Shown: in pieces, positions 1 through 64,000 of the stretch | How positions within the stretch are numbered: position 1 is the stretch's first letter | Layout of the letters: every line of letters starts with the position of its first letter | Assembly: GCA_963675785.1 (NCBI GenBank) | Contig: OY776562.1 | Coordinates: 2,080,001 to 2,144,000 of the forward strand | Length of the DNA: 64,000 bases | Origin: Anaerolineae bacterium | GTDB taxonomy: Bacteria > Chloroflexota > Anaerolineae > UBA1429 | Direction: 5' to 3' | Program-made: the position numbers and the translations under genes | Notes under the pieces: generated by a model | Database searches by the model: none | Told to the model about the DNA's origin: nothing | What the model saw: only the letters and a program-made list of their open reading frames with translations

Positions 1-940
1 GACTACCAAGGCCCTCAGGCCCCGTTGCGACTACAGTTGGCAAAGGGTTACGCCCCGCAAAAGCTCGGTCAAGGTTGTCATAGAAACTCTCAAAAGTATC
101 GCCGTAATGATTCCAGAAATAATCAACGGCACGATGCCAGGTAGCCACCGGCATGAGCAAAGATATTCCCAAAAGCAACACGATGATGGTTACGCTAGAA
201 TTGACCGAGCGTTCTCGCACACTCAGGGCGACATCCAAACCACGGGCATTCCAGCGCGATTCGAGCGTGATGATCCTATTCCAGAACATGGCCACCAGAA
301 ACAGCGCGAAAAAGATATACACAAAAACTGAACCCAGGCCAGTGTAGGCAGCGTTGATAATGGTGCTGATGCCAATGGGCAAGAGTGCAATGATTGGTTT
401 CCGCGCTTTGATGAGGTAGAGGGCAGCCCACAAGGCACAGAACCACACCAAAAAAACGGCTCCCAGCTTGAGTGCTGTTGTATCCAACGAAGACTGACCA
501 AGCTGCAGCACAGCCCACCAATCCACGAGACGTTCCCACATGTCCTCAAGAGCCCGCGCAACATGCTGTAAAGAGCCAGAAAAAGGCGTGATGGGTTCCG
601 GCCATTGCCCCAGCAAAAGGGCCTTTAGCCAGGGAAATAGCACTTGCAGATCGCGCCAAATGATCTCGGCGCGGGGCATCACATCAGCTACCCAATTGAT
701 GCTGTACTCTAGGCCCAAAATAGAACCAAAGATCATAGAAAACCACAACGGGAACGGTGTTCTAGCAAGGATAGCACCTATTGCCACCGCAATGAGTGCG
801 GGGGCAAACAGACGATATCCCTGCGGAAGCCACATGGTTTCATCAAAACTGAACGGTAAGATGAGCGCCGCAAGCGCCAGAACGATGATCAGCACGATAT
901 CTTTGCGCCAGGAAGGTTGTACGATCGAAACTGTATCCAT
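1..940 (-). CDS. Membrane protein, probably transglutaminase-like (DUF3488/TglA-type), N-terminal part; runs off the window edge
   Basis: Not in the ORF track because it has no stop in the window. ATG at 940 abuts the DUF58 stop. Both ends translated by hand: MDTVSIVQPSWRKDIVLIIVLALAALILPF...ESRWNARGLD...LLLGISLLMP...DRAFAGRN. Multi-TM. Product inferred from typical DUF58-transglutaminase synteny. Confidence 0.6.
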   Translation of the reverse strand, partial: MDTVSIVQPSWRKDIVLIIVLALAALILPFSFDETMWLPQGYRLFAPALIAVAIGAILARTPFPLWFSMIFGSILGLEYSINWVADVMPRAEIIWRDLQVLFPWLKALLLGQWPEPITPFSGSLQHVARALEDMWERLVDWWAVLQLGQSSLDTTALKLGAVFLVWFCALWAALYLIKARKPIIALLPIGISTIINAAYTGLGSVFVYIFFALFLVAMFWNRIITLESRWNARGLDVALSVRERSVNSSVTIIVLLLGISLLMPVATWHRAVDYFWNHYGDTFESFYDNLDRAFAGRNPLPTVVATGPEGLGS

Positions 941-2257
941 TTACAGAATCTCCCTTCCTACCGTCACCCAGTCAGAATCCGGTCGGCCGGTAAGCCGCCA
1001 GTCCATACGGCGTTGACGACTGGCCGTTGTCTCGGGGCGCTGCCGGCGGGCAATATCTTCCAGAGCTAACGAACGTCCAATTGTTGTGGTGCTAATGCCA
1101 AACTCTGCCAAAGCAGAGCGAATATCAGGAGATGGAGGAGCACCGAATTGGGGGGCATCAAGCAAAAAGACATGCGGATAAATGCCACGATGGCGATATT
1201 CGAGCACCTCTTCAAGCCAGGCACTATCTGCTGAGGGCGTAATCACCGCCGCTGTCATGCCGCGCTTCACAAGCTGTTGGCTATCTCGAAGGAGCTGGTT
1301 TAGAGGCTCGGTGGAAACTGCGTGAAGACTAGCCAGTTCTTTGAGGATAATCCATAAATGTTGCATTCCTTTTTGCGGCTGAACGATATGCAGCTCAGTA
1401 TCGCAAGAAAGCAATCCAACAGCGTGTTGGTCAGACAAGAGCTGGCTAGCCAGCGTAGTTGCCAAAATGACGGCGTATTCCTCGGTAGAAATCAAGCCCG
1501 AACCTGCATGTACACGCCTATGCATATCAAGCACAATCCACACATCACCAGTGGGCTCGATATCGAACTCGCGAACAAAGATGCCGCCGTTATCTTCAGT
1601 GCTACGTTTAGCGGTTGTTCGCCAATGTATCTTGCTCAACGGATCGCCGGGGTTGTAATCTCGCACAGAAGAAGCATTAGTGGTGAGCTGCAGGCTGCGT
1701 TGGTTTGCCCGTCCGCCACTGCTATTGGTTCCCTGAGGAGTGAGCAATCGGGGCAATGGTGCCACAGCGGGGTACACCACGAAAACGTCAGTGGCACTAT
1801 GGGTTACGGTCACCTCAAAGAGGCCAAAGGGATCTCCCATGAGAATATCTACGGGACCAAGACGAAACACGCCGCGTTGAGAGCAAAGGACAGTTTTCTG
1901 CCAGTTTGAATATCGCCGCCCTTGCAAGCCAAAAGCGCGGCTGGCATCATAACCTGGCAGCGTTGAGTAGTCTTGTACTTCGGCCCAGGGTACCGACATC
2001 CAGGAATGATTCTGGACAATAAAGCGCTCTTCCAGAATGTCGCCTACCTGCGCCCATGTATGCCGCCGTTCCCGACGCACATAAATGGCCTTGGAGACAC
2101 GTTTACACCAGTAATAGCAAACGGCAATCAGCCCTGCAAGAATCCAAAATGCAAACTGCGTGACACGAGTGGGGGAAAAGATTTGCAGGGAGAGTAGAAA
2201 TCCCGCCAGAATAAGGGGAAGCCAAGAGCGTACGCGTACACGACTTTGTAACATCAC
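941..2257 (-). CDS. DUF58 domain protein
   Basis: Motifs RGVFRLGP..DPFGLF, VRDYNPGDPLSKIHWRTTAK, VREFD; N-terminal TM helices. Confidence 0.9.
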   Translation of the reverse strand: MMLQSRVRVRSWLPLILAGFLLSLQIFSPTRVTQFAFWILAGLIAVCYYWCKRVSKAIYVRRERRHTWAQVGDILEERFIVQNHSWMSVPWAEVQDYSTLPGYDASRAFGLQGRRYSNWQKTVLCSQRGVFRLGPVDILMGDPFGLFEVTVTHSATDVFVVYPAVAPLPRLLTPQGTNSSGGRANQRSLQLTTNASSVRDYNPGDPLSKIHWRTTAKRSTEDNGGIFVREFDIEPTGDVWIVLDMHRRVHAGSGLISTEEYAVILATTLASQLLSDQHAVGLLSCDTELHIVQPQKGMQHLWIILKELASLHAVSTEPLNQLLRDSQQLVKRGMTAAVITPSADSAWLEEVLEYRHRGIYPHVFLLDAPQFGAPPSPDIRSALAEFGISTTTIGRSLALEDIARRQRPETTASRQRRMDWRLTGRPDSDWVTVGREIL

Positions 2258-2348
2258 CTCTCCAGGTTTACTAAAAAGGCGTTCAGAAGTCTATAATACC
2301 AAAAGGGCGTAGAGAATGCTATCTCTACGCCCTCGAAATTCAGATAAA

Positions 2349-3530
2349 TCAAACAGATGGATCCAGTGGTCTGGTTTCGTCACCGTCAGCCGACTCATCC
2401 TCATCATTCTCTGCATCTGGAAAAGAGTCAGTATCTTCAGATTCATCTTCCAAGAGATCTTCTTCCATATCGTTCAGAAGAGCGGTGAATCCGGCAATGC
2501 TATCATCGAGGTCAGAATCGTTGATCTCGCTCTCAAAAAGCTTTTGCGTATCGCCCTTGGTTGACATGGAACCAGACGACGCCTTATCAGGCGACTGTAC
2601 AGTCCGAATCTGTTGCAGGGCATCCACTTTGGTAATGAGCAACGCCCCTACTCCCCAGGCCTCAGCAGCCAGCAATAGAATCGTCCCCACACAGGGCACA
2701 TAAGAGAGCAGCCCCAGTAACGCAGCGCCAAGCAATGTCTCAGTAACGGCATTCATCGATTTGAGAGACAGCAAGCGGGCTAAACGCTGGCCCAGCCAAC
2801 GCCCTACTGCCGCCCAGCCAAAGAGCGCGGCGACAAGTATGAACACTCCCAAAACCAACAACAGTGGAATGCCGATGCAAATAAGTGAGAGTACGCCGAA
2901 CAAAATCGCCAGCACAATGACAAGAACGATTGTCAGGGCGCCGATGCCCACACTGGCGATCCAGTCCGTCGTCATCACCAAATTGGTTTCTTCAATCGCC
3001 CTGGGGGCAATGAGAACCGCTAATACCGCCAGCCCCAGAATGAGGATGAACGACAATGAACGACCCAAAACGTTGGATGTATCCGCATATTGCACTTTAG
3101 TAATCTCTTGGGTTACCGAAGGAAATACGTCTCCAGAGGAGAATCCAATACGATCACCAAGGATCTGAGCTCCCTCTTGTTCTTGAAGGCTCCCCAGATT
3201 GACAAGATCACCTTCAATCAATGCTGTCGATTCGACGTTGATTTGTCCACCAAAAACGACGACATCACCACTTACTGTACCGGCGAGGGTTAGATCGCCG
3301 CCAAATACAGCTACACTGCCATCTACAAAGCTGTCTTCCATGAGTGAGGCTGATCCGCCAAAAACCGTCAGATCACCAAGAAGCTGCTCGCCAGAACTGA
3401 GCACATAATCTTCACCAAAGACGGTATTCGCTGTGCCAGAATCCGCCATCACCGGAAATGCTCCCAGCAATGTGACGGCCACAACAAGCGCTAGAGCCTG
3501 AACGAACCTCCGCATCGTCTTACCAGTCAT
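2349..3530 (-). CDS. Secreted/membrane protein with polymer-forming (bactofilin-like) beta-helix repeats, multi-TM region and acidic tail
   Basis: Signal peptide, GDLTVFGG/GSVAVFGG/GDVVVFGG repeats and several TM segments. Start moved to ATG 3530, just after the anti-sigma stop. Confidence 0.7.
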   Translation of the reverse strand: MTGKTMRRFVQALALVVAVTLLGAFPVMADSGTANTVFGEDYVLSSGEQLLGDLTVFGGSASLMEDSFVDGSVAVFGGDLTLAGTVSGDVVVFGGQINVESTALIEGDLVNLGSLQEQEGAQILGDRIGFSSGDVFPSVTQEITKVQYADTSNVLGRSLSFILILGLAVLAVLIAPRAIEETNLVMTTDWIASVGIGALTIVLVIVLAILFGVLSLICIGIPLLLVLGVFILVAALFGWAAVGRWLGQRLARLLSLKSMNAVTETLLGAALLGLLSYVPCVGTILLLAAEAWGVGALLITKVDALQQIRTVQSPDKASSGSMSTKGDTQKLFESEINDSDLDDSIAGFTALLNDMEEDLLEDESEDTDSFPDAENDEDESADGDETRPLDPSV

Positions 3531-3535
3531 GATGC

Positions 3536-4075
3536 TCACCGCCGCCTGGACGAAACGAGCTTTAGCGCATCGAACCAGAGAAAAATCAGGAAACCGCAAC
3601 CGATTGTCAGGGCTATAACCATCACACTGCCCGAGCTATTGACGGCAGACCCCGCCATCCCTCGCAAACTCGAAAATACCGTCGAGATGACTCCGAGGAA
3701 CTGTAAAAAACCGTCGGCAAACGTGCCTGTCATCGACGGAACGCTTGTCTCTCCCAGATTGCTCTCACCACCTGTTGGGGCAAACACCAAAAGGCCAACC
3801 AAAACACTGGCCAGAACAAACACACCCAGACTGCCTAACACGGCCCTGCGATGATTACGGCGTTTGACCTGCTGCATCACCCGCTGAGTAAAATCAGCGC
3901 GTGGCGCCAGAATACGGCTGCTACCCATGAGGGTTGAAGCATATTCCATTTGTGTGAGCAACCGACGGCACGTCGGGCATACAGCCAGATGTTGCTGCAG
4001 AGTATGTTCTTGCTCTACAGTCAGTTCGACATCCTGCTTGAGAGAGATAAGCTCGGAAGCCTGTTCACATTGCAT
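3536..4075 (-). CDS. Zinc-binding anti-sigma factor (zf-HC2) with TM segments
   Basis: MQC...HLAVCPTC (HxxxCxxC); lies directly after the ECF sigma gene. Confidence 0.85.
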   Translation of the reverse strand: MQCEQASELISLKQDVELTVEQEHTLQQHLAVCPTCRRLLTQMEYASTLMGSSRILAPRADFTQRVMQQVKRRNHRRAVLGSLGVFVLASVLVGLLVFAPTGGESNLGETSVPSMTGTFADGFLQFLGVISTVFSSLRGMAGSAVNSSGSVMVIALTIGCGFLIFLWFDALKLVSSRRR

Positions 4076-4105
4076 TATGCTTGCTCCTTGTCTTATCCCG
4101 GCCGT

Positions 4106-4672
4106 CTATGCAGCCGAAACCTGTTTCTGTTCGGCCAACATAACGGCCATTTGCTTTCTGGCGCGATGAAGCCTTGACTTGACTGCACTCACAGTGGTCT
4201 CGGTGATCTCGGCCATTTCTTCGTATGAATATTCATGCCAATACCGTAAAATAATTAGCAATCGATACTCTTCTGGTAACTGTTGCAAAAGTGCACGAAT
4301 TTCCCGCTCACGGTCTGCATTGAGCGTTCTATCTTCAGGCCTTGGCTTTTGATCGGGAATCCAACGCCAGGCCATGATCTCTTCCATCGATACAGCATTC
4401 TCTCTGCGGCGGCGCAAGCGGTCAATACAGTGATGTGAGGCGACCGAAAGTATCCATGAGGAGAACTTGCGCTCAGGATCAAAGGTGTCCAATCTCGAGT
4501 ACACCTTGATAAACGTTTCCTGAGCAGCGTCTTCCGCCTCAGACTCTGAGCCTAACATTCGATAGGCCAGGTTATAGACCGGTCGTTCGTATGCCTTGAC
4601 GATCTCAGCAAACGCTTCCTGATCTCCCGCCCGTGCCTGCAGGACCCACTGTAGCTCTTGATCCTGATCCAA
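4106..4672 (-). CDS. ECF RNA polymerase sigma factor (SigW-like)
   Basis: AEDAAQETFIKVY, FSSWILSVASHHCID, SYEEMAEI...VKSRLHRAR; TTG start with GGAGG RBS. Confidence 0.92.
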   Translation of the reverse strand: MDQDQELQWVLQARAGDQEAFAEIVKAYERPVYNLAYRMLGSESEAEDAAQETFIKVYSRLDTFDPERKFSSWILSVASHHCIDRLRRRRENAVSMEEIMAWRWIPDQKPRPEDRTLNADREREIRALLQQLPEEYRLLIILRYWHEYSYEEMAEITETTVSAVKSRLHRARKQMAVMLAEQKQVSAA

Positions 4673-4723
4673 CGAAATCCTCCAAGAATCCTGTCGATAT
4701 GGGTCCGCACGGTTCAGATACTA

Positions 4724-4749
4724 TACGTATCAACAGAGATAGAGTTGCA
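4724..4749 (-). promoter_or_regulatory. SigW-type ECF promoter TGCAAC-N16-CGTA upstream of the sigma gene
   Basis: Minus strand reads TGCAAC tctatctctgttgata CGTA; the SigW consensus is TGAAAC-N16-CGTA. Confidence 0.75.
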
Positions 4750-4753
4750 TATT

Positions 4754-5239
4754 TTAGAATACCAAAATGTGAATTTCGTGACTGCCCGAATCATAAACAG
4801 CGCAGGATGATTCACCAAAGCGTCCCATTACCTCGCCAGGGTTCACCAAGAGGCAGTCACCATAGCGCTTTTCCTCACGCCGATGGCTGTGTCCGTAGCA
4901 TACCAGATCATAGGCACCGCAACGGGCCAAAGGATCGGCAACCTTACCATAGTGGCAGAGCGCGATTTTGCGCCCATCCAACTCTAGTTCACCGATTTCA
5001 CCATGCAGAATAATGTTACCGGCCCGCTCAGCTTGCTGCGTCAACAAGAGCTTGTCACCATCGTTATTGCCCCACACCACGTGAACAGGCCCCTTAAAGC
5101 CTTGGCCCAGCATGGCCATGGTAAAAGGGGCACACAGATCACCCATGCAGAACAAAACATCACAATCGGACAGTTTGTTCAGCGCTCGTTCCAAAGCCCA
5201 GATGTTGTCGTGGATATCGGATAGAATGCCGATTCGCAT
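4754..5239 (-). CDS. YfcE/MJ0936-family metallophosphoesterase
   Basis: SDIHDN, GDL, GNND, H, GHSH and NPG motifs. Confidence 0.9.
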   Translation of the reverse strand: MRIGILSDIHDNIWALERALNKLSDCDVLFCMGDLCAPFTMAMLGQGFKGPVHVVWGNNDGDKLLLTQQAERAGNIILHGEIGELELDGRKIALCHYGKVADPLARCGAYDLVCYGHSHRREEKRYGDCLLVNPGEVMGRFGESSCAVYDSGSHEIHILVF

Positions 5240-5254
5240 GGCGACCTCCCTGCA

Positions 5255-5905
5255 CTAACGCTTTGATAGCTTTTTTTTGTAACGAGCATAAGAGCTGGTG
5301 AAATGCACCAGAGGCGAAGAGACTCGCCCCAATATCTTGCTTTGGCCGATAGAGACCTTGAATTCGTTGGCAGTCTCAAAGGACGGTATATCGACACAGG
5401 CACGCCCCACTTCATAGGGATGATGGGCGTCGCTGCCTGCCCCCTGGGCAATACCCCGCTCGATAGCCAAATCGACCGCTGCACGATTATCTTGCTTTTT
5501 GATGACCCGCGCATTGAGCACTTCGAGCGCATCAACAGTGGCAAGGATGCGCATTAGCGCTTCACGCTTAATCACCGATTTGCGCAAACTATCGAATGGA
5601 TGGGGTATATAAACCACACCGCCCTGCTCTCGGATGCGCCCAATTGTCTCCTCAGGAGACAGGCCCGACGGGATGGTTTCGTTGAGGAACAAGCCGATGA
5701 TCTCACCCTCGGCAGTTTTTATCTCTTCGCCCACAATCACCTTGAAAGGTGCCAGTTCCTGAACACGCCAGGCTCCATCAATGATATTGTGGTCGACAAT
5801 AGCGATGCCATCAAGTTCGCGCCGCTGGACTACCTGTACAAGAGTCTCGGGGGCCATTAGTGAATCTTTGGAAGAAGATGTATGCACATGTAGATCGATC
5901 TTCAT
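5255..5905 (-). CDS. PHP domain protein
   Basis: DLHVHT, IVDHN, PHPF and GSDAH motifs. Confidence 0.9.
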   Translation of the reverse strand: MKIDLHVHTSSSKDSLMAPETLVQVVQRRELDGIAIVDHNIIDGAWRVQELAPFKVIVGEEIKTAEGEIIGLFLNETIPSGLSPEETIGRIREQGGVVYIPHPFDSLRKSVIKREALMRILATVDALEVLNARVIKKQDNRAAVDLAIERGIAQGAGSDAHHPYEVGRACVDIPSFETANEFKVSIGQSKILGRVSSPLVHFTSSYARYKKKLSKR

Positions 5906-5932
5906 CAGCAGCTCTTTTCAGTTCAGAAGACA

Positions 5933-5964
5933 GAGGCGGCTGGCACACACAAGCCAACCGCCTC
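5933..5964 (-). terminator. Hairpin after the EF-G paralogue
   Basis: gaggcggctggc...gccaaccgcctc inverted repeat; weak U tract. Confidence 0.5.
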
Positions 5965-5988
5965 GAAATATATTGAATTCAGCGAGCA

Positions 5989-8058
5989 CTATTCGCGCTC
6001 GGCGCGCTCCTTGGCATCCGCCTGAATCTGCTCAATCAGGTGACTGGGCACGATGTCATAGTGCGAAAATTCCATAGAGAAATAGCCGCGGCCTTGTGTC
6101 ATGGAACGCAAGTCCGTTGCATAGCGCTGAATCTCGGCCAAAGGCACCTGAGCGGTAACGATGCCATTGCCGCGAGCACTTTCCATTCCCGATACACGCG
6201 CGCGGCGTGTGTTCAAGTCACCGAGGATATCGCCCATCGACTCTTCGGGGACAGTCACAACAACATTCATCACCGGCTCAAGCAGCACGGGGGCACACAG
6301 GGGGATACCATTCTTAAAGGCCAAGTGCGCAGCTAATTTAAAAGCCATTTCTGACGAGTCCACCGGGTGATACGACCCATCATAGATAATCGCCTTCAAG
6401 TCCACCGTGGGATAACCAGCAATAACACCGTCGCTCAGGACTTCGTTGAGGCCTTTTTCGACAGCGGGCACATACTGCTTGGGCACCGAACCACCAAAGA
6501 TCTCGTTGGCAAACTCGAAACCAGCACCACGCTCCAGAGGCTCAAAGCGAATCCAGCAATCACCAAATTGGCCGCGCCCACCGGTCTGTTTCTTGTGACG
6601 CCCTTGAACCTGGCCGATCTGGGTGATGGTCTCGCGATAGGCAATCTTGGGCAGTTCGGTCTCGATCTCAACGCCAAACTTTGAGGCAAGCTTCCGTGCG
6701 GCAATCTGAATGTGTGAATCGCCCATACCCGATATGATCAGCTCGTTGGTCTCGCTGTTACGCTCGACCCGCAGTGTGTTATCCTCTTCGGTCAAGCGGG
6801 CAAGGCCCTGGCCCATTTTATCCAGATCTGCCTTGCTCTTGGGAAATACGGCTACCGAGAAAAGCGGTTGGGGATAGGCAATAGGAGCAACCTGATACTG
6901 CTCACCGCGATCACACAGCGTATCCGAAGTCACGGTCACATCCAGCTTGTTGACCACACCGATATCGCCAGCGACGATACGCTCTGCGATCTTTTGATCC
7001 TTACCAAAGGGGATAAAGACCTGGCCAACGCGCTGTTCAGCCTGTTGATTCACGTTATAAACACGAGAGTCGGAGGTCAGCGAACCAGAAAATACGCGGA
7101 AGAAGCTCATCTTGCCAACAAAGGGGTCAGCCAGAGTTTTGAACACCTGAGCGACCAACGGGCCGTTGATGTCGCAAGTCAGTTCAACTTCTTCACCCGA
7201 AGCAACGTCAGTAGCCTTGCGAACCACATCCACAGGTGAAGGTGCGAAACGAATCATAGCGTTCAAGAACGATTTAACACCAATGCGCTCTGTAGCAGAG
7301 CCAGCAAAGACCAGGGTCAAATCACCAGAACGTGCGCCCCGAGAGAGCGCCGAGACGATTTCATCATCGGTGATCTCTTCTTCTTCCAGATATTTCATCA
7401 TGAGCTCGTCGTCAATTTCGACGGCCAGCTCTACCATCTGCATTCGGGCTACCTGGACATCAGCTGCAATATCGGCCGGAATATCCTGTTCAGCCGCATC
7501 GGGCCCCATATAGGCCTTCATCGTTACCAGGTCCACCACACCTTTGAGCTCAGCCTGGGCACCAACCGGAATCTGAACGGGAACAAACTTGCCATCGAAT
7601 TTTTGGCTCAGCTGCTCCAGAGCCTGTTCAAAGTTGGCATTGTCGCGATCCATCTTGTTCACAAAGATGAAGCTCGGCAGACCTTCGTCTTTTAGATACT
7701 GCCAGTGGAGCTCTGCCCCCACTTCGACACCAGATGCCGCACAAATAACCAAAACACCGGCGTCCACGGCGCGAAGTGCGTTCTTGACTTCGCCTACAAA
7801 GTCCGTGTAACCCGGTGCATCGACGACATTCAGCTTTTTCTTCTGCCACTCGAAAGAAAGCACCGAGGCACTCACTGAAAGGCCGCGGCGATGCTCTTCT
7901 TCATCATAGTCAGAAACCGTGTTTTTGTCTTCAATACGGCCAAGACGCGACACCGCACCCGCGGCAAAGAGCATAGCCTCACTCAGAGAGGTCTTTCCAC
8001 TGCTCCCATGGCCCAGTAGCGTGATGTTGCGCAGGTCGGCTGGTTTATACTCCCCCAT
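5989..8058 (-). CDS. fusA: Elongation factor G paralogue (EF-G2/FusA-like)
   Basis: GHGSSGKTS, DAPGY, NKMD, HKKQTGGRGQFG, DGSYHPVDSSE; not in an rpsL-rpsG-tuf operon. Confidence 0.9.
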   Translation of the reverse strand: MGEYKPADLRNITLLGHGSSGKTSLSEAMLFAAGAVSRLGRIEDKNTVSDYDEEEHRRGLSVSASVLSFEWQKKKLNVVDAPGYTDFVGEVKNALRAVDAGVLVICAASGVEVGAELHWQYLKDEGLPSFIFVNKMDRDNANFEQALEQLSQKFDGKFVPVQIPVGAQAELKGVVDLVTMKAYMGPDAAEQDIPADIAADVQVARMQMVELAVEIDDELMMKYLEEEEITDDEIVSALSRGARSGDLTLVFAGSATERIGVKSFLNAMIRFAPSPVDVVRKATDVASGEEVELTCDINGPLVAQVFKTLADPFVGKMSFFRVFSGSLTSDSRVYNVNQQAEQRVGQVFIPFGKDQKIAERIVAGDIGVVNKLDVTVTSDTLCDRGEQYQVAPIAYPQPLFSVAVFPKSKADLDKMGQGLARLTEEDNTLRVERNSETNELIISGMGDSHIQIAARKLASKFGVEIETELPKIAYRETITQIGQVQGRHKKQTGGRGQFGDCWIRFEPLERGAGFEFANEIFGGSVPKQYVPAVEKGLNEVLSDGVIAGYPTVDLKAIIYDGSYHPVDSSEMAFKLAAHLAFKNGIPLCAPVLLEPVMNVVVTVPEESMGDILGDLNTRRARVSGMESARGNGIVTAQVPLAEIQRYATDLRSMTQGRGYFSMEFSHYDIVPSHLIEQIQADAKERAERE

Positions 8059-8316
8059 CTAAAAGCACCCTCCTATGCTCTTTGGTACGCCTCGTAGCAT
8101 TATAGCATCACGACAGGTAATCACCAAGACGCCACTATGCCTCCATACATAATACAGACAGTAGTCTCACGGCCAAATGGCTGAGTTACACCTGTAGCCT
8201 GGGCCCGATTTTCATAGTCCGTTAGAGTTCCGAGCAGAAAGAGATAGCATATCTAGACGCCTGTTGCACGTCTGCTGTCTGCATGTTAAAAGAAAGGAGT
8301 TTGGAATGGAGATGAA

Positions 8317-8748
8317 ATGCTGCAAGTGAACTTTTATCAGCATATCGATGATGCACTGCTCAAGTTCGCCGTGATCGTCTCGGAATACAATGAGAAGTGG
8401 ATCTTTTGCAAGCACAACCAAAGGGACACCTACGAAATCCCAGGCGGACACAGAGAGCTGGGCGAGACGATTCTGCAAACCGCCCAAAGAGAACTGGTAG
8501 AAGAAACCGGTGCATGCCGGTTTGATATCTATCCCGTCTGCATCTATTCAGTGCAGGAAGACGAAGAGACATTTGGCATGCTCTATTATGCCCATATCAG
8601 CGAACTGGGAGATTTGCCAGATTCCGAGATAGAGCGAATTGAGCTATTCGACTCACTCCCCGATAAACTGACCTACCCTCAGATTCAGCCCTATTTGTTC
8701 GACCGGATCATATCCTTTATATCCAACGCTCAATCAGAAACCGCCTAG
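8317..8748 (+). CDS. NUDIX hydrolase (MutT-like)
   Basis: Nudix box [23 protein letters not shown]. Confidence 0.9.
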
Positions 8749-9914
8749 AGTAAATCAGCAAAGCTCGTGCCGTATTCAGGTTTCTCAACACGTAGCCATT
8801 CAGCGACCGTCGCTGCCAAATCCGCATACATGGGACGCGTCCCCAAGTTCGTACCAGACTGAATGGCCTTGCCATAAACTAGCAGCGGCACCAACTCCCG
8901 CGAGTGATCGGTGCTGGGTGTTGTCGGATCGCAACCATGATCCGCTGTCAGCATCAATACCTCATCATCCCGCAAGGCATCTACGATCTCTGGCAATCGC
9001 CTATCAAAAGCCTCCAAAGCATCGGCATAGCCGCGAGGATTGTTGCGGTGACCGTAACGCATGTCAAAATCGACCAAGTTCGTGAAAATGAGCCCGTTTT
9101 TGCCCGTGTTCATATAGTCGAGCGTCTTGTCCACGCCATCCATGTTGTCATGGGTGTGTACGGCCTCAGTAATACCCTGGCCCGCAAAAATATCCTCAAT
9201 TTTACCTACCGCCATGACAGGCAGACCAGCGGCAACAATGTGGTCAAGCAGAGTTGGGCCTGGGGGCAATGCGGAAAAATCTCGACGTCGGTCAGTGCGT
9301 GTAAAGTTGCCCGGTTCGCCAATAAAGGGACGGGCAATGACGCGGCCAACATTGTGTTCCCCGGTCAGAATCTCACGGGCAATACGGCAGATGCGGTACA
9401 ACTCGTCGATGGGAATAACCTCTTCGTGGGCGGCAATCTGAAAAACACTGTCACCTGAGGTATAAACGATAGGGTAACCCGTCGCCATATGCTCAGGTCC
9501 CAATTCCTCGATGATGACCGTGCCCGAGGCGGGATAATTGCCTAACGATTTGCGCCCGATACGCCGCTCAAACTCAGAAATAACCTCGGGCGGAAAGCCA
9601 TGGGGATAGGTGGGCAACGGTGTTCTGGAAACTTGTCCCATCAATTCCCAATGACCAATGGTAGTGTCTTTGCCGGCGGATACTTCCTGAAGCTTGCCAA
9701 ACGCCGCCGTGGCAAATGAGGTGGGCGGTACGCCCTCAATCTCGACGATATTACCCAGGCCCATGGCACTCAGATTGGGCATATGTAGGCCTTTCACGGC
9801 GCGCGCCGTGTTGCCCAGCGTGTTACTACCGGCATCGCCAAAAGCAGCCGAATCGGGGGCTTCACCAGCACCTACGCTATCCAGTACGATAACAGTTACT
9901 CTATGAATGATCAT
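8745..9914 (-). CDS. deoB: Phosphopentomutase
   Basis: [38 protein letters not shown]; start at ATG 9914 after AAAGGAG. Confidence 0.95.
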
Positions 9915-9949
9915 GGGGCTCCTTTGCCTTGAGACACTCATATATGGAT

Positions 9950-11071
9950 TTATATTGCTCCTGCTGCCCTAAGTCTTGCTTCAATCTCTAGCATCACTTC
10001 CAATCTGCCGCGCGTTGCAGGATTAGGTGGCAAAAAGGGGCATGACTCTTCGGCGCGCGTCGAAATATCGAACGTACCAATGCGGCGCGCCAAATCAATG
10101 ATCTCGGTCTTGTCATAGCCGATCAGGGGGCGGAGAATAGGCACGGGCATGCCATGTGTAATCAACGTCATGTTGGAAAGGGTTTGGCTGGCAACCTGGC
10201 CCAGATTATCACCCATAACAACGGCTTCGGCACCCAGTTCTTGTGCCATGGCACAAGCCCGCGAGACAATGGCACGCTTGCAAAAGACGCAGGTCCAGCG
10301 GCGCTCGTGCATTTCATCCAAAGCCTTGACGATGGGTTCCAGTACCTCAAAATGAGAAGCAACCTCAGGGCGCATGGTCCAGCCATAGCCGTACTGCTCT
10401 AGCACTGCAATGTTGTCCATGGTTTTGGCCGTCTCGATCTCGTTCTGCGAGAAATGCAACGGCACGATGCCGCAGCCGCGCCGCATCATTAGCCAGGCCG
10501 CCACAGGTGAATCAATGCCGCCCGACATGAGTGCTACCACTCGCCCCTCAATACCAAGAGGCAGACCACCTGGGGCCGGATAGTTGGCGCCAAACACGAG
10601 CACGCTATCAACCGTAATCTCAACACCGATAGTCACATCAGCATTTTTCGAAAGATCCACCTTGCCGCCTAGTTCGCGAACGATAGCTTCGCCTGCCAGG
10701 CGGTCAATCTCGGGTGACGTGAGGGGAAAGCGCTTGTCTGACCGACGCGAACGAACGCGAAAACTCATAGCGGGGTTTACCTTGGCCCGCATGGCTTGCG
10801 CCACACATTCCTGAATGATGGCATCGATATTGCGGGCCACCTCAATCACCGGGCTCAAAGAGACAAAACCAAAGACACGCTGGAGATGGGGAATAGCCTC
10901 ATCCACAGCATCGGTTTCGACATACACGCGACTGCGAGTGGAGTAGACGGAACCTTGAATACCGTTCTTTTTGAGGCAGTCACGGGCATTCTGCCGCAAC
11001 TTGCGTACAAAGCGGCTCTGGTTCTTACCCTTGAGCCCAACTTCTCCATAACGCAACAATATCAAACCCAT
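9950..11071 (-). CDS. thiI: tRNA 4-thiouridine synthase ThiI (THUMP + PP-loop, no rhodanese domain, CxxC+C type)
   Basis: [36 protein letters not shown]; WTCVFCKR plus ESCPF. Confidence 0.93.
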
Positions 11072-11138
11072 CGCATGTATGCTCCCCATAAACTGTTTAC
11101 TTGATTATAGGCTGAGTGCTGCGCCCCCACCAAATGAA

Positions 11139-11168
11139 AACGGAGCAGAATCAAGATTCTGCTCCGTT
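11139..11168 (-). terminator. Intrinsic terminator after secF
   Basis: Perfect aacggagcagaatc/gattctgctccgtt stem with T run on the minus strand. Confidence 0.75.
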
Positions 11169-11191
11169 CCATCAACTACAAACAAAAGGTG

Positions 11192-12130
11192 TTAGGCGTT
11201 GGCCTCAATGGTAGACTTGGACTTGCGAAGCCAGGGCCATTCGCGGTTGTTCCACACCACCAACATGGGCGTGGCAAAGAACAACGAAGAGTACGTGCCG
11301 ATGCCCATGCCCACCAACATGGTGATCATGAACTGCCGGGTGGTATCACCACCAAAGAGAGCAATGGCCAACATGATAAAAATAGCATTCAACTGCGTAG
11401 CCAGTGACCGGTGCAGTGTCTCGAGCAGGCTGCGATTGACAATCGTCTCATAGTTTTCAGTGCGACGACGGGTGATATTCTCGCGAATCCGGTCAAAGAC
11501 GACGATGACGTCTTGAACAGAGAAGCCGAGCACCGTCAACGCAGCAGTAAGGAACATCGTATCGATTTCCCACCCTGCAACAAGCCCCATGATGCTGGCA
11601 AAACCCAGCAAAAAGAGCACGTCATGCATCATCTTGAAAATGGCGATAGCTCCATAACGGCCAGCATGAGGCACCTTGTGGAAAGCCATAGCGACAAAAG
11701 CCAAGATAGCCACCGAAGTCGCCAAAAAAGCTAGTCCAGCCGCACGTGCAGTTTCTTGCCCAACAGCAGGACCGACACTGTTGAACTGCCGCTCTGTAGC
11801 CTCACCAAAAGCCTCGGCCAGTGCAGCGACGATGACACCCTTTTCTTCAATCGACATTGTCTTGGTGCGAATACTGATCGTATTATCAGAGCCAATGGTA
11901 TTGATAGTAGGATCGGAATAGCCCAATTCTGACACAATATCGCGGGCCACTTCGATATCTACCTCATTTGCAAAACTCACTTCCAACACCGAGCCACCGA
12001 CAAAATCAATACCGAGCTGCCAGGGCGACCCCGAATTGATCGTGGAATAGAGCATGGCAATCAGGCCTGGGATAATGAGGATGGCCGAGATGAGAAAATA
12101 CCACTTGCGCTTTTCAACCAACTGAAACAT
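11192..12130 (-). CDS. secF: Protein translocase subunit SecF
   Basis: LGIDFVGG, SVGPAVG, MHDV, DVIVVFDRIRE. Confidence 0.95.
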   Translation of the reverse strand: MFQLVEKRKWYFLISAILIIPGLIAMLYSTINSGSPWQLGIDFVGGSVLEVSFANEVDIEVARDIVSELGYSDPTINTIGSDNTISIRTKTMSIEEKGVIVAALAEAFGEATERQFNSVGPAVGQETARAAGLAFLATSVAILAFVAMAFHKVPHAGRYGAIAIFKMMHDVLFLLGFASIMGLVAGWEIDTMFLTAALTVLGFSVQDVIVVFDRIRENITRRRTENYETIVNRSLLETLHRSLATQLNAIFIMLAIALFGGDTTRQFMITMLVGMGIGTYSSLFFATPMLVVWNNREWPWLRKSKSTIEANA

Positions 12131-12151
12131 GAGTCCTCCTCGTTCCCGCTG

Positions 12152-13495
12152 CTAGACGCCCAAAAGCCACTTTTTGCTGCGGAGCTCTTCTCCCGTCAGC
12201 GCGAACGTTGCCTTGAGTAATGTACGCGTTACGGTAACCGCGGTGAACATGTTGACGGCCACACCGATGGCCAGAGTGAGTGCAAATCCCTTTACCGAGC
12301 TAGCGCCAAAGCTGCCGCCAAAGGCATACAGAATGGCGCAGGTGATCCATGTCGAGATGTTTGAATCAAGAATGGATGACCAGGCACGCTTAAAGCCTGA
12401 AGTAATGGCCCGATCCAGAGAACGCCCTGCACGAAGCTCTTCACGCATACGCTCAAAGATAAGGATGTTGGCGTCAACAGCCATCCCCAAAGAAAGCAGG
12501 AAACCGGCAATACCAGGTAGTGTGATCGTCACCGGAATGAGCTTGTAAAGAGACATCGTGATCAGGCCGTTCATAAGCAAGGCAACATCAGCAAGTGCGC
12601 CGGGCAACCTGTAATAAATGACCATGAACAGAAAGACCACGACCACGCCAATGATACCGGCACGAACGCTCTTGCTCACCGAGTCCTCACCCAACGTGGG
12701 GCCAACTTCTTGGGTGTCAATCACTGTGAGAGGAACAGGCAGTGCGCCATAGCGCAGTTGCAGCACCAGGTTTTGCGCTTCTTCCAATGTAAAGCTGCCC
12801 TGGATAACGCCCTGACCATCAGGAATAGTGCTGCTAATGACGGGGCAAGAGATGACTTCACCGTCCAACACGATGGCAACATACTCATTCGTATGGTTAG
12901 CCGTGTGCTCGGCAAAGATATCAGCACCTTCGGAATCAAGCTCAAAACTGATCATCGGCGTGTTGGTATCATCAAGGGCGACCTGAGCTGTTTTGAGATT
13001 GCTACCAGAAAGGATAGCATCATAGATTGGACCATCGGGGTCATCCAGGTTGACGTCCAAACCCGTGTTCAGGTCAGTACGAACCAATGTGCCCGGTGCA
13101 ACATAGGTAGAACCCGTATCCACCCATTCCATAAGACCCGTCTCACGAAGCATAGCTATAGCTGCCTCGGGATCTTCCAGACCCGGCAATTCGACCTGAA
13201 TACGGTCGGTGCCCACGCGTTGAACCACAGGCTCGGTAACACCGAGACCATTAACACGATTCTCAACGATGCTGCGGGCAGCATCCATCGCGTCAGAATC
13301 TAATTCTTGCCCTTCAGCAAGATCAGCCTGCAAGAGGATCTGAATGCCTCCCTGAAGGTCTAGTCCCTGATGGATAGAAATGTCTGTGTCGATGCCCAAA
13401 AAATGCAACCCAGGGTCAGTCGGCCAGGCAATCCATCCGGCACAAAGCGCCAGGACGGCGATGAAAATGAGTAACCGCTTGTCTCGTTGCTGCAT
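12152..13495 (-). CDS. secD: Protein translocase subunit SecD
   Basis: GLDLQGG, RVNGLGVTEP, LRYGALP, GMAVDANILIFERMREE; start at ATG 13495 after GAGGAG. Confidence 0.95.
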   Translation of the reverse strand: MQQRDKRLLIFIAVLALCAGWIAWPTDPGLHFLGIDTDISIHQGLDLQGGIQILLQADLAEGQELDSDAMDAARSIVENRVNGLGVTEPVVQRVGTDRIQVELPGLEDPEAAIAMLRETGLMEWVDTGSTYVAPGTLVRTDLNTGLDVNLDDPDGPIYDAILSGSNLKTAQVALDDTNTPMISFELDSEGADIFAEHTANHTNEYVAIVLDGEVISCPVISSTIPDGQGVIQGSFTLEEAQNLVLQLRYGALPVPLTVIDTQEVGPTLGEDSVSKSVRAGIIGVVVVFLFMVIYYRLPGALADVALLMNGLITMSLYKLIPVTITLPGIAGFLLSLGMAVDANILIFERMREELRAGRSLDRAITSGFKRAWSSILDSNISTWITCAILYAFGGSFGASSVKGFALTLAIGVAVNMFTAVTVTRTLLKATFALTGEELRSKKWLLGV

Positions 13496-13560
13496 ACAGT
13501 CGGTCTCCTCAGAGTAATGGATGAACGACACATGTCGCCCAATGGCATAATATCATTAGG

Positions 13561-13588
13561 ATTATAGACTCTGCCCACGGTGGGTCAA
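13561..13588 (-). promoter_or_regulatory. Sigma70-type promoter of secDF
   Basis: TTGACC-N16-TATAAT on the minus strand. Confidence 0.6.
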
Positions 13589-13602
13589 ATGCAGTCGCAA
13601 GT

Positions 13603-14013
13603 CTACGCTAGAGTAATACATTTGTCGTTCAGAAAGCCAAGAGCGGCATCACAAACTTGCTGGGGAGACAGTGAATCAGTGTCGATGACAAGGTCGGCGT
13701 GTTGACGGGCATGATCGAGGCGAGCCTGCTGCCGATGAACCACAAGGGCATAGAACCCCATTTCTCGGCGGCTCAAGGCGACATCGGGAGATACATCGAG
13801 AAAGATAAGGTACTCGGGACGAGTAAGGCGCTGCCACATATTGGGGATATCACTGTGTTCCTGGCCGCATTGGTGGGCATCATAGCCCAGGGCACACAGA
13901 AACTCGACCAGCGTACTCTTGCCAGACGCACAAGGGCCCACCACCGCAATTCTTCCAGATATTGGCGGCGGTATTGCATGACGAGCATCCTGCTTTTGGA
14001 GCATGACACTCAC
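13603..14013 (-). CDS. Small P-loop kinase-like protein (nucleoside/nucleotide kinase fold)
   Basis: IAVVGPCASGKSTL Walker A; IFLDVS; ADLVIDTD. Confidence 0.7.
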   Translation of the reverse strand: MSVMLQKQDARHAIPPPISGRIAVVGPCASGKSTLVEFLCALGYDAHQCGQEHSDIPNMWQRLTRPEYLIFLDVSPDVALSRREMGFYALVVHRQQARLDHARQHADLVIDTDSLSPQQVCDAALGFLNDKCITLA

Positions 14014-14028
14014 CTCTTACGGCGCATG

Positions 14029-14760
14029 CTAAATCGGAAAGGTTACCGACATTCTGCGTATATCAATATCTTGAAGGGACTCGCGTACTGTTATTACCAT
14101 GACACTGGTATCATCAGTAGGCCGTCCGTGATCGGCGTCAATGGCAGCAGCCAGCAGAATATCTGCCAGTTCTTGGGCACTGTTCGTGCGAGCAGCATAT
14201 TCGGGCAGGATTGCTGCAAGATCAAGGGCGCCACCAGAACGCTCACCCGCTACACACATGCCATCACTAAAGGCCGCCACACACAGCCCCGCTTTTAGAG
14301 GAATCTCACGAATGACCGGCTTGGTGTCCGGATAGACTCCTACAGGAATGCTGGGCTCATTGATTATGTCTACTTGATTGCCGTACAGCACCAGAGCCGG
14401 GCAATGCGTATTCCGGGAGATGACCAGGGTTTGCGTGTTCAAATCAGCTGACACAATCACCAACTCGGCAGAGACGCTGCCGCTCCGGTGTGTGCGCAAA
14501 TAATCGTGTGCGGCACGAGCAGCTGCGCCATCACGTACACCTTCAGCCAACAAGGAGAGCGCCTTACGCACCACAATATTGCTGATCAACTTGGCATTGC
14601 GCCCGCTGCGTTGTCCGTCCGCTAAAACAACGGATAGCCCCCCCATGGGGCGCTCCACAAACTCGAGCGTGTCGCCGCTCTCTGAAGTGGCATACTTGGC
14701 CACTTTGGCCGCACCCACATCCACTACTAAACCTCGAATACCCAAATCTTTGTCTCCCAC
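14029..14760 (-). CDS. PP2C/SpoIIE-family Ser/Thr phosphatase
   Basis: ESGD, VLADGQRSG, FSDG and DDTSV motifs. Confidence 0.85.
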   Translation of the reverse strand: MGDKDLGIRGLVVDVGAAKVAKYATSESGDTLEFVERPMGGLSVVLADGQRSGRNAKLISNIVVRKALSLLAEGVRDGAAARAAHDYLRTHRSGSVSAELVIVSADLNTQTLVISRNTHCPALVLYGNQVDIINEPSIPVGVYPDTKPVIREIPLKAGLCVAAFSDGMCVAGERSGGALDLAAILPEYAARTNSAQELADILLAAAIDADHGRPTDDTSVMVITVRESLQDIDIRRMSVTFPI

Positions 14761-14874
14761 CAGACCAAACTGGGCTTATTTTACACCCCGCCTGCCTCAA
14801 TAACCAGTTTAGGCTTGACAGCCCCTGTCCCAATCATTAGCTTAACGAAAACATACTCGACAGGAGAATGCGTT

Positions 14875-15771
14875 ATGGCCGGTGAAACAATCGCCTTTAT
14901 TGGGCTGGGTATTATGGGCATGCCTATGGCTCGTCATCTGCTCAATGCTGGCTATCGCGTGGTGGGGCATAACCGCAGCCAGGGCAAAATGGATGCCTTT
15001 GCGGCACTGGGCGGTGAGACAGCGCCATCGAGCGCAGCTGCCGCGGCTGAGGCCAATATCGTCATCTCCATGGTGCCGGACTCACCCGACGTAGAGCTGG
15101 TTTACCTGAGCGAGGAGGGCGTGCTGAGTACGGCGCGACCGGGTACACTGCTCATCGACATGTCCACCATCTCGCCGGTTACAGCACAGCAGGTAGCCCA
15201 AGTTGCTAAAGCCAAGGGGTGCCCCATGCTCGATGCACCAGTGAGCGGCGGCCAGGTAGGCGCAGAAAACGCCCGACTCTCCATCATGGTGGGTGGTAAC
15301 GAACAAGATTTCGAGCGAGCGCGGCCCGTGTTCGAGGTATTGGGCACCCCCACGCTTTGCGGCCCCAGCGGCGCCGGGCAAACCGTCAAAGCCTGCAACC
15401 AAGTACAGGTGGCACTCAACTTTTTGGGGATGGCCGAAGCCCTGGTGCTGGGAGCCAGTGCGGGCGTCGATCCGGAGATCATTATCAAGGTGTTGAGTGG
15501 CGGCTATGCCCAAACGCGCGTGATGGATGTACGCGGTCCAGAGATCGTCAAGGGCAACTATCAGCCGGGGTTTAAAGCTCGTTTTCACTACAAGGATTTG
15601 AACATCGTCCGAGAGACGGCTCGCGCCTATGGCGCTTCGCTGCCTGCAGCCAACTTGGCCCATGAACTATTCACCGCCATGATGGCCAACGGCTGGGGAG
15701 ACCTCGACCATTCGGCAGTGGTCAAAGTCATCGAGATGCTCAGCGGCGTCGAACTATCCGTCAAAGCATGA
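14875..15771 (+). CDS. 2-hydroxy-3-oxopropionate reductase / 3-hydroxyisobutyrate dehydrogenase family
   Basis: FIGLGIMG, DMSTISP, DAPVSGG, KACNQ. The ORF-track TTG at 14815 is part of a TTGACA -35 box, so ATG 14875 after AGGAG is used. Confidence 0.88.
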   Translation: MAGETIAFIGLGIMGMPMARHLLNAGYRVVGHNRSQGKMDAFAALGGETAPSSAAAAAEANIVISMVPDSPDVELVYLSEEGVLSTARPGTLLIDMSTISPVTAQQVAQVAKAKGCPMLDAPVSGGQVGAENARLSIMVGGNEQDFERARPVFEVLGTPTLCGPSGAGQTVKACNQVQVALNFLGMAEALVLGASAGVDPEIIIKVLSGGYAQTRVMDVRGPEIVKGNYQPGFKARFHYKDLNIVRETARAYGASLPAANLAHELFTAMMANGWGDLDHSAVVKVIEMLSGVELSVKA

Positions 15772-15776
15772 AAAAG

Positions 15777-15807
15777 AAGGGGGGACTCGACGAGTCCCCC
15801 CCTTTTT
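15777..15807. terminator. Bidirectional intrinsic terminator
   Basis: ggggggactcg/cgagtcccccc stem flanked by A and T runs, between convergent genes. Confidence 0.85.
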
Positions 15808-15811
15808 GTAT

Positions 15812-17023
15812 TTACTGCCAGGCTTGCTGAATCTTGAGTGCAGCCCAGGCAATATCTTCCATGTCGGCGGGTTGGCCCAGCAGCGCATACTGGGGCAGCC
15901 ATAATCCCCGCAGGCAAGCCTCGTTGGCTATCGGGCAAACCTCATCGGGCTCATCAGCCAAACCCAAATGCTTCCTAATAGCCCGGCGGCGCTCGGTAAC
16001 TACTGTGCTCTCATTGAGCGGCGCGCCATAGCCTACCGACAGGGGAATGCCCTCAGCTTTCATGGCACGAGCGAATTCGCCCGAGCTGTGCCCGCCAAAG
16101 GCTTCCGGCGTGTACCACATTTTGTACAGATGGTAGGCATTACAAGTAACGCGGGGATCGCCGGGCAGGGCGTCAAGGCCCTCTATCTCGCTAAACATCA
16201 TGGATAAAAGCGCCGCATTGGCGCTACGACGAGCATTTTGCTCATCCAGGCGAGCCAACTGGCAACGCAGTACCGCACCCTGCCATTCCGTCAGGCGATA
16301 GTTGCTGGCCAGGGTGATGTGCCCATACCAGGCGCCTTTGACAGCTCGCCCTACGTTATGCACCGACCAGACCTTTTCCCAATGAGCCTCGCTGTTGGTA
16401 ACGATGATGCCGGCCTCACCAGCGGTCATGTTCTTGCTGGCCTGAAAGCTAAAGGTGCCCATATCGCCGATGGCGCCCACCTTACGGCCCTGCCAAGTAG
16501 CGCCATGGGCCTGGGCCGCGTCCTCGATCACCACCAAGCCGTGGCGCCGGGCAATGGCGCAAATGGCGTCCATATCAGCCGGCTCACCGCCAATGTGCAC
16601 CGGGATGATAGCCCGAGTGCGCGGTGTTATGGCTGCTTCCACCTGCTCGGGATCCAGATTCCAGGTATCGGGCAGAATATCGACAAAGCGGGGAATAGCG
16701 CCCACCAGCAGCGGCGCGCTGGCCGTAGCGATAAAAGTATAGGGTGTGGTGATGACCTCATCCCCCCAATCGAGACCAGCAGCTAACAGGGCAACCTCGA
16801 TGGCCGCGCTGCCGTTGGTAACGGCCACGCCAAAAGCGGCATCCTGATAAGCAGCAAAATCACGCTCAAAGGCGTGAACCTGGGTGCCCTCTGGAGCCCA
16901 CCAATCGCCCGATTCGAGCACCTCATTCAGCACGTGGCGTTCCTCATCCCCCCAAATCGGCCAGCGAGGGAAAGCCTCGTCTCGAACGGGTTGTCCACCC
17001 TCAACTGCCAACCTCTCTACCAT
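15812..17023 (-). CDS. DegT/DnrJ/EryC1/StrS-family PLP aminotransferase
   Basis: TFIATA, IEDAAQAHG, SFQASKNMTAGE (PLP lysine), NYRL. Confidence 0.92.
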   Translation of the reverse strand: MVERLAVEGGQPVRDEAFPRWPIWGDEERHVLNEVLESGDWWAPEGTQVHAFERDFAAYQDAAFGVAVTNGSAAIEVALLAAGLDWGDEVITTPYTFIATASAPLLVGAIPRFVDILPDTWNLDPEQVEAAITPRTRAIIPVHIGGEPADMDAICAIARRHGLVVIEDAAQAHGATWQGRKVGAIGDMGTFSFQASKNMTAGEAGIIVTNSEAHWEKVWSVHNVGRAVKGAWYGHITLASNYRLTEWQGAVLRCQLARLDEQNARRSANAALLSMMFSEIEGLDALPGDPRVTCNAYHLYKMWYTPEAFGGHSSGEFARAMKAEGIPLSVGYGAPLNESTVVTERRRAIRKHLGLADEPDEVCPIANEACLRGLWLPQYALLGQPADMEDIAWAALKIQQAWQ

Positions 17024-17046
17024 GTGCTTCTCCTTTACACAAAACG

Positions 17047-17104
17047 AGGCCTTGTGCGGCCGCCCTGGGATTGTCTGGGGGGATAGGGCGACCGCACAAG
17101 GCCT
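17047..17104 (-). repeat. 20-bp inverted repeat (REP-like or regulatory hairpin)
   Basis: aggccttgtgcggccgccct ... agggcgaccgcacaaggcct; the single mismatch becomes G-U on the minus-strand RNA. Confidence 0.7.
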
Positions 17105-17304
17105 ACGTGCGATATTCTAGCACATGGACTTGATGATGTCGCCGTTTTTTTCTTTCGGTTTACATATATTCCAAAAATCTCTATAAAGCGAGACGTTCAG
17201 CAAAGCAATGGGTTATCCAATGCAGATGAACAGCAGCAACAGGCTGCCCGTTGAACAATCAGGCCAGATGCTCTAATGTAGAAACATTGGTCGAAAGAGA
17301 AAAG

Positions 17305-18522
17305 ATGAAAAAACTCGCACGCCATGTCTCACTGAACGCGATCTTCTTTGGCCTCTCTTTTCTGTGGAACTCGTTACATCTACTGATCCTGCCGCTGATT
17401 CTGCTGCCCTTTGGCACCGAGACCACCAAGAATAGCCGACTGGGTTTGCTGACTTTTGTGGGACTGGTAGTGGCCATGTTGGTTCAGCCACTGGTAGGCA
17501 GCTGGAGCGACCGCACCAAACACCGCCACGGACGGCGTGCCCCATGGATCATCAGTGGGGTGCTGCTGGCCCTGCCGCTCATCCCCACCATCGGCCAGGC
17601 GCAAAGTCTGCTGGCTGTGTCGGCATGCTACATCCTTTTACAAATCGTCGGCAACAGCGCCATGGCCCCGGCACAGGGACTGATTCCCGACCATGTAGAT
17701 ATGGGCGAACGTGGCACCGCCAGCGGCATCAAGAATTTGTTGGACTTTTCCGGAGTGATCGCAGCCTCAGTAGTCATGGGCCTGCTGCTGGGAGGCCATA
17801 CGCCCAATATCAGCACTGCGCTATGGGTGTGCCTGGGCGTGCTAGCGGTCAGCGGACTCGTCAACGGCATCAGCGCCGCCCGACAGGCTGAGTTTGTCCC
17901 ATCTTCCTCCCTAGCCATCCCCAAGCAAATCCTGGACGCCGATGTAAAAAAGCACTATGCCCGACTGATGGGCTCCCGCTTTGCTCTACTTACCGCCACC
18001 TACTCGGTGCAGGCCTTTGGCCTCTATTATCTGCAGGACGTGCTGCACGCCGCCAACCCCGCCGCTGAGATGAGCACGCTGATGGCCATCATTGGCGTGG
18101 CTATTGTCCTTGTGGTGGTGCCAGCAGGCACGCTCTCGCAAAAGACCGGCCCACGGCGCCTGGCCATGATCGCTTGCGCCATGGTATCGCTCAGTCTGGT
18201 GGGGCTGGCCTTTGCCCAAAGCGTCTTGTTGGTGCGCATTCTTGGCGGCATCGTCGGGCTGGCCATGGGCGCCTTTCTCAGCAGCAACTGGGCCTGGGCT
18301 ACCTCACTCACCCCCTCTGAAACCGCCGGACGCTATTTGGGCCTGGCTAACATTGCCACGGCTGGCGCTGGCGCCACCTCGCGCCTCTCGGGATTAATCA
18401 TCGACGGCGTCAACAAGGTACAGCCCGGTAAGGGCTATATGGTGCTTTTCTTGCTGGGGGCTGTGTCCTGCGCGGTAGCCTTTGGGCTAAGTAAAAGTGT
18501 GAAGGAGCCGGGAGAATTTTAA
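17305..18522 (+). CDS. MFS transporter
   Basis: About 12 TM segments; QPLVGSWSDRT..GRRAPW (GPH/SLC45-like MFS motif). Confidence 0.85.
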   Translation: MKKLARHVSLNAIFFGLSFLWNSLHLLILPLILLPFGTETTKNSRLGLLTFVGLVVAMLVQPLVGSWSDRTKHRHGRRAPWIISGVLLALPLIPTIGQAQSLLAVSACYILLQIVGNSAMAPAQGLIPDHVDMGERGTASGIKNLLDFSGVIAASVVMGLLLGGHTPNISTALWVCLGVLAVSGLVNGISAARQAEFVPSSSLAIPKQILDADVKKHYARLMGSRFALLTATYSVQAFGLYYLQDVLHAANPAAEMSTLMAIIGVAIVLVVVPAGTLSQKTGPRRLAMIACAMVSLSLVGLAFAQSVLLVRILGGIVGLAMGAFLSSNWAWATSLTPSETAGRYLGLANIATAGAGATSRLSGLIIDGVNKVQPGKGYMVLFLLGAVSCAVAFGLSKSVKEPGEF

Positions 18523-18547
18523 CAGAGCGAACACGTCACGATAGGCC

Positions 18548-18580
18548 AAGCCCCTTCCCGACAAAGGAAGGGGCTTTTCT
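18548..18580 (+). terminator. Intrinsic terminator after the MFS gene
   Basis: aagccccttcc/ggaaggggctt stem followed by ttct. Confidence 0.8.
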
Positions 18581-18785
18581 TATGGAATAAAGGAATCAAT
18601 CCACGTAAACAAATTGCAACATTTAGGTCTTTCAACCTTGCGCTTTCTTTATGATTGCTATAGTATCAATTTGTATGCAATTAGACAGATAAACTCTTGG
18701 GGAAGCACACTAAAAGAACATAAGAGGCTCCGCTTGCATATTAACTCGTAGCTGACACCGAACTCACATAGAAGAAAGCTACCCA

Positions 18786-20318
18786 ATGAATGAATCTGAG
18801 ATAGATCTTCGTACCATATTACAAACGCTTTACAGGTGGTGGTGGGTAATCATCCTCGTCGGTGGACTATCTGCTGTTGCCGCATTTGTCATTAGCACCC
18901 ACATGACGCCCACCTATGAATCGTCGACGCTCCTCATCGTTGGCGGCAGCATTGATAGTTCAACACCCACCAGTGGAGAGCTGCAAACGAGCGAAAAGCT
19001 GGCTACCACCTACGCAGAGTTGGCCGAGACAGATTCTGTTCTAAACGCTGCAATGGGTGAATTGGGCCTTCAGGAAAAACCTCGCGTGGTCTGCTCTGTC
19101 CTATCGGGAACACAATTGCTCCAGATAACCGTTTCCGATTCCGATCCTGTCCGGGCAGCAAACATCGCCAATGCGCTTGCAGAACAGCTTATTTTACAGG
19201 CACCAAACGGCTTGAGTGAGGAAAGTCTGGCCTATCAAGGTTTTGTCAAAGAACAGTTGGCGAATCTAGAACAGGAAATCGGGGATTTGAGCGAGGACAT
19301 TGCTCTGGCCGATAAAGATGGCGATACCGATGCAGTCACCCTCCTGGAAAATCAACTGCGAGAATATCGAAATACCTATTCCTCGTTGCTCGGCTACCTC
19401 GCCGATACCTCGACGAATTCGCTACGGATTTTTGAATCCGCCTCAGCGCCAGACGAACCCATCAAACCCGACGTGAAACAAAATACGATTCTGGCAGCAC
19501 TCATTGGCGTCATGCTCGCAGCAGGCATCATCTATCTCATCGACTATTTCGACGACACCATCAAAACGGACCAGGAGATCGAGCAGGCTTTCCATGTTCC
19601 CGCATTGGGGCACATTACTGAGATCAAGCCTGTGGAGGGCACGTCCGAGTTGGTCGATTGCGATAACCTGCTATCACGGCAAGCAGAGGAATACCGTATG
19701 CTCAACATGAGCTTAAAGTATTCGTTGCCTGCTGATGAGCTAACACGATCCTTCCTGTTCACCAGCACGAACGCCAGCGAGGGCAAATCCCTCACCACAG
19801 CCAACCTGGGGTGCGTAGCCGCCCTTGCCGGGCAGCGCGTCATCATCGTCGATGCCGATATGCGCAAACCCAGGCAAAACTCGCTGTTCTCCATCTCGGC
19901 TAGCCTGGGGCTTTCTTCCTACCTGGTAGGTGAAGCCCAAACTCTCTCAGAGGTCATCTGCCACACGCCTGCCGACAAGCTGGACTTGTTGCCCTGTGGC
20001 ACCATCCCCCCCAACCCCGCCGAACTGCTCATCTCAGCCAGGATGACATCCCTGCTGGAGGAGTTAAAGGCCGCCTACGACCTCGTGCTCATCGACACGC
20101 CGCCCGTACTGGCCGCAGCAGATGTGGCCGCTATCGCCAACCACGTGGATGGCGCCATTCTTGTGGTGCAAGCCGGCAAGACGCAATTCGGAGCGTTCTC
20201 TCAGGCGCTGGAGATTCTGAAAAGGGCCGAGGGCAAACTGCTGGGCGTGGTGATGAACCGCCTGCCAGTCAAGCATTCGCGGTATGCAGGGTACTATTAC
20301 AGTGAGTACAAGGTGTAG
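18786..20318 (+). CDS. Polysaccharide co-polymerase/tyrosine autokinase (Wzc, CapA-CapB fusion)
   Basis: EIDLR Wzz N-terminus, 2 TM, Walker A STNASEGKS, VDADMRKP, PPNPAEL, IDTPP, C-terminal tyrosine cluster RYAGYYYSEY. Confidence 0.92.
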   Translation: MNESEIDLRTILQTLYRWWWVIILVGGLSAVAAFVISTHMTPTYESSTLLIVGGSIDSSTPTSGELQTSEKLATTYAELAETDSVLNAAMGELGLQEKPRVVCSVLSGTQLLQITVSDSDPVRAANIANALAEQLILQAPNGLSEESLAYQGFVKEQLANLEQEIGDLSEDIALADKDGDTDAVTLLENQLREYRNTYSSLLGYLADTSTNSLRIFESASAPDEPIKPDVKQNTILAALIGVMLAAGIIYLIDYFDDTIKTDQEIEQAFHVPALGHITEIKPVEGTSELVDCDNLLSRQAEEYRMLNMSLKYSLPADELTRSFLFTSTNASEGKSLTTANLGCVAALAGQRVIIVDADMRKPRQNSLFSISASLGLSSYLVGEAQTLSEVICHTPADKLDLLPCGTIPPNPAELLISARMTSLLEELKAAYDLVLIDTPPVLAAADVAAIANHVDGAILVVQAGKTQFGAFSQALEILKRAEGKLLGVVMNRLPVKHSRYAGYYYSEYKV

Positions 20319-20463
20319 GGGGAGAATATAAGCATAATAGCTTGAGTCGGGGTTAAGATTAAGTATGTGTAACGCGAAACTACACAACACAGCTATTCCT
20401 AGCCCATAGGGCAGAATGATAGTCGCTCAAGAATCAGCAATACACCAATGCCGCTTCTTGAGA

Positions 20464-20780
20464 TTATATTTTATATCCGCACTCCTGGCGCCTATTTCGT
20501 GCCGTAGCTCTCTCCTCTTCAGTGAAGAGTTCAAAGTATTTTTCGTCAAGGACATGTGCCTCCACGGTCAAATCGAGTCGACCACACTCCCAAAGTCTAG
20601 TGTATCCTTCAGAAGGAGTCTCTTGGCGGTTCCAACCGCACCATATTCATCCAACATCTCGAAGAAACGTGTAGATGTATAGTGACACACTTGCTTTGCT
20701 CGCTTTGCTCGATGATATATCTCACGCATTGCGGCCTCGAAATCAGCCTCAATGGGGCCCCCATCATTTTTCATCTTCAC
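20464..20780 (-). pseudogene. Frameshifted gene for a small (~100 aa) conserved hypothetical protein
   Basis: One frame reads FEAAMREIYHRAK..STRFFEMLDEYGAVGTAKRLL. The family C-terminus PSEGYTRLWECGRLDLTVEAHVLDEKYFELFTEEERATARNRRQECGYKI* continues in another frame from about 20615. Confidence 0.75.
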
Positions 20781-20922
20781 GCTCCTGCGACAATGATCCC
20801 TGATAATGCCGAATATGAAGCAATTCTTGTTTTATTGATAAACTTACAACTGACATTAAAAGCTAGCTAATCAGTTAGAAAATCAAGCTCATATCATCTC
20901 ATCGAAAGTCCAATCGTACATC

Positions 20923-20954
20923 AAAAAAGCTCCTGTATCCAAAGATACAGGAGC
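20923..20954 (-). terminator. Intrinsic terminator
   Basis: gctcctgtatc/gatacaggagc stem with a T6 tract on the minus strand. Confidence 0.8.
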
Positions 20955-20980
20955 CTCTCATACATTACACTTCTACACTT

Positions 20981-21083
20981 GCTCAGTGCCATCTCAATCG
21001 GTCACCACATACAAATTAGGCATGAAAGACAGATAAATCTCCTTGATCATGAACGGGTGATAGGCCTCGATGACCGAGCGGGC
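20981..21083 (-). repeat. Degenerate copy of the amidohydrolase 3' end (direct repeat of 22239-22341)
   Basis: Ungapped hand alignment gives 86/100 identity; a Trp TGG codon is TGA in this copy. Confidence 0.9.
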
Positions 21084-21088
21084 TGCCT

Positions 21089-22072
21089 TTACATAGACTG
21101 CCTTGCCTCCTCCTGTGGGTAGAGGAAACACAACCCCAAAGGCACAAGTACTGGATATAAAGACATGAGCATACGCACTTCATACCAATAGCCCCAAACC
21201 ATAATAGTAATCAGATAGAAAGGTATCACCAGAGCAACACGTTTCAGAAAGCGTGGCGCATGTTTGAATCCAAACAATGAAAAGAACCAGAAACCGCCCA
21301 AGAATAGACTGACATTGACGAATGTGCGAAGCAAGCGATCTGGCATGAGATTGCACGCTAGTATGTCCGCAATTGTTCCCACGTGGGGAGCATCTCCACG
21401 AAAGTAGCGAAGCCCCAAAAAGATCATCGTCCATGTTAGTAGCAATCCGCCGCCCACAAGAACTATGTTCCGGCTAGACCGGTTTCTGACCTTTAAGATA
21501 CCTTTTACGTCAAGTGTAAATCCGAATATCAGGGGTATGAATACCGCTGTTTCTCGGTTCAATGAGGCCAGCGCCATGATCAACCCCAGAATCCAATAAT
21601 GTTTGCCGCGAATCGCAATCAACGCCGCTGAAAAGAAAGCGGGTTCTAATAAAGACCAAGGCTGGAAGTAGTGATTCTGAAATGTGATGGGCATCACACC
21701 GGCAATAAATAGAACGCCTATAAGCGCTTGATCTTGGCTAAACCAGAGCTTCAGCCACAGAAAAAGCATCATGAGTGTGGCAAATATGCTTGCCAGATCA
21801 CACATCACATAGGCTGCTAGGAAGGCTGATTTTGCAGAAAGGACCAGGGACAAGGCTCTTGTAAGGATCTCAGCTACGAAAGGGATGAGTATTCTGTAGC
21901 GATAGGGCGAAGGAGCTGTTCCCGCTATGATCTGGTTATGCAGATCTAGTCGTGATCCATAGCTCAGCAATTCGACTCGACAAAAGTATACATACGTTAA
22001 CACAGCTGATACAGAGAGAATGAGGAGGAGAACCCTCGAATCTATTTTCTTTTCAGTATCTCGAATTGCCAT
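21089..22072 (-). CDS. Hypothetical polytopic membrane protein (possibly GT-C glycosyltransferase-like), low GC
   Basis: About 9-10 TM segments; PYRYRILIP, LNRETA and EVRMLM motifs; AT-rich flanks. Confidence 0.6.
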   Translation of the reverse strand: MAIRDTEKKIDSRVLLLILSVSAVLTYVYFCRVELLSYGSRLDLHNQIIAGTAPSPYRYRILIPFVAEILTRALSLVLSAKSAFLAAYVMCDLASIFATLMMLFLWLKLWFSQDQALIGVLFIAGVMPITFQNHYFQPWSLLEPAFFSAALIAIRGKHYWILGLIMALASLNRETAVFIPLIFGFTLDVKGILKVRNRSSRNIVLVGGGLLLTWTMIFLGLRYFRGDAPHVGTIADILACNLMPDRLLRTFVNVSLFLGGFWFFSLFGFKHAPRFLKRVALVIPFYLITIMVWGYWYEVRMLMSLYPVLVPLGLCFLYPQEEARQSM

Positions 22073-22233
22073 TGCACCCTTCATTTTACCATGAAAACAG
22101 GTTGACCATCCTAATGACACAAGTTTTATATTGGAAAACTATATTAAAAAACACAATAGAACATAAAAATATATCTTATCAAGCAAGGAACATGAAAAAT
22201 ATTAGAGGCTAGATAGAAAATCTCACTGGCCAC

Positions 22234-23568
22234 TTATAGCTCAGCGCCATCCCAATCGGTCACCATGTACAAATCACGCATGAACGACAGATAACTCTCT
22301 TTGGTCATGGGCGGGTGGTAAGCCTCGATGACCGAGCGAGCCTCGGCGGCGCCGTCGATGAGCAGATCAATGATGGTCATGGCAGCGGCACGGGCGGGGG
22401 CCATATAGGCCATGTCCTCGTCCACCACGCAGTAATCGGCGCCATGGCCAGTTCCTCCGCAGCCACGAGCCGTAGCCTCGATGGCCGGCATGATGTGGCT
22501 CAGATCGCCAATATCGGTCGAGCCAAAGCCGCGCTCAGGCGCGCTCCAGCCATCCTCCCCCACCAGGGTGATGGCGTTGCGCTTGTAAACCTCTACCAGT
22601 TCGTCCGAAACCAGCTTGGGCAAATAGCCGGGCAGGGTCTCGATGCGCACCTTGGCACCCATGGCCAGCGCGCCCGCCTTGAGCGAGCGATCGACTTTGG
22701 CCGCGGCCTCCAAAATAGCCGGCACGGTAGCGCCACGCACATAGGTTTCCATGCGCACGTCGGCGGGCACCACATTCACCAGTTCGCCGCCCTTGGTGAT
22801 GATGGGATGCACGCGAATGTGGTCCGAATCCTTGAACGTCTCGCGGTTGGCATCGATGGCCTGTAGGCCCAGCATGGCCGCCTTGAGGGCGTTGATTCCC
22901 GCATGGGGCGCGCCACCGGCATGGGCCGCCTTGCCCGTGTAGCGAATCTGTTTAACCACACAGCCATTGGAGGGGCCGCCCACCGAAAAGAGGGAGCCCT
23001 CGCTCGCACTGGATTGGTGGGTCGCAAGACAGAGATCAATGTCGTCAAAGGCGCCAAGCTGGATCATCTCCGGCTTGCCCCCTAAGAACTCGATCTTGCC
23101 CTCTTTACGCAGACCCAGGCGGTAAGCCACCTCGACATACTCCTCGGCGGGCACCGACATGAGCGCCAGATTGCCGTCCAGCTCGTCCATCACGCCGGAT
23201 TCGGCAAAACCGTAGGCCAAGGCCACCAGGTTGGCGATCTGGGCGTTGTGGCCGCAGGCATGAGCCGCGCCCGTCTCCGGGTCGGCGTCGGGGTGATCCT
23301 TGACCAGCACCGAATCCAGCTCGCTCAGGTACGCCACGGTAGGGCCCTCGCTGCACCCTTTGAACACCGTCTTGGAGCCAGTGATGGCCAACCCCGTGGT
23401 GGGCTTGAGGCCCAAACCAGTGAGGTGCTTCTCCACCAGGGCAGCGGTGCGGTGTTCCTTATAGCCCAACTCGGGGTGCACGCGAATATCCTCGCCCAGG
23501 GTCACGATCTCGTCGCGGTGGGCATCGATAGCGCGGCAGACCCGCTCTTTGAGTTCTTCCCGATTCAT
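22234..23568 (-). CDS. M20-family amidohydrolase (AbgB/Acy1-like)
   Basis: HPELGYKE, SELD, HACGHN, PAEE, GKAAHA, GSTDIG; start MNREELK at 23568. Confidence 0.9.
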   Translation of the reverse strand: MNREELKERVCRAIDAHRDEIVTLGEDIRVHPELGYKEHRTAALVEKHLTGLGLKPTTGLAITGSKTVFKGCSEGPTVAYLSELDSVLVKDHPDADPETGAAHACGHNAQIANLVALAYGFAESGVMDELDGNLALMSVPAEEYVEVAYRLGLRKEGKIEFLGGKPEMIQLGAFDDIDLCLATHQSSASEGSLFSVGGPSNGCVVKQIRYTGKAAHAGGAPHAGINALKAAMLGLQAIDANRETFKDSDHIRVHPIITKGGELVNVVPADVRMETYVRGATVPAILEAAAKVDRSLKAGALAMGAKVRIETLPGYLPKLVSDELVEVYKRNAITLVGEDGWSAPERGFGSTDIGDLSHIMPAIEATARGCGGTGHGADYCVVDEDMAYMAPARAAAMTIIDLLIDGAAEARSVIEAYHPPMTKESYLSFMRDLYMVTDWDGAEL

Positions 23569-23590
23569 GGCGTACCTCGCTTTATGTGAA

Positions 23591-24925
23591 CTAGATTTCG
23601 ACGCCGTTCTGCTGCACCACCTGGCTATAGTAGCGGGCACTGTCCTTGAGGATGCGCTCTTGTGTTTTGAAATCGACATAGACGATGCCAAAGCGCCGCT
23701 CATAGCCCCAAGCCCACTCAAAGTTGTCCATCAGCGACCAGGCATAATAGCCCTTGAGCGGTGCGCCCATCTCGATAGCCTTGTGTGCTGCCACAAAATG
23801 CTTGCGATAGTAATCGATGCGCTTAACATCGTGTACTTTGCCATCTTCCACCACATCCGGGTAGGCACAACCGTTCTCCGTGATATAGATAGCCTTGGGG
23901 GCATAGTCATTGGTCAAACGCATGAGCAAATCGGTCAGGCCCTGCGGATAGACCTCCCAATCCATGGCGGTGTATTCACCAGCCGGGTGCAACGAGGTGT
24001 ATTCCAACGGCTTGGAGGCATCGTATTTGGCCACATCGCGGGTGTAATAGTTGACACCCAAAAAGTCGATGGGCTGGCTGATGATGGCCATGTCGTCCGG
24101 TTCGATACGCGGCACCTGAGCGCCGTATACATCCCACATATCCTCTGGGTAGCTGCCTTTGAAGATGGGATCAGCGAACCAGCGGTTGAGCTGGCCATCG
24201 CTGCGGCTGGCCGCAAGCTGATCCTCATCCCTATCAGTAGCGGGGTAGACGTGGTTCATGTTCAGGGTAATACCCACCTGGGCATCAGCGCCGCCCAACT
24301 CGCGCAGCACTTGCATCGAAAGGCCGTGAGAGACCAGCAGGTGATGAGCCACTTGTAGAGCAATGCCACGATCCTCAACGCCGGGAGCGTGGTCGCCAGT
24401 TAGATTTCCCAGCATGGAGACCACCCAGGGCTCGTTGTGAGTGATCCACGTTTTCACACGATCGCCCAGGCGATTAGCCACCACTTCGGTGTAATCCTGG
24501 AAACGATAGATGGTATCGCGCGAGGCCCAGCCACCCAGCTTTTGCAGCTCAGAGGGCAGGTCCCAATGGTAGAGGGTTACGGCTGGCTGAATGTTGTACT
24601 TGAGCAGCTCATCGACCAACTTGTCGTAAAAGTCGAGGCCGGCCTCGTCCACCTTGCCCTTGCCGGCTGGCAGCACGCGGGGCCAGGCGATGGAAAAGCG
24701 GTAGGTCTGCATGCCCAGCTCTGCCATCATGGCCACGTCCTCGCGATAGCGATGCACATGGTCATTGGCCACATCACCGGTATCGCCGTTCAGCACCTTG
24801 CCGGGCCAGCGGCAAAACTCGTCCCAAATACACATGCCGCGTTCATCAGCAGCCCCTTCGATTTGAAACGAACTGGTGGCCGTGCCCCAGATGAAATCCT
24901 TTGGAAAGCTCAATATATCGGACAT
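23591..24925 (-). CDS. GH1 beta-glucosidase
   Basis: FIWGTATSSFQIEG, HNEP (acid/base), ITENG (nucleophile), DNFEW. Confidence 0.95.
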   Translation of the reverse strand: MSDILSFPKDFIWGTATSSFQIEGAADERGMCIWDEFCRWPGKVLNGDTGDVANDHVHRYREDVAMMAELGMQTYRFSIAWPRVLPAGKGKVDEAGLDFYDKLVDELLKYNIQPAVTLYHWDLPSELQKLGGWASRDTIYRFQDYTEVVANRLGDRVKTWITHNEPWVVSMLGNLTGDHAPGVEDRGIALQVAHHLLVSHGLSMQVLRELGGADAQVGITLNMNHVYPATDRDEDQLAASRSDGQLNRWFADPIFKGSYPEDMWDVYGAQVPRIEPDDMAIISQPIDFLGVNYYTRDVAKYDASKPLEYTSLHPAGEYTAMDWEVYPQGLTDLLMRLTNDYAPKAIYITENGCAYPDVVEDGKVHDVKRIDYYRKHFVAAHKAIEMGAPLKGYYAWSLMDNFEWAWGYERRFGIVYVDFKTQERILKDSARYYSQVVQQNGVEI

Positions 24926-25065
24926 TGCATTCTTCTCCTCTAAGAAAATCTTGGCCAGTCTAAAGCGAGAGACGTTATCTGTCAATCATAGGCCAGTCTA
25001 CCGTTGTTTTTAGCCCCTCTATTTGATAGACTGGAACAAGATAGATCATAGCAAAGGAGCATCAT

Positions 25066-25521
25066 ATGATCACCGAAGGACAGGTAGCACCTGATTTTAC
25101 ACTTGAATCTGACGAGGGTGAACAAGTTACTCTTTCGTCATTTCGCGGTAAAAAGATCGTTCTCTATTTCTATCCCAAAGACGATACGCCGGGTTGTACC
25201 AAAGAGGCCTGCAGTTTCCGCGATGACTATGGCCAATTCACCGCCAAGGGTGCGGTGGTAATTGGCGTTAGCCCCGATGGGCAGGCGTCGCATAACAAGT
25301 TCCGCGCCAAGTACGAGCTACCGTTCCTGCTGCTCAGCGACCCCGATCATGCCGTCGCCGAGACGTACGGTGCCTGGGGCGACAAGCAAATGTACGGCAA
25401 GACCTATCAGGGCATTCTCCGCTCTACCTTTGTCATTGACGAGAACGGCAAGATTGCCAAAGCCTTTATCAACGTCAAACCTGCCGGGCACGCACAACAA
25501 GTGCTGCCCTTCCTGGATTAA
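25066..25521 (+). CDS. bcp: Thioredoxin-dependent peroxiredoxin Bcp
   Basis: YFYPKDDTPGCTKEAC. Confidence 0.95.
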   Translation: MITEGQVAPDFTLESDEGEQVTLSSFRGKKIVLYFYPKDDTPGCTKEACSFRDDYGQFTAKGAVVIGVSPDGQASHNKFRAKYELPFLLLSDPDHAVAETYGAWGDKQMYGKTYQGILRSTFVIDENGKIAKAFINVKPAGHAQQVLPFLD

Positions 25522-25524
25522 GAT

Positions 25525-26766
25525 ATGTCAGAGACTGCCCAGTCAGCCGCCCTGCCCTGCTATCCTGGCTTTGTAACACCCGAGATCGCAGGCACCGGGG
25601 GTACAATCCGCGATCATGACGCCGATTTTTGCGTCGAAGAGCTGCCCCTCTACCGTCCAACTGGTGAGGGGCAGCATACACTTTTCCTCATCGAAAAAGA
25701 GGGCATCGACACCCGCCGGGCCGTCCGCGATATCTCCCGCGTGCTGCACACCAGCCCCCGCAATGTGGGCACGGCCGGGCTAAAAGACGCCCACGCCATC
25801 ACCCGACAATGGCTTTCGGTGGAGGGTGTGGCTCCCGAGCGCTTGTTCTCACTGGATCTGCCACATATCAAGGTGTTGGAAGCAGCGCGCCATCGCAACC
25901 GCCTCAAGATCGGCCATCTCAAGGGCAATCGCTTTTCCATTCGTATTCGTAACGTCGAGCCTGCTGCACTGCAAACTGCCGAGCAGGTCATGCAGATTCT
26001 AGCGGCCAAGGGCGTGCAGAATGGCTTTGGGCCGCAGCGTTTTGGCTTGCGCGGCAAGAGCCATCTTTTGGGTTCGGCCAGCATCCGCCAGGATTGGGAC
26101 GCTTTTTACCATCACTTTTTGGGTGCCCCCAGCGAGGATGACGAACCAGCCGAAAAACAGGCTCGTAGCGCTTTTGACGCAGGCGATATCGAGACCGCGC
26201 TGACTACCTGGCCCTATCGCGGTGGGGAAGAAACCCAGGCGTTGCAAGCCTGGGCCCACGGCACCAAACCACAAGCCATTTATGCGAATCTGCCTCTTTC
26301 GTTGCGAAGGTTGTTCGCGGCCGCCTATCAAGCGCATCTCTTTAACCTGTTGCTGGCCCAACGCCTCGATGAAATGGGTACGCTGTTGGACGGTGATCTG
26401 GCCATCAAGCATGAGAACGGCGCCTTTTTCCTGGTTGAGGATGCCGCCGCAGAGCAGCCGCGCGCCGACGCCCTAGAGATCAGCCCTTCAGCACCACTGT
26501 ACGGGTTCAAAGTACGTCTTGCTCACGGCGTGCCCGGAGATCATGAGCATGAATTGATGCGCCGAGAAGGGCTGGATGAGGATATCTGGCGCGTGGGACA
26601 TGGCGTGCGCATGCCCGGCGAGCGGCGCCCATTGCGAGTTCCGCTGATGGAAGAACCGCGAGTGTTTTGGGACGAGGGTATTATGGTGCAGTTTGCGCTG
26701 CCGCCGGGGGCTTATGCCACCAACATTGTTCGCGAAATTACCAAAGAAGAGAGCCCTGGAGATTAA
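25525..26766 (+). CDS. truD: tRNA pseudouridine(13) synthase
   Basis: DFCVEE, AGLKDAHAITRQW, GHLKGNRF, NGFGPQRFG, LPPGAYAT. Confidence 0.93.
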   Translation: MSETAQSAALPCYPGFVTPEIAGTGGTIRDHDADFCVEELPLYRPTGEGQHTLFLIEKEGIDTRRAVRDISRVLHTSPRNVGTAGLKDAHAITRQWLSVEGVAPERLFSLDLPHIKVLEAARHRNRLKIGHLKGNRFSIRIRNVEPAALQTAEQVMQILAAKGVQNGFGPQRFGLRGKSHLLGSASIRQDWDAFYHHFLGAPSEDDEPAEKQARSAFDAGDIETALTTWPYRGGEETQALQAWAHGTKPQAIYANLPLSLRRLFAAAYQAHLFNLLLAQRLDEMGTLLDGDLAIKHENGAFFLVEDAAAEQPRADALEISPSAPLYGFKVRLAHGVPGDHEHELMRREGLDEDIWRVGHGVRMPGERRPLRVPLMEEPRVFWDEGIMVQFALPPGAYATNIVREITKEESPGD

Positions 26767-26779
26767 TCTCCAGGGCTCT
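26750..26779. terminator. Bidirectional hairpin between truD and tatC
   Basis: Perfect agagccctggagat/atctccagggctct stem. Confidence 0.75.
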
Positions 26780-26782
26780 TAT

Positions 26783-27547
26783 TTAGCTTGCGGGCTCTTG
26801 CTCGTGTTTCATCGGCCTGGCTAGTTTAGAGAGAAGAACGCCAATCTCGAACAGGAAGTAGATCGGCACCATGACAATCACCATGTTGATCGGATCAGGT
26901 GTTGGCGTCACCAGGGCCGCCACCACCGCCGCAATAACGATGGCATACTTGCGAGCCTTGGCATATTGTTGGCTGGTGACAATGCCCATGCGTGCAAAGA
27001 GGTACATGAGCAGCGGCGTTTGGAATACCACGCCCATCCAGAACATCACTCGCGTTGTGAACGATACATAGCTTTGCAGTGTCCACTGGTTGTTCACAAT
27101 TTCAGACAGGAACCCCTGCATAAAGGTGATGGCCGCCGGTAACATGACGTACGCGGCAAAAGCAATGCCACCCGCAAAAAAGATCGTCACGCCGGGAAGC
27201 ATAAAATACAAATAGCGCCTCTCGTTGGGGAGCATTGCTGGCAAAATAAAGGCAATGATCTCATAGACAATGACCGGCATGGCGCCGATCAAGCCTAAAA
27301 TGAGCGCGATTTTGAAATAGACCACCAGCGATTCGGTCGGTTCGATAGTTTGGGGCACATAATCGCCTAGCGGCACAAGCAACACCTCTAGGAAATTCTG
27401 GGTGAACATCATGCCGATAACCATACCGATGACCACGGCGATAACGGCCACAATCAAACGAGTACGCAGTTCAAGCAAATGCTCAATAATGGTGAGCTCA
27501 CGTTCGTCTCGGGGCGTCTTGGGGCTTTCTGTTACGGCTTCTGCCAT
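26783..27547 (-). CDS. tatC: Twin-arginine translocase TatC
   Basis: EHLLELRTRL, FILPAM, FQTP, VTPTPD; 6 TM. Confidence 0.95.
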   Translation of the reverse strand: MAEAVTESPKTPRDERELTIIEHLLELRTRLIVAVIAVVIGMVIGMMFTQNFLEVLLVPLGDYVPQTIEPTESLVVYFKIALILGLIGAMPVIVYEIIAFILPAMLPNERRYLYFMLPGVTIFFAGGIAFAAYVMLPAAITFMQGFLSEIVNNQWTLQSYVSFTTRVMFWMGVVFQTPLLMYLFARMGIVTSQQYAKARKYAIVIAAVVAALVTPTPDPINMVIVMVPIYFLFEIGVLLSKLARPMKHEQEPAS

Positions 27548-27549
27548 GG

Positions 27550-28419
27550 CTATCGCCCCCCTTCATCCTGGTCATCGCTAAAGGAGAATGACAAGGCATC
27601 GCCAAGCGCATCCAGTGGATCATCAGAATCCGTTGGGGACGATTGGGCGGGCTTCTCGACAGTTTTCACCCTAGTCGAAGGCGTCTGCGGTGCAGATGCT
27701 TGTGCAGGCTTGGATTCCGTAGCAACGGCGGATTGCGGCTCAGCTGTTGATTTGGATTCTTCCCTTTTCGGTTCCTCGTCCAAACCAAAAGCACTGCCAA
27801 GCAAATCCGAGATGTCGCCATCCGGCACAGAGACGGGTGGTGCTGCCGGTTTGGGCGTGGGTGTAGAAGCAGGTTGTGTTACTTTGGTAGAAGTTCGGGT
27901 AGAGCGGGAGACAACCGCCTTTTCGGCAGCAGCGATCGCGAGAACCTCATCCACAGGCGGCTGCTGAACAGTTACCGCAGGTTCTGGGGCAGATTCGGCC
28001 ACAGACGTAGGAGCAGATTCAACAGAAACAGCACCATCCTGCTCATTCGAGAGGGATTCGAGTAGCGCTATAGCTTCTTCATCACTCTTATCTCGCACAG
28101 ACGCAGGCTTTTTTGAGGGCACAGAACTAGACGCTGTCGTGTTCGCCTTTTTATCAGGAATAGCGAACTGCGTCGGCGTAAAGCGCCACTGTGTTGGCGT
28201 CTTGTTTTTTTCTGAAAGCTCTTCAATCTCGGCGTCCTGAACGACGCCTTCGAGTGCATCTTTGAACTCTTTGGTTACCTCTGAGGTCTCACGACGAAAT
28301 TGGGCGAACCATTTTCCAGCCTTGCCGGAATATTCGACCATCTTTTCGGGACCCACAGCCACCATAGCCAGAACGAGGATAACCAACAATTCTGGGATGC
28401 CGATCCCAAAGATATCCAT
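27550..28419 (-). CDS. tatB: TatB/TatA-family subunit with a long low-complexity C-terminus
   Basis: MDIFGIGIPELLVILVLAMVAVGPEKM; about 200-aa S/T/P/A/E-rich tail. Confidence 0.8.
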   Translation of the reverse strand: MDIFGIGIPELLVILVLAMVAVGPEKMVEYSGKAGKWFAQFRRETSEVTKEFKDALEGVVQDAEIEELSEKNKTPTQWRFTPTQFAIPDKKANTTASSSVPSKKPASVRDKSDEEAIALLESLSNEQDGAVSVESAPTSVAESAPEPAVTVQQPPVDEVLAIAAAEKAVVSRSTRTSTKVTQPASTPTPKPAAPPVSVPDGDISDLLGSAFGLDEEPKREESKSTAEPQSAVATESKPAQASAPQTPSTRVKTVEKPAQSSPTDSDDPLDALGDALSFSFSDDQDEGGR

Positions 28420-28470
28420 CTAACGATTCCTCCTCGTGTTGCGCCGGCAAGGCACTAGTCGTCGATACGG

Positions 28471-28914
28471 CTATGCCGCTCCCTTGCTGGGTTCGATGGA
28501 AATACCCAGCTGGTGGCGTTGACTGACCAAAGTACCCAGCACACCATTCACAAAGCGACTCGAGCTGTCGCTTCCATATCGCTTGGCAAGCTCGACGGCT
28601 TCGTTAATGGCGACCTTGGAGGGTGTATCATGATAGAACAACACTTCGTACGCAGCCAGACGCAGGATATTCCGGTCAACACAGGCCATCTGTTCGATGG
28701 GCCACTCTGGGGCAATTCGTTGGATAATATCGTTCAGCAACTGCAAGTGCTCAACAACACCCGTAACAAGTGCTCGGCAAAAGGCTTCTGTCTCGGCATC
28801 CATCTCGACTTCAGTAAGACGATGGTAGAGTGCCAAAGTTGGATTATGCTGCACCGTATCGACCTCAAAAAGGGCCTCAAATGCAGTGACTCTCGCCAAT
28901 CGCCTGGGCTTCAA
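28471..28914 (-). CDS. nusB: Transcription antitermination factor NusB
   Basis: VDRNILRL, VAINEAVELAK, FVNGVL. Confidence 0.95.
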   Translation of the reverse strand: MKPRRLARVTAFEALFEVDTVQHNPTLALYHRLTEVEMDAETEAFCRALVTGVVEHLQLLNDIIQRIAPEWPIEQMACVDRNILRLAAYEVLFYHDTPSKVAINEAVELAKRYGSDSSSRFVNGVLGTLVSQRHQLGISIEPSKGAA

Positions 28915-28917
28915 AGG

Positions 28918-29283
28918 TTATTCCCCTTTAGTGGTAGAGTCAGTAGGCACATCCCGGACATCTTGAACGCTCACGTTCACAGCAAGAACGGGCATACCTA
29001 CCATATCAGTAATCGCTCGCGATACATTCGCCTGGATTTTACGGCCGATCTCAAGGATATTGGCATCCTGCGACACCACGATCGAAATATCGACCGAGAC
29101 CGCGTCATCAATTACCTCAACGCGGATCCCATCCTGAGCACCCTTGCCACGAAACCAACGGTCTACACCAGTTGAAAGATCGCGATACATACACACAACG
29201 CCAGGCACAGAAAGTGTCGTCAGGCGGGCAATGGTAGCCAATACCTGTGGCGAAATGCGTACAGTTCCAAGTCGACGTTCCAT
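28918..29283 (-). CDS. Asp23/Gls24-family protein (YqhY-like)
   Basis: GTVRISPQVLATIA...VNVSVQDV; lies upstream of nusB. Confidence 0.88.
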   Translation of the reverse strand: MERRLGTVRISPQVLATIARLTTLSVPGVVCMYRDLSTGVDRWFRGKGAQDGIRVEVIDDAVSVDISIVVSQDANILEIGRKIQANVSRAITDMVGMPVLAVNVSVQDVRDVPTDSTTKGE

Positions 29284-29303
29284 AGATTCGGCCTCCACAG
29301 TGC

Positions 29304-29336
29304 AAAAAAGGGCCGTGAGGCATGCTCAAGCGGCCC
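29304..29336 (-). terminator. Terminator-like hairpin after rpmF
   Basis: gggccg...cggccc stem with a T6 tract on the minus strand, just before the Asp23 RBS. Confidence 0.6.
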
Positions 29337-29359
29337 AGCGAGGTCGGCAAGTGAATATC

Positions 29360-29542
29360 CTAGTCCTCGACGTTTATGACTGACTCGCCGCGATAATTGC
29401 CACAATGAGGACAAACAGTATGCGGCAGACGCATACCATGGCAGCTTGGACATTCAACCAATTTGGTTGATGTCAAACCGTCATGGCTGCGGCGCCGAAG
29501 TGCACGGCTATGGGATATCCTTCTTTTAGGTAGCGGAGTCAT
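29360..29542 (-). CDS. rpmF: 50S ribosomal protein L32 (zinc-ribbon form)
   Basis: PLPKRRISHSR..CPSC..PHTVCPHCGNY. Confidence 0.95.
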   Translation of the reverse strand: MTPLPKRRISHSRALRRRSHDGLTSTKLVECPSCHGMRLPHTVCPHCGNYRGESVINVED

Positions 29543-30097
29543 CTATTTGTTCCTTTCACCAGAACTCTTAAAATCTTTTGCATCAACCAACTGAGCCAGC
29601 ACGGCTAAACGAGGGTCTCCTGCCATCTGCTCACAGCTGCAGGGTCCTTCATTAAGATTACGGCCGCACTGGGAACACAACCCCTTGCAGTCAGGCTTGC
29701 ACAACACAGGGTCCTCTGTCTCGATCACGGCGAACTGACGAATCACTTCTGTGAGGTCGAGGATATTCCGGCCATCGATCACCAGCTCAGGCTCATCCTC
29801 TGGCATAGCCAGTCGTGCACCCGTTTCCATATCCACAGATGGTAAAAAGACCTCATCGAAGGCAATCTTGTGCATTGCTTCGGTTGCCTCAAGGCAACGT
29901 CGGCAAGAAACAACTAATGGCAAAGAAACCATAACCCGAGCCACTATGCCTTCATTCGTTTTAATCAGCTCGACGTGACCGGTGACCGGAGTGGGCCCCG
30001 GATTAAGCTCATCAATACCCGAGAGCTCGCCGTCCAAGTCGTATCTACGAGACGAACCAACCGGTTCGCGAAGGAGCTGGGCAACGTTATATAACAT
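29543..30097 (-). CDS. DUF177/YceD-family protein
   Basis: CRRCL, LDLTEVIRQ, LCKPDCKGLCSQCG, DPRLA; lies upstream of rpmF. Confidence 0.92.
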   Translation of the reverse strand: MLYNVAQLLREPVGSSRRYDLDGELSGIDELNPGPTPVTGHVELIKTNEGIVARVMVSLPLVVSCRRCLEATEAMHKIAFDEVFLPSVDMETGARLAMPEDEPELVIDGRNILDLTEVIRQFAVIETEDPVLCKPDCKGLCSQCGRNLNEGPCSCEQMAGDPRLAVLAQLVDAKDFKSSGERNK

Positions 30098-30133
30098 AAC
30101 CACATCTCCAGCCAAAGCTCATCTCACCCGGTG

Positions 30134-30162
30134 ATTATACAAATCGCTCACCCAGGTGTCAA
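30134..30162 (-). promoter_or_regulatory. Consensus sigma70 promoter of the DUF177-rpmF operon
   Basis: Exact TTGACA-N17-TATAAT on the minus strand. Confidence 0.85.
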
Positions 30163-30189
30163 AAGACGCGCCAAGTGACTAGAGCGAGG

Positions 30190-30684
30190 TTAACTATCCT
30201 TTTGTTTGTCTCCTTGTGAGCCATCGCCGTCGACATTCGCCTGAAGAAGCTCCAATCCATTGCGTACCGTCTCCAATACGCGAACCACCTCAGACTCCAT
30301 CACAGCGAGTTGGGCAATAGCGTATTGATCGGCACCAGAGCGAATTTCGTCCGCCTCAGCACGAGCGCTGAGAAGAAGGTTCTTGGCCTCAATCGCAGCC
30401 TGATCGTATAGAGCGTTTTCGTCCAAGATACGATTGGCCTCATCGCGTGCCTCTGCCAAAAGTCGGGCCGCTTCTTCATTGGCTTCTGCCAAAATTCGAT
30501 CGCAGTCCTTTTCCAGGGCTCGGGCCATCTCGATCTCGCGAGGCACTGAAATGCGCATCTGTCCCAGGATACTGCTGGCAATCTCGGGATCGACAAACAC
30601 ATACCGACTTAATGGTACTTTGCGGCCCTCATCCAGCAGCTGTTCCAGTCTGTCGACAAGTTGGAGTATATCGATTCTGATCAC
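30190..30684 (-). CDS. Coiled-coil protein of the family found downstream of coaD (DivIVA/ATP synthase b-like)
   Basis: LVDRLEQL..KVPLS, GADQYA, TVRNG. Confidence 0.75.
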   Translation of the reverse strand: MIRIDILQLVDRLEQLLDEGRKVPLSRYVFVDPEIASSILGQMRISVPREIEMARALEKDCDRILAEANEEAARLLAEARDEANRILDENALYDQAAIEAKNLLLSARAEADEIRSGADQYAIAQLAVMESEVVRVLETVRNGLELLQANVDGDGSQGDKQKDS

Positions 30685-31169
30685 CCCTTCCCTGTAACGA
30701 TCTTGGCGCGAAGTCGTTTCTCAATATCCTCAGGAACAAAGTCTGACATCGAACGGCTGCCCATTGCCAAATCCTTCAAAAGGGTTGAGCTAAGGAACGC
30801 GTGCTCCATACTGGTCATCAAACAAACCATATCGATCCCCGGCGCAAGTTGCCTGTTGGTGAGCGCCATCTGGTATTCGAGCTCGAAATCCGAGATAACA
30901 CGAAGGCCTCGAACGATGACCTGAGCATTGATCTTTTGGCAATAATCAACCGTTAATCCACTATAGCTCGTTACCGTGATGTTGGGAATAGATGCCAAAG
31001 CAGCTGAAGCCATATTAGCCCGTTCTGGAACAGAAAACAACACATTCTTATTCGGACGATCATAGACGCCAACATAGACATGTTCAAATAGCTGCGCCGC
31101 CCTGCGGGCAACATCAATATGGCCATAATGGATGGGATCAAAAGTACCCGGATACAATGCAATTGTCAT
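30681..31169 (-). CDS. coaD: Pantetheine-phosphate adenylyltransferase
   Basis: YPGTFDPIHYGH, RGLRVISDFELE; start MTIALY at 31169. Confidence 0.96.
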   Translation of the reverse strand: MTIALYPGTFDPIHYGHIDVARRAAQLFEHVYVGVYDRPNKNVLFSVPERANMASAALASIPNITVTSYSGLTVDYCQKINAQVIVRGLRVISDFELEYQMALTNRQLAPGIDMVCLMTSMEHAFLSSTLLKDLAMGSRSMSDFVPEDIEKRLRAKIVTGKG

Positions 31170-31176
31170 AGTAGCC

Positions 31177-33597
31177 TCACTCTTTTGGCGCCCTGGCCCA
31201 AAACCGCTTGACCTCGCGGCGCAGCAAGCGATGTTCTTCACTGCGCAAACCAGGGTCTGTTTCATACACTTGAGCAGCCAATTGCCGGGCGATCTCTAGT
31301 GAACGCATATCGCTCAAGTCTGCCACTCGCAGCGCGGGCAAACCGCTTTGCCTTACACCAAAGAAATCGCCGGGGCCGCGTAACTCCAAATCCAATTCGG
31401 CCAATTCAAAGCCGTCATTGCTCGATACCATGGCCTCGAGACGTCTCAAACTCGTTTCCGAAGGATCATCGGACATGAGAATGCAGTAGGATGTAGCAGT
31501 GCCTCGCCCCACCCGTCCACGAAGCTGATGTAACTGCGCCAGCCCGAAACGTTCAGCGTTCTCGACGAGCATCACCGTGGCGTTGGGAATATCGATACCT
31601 ACTTCTATCACGGTAGTTGCTACTAGAATATCATATTCTGTCGCTGCAAACGAGGCCATCACAGCTTCTTTATCTGCCGCGTTCAGCCGCCCATGAACAA
31701 GCCCCACACGCAGATCGGGAAAGATATCGCGTTGCAGACGCTGCTGCTCGCTGGTTGCCGCTACGCCAGAGCCATCCTCATCTGGTTCAACCAATGGACA
31801 TACGACAAAGACCTGATGACCGCATTCCACCTCTTTGCGGATGAATTGATAAATACCATCGCGGGCGCCGCTATCGCGCAACGCCGTAACCACTGGCTTG
31901 CGACCTGCAGGCAATTCGTCCAGCACCGAAACATCCACATCACCATAAACTGTCATGGCCAGAGAACGAGGAATGGGCGTCGCGCTCATTTGCAACATGT
32001 GCGGCTGCAACTCGGCGTCCATCAAACGTGCACGCTGAGCCACGCCAAAGCGGTGTTCTTCATCCACAATAGCCAAGCCTAAATCGGCAAAAGAAACGCT
32101 CTCCTGAATCAATGCATGCGTGCCGATCAACAGGTCTACCTGGCCAGAGGCGGTTAGATCTCGAATGCGCTGCTTTTCCGTCTCGGGCAAACTGCCCGTC
32201 AATAGTTCAATTCGTACCTCGTCATGATCGAGAAGCGCGCTGATGGTTGCATAATGCTGCTCAGCAAGAATGCTGGTAGGGGCCATGATAGCCACCTGTG
32301 TACCGGCAGAAACAGCTGCGAGAGCCGCAGCTACCGCAACTGCCGTTTTACCAGACCCCACATCGCCCTGTAGCATACGGCGCATGGGATGTGGTCGCGC
32401 CATATCGGCCAAAATCGCCTCAACCGCCCGATTCTGGGCTTCTGTGAGAACAAAGGGCAAATTCTGCACATAGCACTCGATGCGAGCCTGATCGATGAAC
32501 AAAGCACGGCCAGGCTGTTGATCCCGCTGCCTTCGGCGTTCAAGCAATCCCACCTGCAAGGCAAGGAATTCGTCTACACATAGCCGCTGACGTGCTGCGG
32601 CCAAAGCCTCCGCCGAACTGGCAAAATGGGCTTCTTGTAGGGCCGTTCGCAGGTCCATCAGTCCAAAGTCTGTTCGCTCCTGTTCGGTCAAGGGATCGTG
32701 CACCCGCACCACCCAGGTTTGCACCATATCGTGCATAATGCGCCTGAATTTGCCAGCCGTGAGCCCTTCAGTGAGGGGATACACTGGAACAAACTCGCCA
32801 GTGTGGATGGGCTGTTGCTCAAGCGGCTCCCAGGCCGGCGACTGCAACCCCACCTGCCCCTTGTACTCGGATACCTCACCACTCACTCGAATCAACTGTC
32901 CGGGCTCGAGTTGGCGAGCAATGTAACGGTTGCCGAACCAGGTAGCTCGAATGGAGCCCGTGTCATCAGAAAGCAGCGTAGTAGCAATGGGGATACGCTG
33001 CCGAGTGTTGTTGACACGAAGCTCTCCGACGGAGACAGAGAGGGTGACCTTTTGGCCGAGCAGAGCATCTCGCACAACACTGTGGGGATAGGCGTCGTGC
33101 CGGCGCGGCAGATGATAGAGCAAATCGCGCACAGTATGAATATCCAGCCGCGTCAGGCTGTCAGCCAGTTTAGGGCCGATGCCGCTGACCGCAGTAGCGG
33201 GGGAATCGAGCGTCGTAGCAGAAGGGCGAGACTTGGTCGCCTTTCTTTGAGGTGGTTGTTCAGCAGGAGCAGGCTGAGGAGCAACACGCCGTGATTGTTG
33301 CTGTTCAGCGGAGCTTGGCTGATCATCGGCTAGCTTTCTCAGAACACGATGAGCCATCAGCCGACGCTGCGCCGGATTGAGTGCGGCATAGCCACCCAGT
33401 TCCTGATTGAGCCAGGCCAACAAACGGCGCTCCTCGTCCGTCGAATTGCTAGACTGGAGCGAATGGCCCCAACTATCAAGAAACGCCGCGATGCCACCCA
33501 TCACGGCGTTATTCTCATAACCCTGTTCATCCTCCAAAGCGAGAATTCGCTCAAGCGCTCGCGCTCTGTCCGATGATCTACTAGCTGTGCTGCTCAT
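31177..33597 (-). CDS. recG: ATP-dependent DNA helicase RecG
   Basis: QGDVGSGKT, DEEHRFG, MSATPIPR, QLRGRVGR; start MSSTAS at 33597. Confidence 0.95.
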   Translation of the reverse strand: MSSTASRSSDRARALERILALEDEQGYENNAVMGGIAAFLDSWGHSLQSSNSTDEERRLLAWLNQELGGYAALNPAQRRLMAHRVLRKLADDQPSSAEQQQSRRVAPQPAPAEQPPQRKATKSRPSATTLDSPATAVSGIGPKLADSLTRLDIHTVRDLLYHLPRRHDAYPHSVVRDALLGQKVTLSVSVGELRVNNTRQRIPIATTLLSDDTGSIRATWFGNRYIARQLEPGQLIRVSGEVSEYKGQVGLQSPAWEPLEQQPIHTGEFVPVYPLTEGLTAGKFRRIMHDMVQTWVVRVHDPLTEQERTDFGLMDLRTALQEAHFASSAEALAAARQRLCVDEFLALQVGLLERRRQRDQQPGRALFIDQARIECYVQNLPFVLTEAQNRAVEAILADMARPHPMRRMLQGDVGSGKTAVAVAAALAAVSAGTQVAIMAPTSILAEQHYATISALLDHDEVRIELLTGSLPETEKQRIRDLTASGQVDLLIGTHALIQESVSFADLGLAIVDEEHRFGVAQRARLMDAELQPHMLQMSATPIPRSLAMTVYGDVDVSVLDELPAGRKPVVTALRDSGARDGIYQFIRKEVECGHQVFVVCPLVEPDEDGSGVAATSEQQRLQRDIFPDLRVGLVHGRLNAADKEAVMASFAATEYDILVATTVIEVGIDIPNATVMLVENAERFGLAQLHQLRGRVGRGTATSYCILMSDDPSETSLRRLEAMVSSNDGFELAELDLELRGPGDFFGVRQSGLPALRVADLSDMRSLEIARQLAAQVYETDPGLRSEEHRLLRREVKRFWARAPKE

Positions 33598-33608
33598 GCC
33601 CTCTCCGC

Positions 33609-34451
33609 TCAGGGTGCGACGATGACTGCCCCCATAGCCTGCGGCCCCACAATCGATCCCCAAACTGGCCCGTAGACATGTTCGGTAAACTGCTTGGAAT
33701 TGGCCACTTCGCTCAACCGCTCTCGAAAGGCCTTGACTTCGGGATTGAGCGATGTATGCACCAGAGACAGATGCTCCCACTCGGTGAATTCCGTAACAAA
33801 CTCTGTCAGGCGATCCACAATCGGCCCCCTGCTGCGCATTTGGAACTGAGGTGTTATAACGCCATCCTCAAGCGTCAGCAGCGGTAGAATGTGACGGCCA
33901 CCATTAACACCAAAATTATAAGTCTCTTGATAGATGCCGCTGTTCTTGAGTGCCTCGGGAGTTGGTACGGCAAAAGCATAATACGTGCGAGAGATCAGAT
34001 CGCGCGCATATTTGACCACATCGTCCAACGAAGCACCGCGAGCTGCGGTTTTGGCAGTTTGAGTGACGATATAGCCCAATGCGTGCGAAACAAAGCGCGT
34101 ATCGATAACCCGGATATCCACCCGCCCAAGCAGTTGATCACGAGCCTGACAGGCCGCAGAGACTGTTGGGTTCATCGCCGAGCTGAGGTGCAGCGAAACA
34201 ATATCGCTAGTCTCATGGCTCAAACGACGGTAGGCTGTCTCAAAACGCTGAGCAGCCGGGGGGCGGACACACAGATGTTCCCTATTCTTGACTACTTGAT
34301 GGAAAAAGTCGCCCGAACAAAAACAAGGGTCATCCGTTATCGTATCAGCGCCTCGGCAGATATCGAGTGGAATAACAGTAATGCCTAGTTCGACGGCCAC
34401 GGAAGGGTCCAATTCGGCAGAACTATCCGTGACTATCCTAACCTGGCTCAT
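33609..34451 (-). CDS. DegV/FakB-family protein, divergent
   Basis: IVTDSSAEL, ITVIPL, SLHLSS, IDTRFVS; lies after fakA. Confidence 0.85.
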   Translation of the reverse strand: MSQVRIVTDSSAELDPSVAVELGITVIPLDICRGADTITDDPCFCSGDFFHQVVKNREHLCVRPPAAQRFETAYRRLSHETSDIVSLHLSSAMNPTVSAACQARDQLLGRVDIRVIDTRFVSHALGYIVTQTAKTAARGASLDDVVKYARDLISRTYYAFAVPTPEALKNSGIYQETYNFGVNGGRHILPLLTLEDGVITPQFQMRSRGPIVDRLTEFVTEFTEWEHLSLVHTSLNPEVKAFRERLSEVANSKQFTEHVYGPVWGSIVGPQAMGAVIVAP

Positions 34452-34497
34452 GGCGCATGCCTCCTGCATAAGCATCTTTGCTTGATTAATGCAGCCC

Positions 34498-36261
34498 TCA
34501 TTCGGCAGAAATGATGTAGAAATAGTGGTCTTGGCCACCGCTAACGACTTCGATTTCGAGGTCAGGATAGAGTTCTTCCATAGCCTCGGCAAGATCTCGC
34601 GCCTCATCTGGCTGAACGTCGTTACCGTAATAGATGGTAATGATCTCGCACTCTTCGAGCGTCATGCGCTCTAGCAATCCCTGTACAATGTGCGTGATAT
34701 CATCGCCAGCATCTACAAGATCACCATCCAACAGACCGATAATCTGTCCCTCGCGAACATCCACACCTTGTATCTCTACAGTGCGGACTGCACGCGTCAC
34801 TTCTGCAGTAGAAACTTGATCGAGGGCTTCCGACATCAGGCGCAGGTTGGTCTCCGGATCAGCCTGGTAGTGGAAGGCCAGCAACGCCGAGATGCCTTGG
34901 GGCACCGTTTTGCTGGGCACGACCACAACATTCTTTTCCGGACACAGCTCCTTTGCCTGTTGAGCCGTAAGGATAATGTTGCTGTTGTTAGGAAGCAAAA
35001 AGACATCTTGACCGGGGACCGCCTGAACAGCAGCGACCAGATCCTGTGTCGATGGGTTCATGGTTTGCCCACCCGCAACAATAGCGCTCACTCCAATGCT
35101 CTCAAAAACGCGCCGCAAGCCATCGCCCGAAACCACAGCAATGATGCTGGTATCCGAGAGATCGTCGTGGATGGCTGCCATCGGAGGTGTGTATTTTGCC
35201 ATCTCTTGGGTATGGGCAGCCTTGAAAACCTCATACTGAAGCTGCATGTTCTCAATGATTACATGGTCTACCTGGCCCTGGCGAACGCCGTAATCCAAGG
35301 CAAGGCCGGGCAAATCACAGTGCACATGCACCTTGATGGTTTCGCTATCGCCGACAACCAGTGTCGAATCACCAAGAGTGTCAATGTGTGCCCGAATCGC
35401 CTCAACGTCCATATTATGGCCAGTAATGATGAACTGGGTGTCATAGTTGTATTGGCCATCAGGAGGCCGAGTAAAATCATGTTCATGATCGAACATGGAT
35501 TCTTCACCCGTTTCGATTGAGACGCCTGTATCTTTGCCCTGAGCAAATCGTTGAATGCCTTCCAGGATATAGGCAAAACCTGTTCCGCCCGAATCCACGC
35601 AGTTGGCCTCCTTGAGGATAGGCAGCAAATTCGGTGTTCGTGTGACAGAAGCATGAGCCTCTTGAACACAAACATCGAGCAAATCGATGAACACCACACC
35701 CGAGGCCACTGCTGCAAGTGCAGCCTCAGCCGTATCGCGCGCCACGGTGAGTATTGTTCCTTCAACCGGCTGCATCACACCCTTATAGGCCGTCTCAGAG
35801 CCAATCAATAAAGCCTGAGCAAGAGAGGGGGCATCCAAATTTCGGGAGCCTTCCAACGATCTAGCCATACCCCGCAAAATCTGTGAAAGGATGACACCCG
35901 AATTACCACGTGCGCCCATCAGAGCACCGTGGGCCACGGCTGCAGCCACATCCGATACGGTGCGACAGTCTCGCGAGTGTACCTCTTCGAGTGCAGCCTT
36001 TATTGTCATGGACATGTTGGTGCCAGTATCCCCATCGGGAACCGGGAATACGTTGAGATCGTTCACCTTGTCCACATGTACCTGAAGCCAGGCAGCACCC
36101 GCCTGTAGTGCCTCATAAAAACGTAGGTGATCCCACGACACGGCGAGCCCCCCCGCAGTGGCCAGGTCCGTCTCAGGGGCGTCGGTACGCTCTGGGAAAA
36201 CGGAATCCGTCATCAGCCTCGATTCCTCCACTATCTCTCTCCTCGGTTGGTGATCAGTCAC
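34498..36261 (-). CDS. fakA: DAK2 domain fatty acid kinase subunit A
   Basis: LNVFPVPDGDTGTNM, GARGNSGVILSQ, VDSGG, GGQTMNPST; exact start uncertain. Confidence 0.92.
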   Translation of the reverse strand: MTDHQPRREIVEESRLMTDSVFPERTDAPETDLATAGGLAVSWDHLRFYEALQAGAAWLQVHVDKVNDLNVFPVPDGDTGTNMSMTIKAALEEVHSRDCRTVSDVAAAVAHGALMGARGNSGVILSQILRGMARSLEGSRNLDAPSLAQALLIGSETAYKGVMQPVEGTILTVARDTAEAALAAVASGVVFIDLLDVCVQEAHASVTRTPNLLPILKEANCVDSGGTGFAYILEGIQRFAQGKDTGVSIETGEESMFDHEHDFTRPPDGQYNYDTQFIITGHNMDVEAIRAHIDTLGDSTLVVGDSETIKVHVHCDLPGLALDYGVRQGQVDHVIIENMQLQYEVFKAAHTQEMAKYTPPMAAIHDDLSDTSIIAVVSGDGLRRVFESIGVSAIVAGGQTMNPSTQDLVAAVQAVPGQDVFLLPNNSNIILTAQQAKELCPEKNVVVVPSKTVPQGISALLAFHYQADPETNLRLMSEALDQVSTAEVTRAVRTVEIQGVDVREGQIIGLLDGDLVDAGDDITHIVQGLLERMTLEECEIITIYYGNDVQPDEARDLAEAMEELYPDLEIEVVSGGQDHYFYIISAE

Positions 36262-36610
36262 TGTTGCTTATGTGCAGGCCCTGGACATGCACATTCACAG
36301 CGGCTACACCCATGCCGAGTGTCTTTTCCATGTCAAACTTGACCGTCTGCATAATATTGCGGGCCACTTCTGAGATGCGCATACCGTATTCTAGAACAAC
36401 ATAGAGGTCGATTTCGATACGGCTATCGACGACTCGAACCTGAACTCCACGGTGACAATTTTCCACCTGGAGGATCTCGGCAATTCCGTCTGTAACATTA
36501 TTGGCTGCCATGCCCACTACACCATAACAATTCAGCACAGCATGGCTGGCAACGCTGGCAATGGCGTGGGGTGTAATCTCGATCTTGCCCGTTGGAGAGT
36601 CTGTGCTCAT
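36254..36610 (-). CDS. Asp23/Gls24-family protein (YloU-like)
   Basis: GKIEIT..CYGVVGMA..VNVHVQG; ATG 36610 after GAGGAG. Confidence 0.9.
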   Translation of the reverse strand: MSTDSPTGKIEITPHAIASVASHAVLNCYGVVGMAANNVTDGIAEILQVENCHRGVQVRVVDSRIEIDLYVVLEYGMRISEVARNIMQTVKFDMEKTLGMGVAAVNVHVQGLHISNSD

Positions 36611-36730
36611 TGAGCAGCTCCTCGCTTGCGTTTTTACAGATAGCTTTTGATATGGTATCATAACCCTTGGCTGAGGGCCAAATAATGCGGGCGCACGATG
36701 TGCGGCCCCTTCACCGTAGGAGGATATAGA

Positions 36731-36916
36731 ATGGCAAAGTGTGAGATCTGTGGCAAGGGGCCCACATTTGGGAACAACGTCAGCCACTCTAAGGTACATA
36801 CCAAGCGACGTTGGTCACCCAATCTGCAAAAAGTTACGCTGACTCGCGACGGTCGCAAGAAGCGAATGACTGTTTGCACGCGTTGCCTGCGCACTATTAA
36901 CAACAAGGGCCTCTAA
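36731..36916 (+). CDS. rpmB: 50S ribosomal protein L28
   Basis: [35 protein letters not shown]. Confidence 0.97.
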
Positions 36917-36927
36917 ACCCGAACTTA

Positions 36928-36962
36928 ACCCCGGCTGGTGCAAACCAGTCGGGGGTTTTCTT
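36928..36962 (+). terminator. Intrinsic terminator after rpmB
   Basis: ccccggctggt/accagtcgggg stem followed by ttttc. Confidence 0.8.
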
Positions 36963-36965
36963 TGC

Positions 36966-37643
36966 CTACAGGGCAGCAGCAATCATTTCGCGGAACCCGG
37001 CCATCGCCGCAGCAATACCCTCGGGTGCACCGAAAACAGCCGAGCCCATGACGAGCACATTCGCGCCAGCGCCAACAGCATCTGCCAGGGTGCTAGCGTT
37101 GATGCCACCGTCCACCTCAATATCACAAACCAAACCCCGCTCATCGAGCATAGCCCGTAAACGCCGCACCTTGTCCAACGCAGCTGGGATCAACTTTTGC
37201 CCGCCAAAACCAGGGTTCACCGTCATAATCAACACCTGATCCACGTCAGGAAGAATTTCCTCCAGAGTGCAAAGCGGCGTCGCCGGATTGAGCACCACCC
37301 CCGGGCGCACGCCAAACTCGCGAATCTGCTGAATAGTTCGATGAAGGTGCGGACAAGTCTCGACCTGCACCATCAACGTCTGTGCCCCGGCCTCACAGAA
37401 TGCGGAAATATAGCGCTCGGGCTTTTCGATCATCAAATGAACATCCATTGGCAGATGCGTTATGGGTTTGAGCGACTGCATGACCAGTGGGCCAATGGTG
37501 ATGTTGGGCACAAAATGCCCATCCATCACATCTATGTGAACACGGTCGGCACCGGCTCGTTCCGCTTCCAGCACCTGTTCGCCCAACTTGGCAAAATCAG
37601 CCGAAAGAATCGATGGGGCAATCTCGATTTTGTTGCTGTTCAT
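36966..37643 (-). CDS. rpe: Ribulose-phosphate 3-epimerase
   Basis: APSILSADF, HIDVMDGHFVPN, MTVNPGFGGQ, EVDGG. Confidence 0.96.
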   Translation of the reverse strand: MNSNKIEIAPSILSADFAKLGEQVLEAERAGADRVHIDVMDGHFVPNITIGPLVMQSLKPITHLPMDVHLMIEKPERYISAFCEAGAQTLMVQVETCPHLHRTIQQIREFGVRPGVVLNPATPLCTLEEILPDVDQVLIMTVNPGFGGQKLIPAALDKVRRLRAMLDERGLVCDIEVDGGINASTLADAVGAGANVLVMGSAVFGAPEGIAAAMAGFREMIAAAL

Positions 37644-37660
37644 GATTCGACAACCTCATT

Positions 37661-38722
37661 TCATGATTCATCGCTGTGATGATGCGCACGAAGCTGCCCA
37701 CAGGCGGCGAGAATATCGGTGCCGCGAGACAGACGCACGGTGGTCTCGATACCCTGTTTGACCAACACATCCTGGAAAGCCCGCACAGCAACCGCCGTTG
37801 GTGGTGGATAATCAAAACCTGGCGTCGTGTTTAGGGGTATCAGATTGACATGGGCAAGTGTTCGCCGCAGCAATTGCACTAGAGCACGAGCATGTTCAGG
37901 GCCGTCGTTCAGTCCACCAATGAGCATATACTCATAGGTTGGCCTTCGACCAGTTTTTTCAGCAAAAGCCTGCACCGCAGAAACAAGTACGCCGATTGGG
38001 TAGCGATCGTTCAAAGGTACTAATCTGCTGCGCAACGTGTCATCAGCAGCATGGAGCGAGATAGCCAGCCCCATCTGCGTGCCCTCGGCTGTCAATCGCT
38101 CAATACCCGGCACATAACCAGCCGTAGAGAGTGTAAACCGCCGCGCGCCCATGTTCAAGCCGTTCTCATCCTCCAAAATGGATACCGCTTTGAGCACGGC
38201 ATCGTAATTCAGTAGCGGCTCGCCCATGCCCATGAATACCACGTTGGTTACCAGAGCATCTTGTGCAGCCAGTTCCCGCGAAAAATGCAGCACCTGCCCG
38301 GAAATTTCACCAGCAGATAGATTCCGTTCAAATCCGTTCTGGCCCGTTGCGCAAAAGGCGCAACCGATAGGGCAACCCACCTGAGTGGATACACAGACTG
38401 TGTTGCGGCGCTCATAACGCATGAGTACCGCCTCGACCAAAGCGCCGTCTCTAGCAGATAGCAATACCTTTTTCGTCTGGCCATCTTTAGATTCGAGTTC
38501 GGATGCCAGAGCAAAAGGCCGCAGAATGGCTTGCTCATCCAGGCGCTTGCGTAGCGCCACTGGTAGATTGACCATTACTTCAGAGTCAGTCTCTAATCGT
38601 GAATAGAGCCAGCCCCAAAGCTGGCGAGCACGAAAGCGAGGCTCTCCCCAGGTTAGGAGGAGAGCCTGTAATTCGTTCAGGTTCATGTCGTAAATGGCAA
38701 TACGTCCATCGTTTGCCGCCAA
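37661..38722 (-). CDS. rlmN: 23S rRNA (adenine-C2) methyltransferase RlmN
   Basis: CVSTQVGCPIGCAFC, MGMGEP, ISLHA, AACGQL. Confidence 0.95.
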   Translation of the reverse strand: MAANDGRIAIYDMNLNELQALLLTWGEPRFRARQLWGWLYSRLETDSEVMVNLPVALRKRLDEQAILRPFALASELESKDGQTKKVLLSARDGALVEAVLMRYERRNTVCVSTQVGCPIGCAFCATGQNGFERNLSAGEISGQVLHFSRELAAQDALVTNVVFMGMGEPLLNYDAVLKAVSILEDENGLNMGARRFTLSTAGYVPGIERLTAEGTQMGLAISLHAADDTLRSRLVPLNDRYPIGVLVSAVQAFAEKTGRRPTYEYMLIGGLNDGPEHARALVQLLRRTLAHVNLIPLNTTPGFDYPPPTAVAVRAFQDVLVKQGIETTVRLSRGTDILAACGQLRAHHHSDES

Positions 38723-38726
38723 CTGC

Positions 38727-39446
38727 CTAGTCCCTTCTACGGTTCAAGAGCGTCATATAATAGAGCAGGGTTGAAAGCGCCTGCACTGCTGCGGCCACAT
38801 AGGTCATAGCCGCGGCACTGAGCACCTTTTTCACCTGCGCTTGTTCTTCTACGGTGGTCAAGCCACTTTGCTGAAGTAATACCATGGCCCGCCGAGAGGC
38901 ATCGAACTCGACCGGTAACGTGACCAAGGCAAAAACCAGCGTAAGCGAAAAGAGTACCAGCCCGACAAGAGAAAGATTCGATGAAGCAAAGAGCATGCCA
39001 ACGATAAAGAGAAGAGGGCCCAGCCAGGAACCAACTTTTACAGCAGGCACAATGGCGCTGCGCAGTTTAAGCGGCACATAACCCTGGCTATCTTGCATGG
39101 CGTGCCCAATCTCGTGGGCAACAATACCAAGAGAAGCCACCGAAGGCACCTGAGCTACGTCGCGGCTCAGATAGAGCTTTTTATCGCGCGGGTTATAGTT
39201 ATCAGAAAGGGTTCCGCTGGTAAGGGCCACACCGACGCCCTGCTGCTGATCTCCCAGACCGGCGCTTTCGAGCCCAGCGGTACGCAAGAGCACCTGCGCC
39301 GCTTCCTGCCCGCTGATATTCCGTAGATTGCGCACCTTGCTGTACTTGGTATATGCCGATCGAACACGGGCCTGCGCAATCATCCCCAGAATAAGCGCGG
39401 GAAGTGCAAACAAATAGTAGATTGGATCAAACACAGGCCAATACAT
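38727..39446 (-). CDS. YugP-like membrane zinc metallopeptidase
   Basis: AHEIGHAMQ, TLPVEFDASRRA, AAMTYVA. Confidence 0.92.
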   Translation of the reverse strand: MYWPVFDPIYYLFALPALILGMIAQARVRSAYTKYSKVRNLRNISGQEAAQVLLRTAGLESAGLGDQQQGVGVALTSGTLSDNYNPRDKKLYLSRDVAQVPSVASLGIVAHEIGHAMQDSQGYVPLKLRSAIVPAVKVGSWLGPLLFIVGMLFASSNLSLVGLVLFSLTLVFALVTLPVEFDASRRAMVLLQQSGLTTVEEQAQVKKVLSAAAMTYVAAAVQALSTLLYYMTLLNRRRD

Positions 39447-39477
39447 GATGAATACTCCTACTCGTAACGATTGACCC

Positions 39478-39508
39478 CATATTGTACAACGACGCTACAA
39501 TATGTCAA
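39478..39508 (-). promoter_or_regulatory. Sigma70 promoter (TTGACA-N16-TACAAT) overlapped by a perfect 9-9-9 inverted repeat
   Basis: CATATTGTA-N9-TACAATATG at 39478-39504. Confidence 0.65.
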
Positions 39509-39512
39509 GTTA

Positions 39513-40325
39513 TTACCTTGTAGAGCAGCTAGTAGCCTTGCGCCAGGCATCGAGCAATTCCGCCAGATCAGCAAAGACGTAATCGGGCGCCGATTCGTAA
39601 GCAACGGCCTCTTCAGCCGAATTGACCCCGGTTAGCACCATGATGCTGGTAAGCCCTGCTCGATTGCCGCCAAGAATGTCCGTATCCAAGCGGTCACCCA
39701 GGATGGCCGTCTCTTCGGGTTTGCTATTCATCAGGCGCATAGATTGTTCAAAAATGATGGGTTCCGGTTTGCCGATGACCAGCGGTTGGGTATCGGTAGC
39801 GGCGATGAGTGAAGCCAAAATGCTGCCCGCCCCCGGGATCAATCCCTCTTCGATAGGATAGGTCTTGTCGGCGTTGGTGCCGATGAAGGTAGCCCCGGCG
39901 CGAATGGCCAAACAAGCCGTAGCCAGCTTTTGATAGGTGATGGTTTTATCCCAGCCGCAGACCACGTAATCCGCATCCTTACCAGCCAGCGTGAAACCGC
40001 GCTTTTCCATTTCATGCGAGAGCGCCGGCTCCCCCACAACATTCACTTTGGCCCCTGCAGGCGCGATCGTCGTAAGGTACTCCGCCGTTGCTACGCCAGA
40101 GGTGATGATCTCGTCTTCTTTCACGTCGATGCCAAAACCAGCCATGCGTTTGACAAACTCGTCCTGTGTGGCCGTCGAGTTGTTGGTTACCATCAGAAAC
40201 TTTATACCGCGCTCTTTAAGAAATCGCATGAGCTCGGGGCCGCCAGGCAGCCCCGTCTTGCCGCGATAAAGCACGCCGTCCATATCGATGAGCAGCGTGC
40301 GAATTGATGCAAGGTCAGTGGCCAT
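39513..40325 (-). CDS. HAD-IIA (NagD-like) phosphatase
   Basis: DMDGVLY, TNNS, IGKP, GDRLDTDI. Confidence 0.93.
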   Translation of the reverse strand: MATDLASIRTLLIDMDGVLYRGKTGLPGGPELMRFLKERGIKFLMVTNNSTATQDEFVKRMAGFGIDVKEDEIITSGVATAEYLTTIAPAGAKVNVVGEPALSHEMEKRGFTLAGKDADYVVCGWDKTITYQKLATACLAIRAGATFIGTNADKTYPIEEGLIPGAGSILASLIAATDTQPLVIGKPEPIIFEQSMRLMNSKPEETAILGDRLDTDILGGNRAGLTSIMVLTGVNSAEEAVAYESAPDYVFADLAELLDAWRKATSCSTR

Positions 40326-40458
40326 AACTCACTCCCTGTTCAGGTTACATTAGCAAACATTCTCACCGAGTATACCACAGCCTGAAACAAGGCTTCGAAT
40401 GAACCGAAATACCACATTATATCTGTATCCTTTATTGCGTTCTTGACGCAAAATACCC

Positions 40459-40487
40459 TTGACCAACGAGGTGATAAAGACTATAAT
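40459..40487 (+). promoter_or_regulatory. Sigma70 promoter upstream of the structured leader and sigma gene
   Basis: TTGACC-N17-TATAAT. Confidence 0.8.
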
Positions 40488-40493
40488 CATACT

Positions 40494-40622
40494 TGTAGGT
40501 TGGCCTGTAGGGTCAGGGGAGTGCTGTGACGCAAGGTTGCCACGAACCAGATGCTCGGTAAGTTACCTCACGACGTGAGGAAGCTTGCTGAGCCTTTTTT
40601 TGTGCCTTGAACAGGAACCAAC
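40494..40622 (+). ncRNA. Candidate cis-regulatory RNA or small RNA with an intrinsic terminator
   Basis: Small hairpins, then gctcggtaagtt-cctcac/gtgagg-agcttgctgagc followed by T7 (40553-40601); family not recognised. Confidence 0.5.
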
Positions 40623-40764
40623 AGACACTCTGACGTGAATGACATGATGCTCCGGATACCGGACAGTAATATTATGGGAGGTAAGTTCTAGCAAGGTAAC
40701 GGCCACACCAAAGAGGTGGTGGTAAGCAACGGACGCGCAAAACCTTGATGGAGAGGACAAAGCT

Positions 40765-41724
40765 GTGGAGGACGAGTCGACCAGACGCATCACCCGCGAA
40801 GCCGAGATAGACCAAATCTCTGCCGATGATACGGTCAGTCTGTACTTGAAACAGATGGGACAGGTACCATTGCTCACAGCTGAAGAAGAAGTTACCCTGG
40901 CCCGTCAGATCGAAGAAGGAACGTTTGCCAGAGCTCGAATCTGTGAGGGGAACTGCACCGAAGACGAACTTGATGAACTTGAGCGGATTGTTGTAATTGG
41001 CGAAGAGGCCCGTGACCGATTGGTGGTATCCAATACCAGGCTGGTCGTAAGCGTCGCCAAAAAGTATGTTGGGCAAGGTGTCCCGTTCCTGGATCTTATC
41101 CAGGAAGGCAACATTGGCCTGATGAAGGCCGTGGAAAAGTTTGACTACCACCGGGGCTTTAAGTTCAGCACTTATGCTACATGGTGGATCCGTCAGGGCA
41201 TTACGCGCGCCCTGGCACAGCAGAGCCGCCTAATTCGGCTGCCGGTTCATGCTGGTGATCAAATCCGCCGCATCTACCGCCTCGCAGAAGAGATTGAACA
41301 GGAGACCGGCCACAAGGCGTCTCCTGAAGAGATCGCTGCCGAAGCAGGTCTGCCAGCCGATAAGGTTGATCAGCTCTTGAGAATATCGCGTTATCCCGTA
41401 TCGCTAGAGCGCCCCGTGGGTGACGATGGCGATACCGAATTTGGCGATTTCATCGAAGACGATGATTCGCCCGAACCTACCGAAATTGCTTCACAGCAAA
41501 TGCTGCGGGAAACCCTAGAGAGTGTGCTAACCGCACTCACTCCCAGAGAAGCCCGTATCCTCCGCCTGCGTTTTGGGCTGCGTGACGGCAAACCTCATAC
41601 CCTGGAAGAAGTCGGCGAAAAGTTTGGGCTTACCAGGGAACGGATTCGCCAGATCGAGCATCAAGCGCTGGACAGGCTCCGCAACCCCCGTCGCAGTGAA
41701 AAACTGCGGGATTACATCCGTTAG
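40765..41724 (+). CDS. RpoD/SigA-family sigma factor lacking region 1.1 (group-2-like)
   Basis: [51 protein letters not shown]. Confidence 0.93.
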
Positions 41725-41729
41725 ACCCC

Positions 41730-41754
41730 GGGCCGCTCATTGAGCGGCCCTTTT
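41730..41754 (+). terminator. Intrinsic terminator after the sigma gene
   Basis: gggccgctca/tgagcggccc stem followed by tttt. Confidence 0.8.
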
Positions 41755-41820
41755 CTGTGCCTCTGCTGGACTCTCCTCCCCTCCCGTGAGATAATGAAAC
41801 AAGCTAGAGGGAGGCGAATT

Positions 41821-42720
41821 ATGGAACAGTATCCTGGCATCACTGTCATACGCGTTCCCTTTGAAGAGACGCGCTATATCAATGTATTCTTGTTGAGTGG
41901 CACTCGTTCGATCCTTGTGGATACCGGCATAGCAGGCACCGCTGTTGGCCACATCCTTCCTTCGCTCGAACAAATGGGGCTCTCTGCCCCCCATCCTGCT
42001 ATCGTGGTCAACCTGCACAGCCACGCCGACCACATCGGCGGCAACGCCGAGCTCTTTGCAGCATGGAAAGAGATGGTGTTATTCGCGGCGCACGTCTTTG
42101 AAGTCCCTTTCATTGAGGATCATTTTATTCTGGCGCGGTATGTCTACCATCTAGACACCGTGCCCGAGATCCGCCAATTAATGGGGCGCACTGGAAGCAG
42201 TGTACCGATCAGTCTCCGCCTGCGCGACGGCGACAAGCTCTCCCTCGGTAATCATGAGATAACCGTTTTGCACAGCCCCGGCCACACAGTGGGCAATATT
42301 GCCCTGTGGGACGAGGATAACCACATTCTCATCCACGGCGAAAGCATTATGGGGCCAGCTGAACTAGATGAGCACGGCAGCTTAGCGGCCAACTTTGGAC
42401 GAAACCCTCTGGATTACCGCGAAACCCTTTTACGCCTGAACCACCTCGATTTTGAGACGTTGCTCTCATCTCACCGCCCCGCCATGAACGCAAAAGAAGG
42501 GCATGCTTTTATCCAGGAGACGCTGCACAGCCTGGAACGCTTTATCCAGACCGTAAAAACCTGCCTAGCCCAGGTAAGTAATACCTCAAGCGATCTCGCG
42601 AAATGCGTGGCCGAACGCGGCAATTATCAACTGGACAAAGACCTGATGCGACAAGTAGAAGCAATTGCCAAAAAACAGACAAAAGCCGCATTAGCCCCCC
42701 CGCCGGTTTCCGCTCTCTGA
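41821..42720 (+). CDS. MBL-fold metallo-hydrolase
   Basis: LVDTG, HSHADHIGG, SPGHT; ATG 41821 after GGAGG. Confidence 0.88.
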   Translation: MEQYPGITVIRVPFEETRYINVFLLSGTRSILVDTGIAGTAVGHILPSLEQMGLSAPHPAIVVNLHSHADHIGGNAELFAAWKEMVLFAAHVFEVPFIEDHFILARYVYHLDTVPEIRQLMGRTGSSVPISLRLRDGDKLSLGNHEITVLHSPGHTVGNIALWDEDNHILIHGESIMGPAELDEHGSLAANFGRNPLDYRETLLRLNHLDFETLLSSHRPAMNAKEGHAFIQETLHSLERFIQTVKTCLAQVSNTSSDLAKCVAERGNYQLDKDLMRQVEAIAKKQTKAALAPPPVSAL

Positions 42721-42801
42721 TCTCGCTACACTACACCTCGACCGGGTTGCGTTCCTTACAAGCCCGGGTAGAATCTCCTCGTCTTGTGAAAGGAGCAAGT
42801 A

Positions 42802-43539
42802 GTGATCCCCCTTATCGAAATGTGTGTGGATTCGGTCGAATCGGCCCTTTCGGCTCAAGCAGGCGGTGCCCAGCGCATCGAATTGTGCGCCGACTTGCTA
42901 GAAGGCGGCACAACTCCCAGTCACGGCACCCTCGTTAGCACGCGCAAGGTCCTGTTTATCGGTATGAACGTCATCATCCGGCCCCGCGGTGGCGATTTCC
43001 TCTATTCCGAGGCCGAATATGCGGTCATCAAGCAGGACTTGCTCCATGCCCGCGAATGCGGCGCCGACGGCGTGGTCATCGGCCTATTGAATGCCGACGG
43101 TACTGTGGACAAAGAGCGCACTGCCGAGCTCGTGGCCTTGGCCCATCCCATGACAATCACCTTTCACCGTGCTTTTGACCTGACCCGCGATCCCTTTAAA
43201 GCGCTGGAGGACCTGATCGACCTGGGCATCGACAGGGTGCTCACGTCGGGACAAGAGAGTTCGGCGCTGGAGGGCCTGGAAACCCTGACTCGACTAGTAG
43301 GACAGGCCAAGGATCGCATTATCATCATGCCTGGCGGTGGTGTGAATGCTCGCAATATTCAGCGTATACTCACCTGCGGCGCCCACGAGGTACATATGCA
43401 CTCGGCCCGAGCGTTGGATAGCGGCATGACCTATCGCAGCAGTCATTGTTACATGGGTAGCGCACTGCGTCCTGCCGAATACGCCCTTTCGATAACCGCC
43501 GCAGACGATGTGGCCCAGATTGTAGCTGCGGCCAAATAG
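42802..43539 (+). CDS. cutC: Copper homeostasis protein CutC
   Basis: RIELC..EGGTTPS, IRPRGGDF, TFHRAFD, RVLTSG. Confidence 0.94.
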   Translation: MIPLIEMCVDSVESALSAQAGGAQRIELCADLLEGGTTPSHGTLVSTRKVLFIGMNVIIRPRGGDFLYSEAEYAVIKQDLLHARECGADGVVIGLLNADGTVDKERTAELVALAHPMTITFHRAFDLTRDPFKALEDLIDLGIDRVLTSGQESSALEGLETLTRLVGQAKDRIIIMPGGGVNARNIQRILTCGAHEVHMHSARALDSGMTYRSSHCYMGSALRPAEYALSITAADDVAQIVAAAK

Positions 43540-43551
43540 AGGAGACTCATC

Positions 43552-45585
43552 ATGCCCGTCGTTCCTTGGGAATGTGAAACAAATCCAGCCGATATGCACT
43601 GCAATCACATGGATCAATGGCAGATCGACTTGGCTGAACACAAAACCTCAGCCTTGTTAGTTGTGCGCCACAATCGTATCGTACACGAGTGGTACGCTCC
43701 CGAATGCGGCCCCGACGTGCCCCATTACACCGCTTCCCTAGCCAAAGCCCTGGTGGGAGGCACCTCCCTCGGCTTGGCGATAGCAGACGATCTCATCTCA
43801 CCAGACAACCTCGCTTGCCAATACATTCCGGCCTGGCGCGTTGATCCCCTCCGTTCCAAGATCACCATTGCGCAGTTGGCCAGTCATTCTTCTGGCCTGG
43901 AGGATGCCGAAACGCTAGGCAAGGGTCACATGGATCAGGACGGCTGGAAAGAAGCCTTTTGGAGGCGTGATCCCGATCCATTTACCATCGCCCGAGATCA
44001 GGCGCCAGTAAGCTTTGAGCCGGGCTCAGCTTACGCCTACAGCAACACGGGTATGGCCATGCTGGCCTATGCCGTAACAGCCTCCCTCCCCGCGAATCAA
44101 AGCATTCGTGAACTGCTCGAGGAGCGCCTGATGACACCGCTGGGTATCCCTCAGGAGAATTGGCAGATCGGCTACGGTACCACCTACGAAATCGACGGCC
44201 TGCGCCTCAATGCTAACTGGGGCGGTGGCAGCTACACTGCCCGAGCGGTGGCCCGTGTCGGACAATTGATGCTGGATCAGGGGCGTTGGGGAAACCAGCA
44301 GCTCATCTCGGCCGAAACTGTGCGACGTATGCTACGGTCCGTGGGCGCTCCTCGGCCGCCACGGGCAGAGGAACTACACATCCCCACACCGGGATTAGGC
44401 TGGTGGTTGAATATCGACGGCACTTGGCCTAACTTGCCACGCGACGCTTTTGCTGGTGCTGGCGCTGGCCAGCAGATTTTACTGGTGGTGCCCTCACTTG
44501 ATTTGGTAGTCGTGCGTTTGGGTGAGGCCTTTACTGGTGGGTTCCGTCATGATGCCTTTTGGCCCGATGTCAATCGCTATCTGATAGAACCTCTTCTCGA
44601 TTCGCTCAAGCCAGTGATGACACCAGTCGACAAGCTGCCCTACCCCGCTAGCCCAGTCATTCGCGGCATCAATTGGGCTCCCATCAACTCGATGGTGCGC
44701 CAGGCTTACGATAGCGACAACTGGCCCACCACCTGGGGCGACGATGATCGCATCTACACCGCTTATGGCGATGGCTGCGGCTTTGCACCTTATGTCGATC
44801 ACAAGATCGGGCTGGGCTTTGCCGCCATCTCGGGCACACCCGATAATCCCCTCGGTGAGAACATTCGCTCTGCCAGCGGCGAAAACGAGGGCATGGGGGC
44901 CAATGGCATCAAAGCTTCGGGCATAGTGATGATTGATGGCGTGCTCTACATGCTGGGGCGCAACGCTGGTAACGCTATCGTCGCCCGCTCTACCGACCAT
45001 GCGCGCACCTGGGAATGGGCAGACTGGCGTTTCGAGACGAGCTTTGGCTATCCGGGATTCGTCAATTTCGGGCGCAACTATGCCAGCGCCCGCGATGAAT
45101 ACGTCTATATCCATTCATCCGATGGCGATTCAGCTTATCTCCCCACTGACCAGATGGTGCTGGCGCGCGTACCTCGTGAACGCATCATAGAACAAGAAGC
45201 CTATACCTTTTGCGCCGGATTGAAGGATGGTCAACCACGGTGGTCCGCCGATATAGCCGAACGTGCGCCTATTTTTATCAATCCCGGCCGATGTAGCCGC
45301 TCTAGCATGGTTTACAACGTCGGCCTCGGGCGCTATTTATGGTGGCAGGTGCTTACCATCGGCCAAGAACCAGGGCCGCGATTTTGTGGTGGTTTTGCCG
45401 TGTATGACGCTCCCGAACCTTGGGGGCCTTGGACCACCGTCTATAGTGCTGACCAGTGGGATATAGGCCCTGGTGAGATGGGCGGCTTTCCTGCCCGCTG
45501 GATGAGCGAGGATGGCAGAGAATGCGCCTTGGTTTCCTCAGGCAATGATTACTTTAGCGTCAGAAAACTGCGCTTACTCTGTTAA
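43552..45585 (+). CDS. Serine hydrolase (beta-lactamase family) fused to a C-terminal DUF4185-like beta-rich domain
   Basis: SLAK (SxxK), HSSGL, YSN; the second domain starts near PYPASPVI..SDNWPTTW..YGDG..APEPWGPW. Confidence 0.75.
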   Translation: MPVVPWECETNPADMHCNHMDQWQIDLAEHKTSALLVVRHNRIVHEWYAPECGPDVPHYTASLAKALVGGTSLGLAIADDLISPDNLACQYIPAWRVDPLRSKITIAQLASHSSGLEDAETLGKGHMDQDGWKEAFWRRDPDPFTIARDQAPVSFEPGSAYAYSNTGMAMLAYAVTASLPANQSIRELLEERLMTPLGIPQENWQIGYGTTYEIDGLRLNANWGGGSYTARAVARVGQLMLDQGRWGNQQLISAETVRRMLRSVGAPRPPRAEELHIPTPGLGWWLNIDGTWPNLPRDAFAGAGAGQQILLVVPSLDLVVVRLGEAFTGGFRHDAFWPDVNRYLIEPLLDSLKPVMTPVDKLPYPASPVIRGINWAPINSMVRQAYDSDNWPTTWGDDDRIYTAYGDGCGFAPYVDHKIGLGFAAISGTPDNPLGENIRSASGENEGMGANGIKASGIVMIDGVLYMLGRNAGNAIVARSTDHARTWEWADWRFETSFGYPGFVNFGRNYASARDEYVYIHSSDGDSAYLPTDQMVLARVPRERIIEQEAYTFCAGLKDGQPRWSADIAERAPIFINPGRCSRSSMVYNVGLGRYLWWQVLTIGQEPGPRFCGGFAVYDAPEPWGPWTTVYSADQWDIGPGEMGGFPARWMSEDGRECALVSSGNDYFSVRKLRLLC

Positions 45586-45598
45586 GGCAAATGAGTTC

Positions 45599-45626
45599 TT
45601 GATGACATCATTCACGGGTGTATAAT
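45599..45626 (+). promoter_or_regulatory. Sigma70-type promoter of the selenoprotein gene
   Basis: TTGATG-N16-TATAAT. Confidence 0.55.
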
Positions 45627-45655
45627 CGTAACCTGATTAGTGAGTTATGGAGCAC

Positions 45656-46696
45656 ATGATGCGATTCAAACGTTTATTGCTCATAGTCATTCTAGCAGGA
45701 ACGACGCTCATCAGCGCTGCCTGCGGTCAGGTTTCACAAACAACACAGCAAGGCGATATTACGACGCCTACGGCTCTTGCAACCGAAACGCCCGCTACGG
45801 TCATCGCTGAAGATCAACCCTGGACGCTGACCGTCATCCATAGTAACGACACCATGGGGCAGATGGTCCCCAGTGGTTGAAGCGACCCCTGCGGGGGGCT
45901 GGCTCGGAGAGCCGGCGTAATTGCTGAAACTAAAGCTGCTGCCGAAGGCATTGTTCTCGTACTAGATGCGGGAAGCTCGCTAATGGGTACAGATATCTCT
46001 CTGGAGACCGAAGGACTTGCTGTAGCCGAACCTATGGCTGCCATGGGCTATGATGCCATGGCCATTGGTGTCATGGACGCGGTCAAGGGACTCGATGCAT
46101 TGCGGGCCGTGGAAGAAACGGGCCTTACACTGCTTAGTGCCAACATCGTTGATGCGACGACGGGGGATTTGGTCTTTACGCCCTACGTTTTGCTGGAAGA
46201 ACAGGGAAAAACCATCGCCCTGTTGGGGCTTTCGGATGATGATGTCCTGTTGGCACCCGGCATGGATGGTGTCATTGATATTCTCGATCCCATCGAGCAA
46301 GCCAAGGCTTTAGTGTCTGAACTAGCCGAACAGGCGGATATCATCGTGGTCATCTCGCACCTCGGCGTTGATCTTGACGAACAGTTAGCTGCGGCGGTGC
46401 CCGATATTGACATCGTCATTGGCGGCAACTCGCAAAACATTCCCGACCAACCCGAAATCGTCGGCAGCACTGTGATGGCACGTATAGAAGCCTATGGTTC
46501 CTATGTAGGCCGCTTGACGGTCAAGTTCTCGGCCGATAATGCCATTACGGATGTGGGTGCAGAGGCCATCCATTTAGATAGCACGATTCCAGAAGACTCG
46601 AATGTAGCAGCCATTGTACAAAAGTGGGTCGATCTATACCCGACACCGACGGCTGATCCGGCAATCACCGAGACGCCAGCCGCTATCACATACTAA
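45656..46696 (+). CDS. Lipoprotein with 5'-nucleotidase (UshA) N-terminal fold; in-frame TGA probably read as selenocysteine
   Basis: ORFs 45647-45880 and 45983-46696 are in the same frame, joined by 34 sense codons: HSNDTMGQMVPSG-U-SDPCGGLARR..LDAG. Lipobox SAAC. Start is 45647, 45656 or 45659. Confidence 0.85.
45898..45916 (+). promoter_or_regulatory. Candidate bacterial SECIS hairpin
   Basis: Stem gctggctc/gagccggc with a GGA loop about 25 nt after the TGA at 45878-45880. Confidence 0.6.
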
Positions 46697-46725
46697 AAAA
46701 GAGGGGGCTTAAAGCCCCCTCTTTT
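46697..46725. terminator. Bidirectional intrinsic terminator
   Basis: aaaagagggggctt/aagccccctctttt. Confidence 0.85.
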
Positions 46726-47823
46726 CTACCCTTTGCGCACTGGCAGGGTTGAGCCGCAGCTCTGGCGTTGTATTACGCGCCCCCCCACATGCACCGTATC
46801 CACCTCTTGTTCCAAGAGCAACCCCTTAACTTGCCGGGCCACCGCAGTGGCTAAACCGTCCAAGTCAAAACGTACCGAAGTAATCGGTGTTGGAGCTACG
46901 CTGCACAAGTTATCATCACCCATGCCAACCACAGCCACATCGCGCGGACATGCCCGGCCAATGTTCGTCAATGCCGATATAACCTGCAACGCATAGATAT
47001 CATGCGAGCAAAAGACGGCTGTCGGCCCATCTTCACTGGCAAATAGCGTTTCCAGCCGACTAACAAAGGTCGAACTCCCCGGCTGGCCCGTAATCACCCA
47101 CTCGAGAGAGACGTCAGCACCGTGATCCCAGAGCGTGTTGGCATAGCCCCAATACCGCCTGTCGCCGGATACACTGGTTGGCTCTGCGCCAACATAAGCG
47201 ATCCTCCTGTGCCCCAAAGAAAGCAGGTGCGCAGTAATAGTAGCCGCGCAGATATCCTCATCCAATACGACAGCCGGCACATCAATACCGTCGATATCGC
47301 GCAGAATCAGGATAATCGGCAAAGGGCTTTGTTCCACAAGACCGCCAAATCGATCTGATAGTCCAGAACTCTCGCCCTGAACAAGTATCAAGGCGGCGAC
47401 ATGCTGCTCGGCAGCAGCGACGTACAGAGCGTCCTCCAGCTCGTCCCAGTTACCTTCCAATGTGCGCAACACCACTTGCAGATCCGCATCTCCCAGAGCA
47501 TGCATCATAGCCTGCAAGAGCCCAATGGGAAGTGCATCGAGGCGATCCGGCACCAATAAACTCACTGTCCCTGTTCGTGATCCAGACTGAGGATGTTCAG
47601 AAATGAACCACCCCAACCCATGGCGGCTAACCACAATGCCGTCATGTTTGAGTTCACGCAAGGCACGGCGCACTGTGATCTGGCTCACACCATAGGCATC
47701 ACAGAGTGCGTGTTCGCTCGGAAGTCTATCTCCCGCTTGCAAGCGACCAGATTCCACCTTGTCGGCAATGTCATCCGCAACCCAGCGATAGAGCGGACCA
47801 GAAGGCCGTTCGGTCATGACCAT
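46726..47823 (-). CDS. GntR wHTH + LacI-type sugar-binding domain regulator (AraR-like)
   Basis: RLPSEHAL..VSQITVRRAL..HGLG; HLLSLGHRRIA, PTAVFC, DVAVVGMGD. Confidence 0.9.
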   Translation of the reverse strand: MVMTERPSGPLYRWVADDIADKVESGRLQAGDRLPSEHALCDAYGVSQITVRRALRELKHDGIVVSRHGLGWFISEHPQSGSRTGTVSLLVPDRLDALPIGLLQAMMHALGDADLQVVLRTLEGNWDELEDALYVAAAEQHVAALILVQGESSGLSDRFGGLVEQSPLPIILILRDIDGIDVPAVVLDEDICAATITAHLLSLGHRRIAYVGAEPTSVSGDRRYWGYANTLWDHGADVSLEWVITGQPGSSTFVSRLETLFASEDGPTAVFCSHDIYALQVISALTNIGRACPRDVAVVGMGDDNLCSVAPTPITSVRFDLDGLATAVARQVKGLLLEQEVDTVHVGGRVIQRQSCGSTLPVRKG

Positions 47824-47866
47824 GAGCTCCCTCCCCAGACCAAACCAGCACTAGATGAAACAAACT

Positions 47867-50164
47867 TTAATCCACACGCCCCTGACGTGCTGAGAACCAG
47901 CGATAATCAATGTTCAAAAAGACTTTGTCGAGTTCATATAGTTCTTCAACAAAACTCGTATCAATATCAGCATGCTCAACTGCATCAGCAAGCTGATTAA
48001 AGCGCACCACATGTGATTCGAACCGCTCTATAGCGTACTCTTTGGCCTGCCCAGTGGTGATCAAAAAAGGCCAGTCACTAGATTCGAGGAGCAACAATTC
48101 GCGTGCAGCCTGATCAAGCGCCCATCGCTCATCGCCTATCGCGTCAGGATGCTCGGCACAAAGCCGTTCCATCCTGGTTTCAGCCGCATGAATCGGCTCC
48201 CACACCCAATGTGTGTCGTCATTATCCCAGGTCCAATGGGTTCCGCCCGCTCCCCAGGAACTCTCAGGAAGCGCCATGACCTCTTCGGGCGGGTTGATCT
48301 CGAGATATTCGCTGGCCGTCACCAAGTCTACCTCGTCGTCCTCAGCCAGGTTTCGCAGAACCTCGCGAATCCAGGTAACACCCTCGAACCACCAGTGGCC
48401 AAAGAGCTCGGTATCATAGTTTGAAGCCACTAGACCATATTGACCAGTCTTTTCGTGATTTTCGACCAACAGCTCGTGCACAAGCGAAGCATAGTGTTTT
48501 GCGTGGCTTATTACCTTGTTCTCGGCCCAATCGGGGTGATACCAGTCTTTGGAACCCAATTCGGTACGGGGACCGGTAACGCGCCAGTACTGCAAACCCG
48601 ATTCAGGGTCTTTTTGATGGAATTCGCGATAATCCTGATCACCAGGATAGCCCCAATCCGCCGACCAAACTTGCTGACCCGTACGATTGTTGCGCCCAAT
48701 GGCTGCAACTGGCGGATCGACTAGCCCGTTGGTGTTGCCCATCACCCAATAGGCAGAGAAAGTGGTGCCACCACTGGTGTTGCTTTCAGCCATGGGTATA
48801 ACATAATGGCGCTTGATCATGCCATAGGGGCCAATGGCAGTTTCGCCGGCAGCCTTACCCACAGGCATACCACCCTCAATGGCGTGCGTCTCCACAAAGA
48901 AACAGGTAATACCTTGCGCCGAGAGAAACTCTTCGATGCCCGGGCGCACCGTACCGTCGTCATCCACAAAAGCTGGCCTATAGGCACATTCGGGCAGCCA
49001 GATGGCACGAGGTGCCTTGCCGAAATGACGCATATAGCTGGCAATTCCCGTACGAAGCTGGCCATAAATAGACGAATCGCGCCCCAGCAGCGGCAGATAG
49101 CCGTGGGTTGCCGCAGAACAAATGATCTCGATCAGCTCCTCATCCTGCAGTTGGCGGAATGCGCCGATCACATCGCTCTTGAAACGGTCCAAAAAGGCGT
49201 TATGTACCTTGCGGTAATAGTCACGATAAAAGGTGGCCAGATATTCGGCGTGCTCGTCACCCTCTTCGCCAAAGCGGGGGATATCTGCTTCGGCAGAAGC
49301 GATCTCTTGATCCAAATAGGTGACAAAATGGGCTTTGATGTCGGCATCGGCCAGTTGCTCGGTGAGAACCGGCGTAATGCCGATAGTCAAGCGAAAATCA
49401 ATACCCTCATCGCGAAGGTCATAGAGGGCCATAAGCAAGGGAATATACGTCTCGGCCAGGGCTTCGTGCAGCCACTCTTCTCCGTGGGGCCACATGCCCG
49501 CCCGTCGGCAATAAGGCAAATGGCTGTGCAGTACGAACGTAAACGCCCCTGCCGCCTGACCGGGGGTGTTGCGTGGTTTTAGGGCCTTGATCGGAGCCGG
49601 GACAATTGAATTGTTTGCAGACCGAAAAGCCCCCTGAACGAGCTGCTCTTTGAGATTCAGTGTCCACTCGATATCGATGCGAACACGTCCTGCAAGATGG
49701 CGCCAAACGGCATCCAGTGCCAAACCGGGCCCAGGCTGCGCCTGATAGGAGCGCGACATATGCTCAATGCGCACAAGTTCATCTTCTAGGTGCTCTAACC
49801 GGCGATCGAGGAGAGCAGCAAGTTCATCCTCAGGCAGCAAATCGATGAATGAGGCCGCCGCATCCTGAGGTACGCCTCCCAGCGCTGTTTCCTGCCAGGC
49901 ATCTCGCAGCAAATCCTGAAGAACCAGTCCACCCTGGTCAGTAATCTGATAAACATTGCGAGCTGGGCGGCCCTGTGCAGCCTCAACGCCAGACTTGACG
50001 ATCAGGCCTTCATCGGACATACGCGCCAATTGGGCATAGAGCGAGGCCGATGGCACGGTCGCCCAGTCACGGTAAGCATCGCTTTCCAGCGTTTTCTTGA
50101 TCTGGTATCCATACATCTCGCCCCGGGCTAGCAAACCTAGAATCAAAGTACGTACTTGCGACAT
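47867..50164 (-). CDS. Fusion of a PadR-family regulator and a GH57 1,4-alpha-glucan branching enzyme (DUF1957)
   Basis: N-terminus ILGLLARGEMYGYQIK..SLYAQL..RNVYQITDQG; C-terminus FVLHSHLPY, ATHGYLP, WLPECAY, YDTELFGHWWFEG, ESSDWPF. Confidence 0.88.
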   Translation of the reverse strand: MSQVRTLILGLLARGEMYGYQIKKTLESDAYRDWATVPSASLYAQLARMSDEGLIVKSGVEAAQGRPARNVYQITDQGGLVLQDLLRDAWQETALGGVPQDAAASFIDLLPEDELAALLDRRLEHLEDELVRIEHMSRSYQAQPGPGLALDAVWRHLAGRVRIDIEWTLNLKEQLVQGAFRSANNSIVPAPIKALKPRNTPGQAAGAFTFVLHSHLPYCRRAGMWPHGEEWLHEALAETYIPLLMALYDLRDEGIDFRLTIGITPVLTEQLADADIKAHFVTYLDQEIASAEADIPRFGEEGDEHAEYLATFYRDYYRKVHNAFLDRFKSDVIGAFRQLQDEELIEIICSAATHGYLPLLGRDSSIYGQLRTGIASYMRHFGKAPRAIWLPECAYRPAFVDDDGTVRPGIEEFLSAQGITCFFVETHAIEGGMPVGKAAGETAIGPYGMIKRHYVIPMAESNTSGGTTFSAYWVMGNTNGLVDPPVAAIGRNNRTGQQVWSADWGYPGDQDYREFHQKDPESGLQYWRVTGPRTELGSKDWYHPDWAENKVISHAKHYASLVHELLVENHEKTGQYGLVASNYDTELFGHWWFEGVTWIREVLRNLAEDDEVDLVTASEYLEINPPEEVMALPESSWGAGGTHWTWDNDDTHWVWEPIHAAETRMERLCAEHPDAIGDERWALDQAARELLLLESSDWPFLITTGQAKEYAIERFESHVVRFNQLADAVEHADIDTSFVEELYELDKVFLNIDYRWFSARQGRVD

Positions 50165-50178
50165 GAGCACTCCTTGCT

Positions 50179-50199
50179 AATAGTCCAAGTTAGACTATT
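50179..50199. promoter_or_regulatory. Palindromic operator candidate upstream of the PadR-GH57 RBS
   Basis: AATAGTC-caagtta-GACTATT. Confidence 0.6.
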
Positions 50200-50344
50200 T
50201 TAGGCCAGGCACTGTGCAATGACAAACCTCTGCGCGAGAACATGGCGCTATTCTACACAGTATTGTTGCATTCGTCCATGCCAATTTAACTTTTGTCCTT
50301 GATTCTGCCAACATGAAACACTATCCTCTCAAGAGGGAGAAGCT

Positions 50345-52582
50345 ATGAAACCACAGATCATCGGACATATGACGGATAAAAGCCCTAACGGCCAATTCGA
50401 GATAGAACGCGTCGTATACGAAAACGAGGAAAACGGCTGGGCCGTGCTGCGTATGGTACCGCTTGATTCGCCTGCCGCCCTGCCTGTCACCGCCGTTGGA
50501 AACGTACCCAACCCCGTAGCAGGTGCCTGTTACGATATTGAAGGCGAGTGGCAGAAATCCAAGGAGCACGGCTACCAGGTTCAGATCAAGTCAGCCAAGC
50601 CCTTTGTTCCCGCCACAGTTCAAGGTATTGAGCGCTATCTGGCCAGCGGCGCCATTCCCGGCGTCGGTAAACATTATGCCCATTTGCTGGCAGAGAATTA
50701 CGGCAGTGATACTCTGGCCATATTGGATGCTGGCGCACCCAATATGGAAGATATTTCGGGCATCGGCAAAAAACGAGCCGCCCTTATCCGCCAAGCCTGG
50801 CTAGAAAACCGCCACACCCACAGCATAATGGAACGCCTGCAAGGTGAGGCTGGTCTTTCTGCGCGCCAGGCGCAAACCTTGTACAAAGAACTCGGCGATC
50901 AGGCCTGGGAAAAAGTTCGCAGCAATCCCTATCGCCTGCAAGATATTCTGGCTGGTGTGGGTTTTAAGACCTGCGATAAGATTGCCCGCAATATGGGATT
51001 GGGGCTCAACGATCCAGCTCGAATCCGCGCTGGCCTGCTTTACGTGTTAGAAGAAGCCTTGCACAAAGGCGATCTATGGCTCCCCGAAGAGGCCATCAAA
51101 GCCCAAGCTACCGACTTGCTTCAACTTTCTACTGAGGAAATCGAGACTACATTTACCGGCATGGTCGCGCAGGAAGACTTGATCCTGGAAGTGCAAGAAG
51201 GCCAAAGTGCTGTCTATCTAGCGCGCGTCTATTATACCGAAACCCGCATCGCCGATGATCTAGCACAGTTGTTAGCTTCGCCACGGCCTTTACGAGCAAT
51301 GTCTCGCACCAAAGCGGAAGAACTAGTGGACCGTCTGCAAGAGTTTCCTCTCACCGAAGCGCAGCACAATGGTATAGTCGAAATCCTCTGCGGTGCACCT
51401 CTGCACGTCATCACCGGTGGGCCGGGAACCGGCAAAACCACCGTCATGCGCACGCTCATCCGCTGTCTGGAAGACCAAGCCATCGAGTATGCATTGTGTG
51501 CCACCACAGGCAGAGCCAGCAAACAGTTGGAATCAGCCACGCAACGACCCGCTGCCACCGTACACCGCCATCTCAAGCTAGGCACGCCCGGCGAGCCCGA
51601 GCCTCTTTACGAGGATATTCTCATCATCGATGAATCCTCAATGATCGATCTCTGGCTCATGGCCGAGATCAGCCAACGGCTTAGGATTGGGCAGCAGTTG
51701 GTGTTGGTGGGGGATATCGATCAACTCCCCTCCGTGGGACCAGGTACTGTCTTGCAAGACATCATCCAAGCTGGCGCTAGCTGCCCCGGCATCTCTGTGA
51801 CCCGGCTGGACACCATCTTTCGCCAGGAAAAGGGCAGCGAGAGTCTCATCGTCACCAACTGCCACCGCATCCGCCAGGGAGAACTGCCCATCAAAGGCGA
51901 CAGCGAAGCCGACTATTTCGAGATGTCCCGCGATTCAGCAGAGCAGGCCCGTGACCTGGCCATCGAACTGGTTACGCGACGCCTCCCTGCCTATCTGGAT
52001 ATCGACCCCTTGCAGATTCAGTTGCTGGCCCCCATGCACCGCGGCACAGCCGGCATTGCAGCGCTGAATACCGAACTTCAGCAGAAACTCAATCCACCAG
52101 CCCCTAGAAAACCCGAAGTCATCCTCACCCACGGAGGCGAAGGGCCCGCGCGCGTCTTTCGACTGGGTGACAAGGTGCGGCAGACACGCAACAACTATCA
52201 GAAGCAAGTGCTCAACGGAGATATCGGCCTCATCGATTCAGTCAGTACGGCGAATCGACAGATCACGGTGCGCTTTGATAATCAGCTCGTACCCTACGAG
52301 GCAGACGAATTGCTCGAGCTGGTTCACAGTTGGGCTATGACCGTCCATGCTGCCCAGGGATCGCAATGGCCGGCGGTGGTCATTCTGATGATTTCCGAAC
52401 ATTATGTCATGCTGGAGCGCAACATCTTGTACACGGCCCTCTCTCGTGCCGAACGATTAGCCGTACTGGTCAGCGATGCTCGGGCTGTAGGCATAGCCGT
52501 CAAGCGTCAGCACGCCCTCGATCGTCACAGTGGCCTGGCTCAGAGAATTGTGCAGGCTACTGCGCAAGCAGCCGCTTACTGA
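50345..52582 (+). CDS. recD2: ATP-dependent RecD2 helicase
   Basis: N-terminal OB/HhH region (GVGFKTCD), TGGPGTGKTT, IDESSM, GDIDQLPSVG, TVHAAQGS, YTALSR. Confidence 0.92.
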   Translation: MKPQIIGHMTDKSPNGQFEIERVVYENEENGWAVLRMVPLDSPAALPVTAVGNVPNPVAGACYDIEGEWQKSKEHGYQVQIKSAKPFVPATVQGIERYLASGAIPGVGKHYAHLLAENYGSDTLAILDAGAPNMEDISGIGKKRAALIRQAWLENRHTHSIMERLQGEAGLSARQAQTLYKELGDQAWEKVRSNPYRLQDILAGVGFKTCDKIARNMGLGLNDPARIRAGLLYVLEEALHKGDLWLPEEAIKAQATDLLQLSTEEIETTFTGMVAQEDLILEVQEGQSAVYLARVYYTETRIADDLAQLLASPRPLRAMSRTKAEELVDRLQEFPLTEAQHNGIVEILCGAPLHVITGGPGTGKTTVMRTLIRCLEDQAIEYALCATTGRASKQLESATQRPAATVHRHLKLGTPGEPEPLYEDILIIDESSMIDLWLMAEISQRLRIGQQLVLVGDIDQLPSVGPGTVLQDIIQAGASCPGISVTRLDTIFRQEKGSESLIVTNCHRIRQGELPIKGDSEADYFEMSRDSAEQARDLAIELVTRRLPAYLDIDPLQIQLLAPMHRGTAGIAALNTELQQKLNPPAPRKPEVILTHGGEGPARVFRLGDKVRQTRNNYQKQVLNGDIGLIDSVSTANRQITVRFDNQLVPYEADELLELVHSWAMTVHAAQGSQWPAVVILMISEHYVMLERNILYTALSRAERLAVLVSDARAVGIAVKRQHALDRHSGLAQRIVQATAQAAAY

Positions 52583-53900
52583 TTGCGTTATGCTGGGCGA
52601 TGAGCGCATCGAGATCCACATCCACCAGGCGGCCATTCTCAATCACGATACGGCCATTGATCACACTGAGCGACACGTTCACTGGCGTGCAGAACAGAAG
52701 CGCCGCCACGGGATCGGCCTGAGCGCCAGCGAACTCAACCGTACGCGTGTCTATGGCAATGACATCTGCGGCCATACCGGGCGCCAGCACACCAATATCG
52801 TTGCGCCCCAACACTTGCGCGCCACCAACAGTCGCCATGCGTAGCGCCTCACGCGCCGAGAGTCCCTGTGGCCCCAGATTGACGCGCTGCAACAGCATAG
52901 CCAGGCGAACCTCGCCCAGCAGATGCCCTGAATCGTTACTGGCGCTGCCATCCACTGCCATACCCACACGCACACCAGCATCAAGATAGCGACGAATAGG
53001 GGCAATGCCCGAGCCTAGGCGCATGTTTGACCCCGGACAATGAGCCACGCCCGTGCCCGTTTCGGCCATCAGCGTAATCTCGCGCTGATTGGGCCAAACA
53101 GCGTGAGCCCACCATACATCTGGGCCCACCCAGCCCAACGATTCCATATAAGCCACAGGGCGCAGGCCAGTTCGCTCCAAACAATAGTCATCCTCATCGC
53201 GTGTTTCGGCCACATGTGTATGCATAAACACACCATAACTGCGGGCCAACGCGGCCGAATCCCGCATGAGCGCCTCGGTCACATTAAAGGGTGCGCAAGG
53301 TCCCACCGCCACGCGGCACATGCTATAGCGAGAAGCATCATGATAGCTCTCAATGACACGGCGGCTGTCGCGCAGCACATCTTCATCGCGTTCCACCACG
53401 GCATCGGGAGGCAGGCCACCGTCGGATTCGCCCAAAGTCATGCTCCCACGTGAGGGGTGAAACCGCACCCCCATCTCAGCAGCAGCACGAATCTGGTCAT
53501 CGAGGCGAGCATCATTGGGGAATAGATAGGTGTGGTCGGCACAGGTAGTACAGCCAGAGAGCATTAGTTCGGCCAAGGCCAATTTGGCACTGGTATACAG
53601 TGCCGCTGCATCAATGGCTGGCCACACGCGATAGTGTGTACGAAGCCAATCAAAGAGACTGCCATCCTGAGCGCCCGGAGTCGCCCGCGTAAGCGATTGG
53701 AACAAATGATGGTGGGTGTTCACCAATCCGGGCAATACCACGTGCCCGCGCATATCCAGCACGCAGTCAGCTGTATTGGGCGTATCGCCTACCTGTTCAA
53801 TAATGTTATCACGAATGAACAAGCTGCCATTGCGAATCTCGCGTCCTTGCTCGTCCATACAAGCCAGCACATCGGCGTTTTTTATCAAGAGCGTACCCAT
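52557..53900 (-). CDS. 8-oxoguanine deaminase (AtzB-like amidohydrolase)
   Basis: NTHHHLFQSLTR, HTHVAE, AHCPGSN, VDGSASND; ATG 53900 after GGAGG. Confidence 0.88.
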   Translation of the reverse strand: MGTLLIKNADVLACMDEQGREIRNGSLFIRDNIIEQVGDTPNTADCVLDMRGHVVLPGLVNTHHHLFQSLTRATPGAQDGSLFDWLRTHYRVWPAIDAAALYTSAKLALAELMLSGCTTCADHTYLFPNDARLDDQIRAAAEMGVRFHPSRGSMTLGESDGGLPPDAVVERDEDVLRDSRRVIESYHDASRYSMCRVAVGPCAPFNVTEALMRDSAALARSYGVFMHTHVAETRDEDDYCLERTGLRPVAYMESLGWVGPDVWWAHAVWPNQREITLMAETGTGVAHCPGSNMRLGSGIAPIRRYLDAGVRVGMAVDGSASNDSGHLLGEVRLAMLLQRVNLGPQGLSAREALRMATVGGAQVLGRNDIGVLAPGMAADVIAIDTRTVEFAGAQADPVAALLFCTPVNVSLSVINGRIVIENGRLVDVDLDALIAQHNAISKRLLAQ

Positions 53901-54237
53901 ATCGACCTCCAACTCAAGTATCGACTTTAGCAATATCCCAAGGCAAAAAACACATCCTCAACTCTTTTGCCATGGGTGTATATCATCATAACGTCAAATC
54001 TGCCATTCTTGGCGGATTGAATGAACGACCATAGAATAGCAAATCCTAGCGTCAAATTCGGGGTTGTCCCAAAACTCGTTTGCGGCAGGATCGTGAAAAG
54101 CAATGCCCTATTTATTGGTTCATTGCAGCGTTTGCTGATGCATAAAACCGAATTCGGACGATAGCCCAGAAGACGCAAAATTTATGCATCAGTTTAGAAA
54201 CTATAAGTATTCTGAAAGGGTTTTCAGGCTTGATGTA

Positions 54238-54266
54238 TTGGCTAGGTGAATTTGCTGAAGTATAAT
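54238..54266 (+). promoter_or_regulatory. Sigma70-type promoter of scpA
   Basis: TTGGCT-N17-TATAAT. Confidence 0.6.
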
Positions 54267-54295
54267 TGCGTAATACGCTGACAGGGGGAAAAGAG

Positions 54296-55117
54296 ATTAG
54301 CAGCTTTCAGGTCTCTCTCCAGGTCTTTGAGGGTCCCTTGGACCTTTTATTGCACCTAATCGAAAAGCGCGAGTTGGACATCACAGAGATTTCTCTGGCA
54401 CTGGTGGCCGACCGTTTTCTTGCGTATGTCGCGGCCATGCACACCGTTAATGCGGGTGAGCTGGCCGATTTTTGCGCAGTTGCTGCACGCCTTTTACTGA
54501 TCAAATCGCGCTACCTCTTGCCGCGGCCACGAGATGAAGAGAGCAGCGAAGAGGAAGAAGATCCGGCAGAAGAACTAGCCCGGCAGCTTTGCGAATACAA
54601 ACGCTACAAGCAAGTCGCCGAACTGCTCAAAGAAATCGAAGAAGCCGGCGTGCGTTGTTACCCGCGCGTTGCTCCGCCTCCCCATTTTGAACGGCCGCTC
54701 AAACCCGGTGATAACACCCTGGATGAGCTGTTCAGCGCCTTTCGGCGTGCTCTCAAGGAACACCCCCAGCCCGGCAACGCCAACCACGTTGTAGCCCCAA
54801 TCCAAGTATCCATGGCAGAATGCATCACGCGCATTGAGAGCATTGCTACCACAAACAGCCGCATCTATTTCTCAAGCTTGATAGGGCAAGCACAATCGCG
54901 GCTAGAGATCATTGTGCTCTTTTTAGCTGTTCTCGAATTGATCAAGCAGCAACACCTCACTGCCAAACAGGAGACTTCTTTTGGCGAGGTGTATCTGGAA
55001 AAAAGAGAACCTGAAGATGGTTTTGATAATGACCCCATCGACTTGAGCGAATATGGCGAAGGCCTCAGTGAATACGACGAGGAACTGAGCGAGTACGTAG
55101 AAGATCAGGTCGAATAG
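54296..55117 (+). CDS. scpA: Segregation and condensation protein A
   Basis: FEGPLDLLLHLI, LLIKSRYLLP, FLAVLEL; probable ATT start at 54296 (ORF track uses TTG 54266). Confidence 0.92.
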   Translation: MSSFQVSLQVFEGPLDLLLHLIEKRELDITEISLALVADRFLAYVAAMHTVNAGELADFCAVAARLLLIKSRYLLPRPRDEESSEEEEDPAEELARQLCEYKRYKQVAELLKEIEEAGVRCYPRVAPPPHFERPLKPGDNTLDELFSAFRRALKEHPQPGNANHVVAPIQVSMAECITRIESIATTNSRIYFSSLIGQAQSRLEIIVLFLAVLELIKQQHLTAKQETSFGEVYLEKREPEDGFDNDPIDLSEYGEGLSEYDEELSEYVEDQVE

Positions 55118-56277
55118 GCTTCAAGCGTTCGTTCAGCCAGGATACTCCAGTTGTAACGCTCCTCCATACGCTGCGCTGCAGCGGCACCAAGGCGATCAGC
55201 CAGTTCTCGATCATCCAGGATTTGCAGCGTAGCCGCAAGCATAGCCGCCTCGTCCCCTGCTTCTACCAACAAACCCGTCTCTCCGTGCTGGATATATTCT
55301 TTGTTCTGTCCCACTGCATCTGCCACAGTAGGTACGCCCGCAGCAAGCAAATCGAGCAGCTTGACCGAGCACTTGGTACGGTTGATCAGCGTGTCATCAA
55401 AGGGAAACCAGGCCACGTCCGCGGCAGCAAGCAAATCGGGCAATACACTCTCTTCAACCCAGCCTGTACGAACAACATGATCCTGCAAACCTGCCTCTAT
55501 CACCCGGGTGTCCAATTGTACATCGGCCTCTGTAAAGAGCGCCTTGCCCACCACCAGCAGACACGCATCCGGGCGTAGCTCGACAAGGCGAGCCAGCATA
55601 TGCACCACCCGCGCCGGATCGAATTCGAACAGCCGAGTATACAAGAGCACCAGAGGGCCATCGCCCAGCGCAAAAAGTTCTCGTCCGCGTAAGCGATCGC
55701 CCCGTTCCCGTGGAATTGCGCCATTGGGCACATAGTGTACAGCAGGCGCTTCTACCCCCAGCGCCCATACCAACGTTTGTAGGGCACGGCTGGCAACCGT
55801 TACAGCGTTGCAGTGGCGTAGCCCCCAGTTTTCTTGCCAAGCGAAAAATCGTTTGAGGAGTGCCGAATAATTGCTAACTTCGTTCCAGCCCCCCGCACCC
55901 TCCCAGTCATCCTCGTCTACCACCAAGCGCGGGCGATGGATTAACTGGTGCCTGAAATAGCAACCTGCAAGCCCTGAATAAGCTTTGGGCTTGAAAATAT
56001 GCACAACGTCCGGCTGCCAGGCACAGGCAGCACGAATCAATCGATATGTTATGAACAGTTCGCGCAATACAGGTACCGCTGGCTTGATCGAAACATATTC
56101 CAACGTAACGCCCGCATCGCTCCAGCACCCCGCACCGCTGGTAGGATCTTTCCATGGCGGCATAACGATCAGCACCTCGTGCCCCTTGGCAGCTAACTCG
56201 CGGGCCAAGGGCAGAGCTCTTACTTGAATTGTTCCCCGATATTTGAGCCCAAAGGGGCCAATCATGGCAATGCGCAT
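55105..56277 (-). CDS. Glycosyltransferase family 4
   Basis: MRIAMIG, GHEV, YVPNG, LAAAD..KLLDLLAAGVP, HGETGLLV. Confidence 0.9.
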   Translation of the reverse strand: MRIAMIGPFGLKYRGTIQVRALPLARELAAKGHEVLIVMPPWKDPTSGAGCWSDAGVTLEYVSIKPAVPVLRELFITYRLIRAACAWQPDVVHIFKPKAYSGLAGCYFRHQLIHRPRLVVDEDDWEGAGGWNEVSNYSALLKRFFAWQENWGLRHCNAVTVASRALQTLVWALGVEAPAVHYVPNGAIPRERGDRLRGRELFALGDGPLVLLYTRLFEFDPARVVHMLARLVELRPDACLLVVGKALFTEADVQLDTRVIEAGLQDHVVRTGWVEESVLPDLLAAADVAWFPFDDTLINRTKCSVKLLDLLAAGVPTVADAVGQNKEYIQHGETGLLVEAGDEAAMLAATLQILDDRELADRLGAAAAQRMEERYNWSILAERTLEAYST

Positions 56278-56439
56278 GTGTGTGATCCACCTTTTTTGTA
56301 AAGAGAGCGTAGCGGCCAGGTGCGAGACTGTCAAACACCAAATGCGAATGGTAAAAGAGCAGTTGCAGGTTGAACCGCGTGTTAACTATTGGTATAATGC
56401 TACCACGTAGATCGAGAATCTTATCAAGGGGGGGCTACT

Positions 56440-57585
56440 TTGCAAGAGATACCGACTGGCATATCTCAAAACATGGCAGGGCAGCCACATTCTACCGCCT
56501 TCACAGGGCATGAACAGAATCTGTCTCAGCAAGAAAGTATTGCTCTCCACCTCTTACAAAGCCTGCCACAGGGCGTCGCTGCTGTAAACCGCGAATCCGA
56601 GCTGCTGTGCATCAACAAGACGCTCCTAGATCTTGTTGGGTTGCACGACTTGGAAATATCTCTGCCCATCAAGATCAATTGTTATGACTTGCCCGAACCA
56701 CTACGTATTTTGCTCAGCCCTTGTGCGCAGAACATTATCGGCCCTTACGAAATGAAAACCTCAGAACTAGAATGGCCAACTCCAGAACGTATCCTGCGGG
56801 TCGAACCACTCGAAATGTACGCCGACTCGGTATGTGTCATGGTTCTTGTAACTGACGTAACACCGGAAAGAATCGCCGAAAGCGCCCGTGCAGAGTTCAT
56901 GTCACAAATTGCCCACGAACTACGCACGCCGTTGCAGCACATCATGGGTTTTGCCGGTATTATGAATGATATAGAGGACTTGGAACCCGGCGACTATCAG
57001 CACTTTTCGGCTCAGATCAACAGCGAAACCAAGATTATGGCGCGTCTGATTAGTGACCTCGCAGAACTTTCACTCATTACCGGCGGTCGCTTTATAATTG
57101 AACGTGAGCCAATTGACCTGGCGTCTCTGGTTCGGGAAATGACCTCTCGAACTCAACCGAGCGCGCGCGATCACGATCTTGAATTGGATTGTGTCGTTCC
57201 TCCAAGGGCTGTGCCCATTTATGGTGATGCGGTTCGCCTGAGCCAGGTGCTGGCGAACCTTTTGGAGAACGCGATCAAGTACGTGCCTGCTGGCGGGCAG
57301 GTTCATGTTACTCTTCAAATCATTGAAGGTCACGCCGTTGTATCAGTAGCAGATACGGGCAAAGGCATTCCCGCTGATGCAGTAGAGCACGTTTTCGATC
57401 AGTTCTTCCAAGTTCCCCAGTCCGGAGGAAATCGTTCTCATCGGGGAATGGGTCTTGGACTCTATATCAGCCGTGAGATCATCCATGCGCACGACGGCCG
57501 CATTTGGGTAGAAAGCGAACAAGGCAAAGGAAGCACCTTTGCCTTTAGCCTGTCACTTATGCCAGAGAGTGAGGCAAAATCATGA
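56440..57585 (+). CDS. Cytoplasmic sensor histidine kinase (PAS-like, HisKA, HATPase)
   Basis: AHELRTPL, NLLENAIKY, DTGKGI, GMGLGL; no TM segment. Confidence 0.93.
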   Translation: MQEIPTGISQNMAGQPHSTAFTGHEQNLSQQESIALHLLQSLPQGVAAVNRESELLCINKTLLDLVGLHDLEISLPIKINCYDLPEPLRILLSPCAQNIIGPYEMKTSELEWPTPERILRVEPLEMYADSVCVMVLVTDVTPERIAESARAEFMSQIAHELRTPLQHIMGFAGIMNDIEDLEPGDYQHFSAQINSETKIMARLISDLAELSLITGGRFIIEREPIDLASLVREMTSRTQPSARDHDLELDCVVPPRAVPIYGDAVRLSQVLANLLENAIKYVPAGGQVHVTLQIIEGHAVVSVADTGKGIPADAVEHVFDQFFQVPQSGGNRSHRGMGLGLYISREIIHAHDGRIWVESEQGKGSTFAFSLSLMPESEAKS

Positions 57586-58724
57586 GCCATCGCGTCCTTA
57601 TTATCGATGACGACCCAACGCTAGTCGAGATGTTGATCTTTGTACTCTCTCGAGGTGGTTATGAAACCAGGGCAGCTACCAATGGCGCCGATGCCTTGGA
57701 AATCCTAAAATCGACACACATTGATGCGATTGTACTTGATGTGATGCTGCCCGATGTGGATGGATATCAAATCTGCCGCAACATCCGTGCCCTACCCGGC
57801 ATTGCTGATATCCCCATTCTGATGCTCAGCGCACGCTCTCAGGTAGAATATCGCCTCACGGGTTTTGAAAGCGGCGCAGATGACTATGTGCCCAAACCAG
57901 CGGATCCCAAAGAAGTGCTGGCACGCATCCATGCACTCATTGCTCGAGCTGAACGAGCACAAGTCGCTCCGTCACCAGTGATTGGCTTGGTCGGCGTTAA
58001 GGGAGGCGTAGGCACCACCACCCTTTTGATCAACACGGCGCTTGCCCTGGTAGAGGATAAAAAGCGCGTGTGTTTGATGGAGTTGTCGGACCACGGCTAT
58101 GATGGGGCCTGGCGTCTTGGCATGGGCACTGGCCAACCGCTCATAGAGCTAAACATCCCTGCCAGTGGAAGAGTAACACCTGCTGCCATTCAGTCTTGCA
58201 TCATCAAACACAACAGCGGCATTCATTATATGCCCTTGTGCACACAGCAACCAGACAAGCGCAGTTTTGCTGAAGGTGTTCTCACCAAAACCATAGAGAC
58301 GCTGCAAACATCCTATGACATCATCCTCTTGGATGTCCCGCCAAGTGCCCTGGCTTTATACCCAGAGTTGATTACGACCGTTGGTGCCTTTATTCCCGTT
58401 GCCGAGAGAGATGACCTCTGCATTTGGCACTTGAGTGCCTTTGTCAGATGGCTGCAAGACCAACATGCGAACGTCCCAGGATCCGTCCTTGTGGATCGTA
58501 CTATCGAACCTTCGCGCGACTCGGCTTCTTCAACCGCCAGCAAGATCGGTCTGGCCGTGTTGGCACTCATCCCGCCCATGCCGCTGGCCATGTTCCACGC
58601 AGACAACCTGCAAACGCCGCTATACATGAGCGACTCAACCAACCTGGCTTCAGAAGCCTATGCTGAATTCGCAACCCGATTGATTACAGATCCCATTGAA
58701 GGCCCTGCTGATATGCGTCCCTAA
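57582..58724 (+). CDS. Response regulator: REC domain fused to a CpaE/MinD-like P-loop domain
   Basis: IIDDD, LDVMLP, KP; GVKGGVGTTT; YDIILLDVP. Confidence 0.85.
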   Translation: MSHRVLIIDDDPTLVEMLIFVLSRGGYETRAATNGADALEILKSTHIDAIVLDVMLPDVDGYQICRNIRALPGIADIPILMLSARSQVEYRLTGFESGADDYVPKPADPKEVLARIHALIARAERAQVAPSPVIGLVGVKGGVGTTTLLINTALALVEDKKRVCLMELSDHGYDGAWRLGMGTGQPLIELNIPASGRVTPAAIQSCIIKHNSGIHYMPLCTQQPDKRSFAEGVLTKTIETLQTSYDIILLDVPPSALALYPELITTVGAFIPVAERDDLCIWHLSAFVRWLQDQHANVPGSVLVDRTIEPSRDSASSTASKIGLAVLALIPPMPLAMFHADNLQTPLYMSDSTNLASEAYAEFATRLITDPIEGPADMRP

Positions 58725-58735
58725 TGCAACATTGC

Positions 58736-58771
58736 AAGAGGCGCGGATCGAGTTTCGATCCGCGCCTCTTT
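58736..58771. terminator. Bidirectional intrinsic terminator
   Basis: aagaggcgcggatcga/tcgatccgcgcctctt. Confidence 0.8.
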
Positions 58772-58796
58772 GTTTAGACATGCACCTAAAAGTGCA

Positions 58797-60347
58797 CTAT
58801 TGCAGGGGTTCCTCATACTCGATTTCGGCAGAGTCGGTGCCTGTGAGGGTAACATCAGGCGGCACCCAGCGACCGGTAAACTCAGCCAGATCGCGAATAG
58901 CCCGTTGCAGGCCCTCATTAAGTTGCCCGGCCTCAAAACGCCAAGCCCAATTGCCCTCTGGTTCTCCCGGTTTGTTCAAACGAGCCTCGGCACCCAGGCC
59001 AAACAGATCTTGCAACGGTGTGATAGCCATACTGGCAACTGACGTGTACACCAACCGCATCAGAGCCCACACCACACCATTGTTATCGCAGCCACCATAA
59101 ACACGTACCTTGTGCTGGGTAGCAGCATCCAGCTCGGAAAACCATCCGCGGGTTGTATCATTATCATGGGTGGCGGTATAGGCCACACAGTTCACAGGGT
59201 GATTGTGCGGCAGATGCGGGTCGGCCGAATCACCGTAAAAACCAAACTGTAACACACGCATACCTGGCAAGCCCAAGCTATCGCGCAGATCATGGACATC
59301 CTGAGAAATCAGGCCCAAATCCTCAGCGATGATGGGCAAATCACCAAGGTGTGCCTTTATCGCATCAAAGAGAGCCTTGCCCGGCCCTTTGACCCAGCGG
59401 CCATTGAGCGCTGTCTTTTCAGCAGCAGGAACCTGCCAATAGCCAGAAAACCCTCGGAAATGATCTAGTCGAACCTTATCAACGCGACGTAGCGTCTGCT
59501 CCAGCCGCATCAACCACCAGTCATAGCTGCGTTCTGCCATACGGTCCCAACGATAAAGAGGATTGCCCCACAACTGGCCCGTTGCTGCAAAACGATCGGG
59601 GGGCACACCAGCCACCACCGTGGGACGACCCGTCTCATCCAGATAAAAGAGGGATTGATTAGCCCAAACGTCCGAGCTCTCATGGCCCACAAAGATGGGA
59701 ATGTCGCCTATGATGCTAATTCCCCGCTCAGTAGCATAGTCATGCAAGGCCGTCCACTGCCGGTCAAACAGAAATTGCAAAAAACACTCGTAACCGATCT
59801 CATCAGCAAGTTTCTCACGCCAGTTCACCAAAGCAGCGGGATCATGTTGGGCCAGCTCAGTTGGCCACTCTGTCCAGTTTACCCACTGAAAATACCGTTC
59901 CGCAGCCATAAATAGGCAATAATCATCCAGCCAGGCAACTTCTCGTCTGATAAAAGCCTGCAGAGCGCCCTGCAGTGGATGGGCGGAATCCTTTGAAAAG
60001 GCCTGCCAGGCCTGGCGAAATAGCGCCGTTTTGGCTGGAATGACTGCGCTGTAATCTACCTGGCCAGAAGAAAAGTGTGGATAGGCCTCAAGATCGCCTT
60101 CCGTCAGCAAACCTTCTTCTAGCAAAAGCTGCGGGCTGATCAGGAGCCAGTTCCCAGCAAAAGCCGAAAAAGGTTGATAGGGAGAATTGCCATAGCCAGT
60201 AGGGCCCAAAGGGAGTATTTGCCACAATGTTTGCCCGGCATCAACAAGCCAATCGACAAACTCGAAAGCCTGCTGGCCGAGATCGCCAATACCGAATGGA
60301 CCGGGCAAACTGGTAGGGTGTAAGAGTATGCCGCACTGCCGATTCAT
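58797..60347 (-). CDS. malQ: 4-alpha-glucanotransferase (GH77)
   Basis: GILLHPTSLP, WQILPLGP, RLDHFRGF, IAEDLG, THDN; ATG 60347. Confidence 0.95.
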   Translation of the reverse strand: MNRQCGILLHPTSLPGPFGIGDLGQQAFEFVDWLVDAGQTLWQILPLGPTGYGNSPYQPFSAFAGNWLLISPQLLLEEGLLTEGDLEAYPHFSSGQVDYSAVIPAKTALFRQAWQAFSKDSAHPLQGALQAFIRREVAWLDDYCLFMAAERYFQWVNWTEWPTELAQHDPAALVNWREKLADEIGYECFLQFLFDRQWTALHDYATERGISIIGDIPIFVGHESSDVWANQSLFYLDETGRPTVVAGVPPDRFAATGQLWGNPLYRWDRMAERSYDWWLMRLEQTLRRVDKVRLDHFRGFSGYWQVPAAEKTALNGRWVKGPGKALFDAIKAHLGDLPIIAEDLGLISQDVHDLRDSLGLPGMRVLQFGFYGDSADPHLPHNHPVNCVAYTATHDNDTTRGWFSELDAATQHKVRVYGGCDNNGVVWALMRLVYTSVASMAITPLQDLFGLGAEARLNKPGEPEGNWAWRFEAGQLNEGLQRAIRDLAEFTGRWVPPDVTLTGTDSAEIEYEEPLQ

Positions 60348-60407
60348 AAAACCCTCCCGAGTAAAACTGTTTGACAGAGCATTGCCCAAAGCCTAGAATC
60401 ACTTTTC

Positions 60408-61334
60408 ATGACTAATTGGCCGAATTTCGTGACAATTGACTCACATCGTCCCTCTGACGCTAGCCGCAAGCTATACCACGCAGCCAGCGCTATTGCCATT
60501 GGCGGAAACCTCGTGCTCATCGGCATCAAAGCGGTTGCAGCCGTCATAAGTTCCAGTAGCGCCATCTATGCCGATGCCGCAAATTCAGCCTCTGATGTAG
60601 TATACAGCCTTTTCATGGCGCTGGGGTTGACACTTTCACTGCGTCCGCCCGATTCGGGCCATCCGCACGGACACCAACGCGCTGAATCTCTGGTAGGCGT
60701 GGTCATCGCCATGGCCATGGGCATTGCCGGTTATGCAGCAGCACATGAAGGCATCGCGGCCTTTAGTTCGCCCGTCCCAACGATGAGCGTCTGGGCTATT
60801 GTCGTGCTCCTCGCCACAGCAGTCATCAAAACGGCTATGTACATTGGCTCTCGTCGACTCGCCCGAGAGGCACACAGCAGCACGCTGCACGCTGCCGCCG
60901 TTGATAACCTCTCAGATATTATCACCTCATCAGCAGCTCTGGCAGGATATCTGGCCAGTCAGTACATTTGGCCACAGCTTGACGGCATTGCGGCTCTTGC
61001 TGTTTCAGCCTGGATATTCAAGAACGCTATCCAGATTGCCATAGAGAATCTTGGCCATCTGGTCGGTTCAGGTGTTTCGGAAGAAACCCTCGAATCCATG
61101 GCTGAAATCGTCTTGCAGATTCCCGGCGTAGTAGCAGTCGAGCGATTGGTCGCTGAACATGCCGGACCGCGCGTCATCCTCGATGTACACATTCTGGCGG
61201 CTGGCGACATGCCTTTAAGGGAAGTTCATGCTCTCAGCCACCGCGTGCGAAAAGCCCTTGAGCAATGTGAGATTGTGGAACATGCCTGGGTTCACGTAGA
61301 ACCCACTGACATGCCCCTGGATGCCTCATACTAG
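60408..61334 (+). CDS. Cation diffusion facilitator (FieF-like)
   Basis: ADAANSASD, PPDSGHPHGH, DNLSD, HAWVHVEP. Confidence 0.9.
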   Translation: MTNWPNFVTIDSHRPSDASRKLYHAASAIAIGGNLVLIGIKAVAAVISSSSAIYADAANSASDVVYSLFMALGLTLSLRPPDSGHPHGHQRAESLVGVVIAMAMGIAGYAAAHEGIAAFSSPVPTMSVWAIVVLLATAVIKTAMYIGSRRLAREAHSSTLHAAAVDNLSDIITSSAALAGYLASQYIWPQLDGIAALAVSAWIFKNAIQIAIENLGHLVGSGVSEETLESMAEIVLQIPGVVAVERLVAEHAGPRVILDVHILAAGDMPLREVHALSHRVRKALEQCEIVEHAWVHVEPTDMPLDASY

Positions 61335-61961
61335 TAGCTCTTTGACCTTTTCTGCCAAAGCCTTGCCCAGTGCCGCATGCCCTTCAGCCTCAAAGTGAAT
61401 GCCATCCTTTTCGCTGCTGATCAACACAGAGCCGGCGTCGAAATAGGCGCAGCCCTGCTCTCTGGCCACACGATGGTACTCGGCCGCAAATCGCGCCGAT
61501 TTTTCACCTGCCCCGGCAAACATATCGCTATAGCTCGTCAGACGGACCGTGGGTGGTGGGGCTACTAGCAAAACCATTGGGTCGCCGTCATTACGACCGG
61601 TACCACTGCGCATAGTCATCCTGGCTAAAATGCCTGCTCCAGCGGCGATATCCGTGGGCGGAGCGCTAAAGCGCTGTTTAAGATCATTGGTGCCCAACAT
61701 AATGATGACCAGATCCAGTGGTTTTTGCGACTCTAGACAGGGCTCCAAGTAGGTTTTGCCGTTCTTTAGGCATCCGATGGGATCATCCCATACCGTCGTG
61801 CGACCGTTGAGTCCCTCTTCGATGACACGATAGTTACTACCCAATTCAGCCTGCAGCACACCTGTCCAGCGTACATCATCGGCATAACGCCCCTGCGTCG
61901 AAGGGTTATACCCCCAAGTATTGGAATCGCCATAACATAGAATGCGATAAACCACGCTCAA
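61326..61961 (-). CDS. SGNH/GDSL hydrolase (arylesterase-like)
   Basis: GDSNTWG, EEGLNGRT, MLGTND, DGIH; start may be GTG 61955. Confidence 0.92.
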   Translation of the reverse strand: MSVVYRILCYGDSNTWGYNPSTQGRYADDVRWTGVLQAELGSNYRVIEEGLNGRTTVWDDPIGCLKNGKTYLEPCLESQKPLDLVIIMLGTNDLKQRFSAPPTDIAAGAGILARMTMRSGTGRNDGDPMVLLVAPPPTVRLTSYSDMFAGAGEKSARFAAEYHRVAREQGCAYFDAGSVLISSEKDGIHFEAEGHAALGKALAEKVKELLV

Positions 61962-62231
61962 CCTCCCAAAACATGCTGACTAGAACTTTTGACGCGCCTA
62001 GCCTAGCACGCTGGAGGCAGATGGTCAACGATTGCAAGGCACAAAAAGGGGTGAGAGATTTACTCTCTCTCACCTGAGAAAGCGTTCTATCATGCTGCCA
62101 AAGCTCCATGGGATTCGTTCATGGTCTGTTCAATTTCCTTGCAGGTCCTATGTAAACTCCTTGATGTATTCACTGACCATTACACCACCAGAATACTGTA
62201 CCCCCCTTAGCTATATCAATGGTGTATAATA

Positions 62232-62265
62232 AAAAAAGAGCCATCTGCTTAACAGATGGCTCTTT
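62232..62265 (-). terminator. Terminator after tRNA-Pro
   Basis: aaagagccatctg/cagatggctcttt stem with a T tract on the minus strand. Confidence 0.85.
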
Positions 62266-62266
62266 G

Positions 62267-62340
62267 TCGGGGCGAGACGATTCGAACGTCCGACCACTTC
62301 AACCCCATTGAAGTGCGCTACCTGACTGCGCTACGCCCCG
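62267..62340 (-). tRNA. tRNA-Pro (GGG), CCA not encoded
   Basis: CGGGGCGTAGCGCAGTCAGGTAGCGCACTTCAATGGGGTTGAAGTGGTCGGACGTTCGAATCGTCTCGCCCCGA; upstream TTGCCT-N17-TATACT. Confidence 0.95.
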
Positions 62341-62463
62341 GACACGAGTGAGAGTATAGCACCAACATGATGAACAGGCAAATGAAAACCGCTCGGTAAC
62401 TTGCTTTTCATGAGCAATTTACAATGTTATAATGCCGACACTGGATGCAAGCAGGCAGGCACA

Positions 62464-63762
62464 ATGGACAAAAGCAACATGGCGCAGCAGAAATCATCAA
62501 CATGGCTTGAGAGAGTCGTGTCTCGTTGCGTCGCCTCCTTGGGCAGCTTGCGCGCCACTGAGCATTTTCCCATTGCAACCAGGCGCGGACTTGTTTTAGG
62601 TGCGCTAAGCCTTGGCCTAACCGGCCTGATCTTGGGTATCCTCCTAGGAAGTGCCAATCGAGGTCTTGTGGGAGCATTTGTCGGTGCCGTCAGTGCAGCA
62701 GCATTGGGCATTCTTGGCGGAGCGCTTATCGGGGGCATTCTGGGACGAACCCTGTTCCCCACAGAAGATGATGTGGATGTCTCTATCGAATTTGAACGCC
62801 CCGAACGCCTTTATGCAGCTGGCGATCTCATACGCGGCTACATTGCCGTCAAAGGCAGCAAAAAAATAAGACTGTTGGGCGGGACTACTTGCCTCTGGGG
62901 ACGACGTTTTTACACTTATGACACCCTGGTTGACGAAGAAAGTGCTGCACGCGACATGGTGCAGGAACCCTACGAGCTTCACCTGGAACACACCCGCTCT
63001 ATCCCCGAAAGAAAACTCGGACGTAACGTGCTGCTTCGCTATCCCTTTGAGTTTCGTATCCCCCAGGATGCTGCACCCAGCCAGCACGGCCAGATCGTCT
63101 CCATCCGCTGGCAGGTACTGGCCGAAATTGAACTACCCTATCTATCGTCGCTTATTGCACGTAGTGAAGTGTTTATCAGTGCTCCCCCACCCGCCGTACC
63201 GGATGTGGTCAGCCAGTATCGATCGCTAACCTCCGCCGAACCCTGCCAACTACTGCTCTCTATGCCTAGGGTAGAATTCTGGCCGGGCGAGACGATAGAC
63301 GCGAATATAAGGCTAGCATCCAGACGCTCTTTTGCGGCCACCAGCATTCGCGCAGTGCTATACAGAGTCGAGCACATTGCTCAGGGTGACCCCCATGTGA
63401 TCTATGTCTCAGAATGGGATCTCGCCAGCGGCCGCTTTGAAGGGCAACGCTGGCCTGCACAAGAAGGCACAACCTATATCTGGCTGGAGGATGAGTTCGT
63501 CCTCGGTGAAGAACTGGCCATCGACGACCAAGAAATGCTCATCTATGCTTTTTCCTTGCATATACCCGAACGATTCTGCCCCACAGTCCGCGGCGTGCCC
63601 TCTGTTACGTGGAAACTGGGCGTCATTGTCGAACAACCCTCAGGAGAGGCAAACGTACGCGTCTTTCACGAAGTAATCGTCTCAACCTGGCTTGATAGCC
63701 TCATCAAGCCCGAAAAACCTGCTTCTCAGCCCCAAATTACCCTCCGCAGGGTATCTCGATAG
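62464..63762 (+). CDS. Membrane-anchored protein with tandem arrestin/Spo0M-like beta-sandwich domains
   Basis: Gly-rich TM hairpin; YAAGDLIRG..YPFEFRIP..SIRWQV; FWPGETI..YAFSLHIP..VTWKL. Confidence 0.6.
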   Translation: MDKSNMAQQKSSTWLERVVSRCVASLGSLRATEHFPIATRRGLVLGALSLGLTGLILGILLGSANRGLVGAFVGAVSAAALGILGGALIGGILGRTLFPTEDDVDVSIEFERPERLYAAGDLIRGYIAVKGSKKIRLLGGTTCLWGRRFYTYDTLVDEESAARDMVQEPYELHLEHTRSIPERKLGRNVLLRYPFEFRIPQDAAPSQHGQIVSIRWQVLAEIELPYLSSLIARSEVFISAPPPAVPDVVSQYRSLTSAEPCQLLLSMPRVEFWPGETIDANIRLASRRSFAATSIRAVLYRVEHIAQGDPHVIYVSEWDLASGRFEGQRWPAQEGTTYIWLEDEFVLGEELAIDDQEMLIYAFSLHIPERFCPTVRGVPSVTWKLGVIVEQPSGEANVRVFHEVIVSTWLDSLIKPEKPASQPQITLRRVSR

Positions 63763-63768
63763 CCTTGC

Positions 63769-63797
63769 TTGACGCTCTCTCCGTTCAGCGTTACAAT
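63769..63797 (+). promoter_or_regulatory. Sigma70 promoter of ffh
   Basis: TTGACG-N17-TACAAT. Confidence 0.7.
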
Positions 63798-63835
63798 ATC
63801 CTGCATTTTGCAGTTATGGCTGACAGGATAGGTTG

Positions 63836-64000
63836 ATGTTCGAAGCACTCTCCGAACGACTTGAAAAAACCTTTCGCGATCTCTCTGGTAAGGGGCGTCT
63901 CTCTGAAGAAGATGTCTCGCGGGGACTTCGCGAAGTTCGTATGGCTCTGCTTGAAGCAGACGTCAACTATAAGGTTGTCCGAGAATTCATTAACAAGGTG
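63836..64000 (+). CDS. ffh: Signal recognition particle protein Ffh, N-terminus (truncated by the window end)
   Basis: MFEALSERLEKTFRDLSGKGRLSEEDV..LREVRMALLEADVNYKVVREFINKV. Confidence 0.95.
   Translation, partial: MFEALSERLEKTFRDLSGKGRLSEEDVSRGLREVRMALLEADVNYKVVREFINKV

Follow-up and report, generated by a model that had tools for sequence, protein, structure and literature searches.

An UshA-like lipoprotein gene divided by an in-frame TGA in an Anaerolineae bacterium is a predicted selenoprotein gene with an S-G-U-S-D-P-C motif

UshA-like proteins of COG0737 carrying a CxU motif were first listed as a selenoprotein family from marine metagenomes (PMC2398784) and were listed again in PMC9312934 and PMC13188914; the sections of these three papers that deal with UshA-like selenoproteins give no biochemical function for them. 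The UshA-like (seleno)protein family 2, with a CxxU motif, is marked 'GenBank annotated' in the relevant part of PMC13188914. Escherichia coli UshA and human CD73, which have the same N-terminal metallophosphoesterase fold, are dimetal hydrolases with intact motifs and a C-terminal substrate-binding domain. SoxB, a further member of the superfamily, is a dimanganese enzyme with a C-terminal domain and an example of this fold acting on sulfur compounds.

Here, we describe a plus-strand gene (45659–46696) in a 64-kb stretch of an Anaerolineae bacterium contig (64,000 nucleotides, hereafter the window), the product of which has NF041198 (UshA_like_PCGU) as its best NCBIfam match (164.4 bits, E = 3.7e-48). 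As in that family, the predicted selenocysteine (Sec) lies in the loop after motif I, at the same column and in a G-U / GG-x-ARR context, with a SECIS-like hairpin directly downstream. In contrast to NF041198, the window protein falls below the 275-bit cutoff of this equivalog, its match covers positions 15–272 of 519 and leaves out the C-terminal half of the profile, and its P-C-G-U motif is altered, with U present, Ser at −2 and a Cys at +4. It is also a short lipoprotein with a Pro/Thr-rich tether and tail, a form found here only in Chloroflexota loci. All 16 rows of our alignment of relatives (A4) likewise have NF041198 as their best match yet stay below its cutoff (best E 2.1e-59). NF049981 (UshA-like (seleno)protein family 2) also describes a short, single-domain UshA-like selenoprotein and is matched over its entire length (1–262 of 262, residues 61–325); however, the window protein scores 56.5 bits, short of the 140-bit cutoff, and its motif is S-G-U rather than CxxU. 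The second-best NCBIfam match is SoxB (TIGR04486, 100 bits, E = 1e-28; structures 2wdc and 4uwq, PDB profile E about 3e-25), from which the window protein differs in scoring far below the 550-bit cutoff and in that SoxB has neither Sec nor a CxC motif in the aligned region. The window protein shares its fold with E. coli UshA and human CD73, and the ecto-enzymes likewise place two cysteines in the loop that follows motif I; the window protein differs from both in keeping two of the eight canonical residues, lacking the C-terminal domain and carrying Sec.

The nearest relatives are short PCGU lipoproteins of Chloroflexota and the Cys homologue P0009, which are 31–40% identical to the window protein. 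The Chloroflexota proteins share with it the signal peptide and lipobox, the PT-rich tether, a lone N-terminal domain and often an LYPTPTP-type tail, as well as the TGA column, the SECIS-like hairpin and the dead motifs. One of these loci (L009) is also syntenic with the window, with a sigma-70 gene, the gene itself, a GntR-type regulator (minus strand) and a 767-aa GH57 enzyme (minus strand). They differ at two positions: where the window lineage carries Ser (−2) and Cys (+4), all of them carry Cys and one of K, R or M, respectively. The branch of the window lineage is also longer. In a tree of 16 sequences, the terminal branch of the window protein measures 1.37 against a median of 0.83; eight of the 13 inner branches lack resolution, and the tree gives no direction of change and does not place the window protein. 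The long terminal branch fits a functional shift or relaxed constraint alike.

The earlier note on this DNA had described two short ORFs in one frame, separated by a TGA and 34 sense codons, and the sequence bears this out in every detail: ORFs 45647–45880 (77 aa) and 45983–46696 (237 aa) have a common frame, and between them lie a single TGA (45878–45880) and 34 sense codons. Translation through the TGA reads ...HSNDTMGQMVPSG-U-SDPCGGLARRAG...LDAGSS and continues for 271 codons without a further stop. We therefore treat the pair as a single CDS for an UshA-like selenoprotein precursor (45659–46696), with one Sec codon and a TAA stop at 46694–46696. The precursor has 345 aa if translated from the ATG at 45659 and 349 aa from the ATG at 45647; residue numbers given here count from the latter. 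The start at 45659 is probably the real one, because homologous N-terminal fragments begin with MRFKRL, the first residues from this ATG, and because a GGAG element resembling a Shine-Dalgarno sequence (45649–45652, read from the sequence) lies 6 nt upstream of it. Same-frame ORF pairs parted by a single TGA number 35 in the window; judged by eye alone rather than by family search, the pair at 45878 is the only one with coding-like flanks and homologues. A tblastn search of the window for a second paralogue recovered only the gene itself.

The note had also given the gene its own promoter and terminator. Both elements are present, as a promoter-like TTGATG-16 nt-TATAAT (45599–45626, plus strand, 10/12 consensus positions) and a terminator-like hairpin, GGGGGCTTAAAGCCCCCT, followed by a T-rich run (46703–46727). 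The promoter pattern, a weak one, does not exceed chance (two sites found, 1.5 expected), and the terminator-like pattern is similarly frequent by chance, with four sites against 1.7 expected; on the minus strand, too, the hairpin has the form of a terminator.

The position of the TGA is conserved. Searching with a 7-sequence alignment as query gave 79 related genome loci, nine of which, all from Chloroflexota, contain 11 genes (L001a/b, L002–L006, L009a/b, L012 and L037) with an in-frame TGA at the same column, in the context ...PCGUG[IV]P[KR]GG[VL]ARRA.... The column holds U or C in 16/16 rows of A4, and Cys occupies it in four full-length homologues (P0009, P0018, P0037 and P0069) and in 23/23 CxC domains; among full-length homologues, it is never Trp or Gly. 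Two marks of a bacterial selenoprotein gene are thus found at this site, a UGA aligned with Cys in full-length homologues and UGA-containing homologues in other organisms (11 genes, nine Chloroflexota loci). UGA 45878–45880, as the putative Sec78 codon, accordingly occupies the conserved Sec/Cys column of an UshA-like 'PCGU' selenoprotein lineage in these alignments.

Annotation does divide such genes, as the note had predicted: the protein database contains the 237-aa downstream piece and 39 N-terminal pieces ending right before the Sec codon. These 39 are from 41 N-terminal database matches, and among the best 150 representatives, 28 begin at query residues 81–104, with 17 of those 28 at the same codon (q85). 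The names supplied by the sources for the split pieces are 'hypothetical protein' and, in one case, 2',3'-cyclic-nucleotide phosphodiesterase. An exhaustive search of representatives for a closer full-length (Cys) form of the window lineage returned none, the best full-length match being 43% identical.

Downstream of the TGA, the note had proposed an 8-bp hairpin with a G-starting loop at a distance of about 25 nt. We located it at 45898–45916 on the plus strand, with a stem of 8 bp (7–8 bp) and an apical GGA loop (45906–45908) 25 nt past the TGA. Its predicted minimum free energy (MFE) is −12.7 kcal/mol (z = −3.83), and one of 200 shuffled sequences folds equally well. The part of PMC13188914 that sets out bacterial SECIS limits gives a loop of 3–9 nt, a stem of 4–16 bp, G in the first two loop positions, a UGA-loop distance of 16–37 nt and an MFE of at most −7.5 kcal/mol; the 3-nt loop, 8-bp stem, 25-nt spacing and energy found here all lie within them. 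The hairpin is kept in 12/12 genes, with 96.4% of cells paired compared with 34–48% when the partners are slid, and across these genes the loop, GGC or GGA, lies 25 nt from the TGA, with MFE values spanning −8.1 to −15.5 kcal/mol. The stem shows compensatory changes at synonymous sites: pair 36–42 is CG in eight genes and UA in four, with none broken, and each of its two columns falls on a synonymous third codon position (Ala GCC/GCT; Arg CGG/CGA/AGA). Pair 31–47 is CG in four, GC in four, UA in one and unpaired in three. The window stem departs from the consensus in four columns and still forms 8/8 pairs. Rfam returned no SECIS or other family around the TGA, where the only matches were at chance level (E = 1.6 and 8.1), and nothing at gathering score over the whole window. 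On predicted structure and covariation, the conserved hairpin fits the bacterial SECIS model, and the claim of a hidden selenoprotein is upheld by this hairpin together with the U/C column in all 16 rows and the 11 TGA-bearing homologues. The gene thus appears to be a real selenoprotein gene of an already known, uncharacterised family.

The N-terminus has the pattern of a lipoprotein. A putative signal peptide (45659–45724) reads MRFKRLLLIVILAGTTLISAA-C and closes with the lipobox ...LISAA-C, judged by sequence pattern; the predicted lipidated residue is Cys26 (codon 45722–45724). The note's SAAC lipobox is present, and its Cys column, nearly invariant, is occupied in at least 90% of 12 aligned N-termini. 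A low-complexity Thr/Pro/Ala/Gln-rich tether (45725–45820) leads from the lipid anchor to the fold, with AlphaFold2 (AF2) pLDDT below 50 for residues 27–39 and low to about residue 55; A4 contains PT-rich linkers of like kind in relatives. The C-terminus carries a Pro/Thr-rich tail (LYPTPTADPAITETPAAITY, 46634–46693), and LYPTPTP-type tails are common to several relatives.

Between tether and tail, the AF2 model of the read-through protein is a single domain (pLDDT 88.5, pTM 0.81). Its top Foldseek matches are E. coli UshA and human CD73 (TMq 0.69–0.73, E about 1e-24; 1ush, 1hp1, 4h2i and others), and PDB profile matches to UshA/CD73-type structures range from E 1e-37 to 1e-51, which places it with the N-terminal calcineurin-like fold of UshA and 5′-nucleotidases. 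Pfam found no family in the read-through protein even at E ≤ 1, including metallophosphoesterase and 5′-nucleotidase C-terminal domains. The C-terminal substrate-binding domain that the note had reported missing is indeed absent, as seen from the NF041198 match, which ends at profile position 272, and from the single-domain model.

The hydrolase site is degenerate as well. We compared the motifs column by column with 113 canonical domains, 23 CxC domains and the 16 rows of A4. Motif I, canonically D-x-H, is D68-T-M70 (45848–45856), where His is found in 104/113 canonical domains and the residue is variable in the PCGU clade. In motif II, Ser110 (45974–45976) replaces the bridging Asp of G-D (Asp in 110/113), and in motif III, V142-M143-D144 (46070–46078) stands for N-H-E/D (Asn in 101/113 and His in 99/113 canonical domains, both 0/23 in CxC domains). 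His238 of motif IV (46358–46360) is retained, as in 111/113 canonical domains and 12/16 rows of A4, while column comparison gives N261-S-Q263 (46427–46435) for the H-x-H of motif V. Two of eight canonical metal or catalytic residues (D68 and H238) are therefore kept and six lost (M70, S110, V142, M143, N261 and Q263), in agreement with the note's reading of DTM, GS, GVMD and GNSQ as lost dimetal ligands and, with the UshA/CD73 fold and the missing C-terminal domain, of the protein as a dead phosphoesterase scaffold. Loss of these ligands characterises the entire CxC/CxU clade (23 domains) and is not peculiar to this gene.

What is peculiar to the gene is S-G-U-S-D-P-C, with the partner Cys in an unusual place within a known family. 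The atypical S-G-U-x-x-x-C motif of the note stands out clearly both in the columns of A4 and in the ends of the N-terminal fragments. Ser76 (AGT, 45872–45874) takes the place of the −2 Cys of P-C-G-U, which is Cys in 15/16 rows; 37 of the 39 N-terminal fragments end ...PCG and two end ...VPSG, and Ser at −2 is shared by the window gene and two database relatives (92% and 70% identical). Cys82 (TGC, 45890–45892) lies at +4 from Sec, just before the invariant GG, where the other 15 rows have K, R, M, V or L. It is known from one sequence, that of the window, the two PSG relatives being represented by N-terminal fragments only. Loss of the near-invariant −2 Cys could mean decay instead of relocation. 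A profile alignment to a venom ecto-5′-nucleotidase matches the first loop cysteine of K-C-TGED-C-YGG to the −2 column and the second to the residue preceding the +4 column, and because they align about there, two chalcogens near −2 and +4 can be close. In CD73, these two loop cysteines form a disulfide.

As a whole, the locus is probably best explained as one plus-strand gene (45659/45647–46696) encoding a selenocysteine-containing lipoprotein. SelB with Sec-tRNA would read the UGA as Sec, and the precursor would be exported and lipidated on Cys26, to hang by its flexible Thr/Pro-rich tether from the outward side of the membrane of a Chloroflexota-type cell. The protein would not be a nucleotidase; Sec78, in the loop just past dead motif I, would be its reactive centre. 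As to the redox or metal-binding role suggested in the note, Sec78 may, more tentatively and with rather less than an even chance by our estimate, be a catalytic redox residue that passes through a selenenylsulfide cycle with a partner Cys moved from −2 (Ser76) to +4 (Cys82) in this small lineage.

The same residues could instead have built a new soft-metal or chalcogenide site in place of the dimetal centre, with Sec78 (and Cys82, or Cys76 in relatives) joining Asp68, Asp144 and His238 in a protein that serves for binding, sensing or transfer or that acts as a non-redox metalloenzyme, a reading that we regard as somewhat unlikely. In its favour, the CxC/CxU motif occurs exactly in those domains from which both the motif III N-H and the final His have been lost (0/23 for both; 101 and 99 of 113 in canonical domains), and potential ligands persist: in A4, D68 is kept in 13/16 rows and H238 in 12/16, and position 144 is acidic in 16/16; the wider CxC domains keep H238 and H261 in 18/23 each. 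The second-best NCBIfam match, SoxB, is a sulfur-handling member of the fold, although far under its cutoff, and CutC (copper homeostasis) is encoded two genes upstream in the window. However, a ligand shift from −2 to +4 alters the chelate geometry, which fixed metal sites seldom tolerate, and positions 110, 142, 143, 261 and 263 vary freely within the Chloroflexota clade. CutC does not recur beside the gene in the related loci, which share lineage synteny only (sigma-70, GntR-type regulator and GH57); Pfam analysis of 44 flanking ORFs of the nine loci and four window ORFs revealed no recurrent redox or metal partner gene. We favour a redox partner for Sec78 because resolving cysteines typically relocate in this way, whereas fixed metal ligands do so much less.

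It is improbable that the gene is decaying, with the UGA now terminating translation to leave at most a 73–77-aa lipopeptide and 271 downstream codons as untranslated remains. The loss of the −2 Cys and the long terminal branch would suit such a fate, as would the lack of Sec machinery nearby: no selA, selB, selD or tRNA-Sec was found within the 64-kb window (NCBIfam on 53 ORFs; ARAGORN, which detected only a tRNA-Pro). ARAGORN likewise found no tRNA in the nine Sec-bearing Chloroflexota loci. An 8/4 form of tRNA-Sec has been reported from Chloroflexi. Chloroflexi are recorded as Sec users in the portion of PMC1794560 that covers them (three families, three selenoproteins), and tRNA-Sec is mentioned for Chloroflexi in a passage of PMC5389517. 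Against decay, the downstream piece is 81% identical to a database relative (P0003) across all 237 aa and has acquired no further stop, and two relatives, 92% (P0179) and 70% (P0196) identical to the upstream piece, stop at the same codon as it does. The hairpin has also held its eight pairs through four stem substitutions, and the AF2 model is confident across the Sec junction (block pLDDT 87–95, residues 71–90).

A phosphoesterase or nucleotidase still active through an unconventional site, with Sec as a structural or regulatory redox switch in a surface loop after the manner of the ecto-5′-nucleotidase loop disulfide, would accord with the UshA/CD73 fold and with the two cysteines that the venom and CD73 enzymes have in the same loop; it is nonetheless very improbable given the six lost positions, which include the catalytic His of G-N-H, the missing Pfam metallophosphoesterase and 5′-nucleotidase C-terminal domains and the absent substrate-binding domain. 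The idea that the TGA arose through faulty sequencing or assembly, or that a changed code gives Trp or Gly here, is effectively refuted, as three independent sequences (the window and the fragments 92% and 70% identical to it, which also end ...MVPSG) stop at ...PSG, 11 homologous genes have TGA in this column, full-length homologues have Cys there and TGA serves as an ordinary stop for 11/44 family-supported ORFs of the window and for the L002 and L037 homologues.

In practical terms, both ORFs should be merged and annotated as one selenoprotein. The short lipoprotein form is common in Chloroflexota; it scores under the cutoffs of both NCBIfam models, and gene callers systematically split it. 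Across the family, the CxC/CxU motif is strictly coupled to loss of the hydrolase site, and its members should therefore not be annotated as nucleotidases. The small lineage described here, which retains Sec with Ser in place of the −2 Cys and, as far as the window shows, a newly gained +4 Cys, offers a means of distinguishing a redox pair from a metal site. It is possible, although we consider it unlikely at present, that a dead metallophosphoesterase scaffold underlies a class of extracytoplasmic selenoenzymes as yet uncharacterised, in which Sec78 is the one indispensable catalytic residue and the resolving Cys can occupy −2 or +4. If that were true, selenenylsulfide redox chemistry, rather than metal binding or hydrolysis, would be the function of the whole UshA-like CxU/CxC clade.

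The window gene comprises two ORFs in the same frame (45647–45880, 77 aa; 45983–46696, 237 aa), between which lie the TGA at 45878–45880 and 34 sense codons, as claimed in the earlier note. Reading the TGA as selenocysteine (U) yields a single 349-residue product (...TLTVIHSNDTMGQMVPSG-U-SDPCGGLARRAGVIAE...LVLDAGSS...). Residues are numbered here from the ATG at 45647, making the TGA Sec78; translation probably starts at 45659, since N-terminal fragments of relatives begin MRFKRL and GGAG (45649–45652) lies 6 nt ahead of this second ATG. The gene is monocistronic. It had been credited with its own promoter and terminator, and promoter-like (45599–45626) and terminator-like (hairpin, 46703–46720) sites are present; however, such sites occur at about chance frequency in the scan (2 found vs 1.5 expected and 4 vs 1.7, respectively). 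In the window, TGA serves as a normal stop codon, terminating 11/44 family-supported ORFs. In two homologues from other genomes (L002:5959-7035 and L037:296-1345), TGA is both the internal Sec codon and the gene's own terminal stop.

The Sec codon falls at a family-conserved column. Searching 1.84 billion representatives exhaustively, we obtained 11,360 relatives at E <= 1e-3; of the top 150, 28 proteins start at query residues 81–104, and 17 of the 28 share the start codon q85 (the L/V/M of GG[LVM]ARR), the pattern left by a gene caller restarting after an internal stop. Among full-length relatives, the best (P0009, 43 % identity) reads ...NDVMGQTDA-C-G-C-STPKGG... A scan of genome contigs gave 79 related loci, 9 of which hold 11 genes with an in-frame TGA that aligns without gaps to that of the window (motif ...P-C-G-U-G-[IV]-P-[KR]-G-G-[VL]-A-R-R-A...); all nine are from Chloroflexota (Anaerolineales, Anaerolineae and Chloroflexia). 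When the homologues were aligned, only U or C occupied this column (16/16 rows of the protein alignment, A4). A profile of the N-terminal pieces retrieved 41 short database proteins, 39 of which stop exactly one residue ahead of the Sec column (four of the 39 belong to loci already counted). The window gene is thus a genuine selenoprotein gene that has been mis-split, and the hidden selenoprotein of the earlier note is upheld by this column, the 11 homologous TGA genes and a selected hairpin.

That hairpin, GCUGGCUC-GGA-GAGCCGGC (45898–45916), had been noticed previously and holds up, with a folding energy of −12.7 kcal/mol (z = −3.83) that 1/200 shuffles equals. In an alignment of 12 genes around the TGA (A3), it is present in 12/12 at a constant distance from the TGA, with its stem in columns 31–37/41–47, a GGC loop (GGA in the window), a UGA-to-loop spacing of 25 nt and minimum free energies (MFE) of −8.1 to −15.5 kcal/mol. 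These values are all inside the bacterial SECIS limits in the Fig. 2 legend of PMC13188914 (loop 3–9 nt, stem 4–16 bp, G in the first two loop positions, spacing 16–37 nt, MFE <= −7.5 kcal/mol). RNAalifold independently predicted the same helix. Across the 12 genes, 96.4 % of cells are paired, vs 34–48 % with the 3′ partners slid by 1–3 columns, and 0/500 shuffles reached the observed pairing or covariation score. The covariation check revealed a compensatory pair, 36–42, which is C-G in eight genes, U-A in four and broken in none; because both columns are third codon positions with synonymous changes (Ala GCC/GCT; Arg CGG/CGA/AGA), the covariation has no explanation at the protein level. Pair 31–47, unpaired in 3/12 genes, links amino acids (GUG(Val)...ACC(Thr), CUG(Leu)...AGC(Ser), UUG(Leu)...AAC(Asn)), and the stem pairing appears to couple two amino acids within GG[VL]ARRA[TSNG]. 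The window has a Leu...Gly combination here (columns 31–33 and 46–48; 45899–45901 and 45914–45916). Four columns of the window stem are off consensus and its eight pairs still form. This is strong evidence that the hairpin is under selection, window lineage included.

The sequence of the product carries signals for export and lipidation, MRFKRLLLIVILAGTTLISAA-C being a signal peptide with the previously reported lipobox, whose Cys is near-invariant in 12 N-termini. A Thr/Pro/Ala-rich stretch, disordered in the AlphaFold2 model, follows. The model (built with A4; mean pLDDT 88.5, pTM 0.81) predicts one alpha/beta domain, matched by Foldseek to the N-terminal domain of E. coli UshA and to human CD73 (E about 1e-24, TMq 0.69–0.73), indicating a UshA N-domain fold. 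A Pfam search of the read-through protein found no family. The nearest NCBIfam model, NF041198 'UshA-like (seleno)protein' (UshA_like_PCGU), scored 164.4 bits (cutoff 275) and was covered at positions 15–272 of 519; NF049981 'UshA-like (seleno)protein family 2' matched more weakly (56.5 bits, cutoff 140). Neither Pfam nor NCBIfam detected a C-terminal nucleotidase domain, in agreement with the earlier reading.

The active site had been described as degenerate, and the hydrolase residues, like the substrate-binding domain, are indeed lost, but not as a peculiarity of this gene. Among 136 domain rows covering the motifs, the canonical residue is kept in 111/113 canonical and 7/23 CxC rows at position 68 (D; window D68), 104/113 and 7/23 at 70 (H; M70), 110/113 and 14/23 at 110 (D; S110), 101/113 and 0/23 at 142 (N; V142), 99/113 and 0/23 at 143 (H; M143), 111/113 and 18/23 at 238 (H; H238), 94/113 and 18/23 at 261 (H; N261) and 97/113 and 0/23 at 263 (H; Q263). 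The 'dead' site is thus genuine, yet it is a hallmark shared by the whole CxC/CxU clade, named for a Cys-Cys or Cys-Sec pair in the loop after motif I. Three relatives of about 1200 aa (P0012, P0019 and P0023) each contain two UshA-like domains, both of which combine CxC with motif I and III residues that depart from the canonical ones, so the CxC-type domain is not confined to short lipoproteins.

What does set the gene apart is the atypical motif recognized at the outset. Position −2 relative to Sec is Cys in 15/16 A4 rows, the sole exception being Ser76 of the window, and position +4 is Cys82 in the window but K, R, M, V or L in the other 15. Among the 39 N-terminal fragments, ...PCG is the ending of 37 and ...MVPSG of two; the latter share 92 % and 70 % identity with the window N-terminus, which rules out an error and makes Ser a stable trait of a small lineage. 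In a profile alignment, one of the two loop cysteines of a venom ecto-5′-nucleotidase aligns with the −2 column and the other with the residue preceding +4. In CD73 these cysteines form a disulfide, so two chalcogens placed roughly like this in the loop can lie next to each other.

The neighbourhood is syntenic with the related locus L009: a sigma-70 factor upstream, the PCGU gene(s), a divergent GntR/periplasmic-binding-type regulator and a 767-aa GH57 enzyme. Three extra genes (metallo-beta-lactamase fold, CutC and beta-lactamase fold) separate the sigma factor from the selenoprotein gene in the window. The 677-aa ORF directly upstream (43552–45585, +) matches the Pfam beta-lactamase (serine hydrolase) fold at residues 34–327, with no family for its C-terminal ~350 residues and no NCBIfam match at E <= 1e-10. 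The GH57-type glucan branching enzyme (47867–50170, −) keeps its 767-aa length in L009 and has a family match from residue 208 onward only; its first ~200 residues have no assignment, and its N-terminus looks like a PadR-type winged helix. Two Anaerolineales loci carry tandem UshA-like PCGU selenoprotein genes (L001:1611-2639 and 2725-3852; L009:4690-5715 and 5755-6864), every copy having a TGA and a SECIS hairpin to itself. In the tree, 'a' pairs with 'a' and 'b' with 'b', both pairings being well supported and suggesting that the duplication is old; the window carries a single copy. Among the neighbours that recur in the nine TGA-bearing loci, none is a redox, sulfur or metal partner. The 64-kb window contains no sel genes and no tRNA-Sec, and inspection by eye of its ORF pairs split by a TGA gave no second TGA-interrupted gene. 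ARAGORN predicted a tRNA-Pro(GGG) at 62266–62340 (−), while an Rfam gathering-threshold scan of the whole window matched nothing, this tRNA included. Chloroflexi are tabulated as Sec users, with three families and three selenoproteins (PMC1794560), and the introduction of PMC5389517 mentions their tRNA-Sec.

The family was published under the label 'COG0737, UshA-like, CxU' (table and discussion of PMC2398784) and recurs in two later reviews (PMC9312934 and PMC13188914), with CxU for NF041198 and CxxU for NF049981. In the portions of the UshA-like selenoprotein literature consulted, an SxU form, a UxxxC form or a lipoprotein form is mentioned nowhere, nor is a function given, although individual sequences may be listed in supplements. 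The relation of the window protein to NF041198 is clear, and it presumably works in the same way. It falls below the cutoff and lacks the −2 Cys and the C-terminal half, so we do not file it as a member.

As to mechanism, we tentatively favour, at somewhat less than an even chance, a catalytic Sec78 with a resolving Cys partner, which would operate through a selenenylsulfide cycle. The partner Cys would have moved while Sec stayed fixed, and it is this that favours the reading: resolving cysteines often change position, whereas metal ligands seldom do. The main rival, a soft-metal or chalcogenide site formed by Sec78 with D68, D144 and H238, seems rather unlikely. Decay of the gene, some remaining hydrolase activity and an artefact are minor possibilities. 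The protein is part of a short Chloroflexota clade that no family model describes and, more narrowly, of a PSG-U lineage; we infer that its mature form is a surface-tethered selenoprotein with its chemistry centred on Sec78.

Follow-up and report, generated by a model that had tools for sequence, protein, structure and literature searches.

A PadR-type regulator joined to a GH57 glycogen-branching enzyme in Anaerolineae, with a candidate operator at its own promoter

The locus was located in a window of 64,000 nucleotides, the whole stretch of DNA analysed, from the genome of an Anaerolineae bacterium (contig OY776562.1, positions 2,080,001 to 2,144,000). Window positions are used throughout. 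On the reverse strand, one gene joined a PadR module to a GH57 branching enzyme and was followed by the gene for a GntR-type regulator. The features were assigned as follows, with the evidence given last.

47867..50164, reverse strand: PadR-GH57 branching-enzyme fusion, 765 amino acids plus stop (open reading frame, unbroken in relatives and public contigs)
49610..50164, reverse strand: PadR subfamily-1 module, residues 1-185, winged helix-turn-helix and C-terminal domain (Pfam PF03551, PDB matches, AlphaFold2)
49550..49609, reverse strand: Pro/Ala-rich linker, residues 186-205, without internal start codon (pLDDT, identity, start scan)
47870..49549, reverse strand: GH57 glycogen-branching-enzyme part, residues 206-765, catalytic barrel and BE_C (Pfam, NCBIfam, PDB)
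46726..47823, reverse strand: regulator of 365 amino acids, GntR winged helix-turn-helix (residues 11-74) and LacI-type sugar-binding domain (Pfam, NCBIfam, synteny)
50170..50175, reverse strand: Shine-Dalgarno sequence AAGGAG, 5 nt ahead of the fusion ATG (sequence)
50179..50199, no strand assigned: 21-bp palindrome AATAGTC-N7-GACTATT with 10-bp arms and one mismatch, candidate operator (sequence, genome scan, relatives)
50197..50225, reverse strand: best sigma-70-like promoter, TTGTCA-17-TAAAAT, 10/12 (consensus match only)

The open reading frame listing opened the gene at a GTG, giving 47867..50170 on the reverse strand with 767 amino acids. The ATG at 50164, located 5 nt past AAGGAG (50175-50170), yields the 765-residue product. 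A first-pass annotation of the sequence had described a single PadR-linker-GH57 frame of this length, which was confirmed by the listing and by Pfam. All Pfam matches were above cut-off: PadR at residues 8-82 (E 1.1e-14), Glyco_hydro_57 at 209-633 (E 1.5e-33) and BE_C at 658-757 (E 4.7e-31). The linker was modelled by AlphaFold2 with low confidence. Mean pLDDT was 47 for residues 181-190 and 66 for residues 191-200, and residues 184-189 were below 50. Among fused orthologues, its mean pairwise identity was 22%. The absence of an in-frame start or ribosome-binding site from the linker, also noted earlier, held when TTG was included: ATG, GTG and TTG were all absent in frame from codons 149-206, and no Shine-Dalgarno-like word was present in the 75 nt preceding GAFTF. 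On these grounds, translation of the GH57 part by itself from an internal start was ruled out for the source genome, G000. Interface prediction between the PadR and GH57 parts returned a score of 0.00 and a mark of 0.32, giving no answer either way.

The fusion was present in 19 of 42 genomes, representing 13 of the 24 genera, of one Anaerolineae family and was not detected in 385 genomes from 61 other families of the class. The architecture of PadR, GH57 and a C-terminal domain, for which a search had been proposed, thus recurred and was restricted to one family among those examined. As to whether relatives encode the two parts separately, the parts were joined in these 19 genomes, and 19 unfused GH57 loci were also examined in the family. 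The fused orthologues of this family were full-length, single-frame and 53-64% identical. PadR, GH57 and BE_C occurred together in 47 of the best 120 public protein clusters. Searching with a 7-sequence PadR alignment yielded 13 loci, three of them fused, of which two duplicated known upstream regions. A word-index search with residues 1-205 matched only itself, which was an index miss, since the other searches gave many relatives. Public records of these proteins were labelled 'branching protein/DUF1957' only and left the regulator half unannotated. Apparent in-frame deletions reverting to the plain enzyme also occurred in the family.

Contigs from four runs of three studies carried the fusion without insertion or deletion, and the stop or frameshift that the first-pass annotation had named as a possible refutation was not detected in them. 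Among the sequencing runs listed, none was recorded as RNA. They showed 17 variable places, of which 15 were synonymous, including all four in the PadR and linker part. In six pairs with dS below 1 in both parts, dN/dS ranged from 0.11 to 0.33 in the PadR half and from 0.03 to 0.12 in the GH57 half. By these ratios, both halves are under purifying selection; neutral evolution of the PadR half, which the first-pass annotation had named as a possible refutation, was not observed. Assembly artefact and frameshift were ruled out by independent assemblies and orthologues. Given unbroken orthologues, indel-free contigs and purifying selection, with nothing found in its favour, the explanation of the fusion as such an artefact or as a decaying gene has practically no probability left.

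The PadR winged helix-turn-helix (PF03551) reached 54.6 bits over residues 8-82, where the cut-off is 27. In the AlphaFold2 model, helices were assigned to residues 3-13, 19-27, 39-51, 76-91, 98-104, 112-141 and 147-176 and strands to residues 55-58 and 71-74. The predicted topology is α1-α2-α3-β1-β2-α4, followed in the C-terminal domain by a short α5 and the long α6 and α7. This order of elements agrees with the PadR subfamily-1 description in PMC5728393. Foldseek matched the module to 5x11_D and 8jxk_D over 183-184 columns, and PDB entries matched by sequence included 8jxk and 5x11. When residues were paired on chain 5x11, counted with a 6-residue offset, Y20, Y43 and R69 aligned to Tyr20, Tyr42 and Lys67 of Bacillus subtilis PadR, signature DNA-contact residues according to PMC5728393. 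The module resembles the subfamily-1 repressors B. subtilis PadR (5X11), Mycobacterium tuberculosis Rv0047c (8JXK) and Vibrio cholerae AphA (1YG2) in its winged helix-turn-helix with a C-terminal domain of two long helices, in the three signature residues and in the association with an 18-21-bp palindrome at a promoter. It differs in being covalently linked to a 560-residue enzyme and in that no phenolic-acid or drug-efflux gene is concerned. Identity was only 21-22% to the solved PadR structures in structural alignments and 26-36% to the nearest free-standing PadR relatives. The latter, from another family, were adjoined by an acyl-CoA dehydrogenase gene in three of three loci and therefore showed no link to glucan. 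The source genome held only one PadR gene besides the fusion.

The GH57 half contained the HSHLPY, WLPE and YDTELFGHWW motifs, described earlier as intact and all found in the translation. Its catalytic and BE_C domains (PF03065 and PF09210) scored 116.8 and 107.6 bits, above cut-off. The nucleophile E392 (WLPE) and the acid/base D584 (YDTELFGHWW) were invariant in 79 aligned sequences; PMC9291813 places the Glu nucleophile in conserved region III and the Asp acid/base in region IV. PDB sequence matches were 3n8t, 5wu7 and 1ufa/3p0b. Foldseek matched the fold to the solved branching enzymes 3n8t, 5wu7 and 3p0b with TM on target of 0.89-0.92 and E about 1e-41. Thermococcus kodakarensis TK1436 (3N8T), the Pyrococcus horikoshii enzyme (5WU7) and Thermus thermophilus TT1467 (3P0B/1UFA) shared 40-43% identity and the same catalytic Glu and Asp, whereas only the fusion carried a regulator and linker, 205 residues in all, at its N-terminus. 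The NCBIfam models for Thermococcales and Thermus gave full-length alignments with 550 versus 1000 and 501 versus 920 bits, below the equivalog cut-offs. As these models are lineage-specific, such scores are no argument against the GH57 branching type. The loop between regions III and IV was similar in length to the Thermus flexible loop and aligned to Thermus residues 229-247, with low pLDDT at residues 437-448. Thermus loop-tip Tyr236 aligned to Ala439, and the invariant Tyr447 was located 8 residues further on. PMC9291813 ties 'true' branching activity to a flexible loop that is about 17-22 residues long and has a tyrosine at its tip, and reports branching enzymes with Ala at the loop tip as active.

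The source genome held one GH57 gene, the fusion. GH13 GlgB was not found in the genome; the CBM48 match was GlgX, and the TIGR01515 match fell on that GlgX frame, below cut-off. Judged by gene content, no glycogen-branching enzyme other than the fusion is recognisable in the genome. Genes for GlgA-like, phosphorylase and MalQ proteins were also present. The malQ gene (GH77) was located at 58920-60323, 8.8 kb from the fusion, close to the earlier estimate of about 9 kb.

The palindrome upstream of the fusion gene occurred once in the window at up to two mismatches, with 0.03 expected from shuffles. The first-pass annotation had placed this 7-7-7 repeat directly upstream of the ribosome-binding site. 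The repeat was present there, and its position was refined: the left arm also overlaps the -10 box TAAAAT (50202-50197), and the palindrome covers the predicted start site of the fusion's own promoter. A second perfect copy, next to another that has one half-site in common with it, was detected at C1:1190558-1190596, with 0.008 expected per genome. Its flanks were unrelated, and it was located between Ser/Thr kinase and integrase genes without a link to glucan metabolism. Rfam yielded nothing near gathering score in the intergenic region around it. The genome scan at up to two mismatches detected no copy near the GlgA-like, GlgX, phosphorylase and MalQ genes, and the earlier proposal of a storage-glucan regulon was not sustained. 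As to pathway genes, the candidate palindrome was present at the fusion's own promoter only.

Among relatives, the palindrome was present at fused locus L004 (genus g17) with two mismatches and at L003 (g10) with three, in both cases beginning within the -10 hexamer of a consensus-matched TTG(C/T)CA-16 promoter. By comparison, of 20,000 random 150-nt genome windows, 2 held a site with up to two mismatches and 63 a site with up to three. With a degenerate consensus built from these very sites and applied to five genomes, the L004 and L003 sites were the sole zero-mismatch sites in genomes G016 and G009. Locus L009 (g2) carried a different, 6-6-6 palindrome beginning 7 nt past its -10 box; B. 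subtilis PadR likewise reads a 6-6-6 site, as stated in PMC5728393. As to conservation, which had been made a touchstone of the operator, two further genera had a near-identical palindrome at the corresponding point of the promoter, and a clear palindrome was present in only 4 of the 13 fused genera. None of 26 unfused loci held a site with fewer than five mismatches or an AT-rich palindrome at the promoter. In genome G021, very similar palindromes occurred at two aldo-keto-reductase/Fe-S paralogue promoters and not at its fused gene, suggesting that another regulator can use such palindromes. The position and recurrence of these sites support the palindrome as a putative operator of the fusion gene.

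An inverted repeat beside the ribosome-binding site could also act as a stem-loop at the 5' end of the mRNA, affecting stability or translation rather than binding protein as DNA. A stem of about 9 bp is possible, ending 3 nt ahead of the Shine-Dalgarno sequence, and GC-rich hairpins occur at this place in some relatives. However, the folding energy of the 5' region was no better than that of shuffles (z = -0.14), and a transcript from the best promoter would begin inside the repeat. The same arm sequence also occurred at the unrelated locus with a different spacer, and in L003 the repeat stops 42 nt short of the ATG yet still begins in the -10 box. An mRNA element is thus very improbable.

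The GntR-type regulator gene begins at 47823, 43 bp past the fusion stop. A regulator of the GntR/LacI sugar-sensing type at this distance and in the same direction had been noted before, and the assignment stood. No terminator-like site was detected between the two genes, and across so short a gap they are probably co-transcribed. The architecture is that of the AraR-type GntR regulators, with a GntR winged helix-turn-helix and a LacI/GalR-type sugar-binding domain, although here the gene lies outside the fusion protein and neighbours fused and unfused GH57 genes alike. Of the 19 other fused loci, 14 had it in synteny with the GH57 gene, as did 17 of 19 unfused loci from the family; in other families, none of 7 loci did. 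By this synteny, the downstream regulator is not a feature specific to the fusion. Operon-encoded repressors commonly autoregulate, and the palindrome could accordingly belong to this regulator in an autoregulating operon, with the PadR module doing something else; the probable co-transcription and the synteny both favour this. Against it, the 26 unfused loci lacked a related or AT-rich palindrome though 17 of the 19 from the family carry the regulator, and the motif was common to fused genera only. The half-sites of L003 and L004 also lacked the GT...AC core that we take to be typical of GntR-family operators. An operator for the GntR-type regulator is therefore regarded as unlikely.

The signature DNA-contact residues were replaced in part of the family: Y43E and R69H in genus g3 (6 genomes), Y43L in L011 and Y43W in L014. 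The g3 loci and L014 had no clear palindrome, and L011 had a GC-rich one only. Despite the lost residues, the g3 winged helix-turn-helix was strongly constrained (dN/dS 0.09-0.19). Constraint without signature residues or a clear palindrome suggests that the module does something in addition to, or in place of, acting at this palindrome. It might mainly dimerise or scaffold the enzyme, with specific DNA binding absent or incidental and the palindromes unrelated promoter features. Such a role would suit the purifying selection that persists in g3, L011 and L014, the small share of fused genera with a clear palindrome, and the loss of 34 residues from the C-terminal helices of the module in genome G005 and several metagenomic forms. 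The source genome, however, keeps all three signature residues, the palindrome is present at the -10 box in more than one genus and has two copies in the source genome, and unfused GH57 enzymes of the same family work without such a module. Scaffolding as the main function is accordingly given a low probability.

With moderate confidence, the preferred interpretation from sequence and model is that one polypeptide would be both a PadR-type repressor and the only recognisable glycogen-branching enzyme of the genome, repressing itself. A fused repressor with a palindrome at its own promoter makes it probable that the enzyme represses the gene encoding it. The protein would dimerise via the PadR C-terminal helices, and the dimer on the palindrome would block RNA polymerase, repressing its own two-gene operon of the enzyme and the GntR/sugar-binding regulator. 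More speculatively, DNA release may be coupled to the enzyme half. GH57 domains engaged on bulky alpha-glucan would keep the tethered PadR dimer off the operator, and enzyme synthesis would rise with substrate in a PutA-like switch. Alternatively, the signal may be a small molecule bound between the PadR domains, in the pocket usual for this family. Glucan sensing by the fusion is something we only infer. A polymer-status sensor is a tentative and rather doubtful extension, in which the branching-enzyme half, while engaged on growing alpha-glucan, would draw the PadR dimer away from the operator or hinder its binding sterically, such that the amount of unbranched glucan would directly set transcription of the enzyme and the sugar-responsive regulator.

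The trigger enzymes PutA, BirA and NadR are bifunctional enzyme-repressors. The fusion resembles them in combining a DNA-binding domain with a pathway enzyme in one polypeptide, here a predicted DNA-binding domain with an apparently intact active site, and in the proposed autoregulation. It differs in its PadR winged helix-turn-helix fold and in its glycoside-hydrolase-family transferase, which acts on a polymer. The first-pass annotation knew of no described example of a PadR-GH57 fusion, and our literature search likewise found no paper on the PadR and GH57 branching-enzyme architecture, nor one that connected the trigger-enzyme concept to PadR or to a glycoside hydrolase. If the reading as a polymer-status sensor is true, this would be the first trigger enzyme of a glycoside hydrolase family and the first PadR with a whole enzyme as effector domain.

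GH57 branching enzymes have so far been studied as stand-alone catalysts and, to our knowledge, the control of glycogen-gene transcription has been described mainly in model bacteria. For annotation, labels such as those of the public records miss the regulator half. The family offers natural contrasts, with fused forms with and without the contact residues and apparent reversions to the plain enzyme. A natural and conserved fusion that joins a repressor to the sole branching enzyme makes it possible to test directly whether an enzyme reports on a storage polymer to its own promoter.

The PadR-GH57 fusion is encoded by a single frame whose product comprises a PadR module (residues 1-185), a linker (186-205) and a GH57 branching enzyme (206-765).

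The fusion gene and its domains
47867-50164, minus strand: PadR-GH57 fusion ORF, one unbroken frame of 765 aa from ATG 50164
Residues 8-82: PadR (Pfam, over cut-off)
Residues 209-633: Glyco_hydro_57 (Pfam, over cut-off)
Residues 658-757: branching-enzyme C-terminal domain (Pfam, over cut-off)

ATG 50164, preceded 5 nt 5' by the Shine-Dalgarno word AAGGAG, gives exactly the 765 aa of the single ORF described in the first-pass annotation; the ORF listing offers GTG 50170 as an alternative start (767 aa). Codons 149-206 contained no in-frame ATG, GTG or TTG and no Shine-Dalgarno-like word was present ahead of GAFTF, in line with what was noted for the linker at first pass, so that in this genome (G000) no separate start for the GH57 half is evident. 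Residues 206-755 gave full-length alignments to the two NCBIfam models of GH57 branching enzymes (Thermococcales and Thermus), both under cut-offs that are lineage-specific. Judged by customary sequence criteria, both halves are predicted to be functional.

The full length of 1-765 was recovered in a single open frame in other genera at 53-64% identity (six-frame search, 41 relatives). Contigs from four public runs of three studies covered the gene without insertions or deletions. The linker, for which read support had been called for, was bridged in all four runs, and one 11-kb contig spanned the whole stretch. Of the 17 places where the runs differed from the window, 15 were synonymous; four fell within the PadR and linker part, and none of those four changed an amino acid. 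The unbroken frame in other genera and the independent contigs without indels argue against an artefact, and on these sequences the PadR-GH57 fusion is real.

Within the family census (42 genomes, 24 genera), the fused gene was present in 19 genomes of 13 genera, one with two copies and two cut by contig ends. Twenty genomes of eight genera held the GH57 part only, and three genomes of three genera showed no match at E <= 1e-20. A class-wide search of 401 genomes from 62 families, including one unpublished genome counted only there, gave a PadR-into-GH57 match in 7 of 16 sampled genomes of the family and, among the matches listed, in none of 385 from the other families; a further nine weak matches lay outside those listed. 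PadR, GH57 and BE_C occurred together in 47 of the best 120 public protein clusters, and four more were of equal length with no PadR match recorded. Where names were given, they read '1,4-alpha-glucan branching protein' or 'DUF1957 domain-containing protein', from Anaerolineae or Chloroflexi. The fusion proteins are already in public databases, named only as enzymes.

Genome G045 (9% contamination) carried two fused copies on contigs C31 and C26 (L023, L046), 85% identical in PadR and 94% in GH57, each followed by a GntR-type regulator. Shorter fused forms of 739-742 aa were L013 (G005) and the public entries P0022, P0024 and P0036; in the alignment, seen for L013 alone, about 34 residues were missing from the pair of long helices at the C-terminal end of its PadR module. 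Relatives of the module were fused to DUF4388 in P0211, P0230 and P0239 (about 510-526 aa), so the GH57 case is not the only one in which subfamily-1 PadR proteins are extended at the C-terminus. Elsewhere in the window, a plus-strand gene (43552-45585) encodes 677 aa with a beta-lactamase/transpeptidase-like domain (34-327) and a weak DUF4185 match under cut-off (476-646).

Matches of the GH57 half to branching enzymes of known structure (3n8t, 5wu7, 3p0b/1ufa) were found in sequence as well as in fold, the latter with TM 0.89-0.92 on target, and E392 and D584 were invariant across 79 aligned sequences. The loop aligning with the Thermus 'flexible loop' is present, with Ala439 in place of the tip tyrosine and an invariant Tyr447 nearby; enzymes with alanine at the tip are reported as active in PMC9291813. 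G000 has GlgA-like, phosphorylase and MalQ genes and a single GH57 gene. GH13 GlgB was not found in this genome: the CBM48 match was GlgX, and TIGR01515 hit the same frame under cut-off. The fusion protein is therefore the only branching enzyme recognisable from the G000 sequence.

The fusion was modelled by AlphaFold2 with a mean pLDDT of 86; the linker was of low confidence, as 10-residue blocks across residues 181-200 averaged 47 and 66. Residues 1-176 were ordered a1-a2-a3-b1-b2-a4, one short helix and two long helices, an order described identically for PadR subfamily-1 (PMC5728393). Foldseek matched B. subtilis PadR on DNA (5x11_D) and Rv0047c (8jxk_D) across 183-184 columns. Y20, Y43 and R69 align with Tyr20, Tyr42 and Lys67, given as B. 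subtilis PadR's canonical motif for DNA binding in the same source. Mean pairwise identity among 20 fused orthologues was 37% for PadR, 22% for the linker and 72% for GH57. In six pairs with synonymous divergence below 1 in both parts, dN/dS was 0.11-0.33 for PadR versus 0.03-0.12 for GH57. By these ratios the PadR half evolves faster than the GH57 half yet is not neutral, and the neutral drift raised at first pass gives way to purifying selection.

The contact residues were not retained throughout. Six genomes of genus g3 (L010, L012, L024-L026, L047) carried Y43E and R69H, L011 carried Y43L and L014 Y43W. No AT-rich palindrome lay upstream at any of these loci; the g3 loci and L014 showed no clear palindrome, and L011 a GC-rich one only. 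The g3 wHTH was under strong purifying selection (dN/dS 0.09-0.19); the L011-L014 pair was too diverged for dN/dS (dS >1). Because g3 has lost signature contact residues and shows no clear palindrome, yet has a low dN/dS, its module must, as judged from these patterns, have another selected role, e.g. dimerisation or a different nucleic-acid target.

Candidate regulatory elements upstream of the fusion gene in G000
50179-50199: palindrome AATAGTC-N7-GACTATT, candidate operator, 10-bp arms with one mismatch when read inward
50225-50197, minus strand: TTGTCA-17-TAAAAT, best promoter-like site by consensus match

The palindrome is present as first described and additionally overlaps the -10 hexamer TAAAAT, so a protein bound there would mask both that box and the start site. 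A second perfect copy was found at C1:1190558, where 0.008 are expected per genome; the next 18 bp form a 2-mismatch copy with a common half-site (C1:1190558-1190596). The two loci have unrelated flanking sequence. The second copy (L022, 4059-4097) is intergenic: the 760-bp gap around it is bordered by genes for a zinc-ribbon Ser/Thr kinase (minus strand) and a tyrosine integrase (plus strand), and the copy stands 36-74 bp upstream of a promoter match (12/12 to the sigma-70 consensus) facing the kinase gene. The kinase is 1130 aa long and includes Ig-like/BACON domains; 1.7 kb away there is a gene for a ROK sugar kinase. The genome scan gave no copy with up to 2 mismatches near the GlgA-like, GlgX, phosphorylase or MalQ genes; the 'storage-glucan regulon' suggested earlier is therefore not supported. 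The only other PadR gene of G000 is small and PhaQ-like.

For 21 fused genes (20 genomic, one metagenomic), the preceding 150 nt were scored for the best match to the G000 palindrome. Mismatches numbered 0 in G000, 2 in L004 (genus g17), 3 in L003 (g10), 4-7 at all other fused loci and 5-8 at 26 unfused loci; among 20000 windows of 150 nt drawn at random from the genome, 2 had <=2 and 63 had <=3. In L004 and L003 the palindrome likewise starts within a -10 box, that of a TTG(C/T)CA-16 promoter match, and these sites are the only zero-mismatch matches in their genomes to a degenerate consensus derived from the same sites. L009 showed a different 18-bp 6-6-6 palindrome, beginning 7 nt after the -10 box; B. 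subtilis PadR reads two 6-bp repeats with 6-bp spacing (PMC5728393). A clear palindrome was found in only 4 of 13 fused genera.

Such sites can also be used by other regulators, as palindromes of the same type in G021, ATATTCCAATACGGAATAT (L089, G021:C246) and TTATTCTATTATAGAATAT (L093, G021:C22), position 1501 in each, stand at the promoters of two aldo-keto-reductase/4Fe-4S paralogues and not at the G021 fused gene. They probably serve a different regulator as its operator. Unfused GH57 genes of the family (L021, L030-L033, L054-L060) are preceded by a conserved promoter, TTGACG-N17-TGTGGTAAC/A, some with a GC-rich leader hairpin, e.g. with 12-bp arms in L021.

A candidate to bind the G000 operator in place of the PadR module is the GntR/sugar-binding regulator encoded 43 bp downstream. 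Within the family, a regulator of this type comes after the GH57 gene at 14 of the 19 other fused loci and at 17 of the 19 unfused ones, as against 0 of 7 loci outside it; unfused loci, however, carry it without any such palindrome. From this distribution, the GntR-type regulator is an older partner of the enzyme gene.

The closest relatives of the PadR part stand alone as two-domain PadR proteins some 180-200 aa long (26-36% identity). In another family of the class, the closest of their genes adjoin an acyl-CoA dehydrogenase gene (3 of 3 loci), so the module was not drawn from a glucan regulon. In the GH57-part tree the family formed a supported clade (99), and a single clade of all fused rows was not rejected (AU test, p 0.42). 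Adding the unfused L016 and L017, a grouping named only after the tree was seen, gave a likelihood above that of the free quick search. L016 (G004:C192) begins MKEVRT-GLAGQ-GAFTF; its first six residues resemble fused starts, e.g. MREVRT in L005, which suggests that it lost its PadR module through a deletion that kept the frame. Outgroup enzymes begin 3-4 residues ahead of GAFTF.

Enzyme-repressor fusions are known as a kind (PutA, BirA, NadR). Among the papers listed, full-text literature searches found neither the PadR plus GH57 branching-enzyme architecture nor a trigger enzyme with a DNA-binding domain and a glycoside hydrolase, and for PadR as trigger enzyme or with glycogen branching gave unrelated papers only. 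A 2021 survey covering about 2500 sequences of GH57 branching enzymes has none of the words PadR, transcription and fused in its main text. Autoregulation by a PadR protein is known from LmrR (PMC4534193).

The reading we moderately favour is that the PadR module would dimerise through its C-terminal helices, bind the palindrome and repress the two-gene operon to which it belongs, with the GH57 domains tethered to it branching glycogen meanwhile. More tentatively, and on balance doubtfully, enzyme domains engaged on alpha-glucan may keep the PadR dimer off DNA, much as in PutA.
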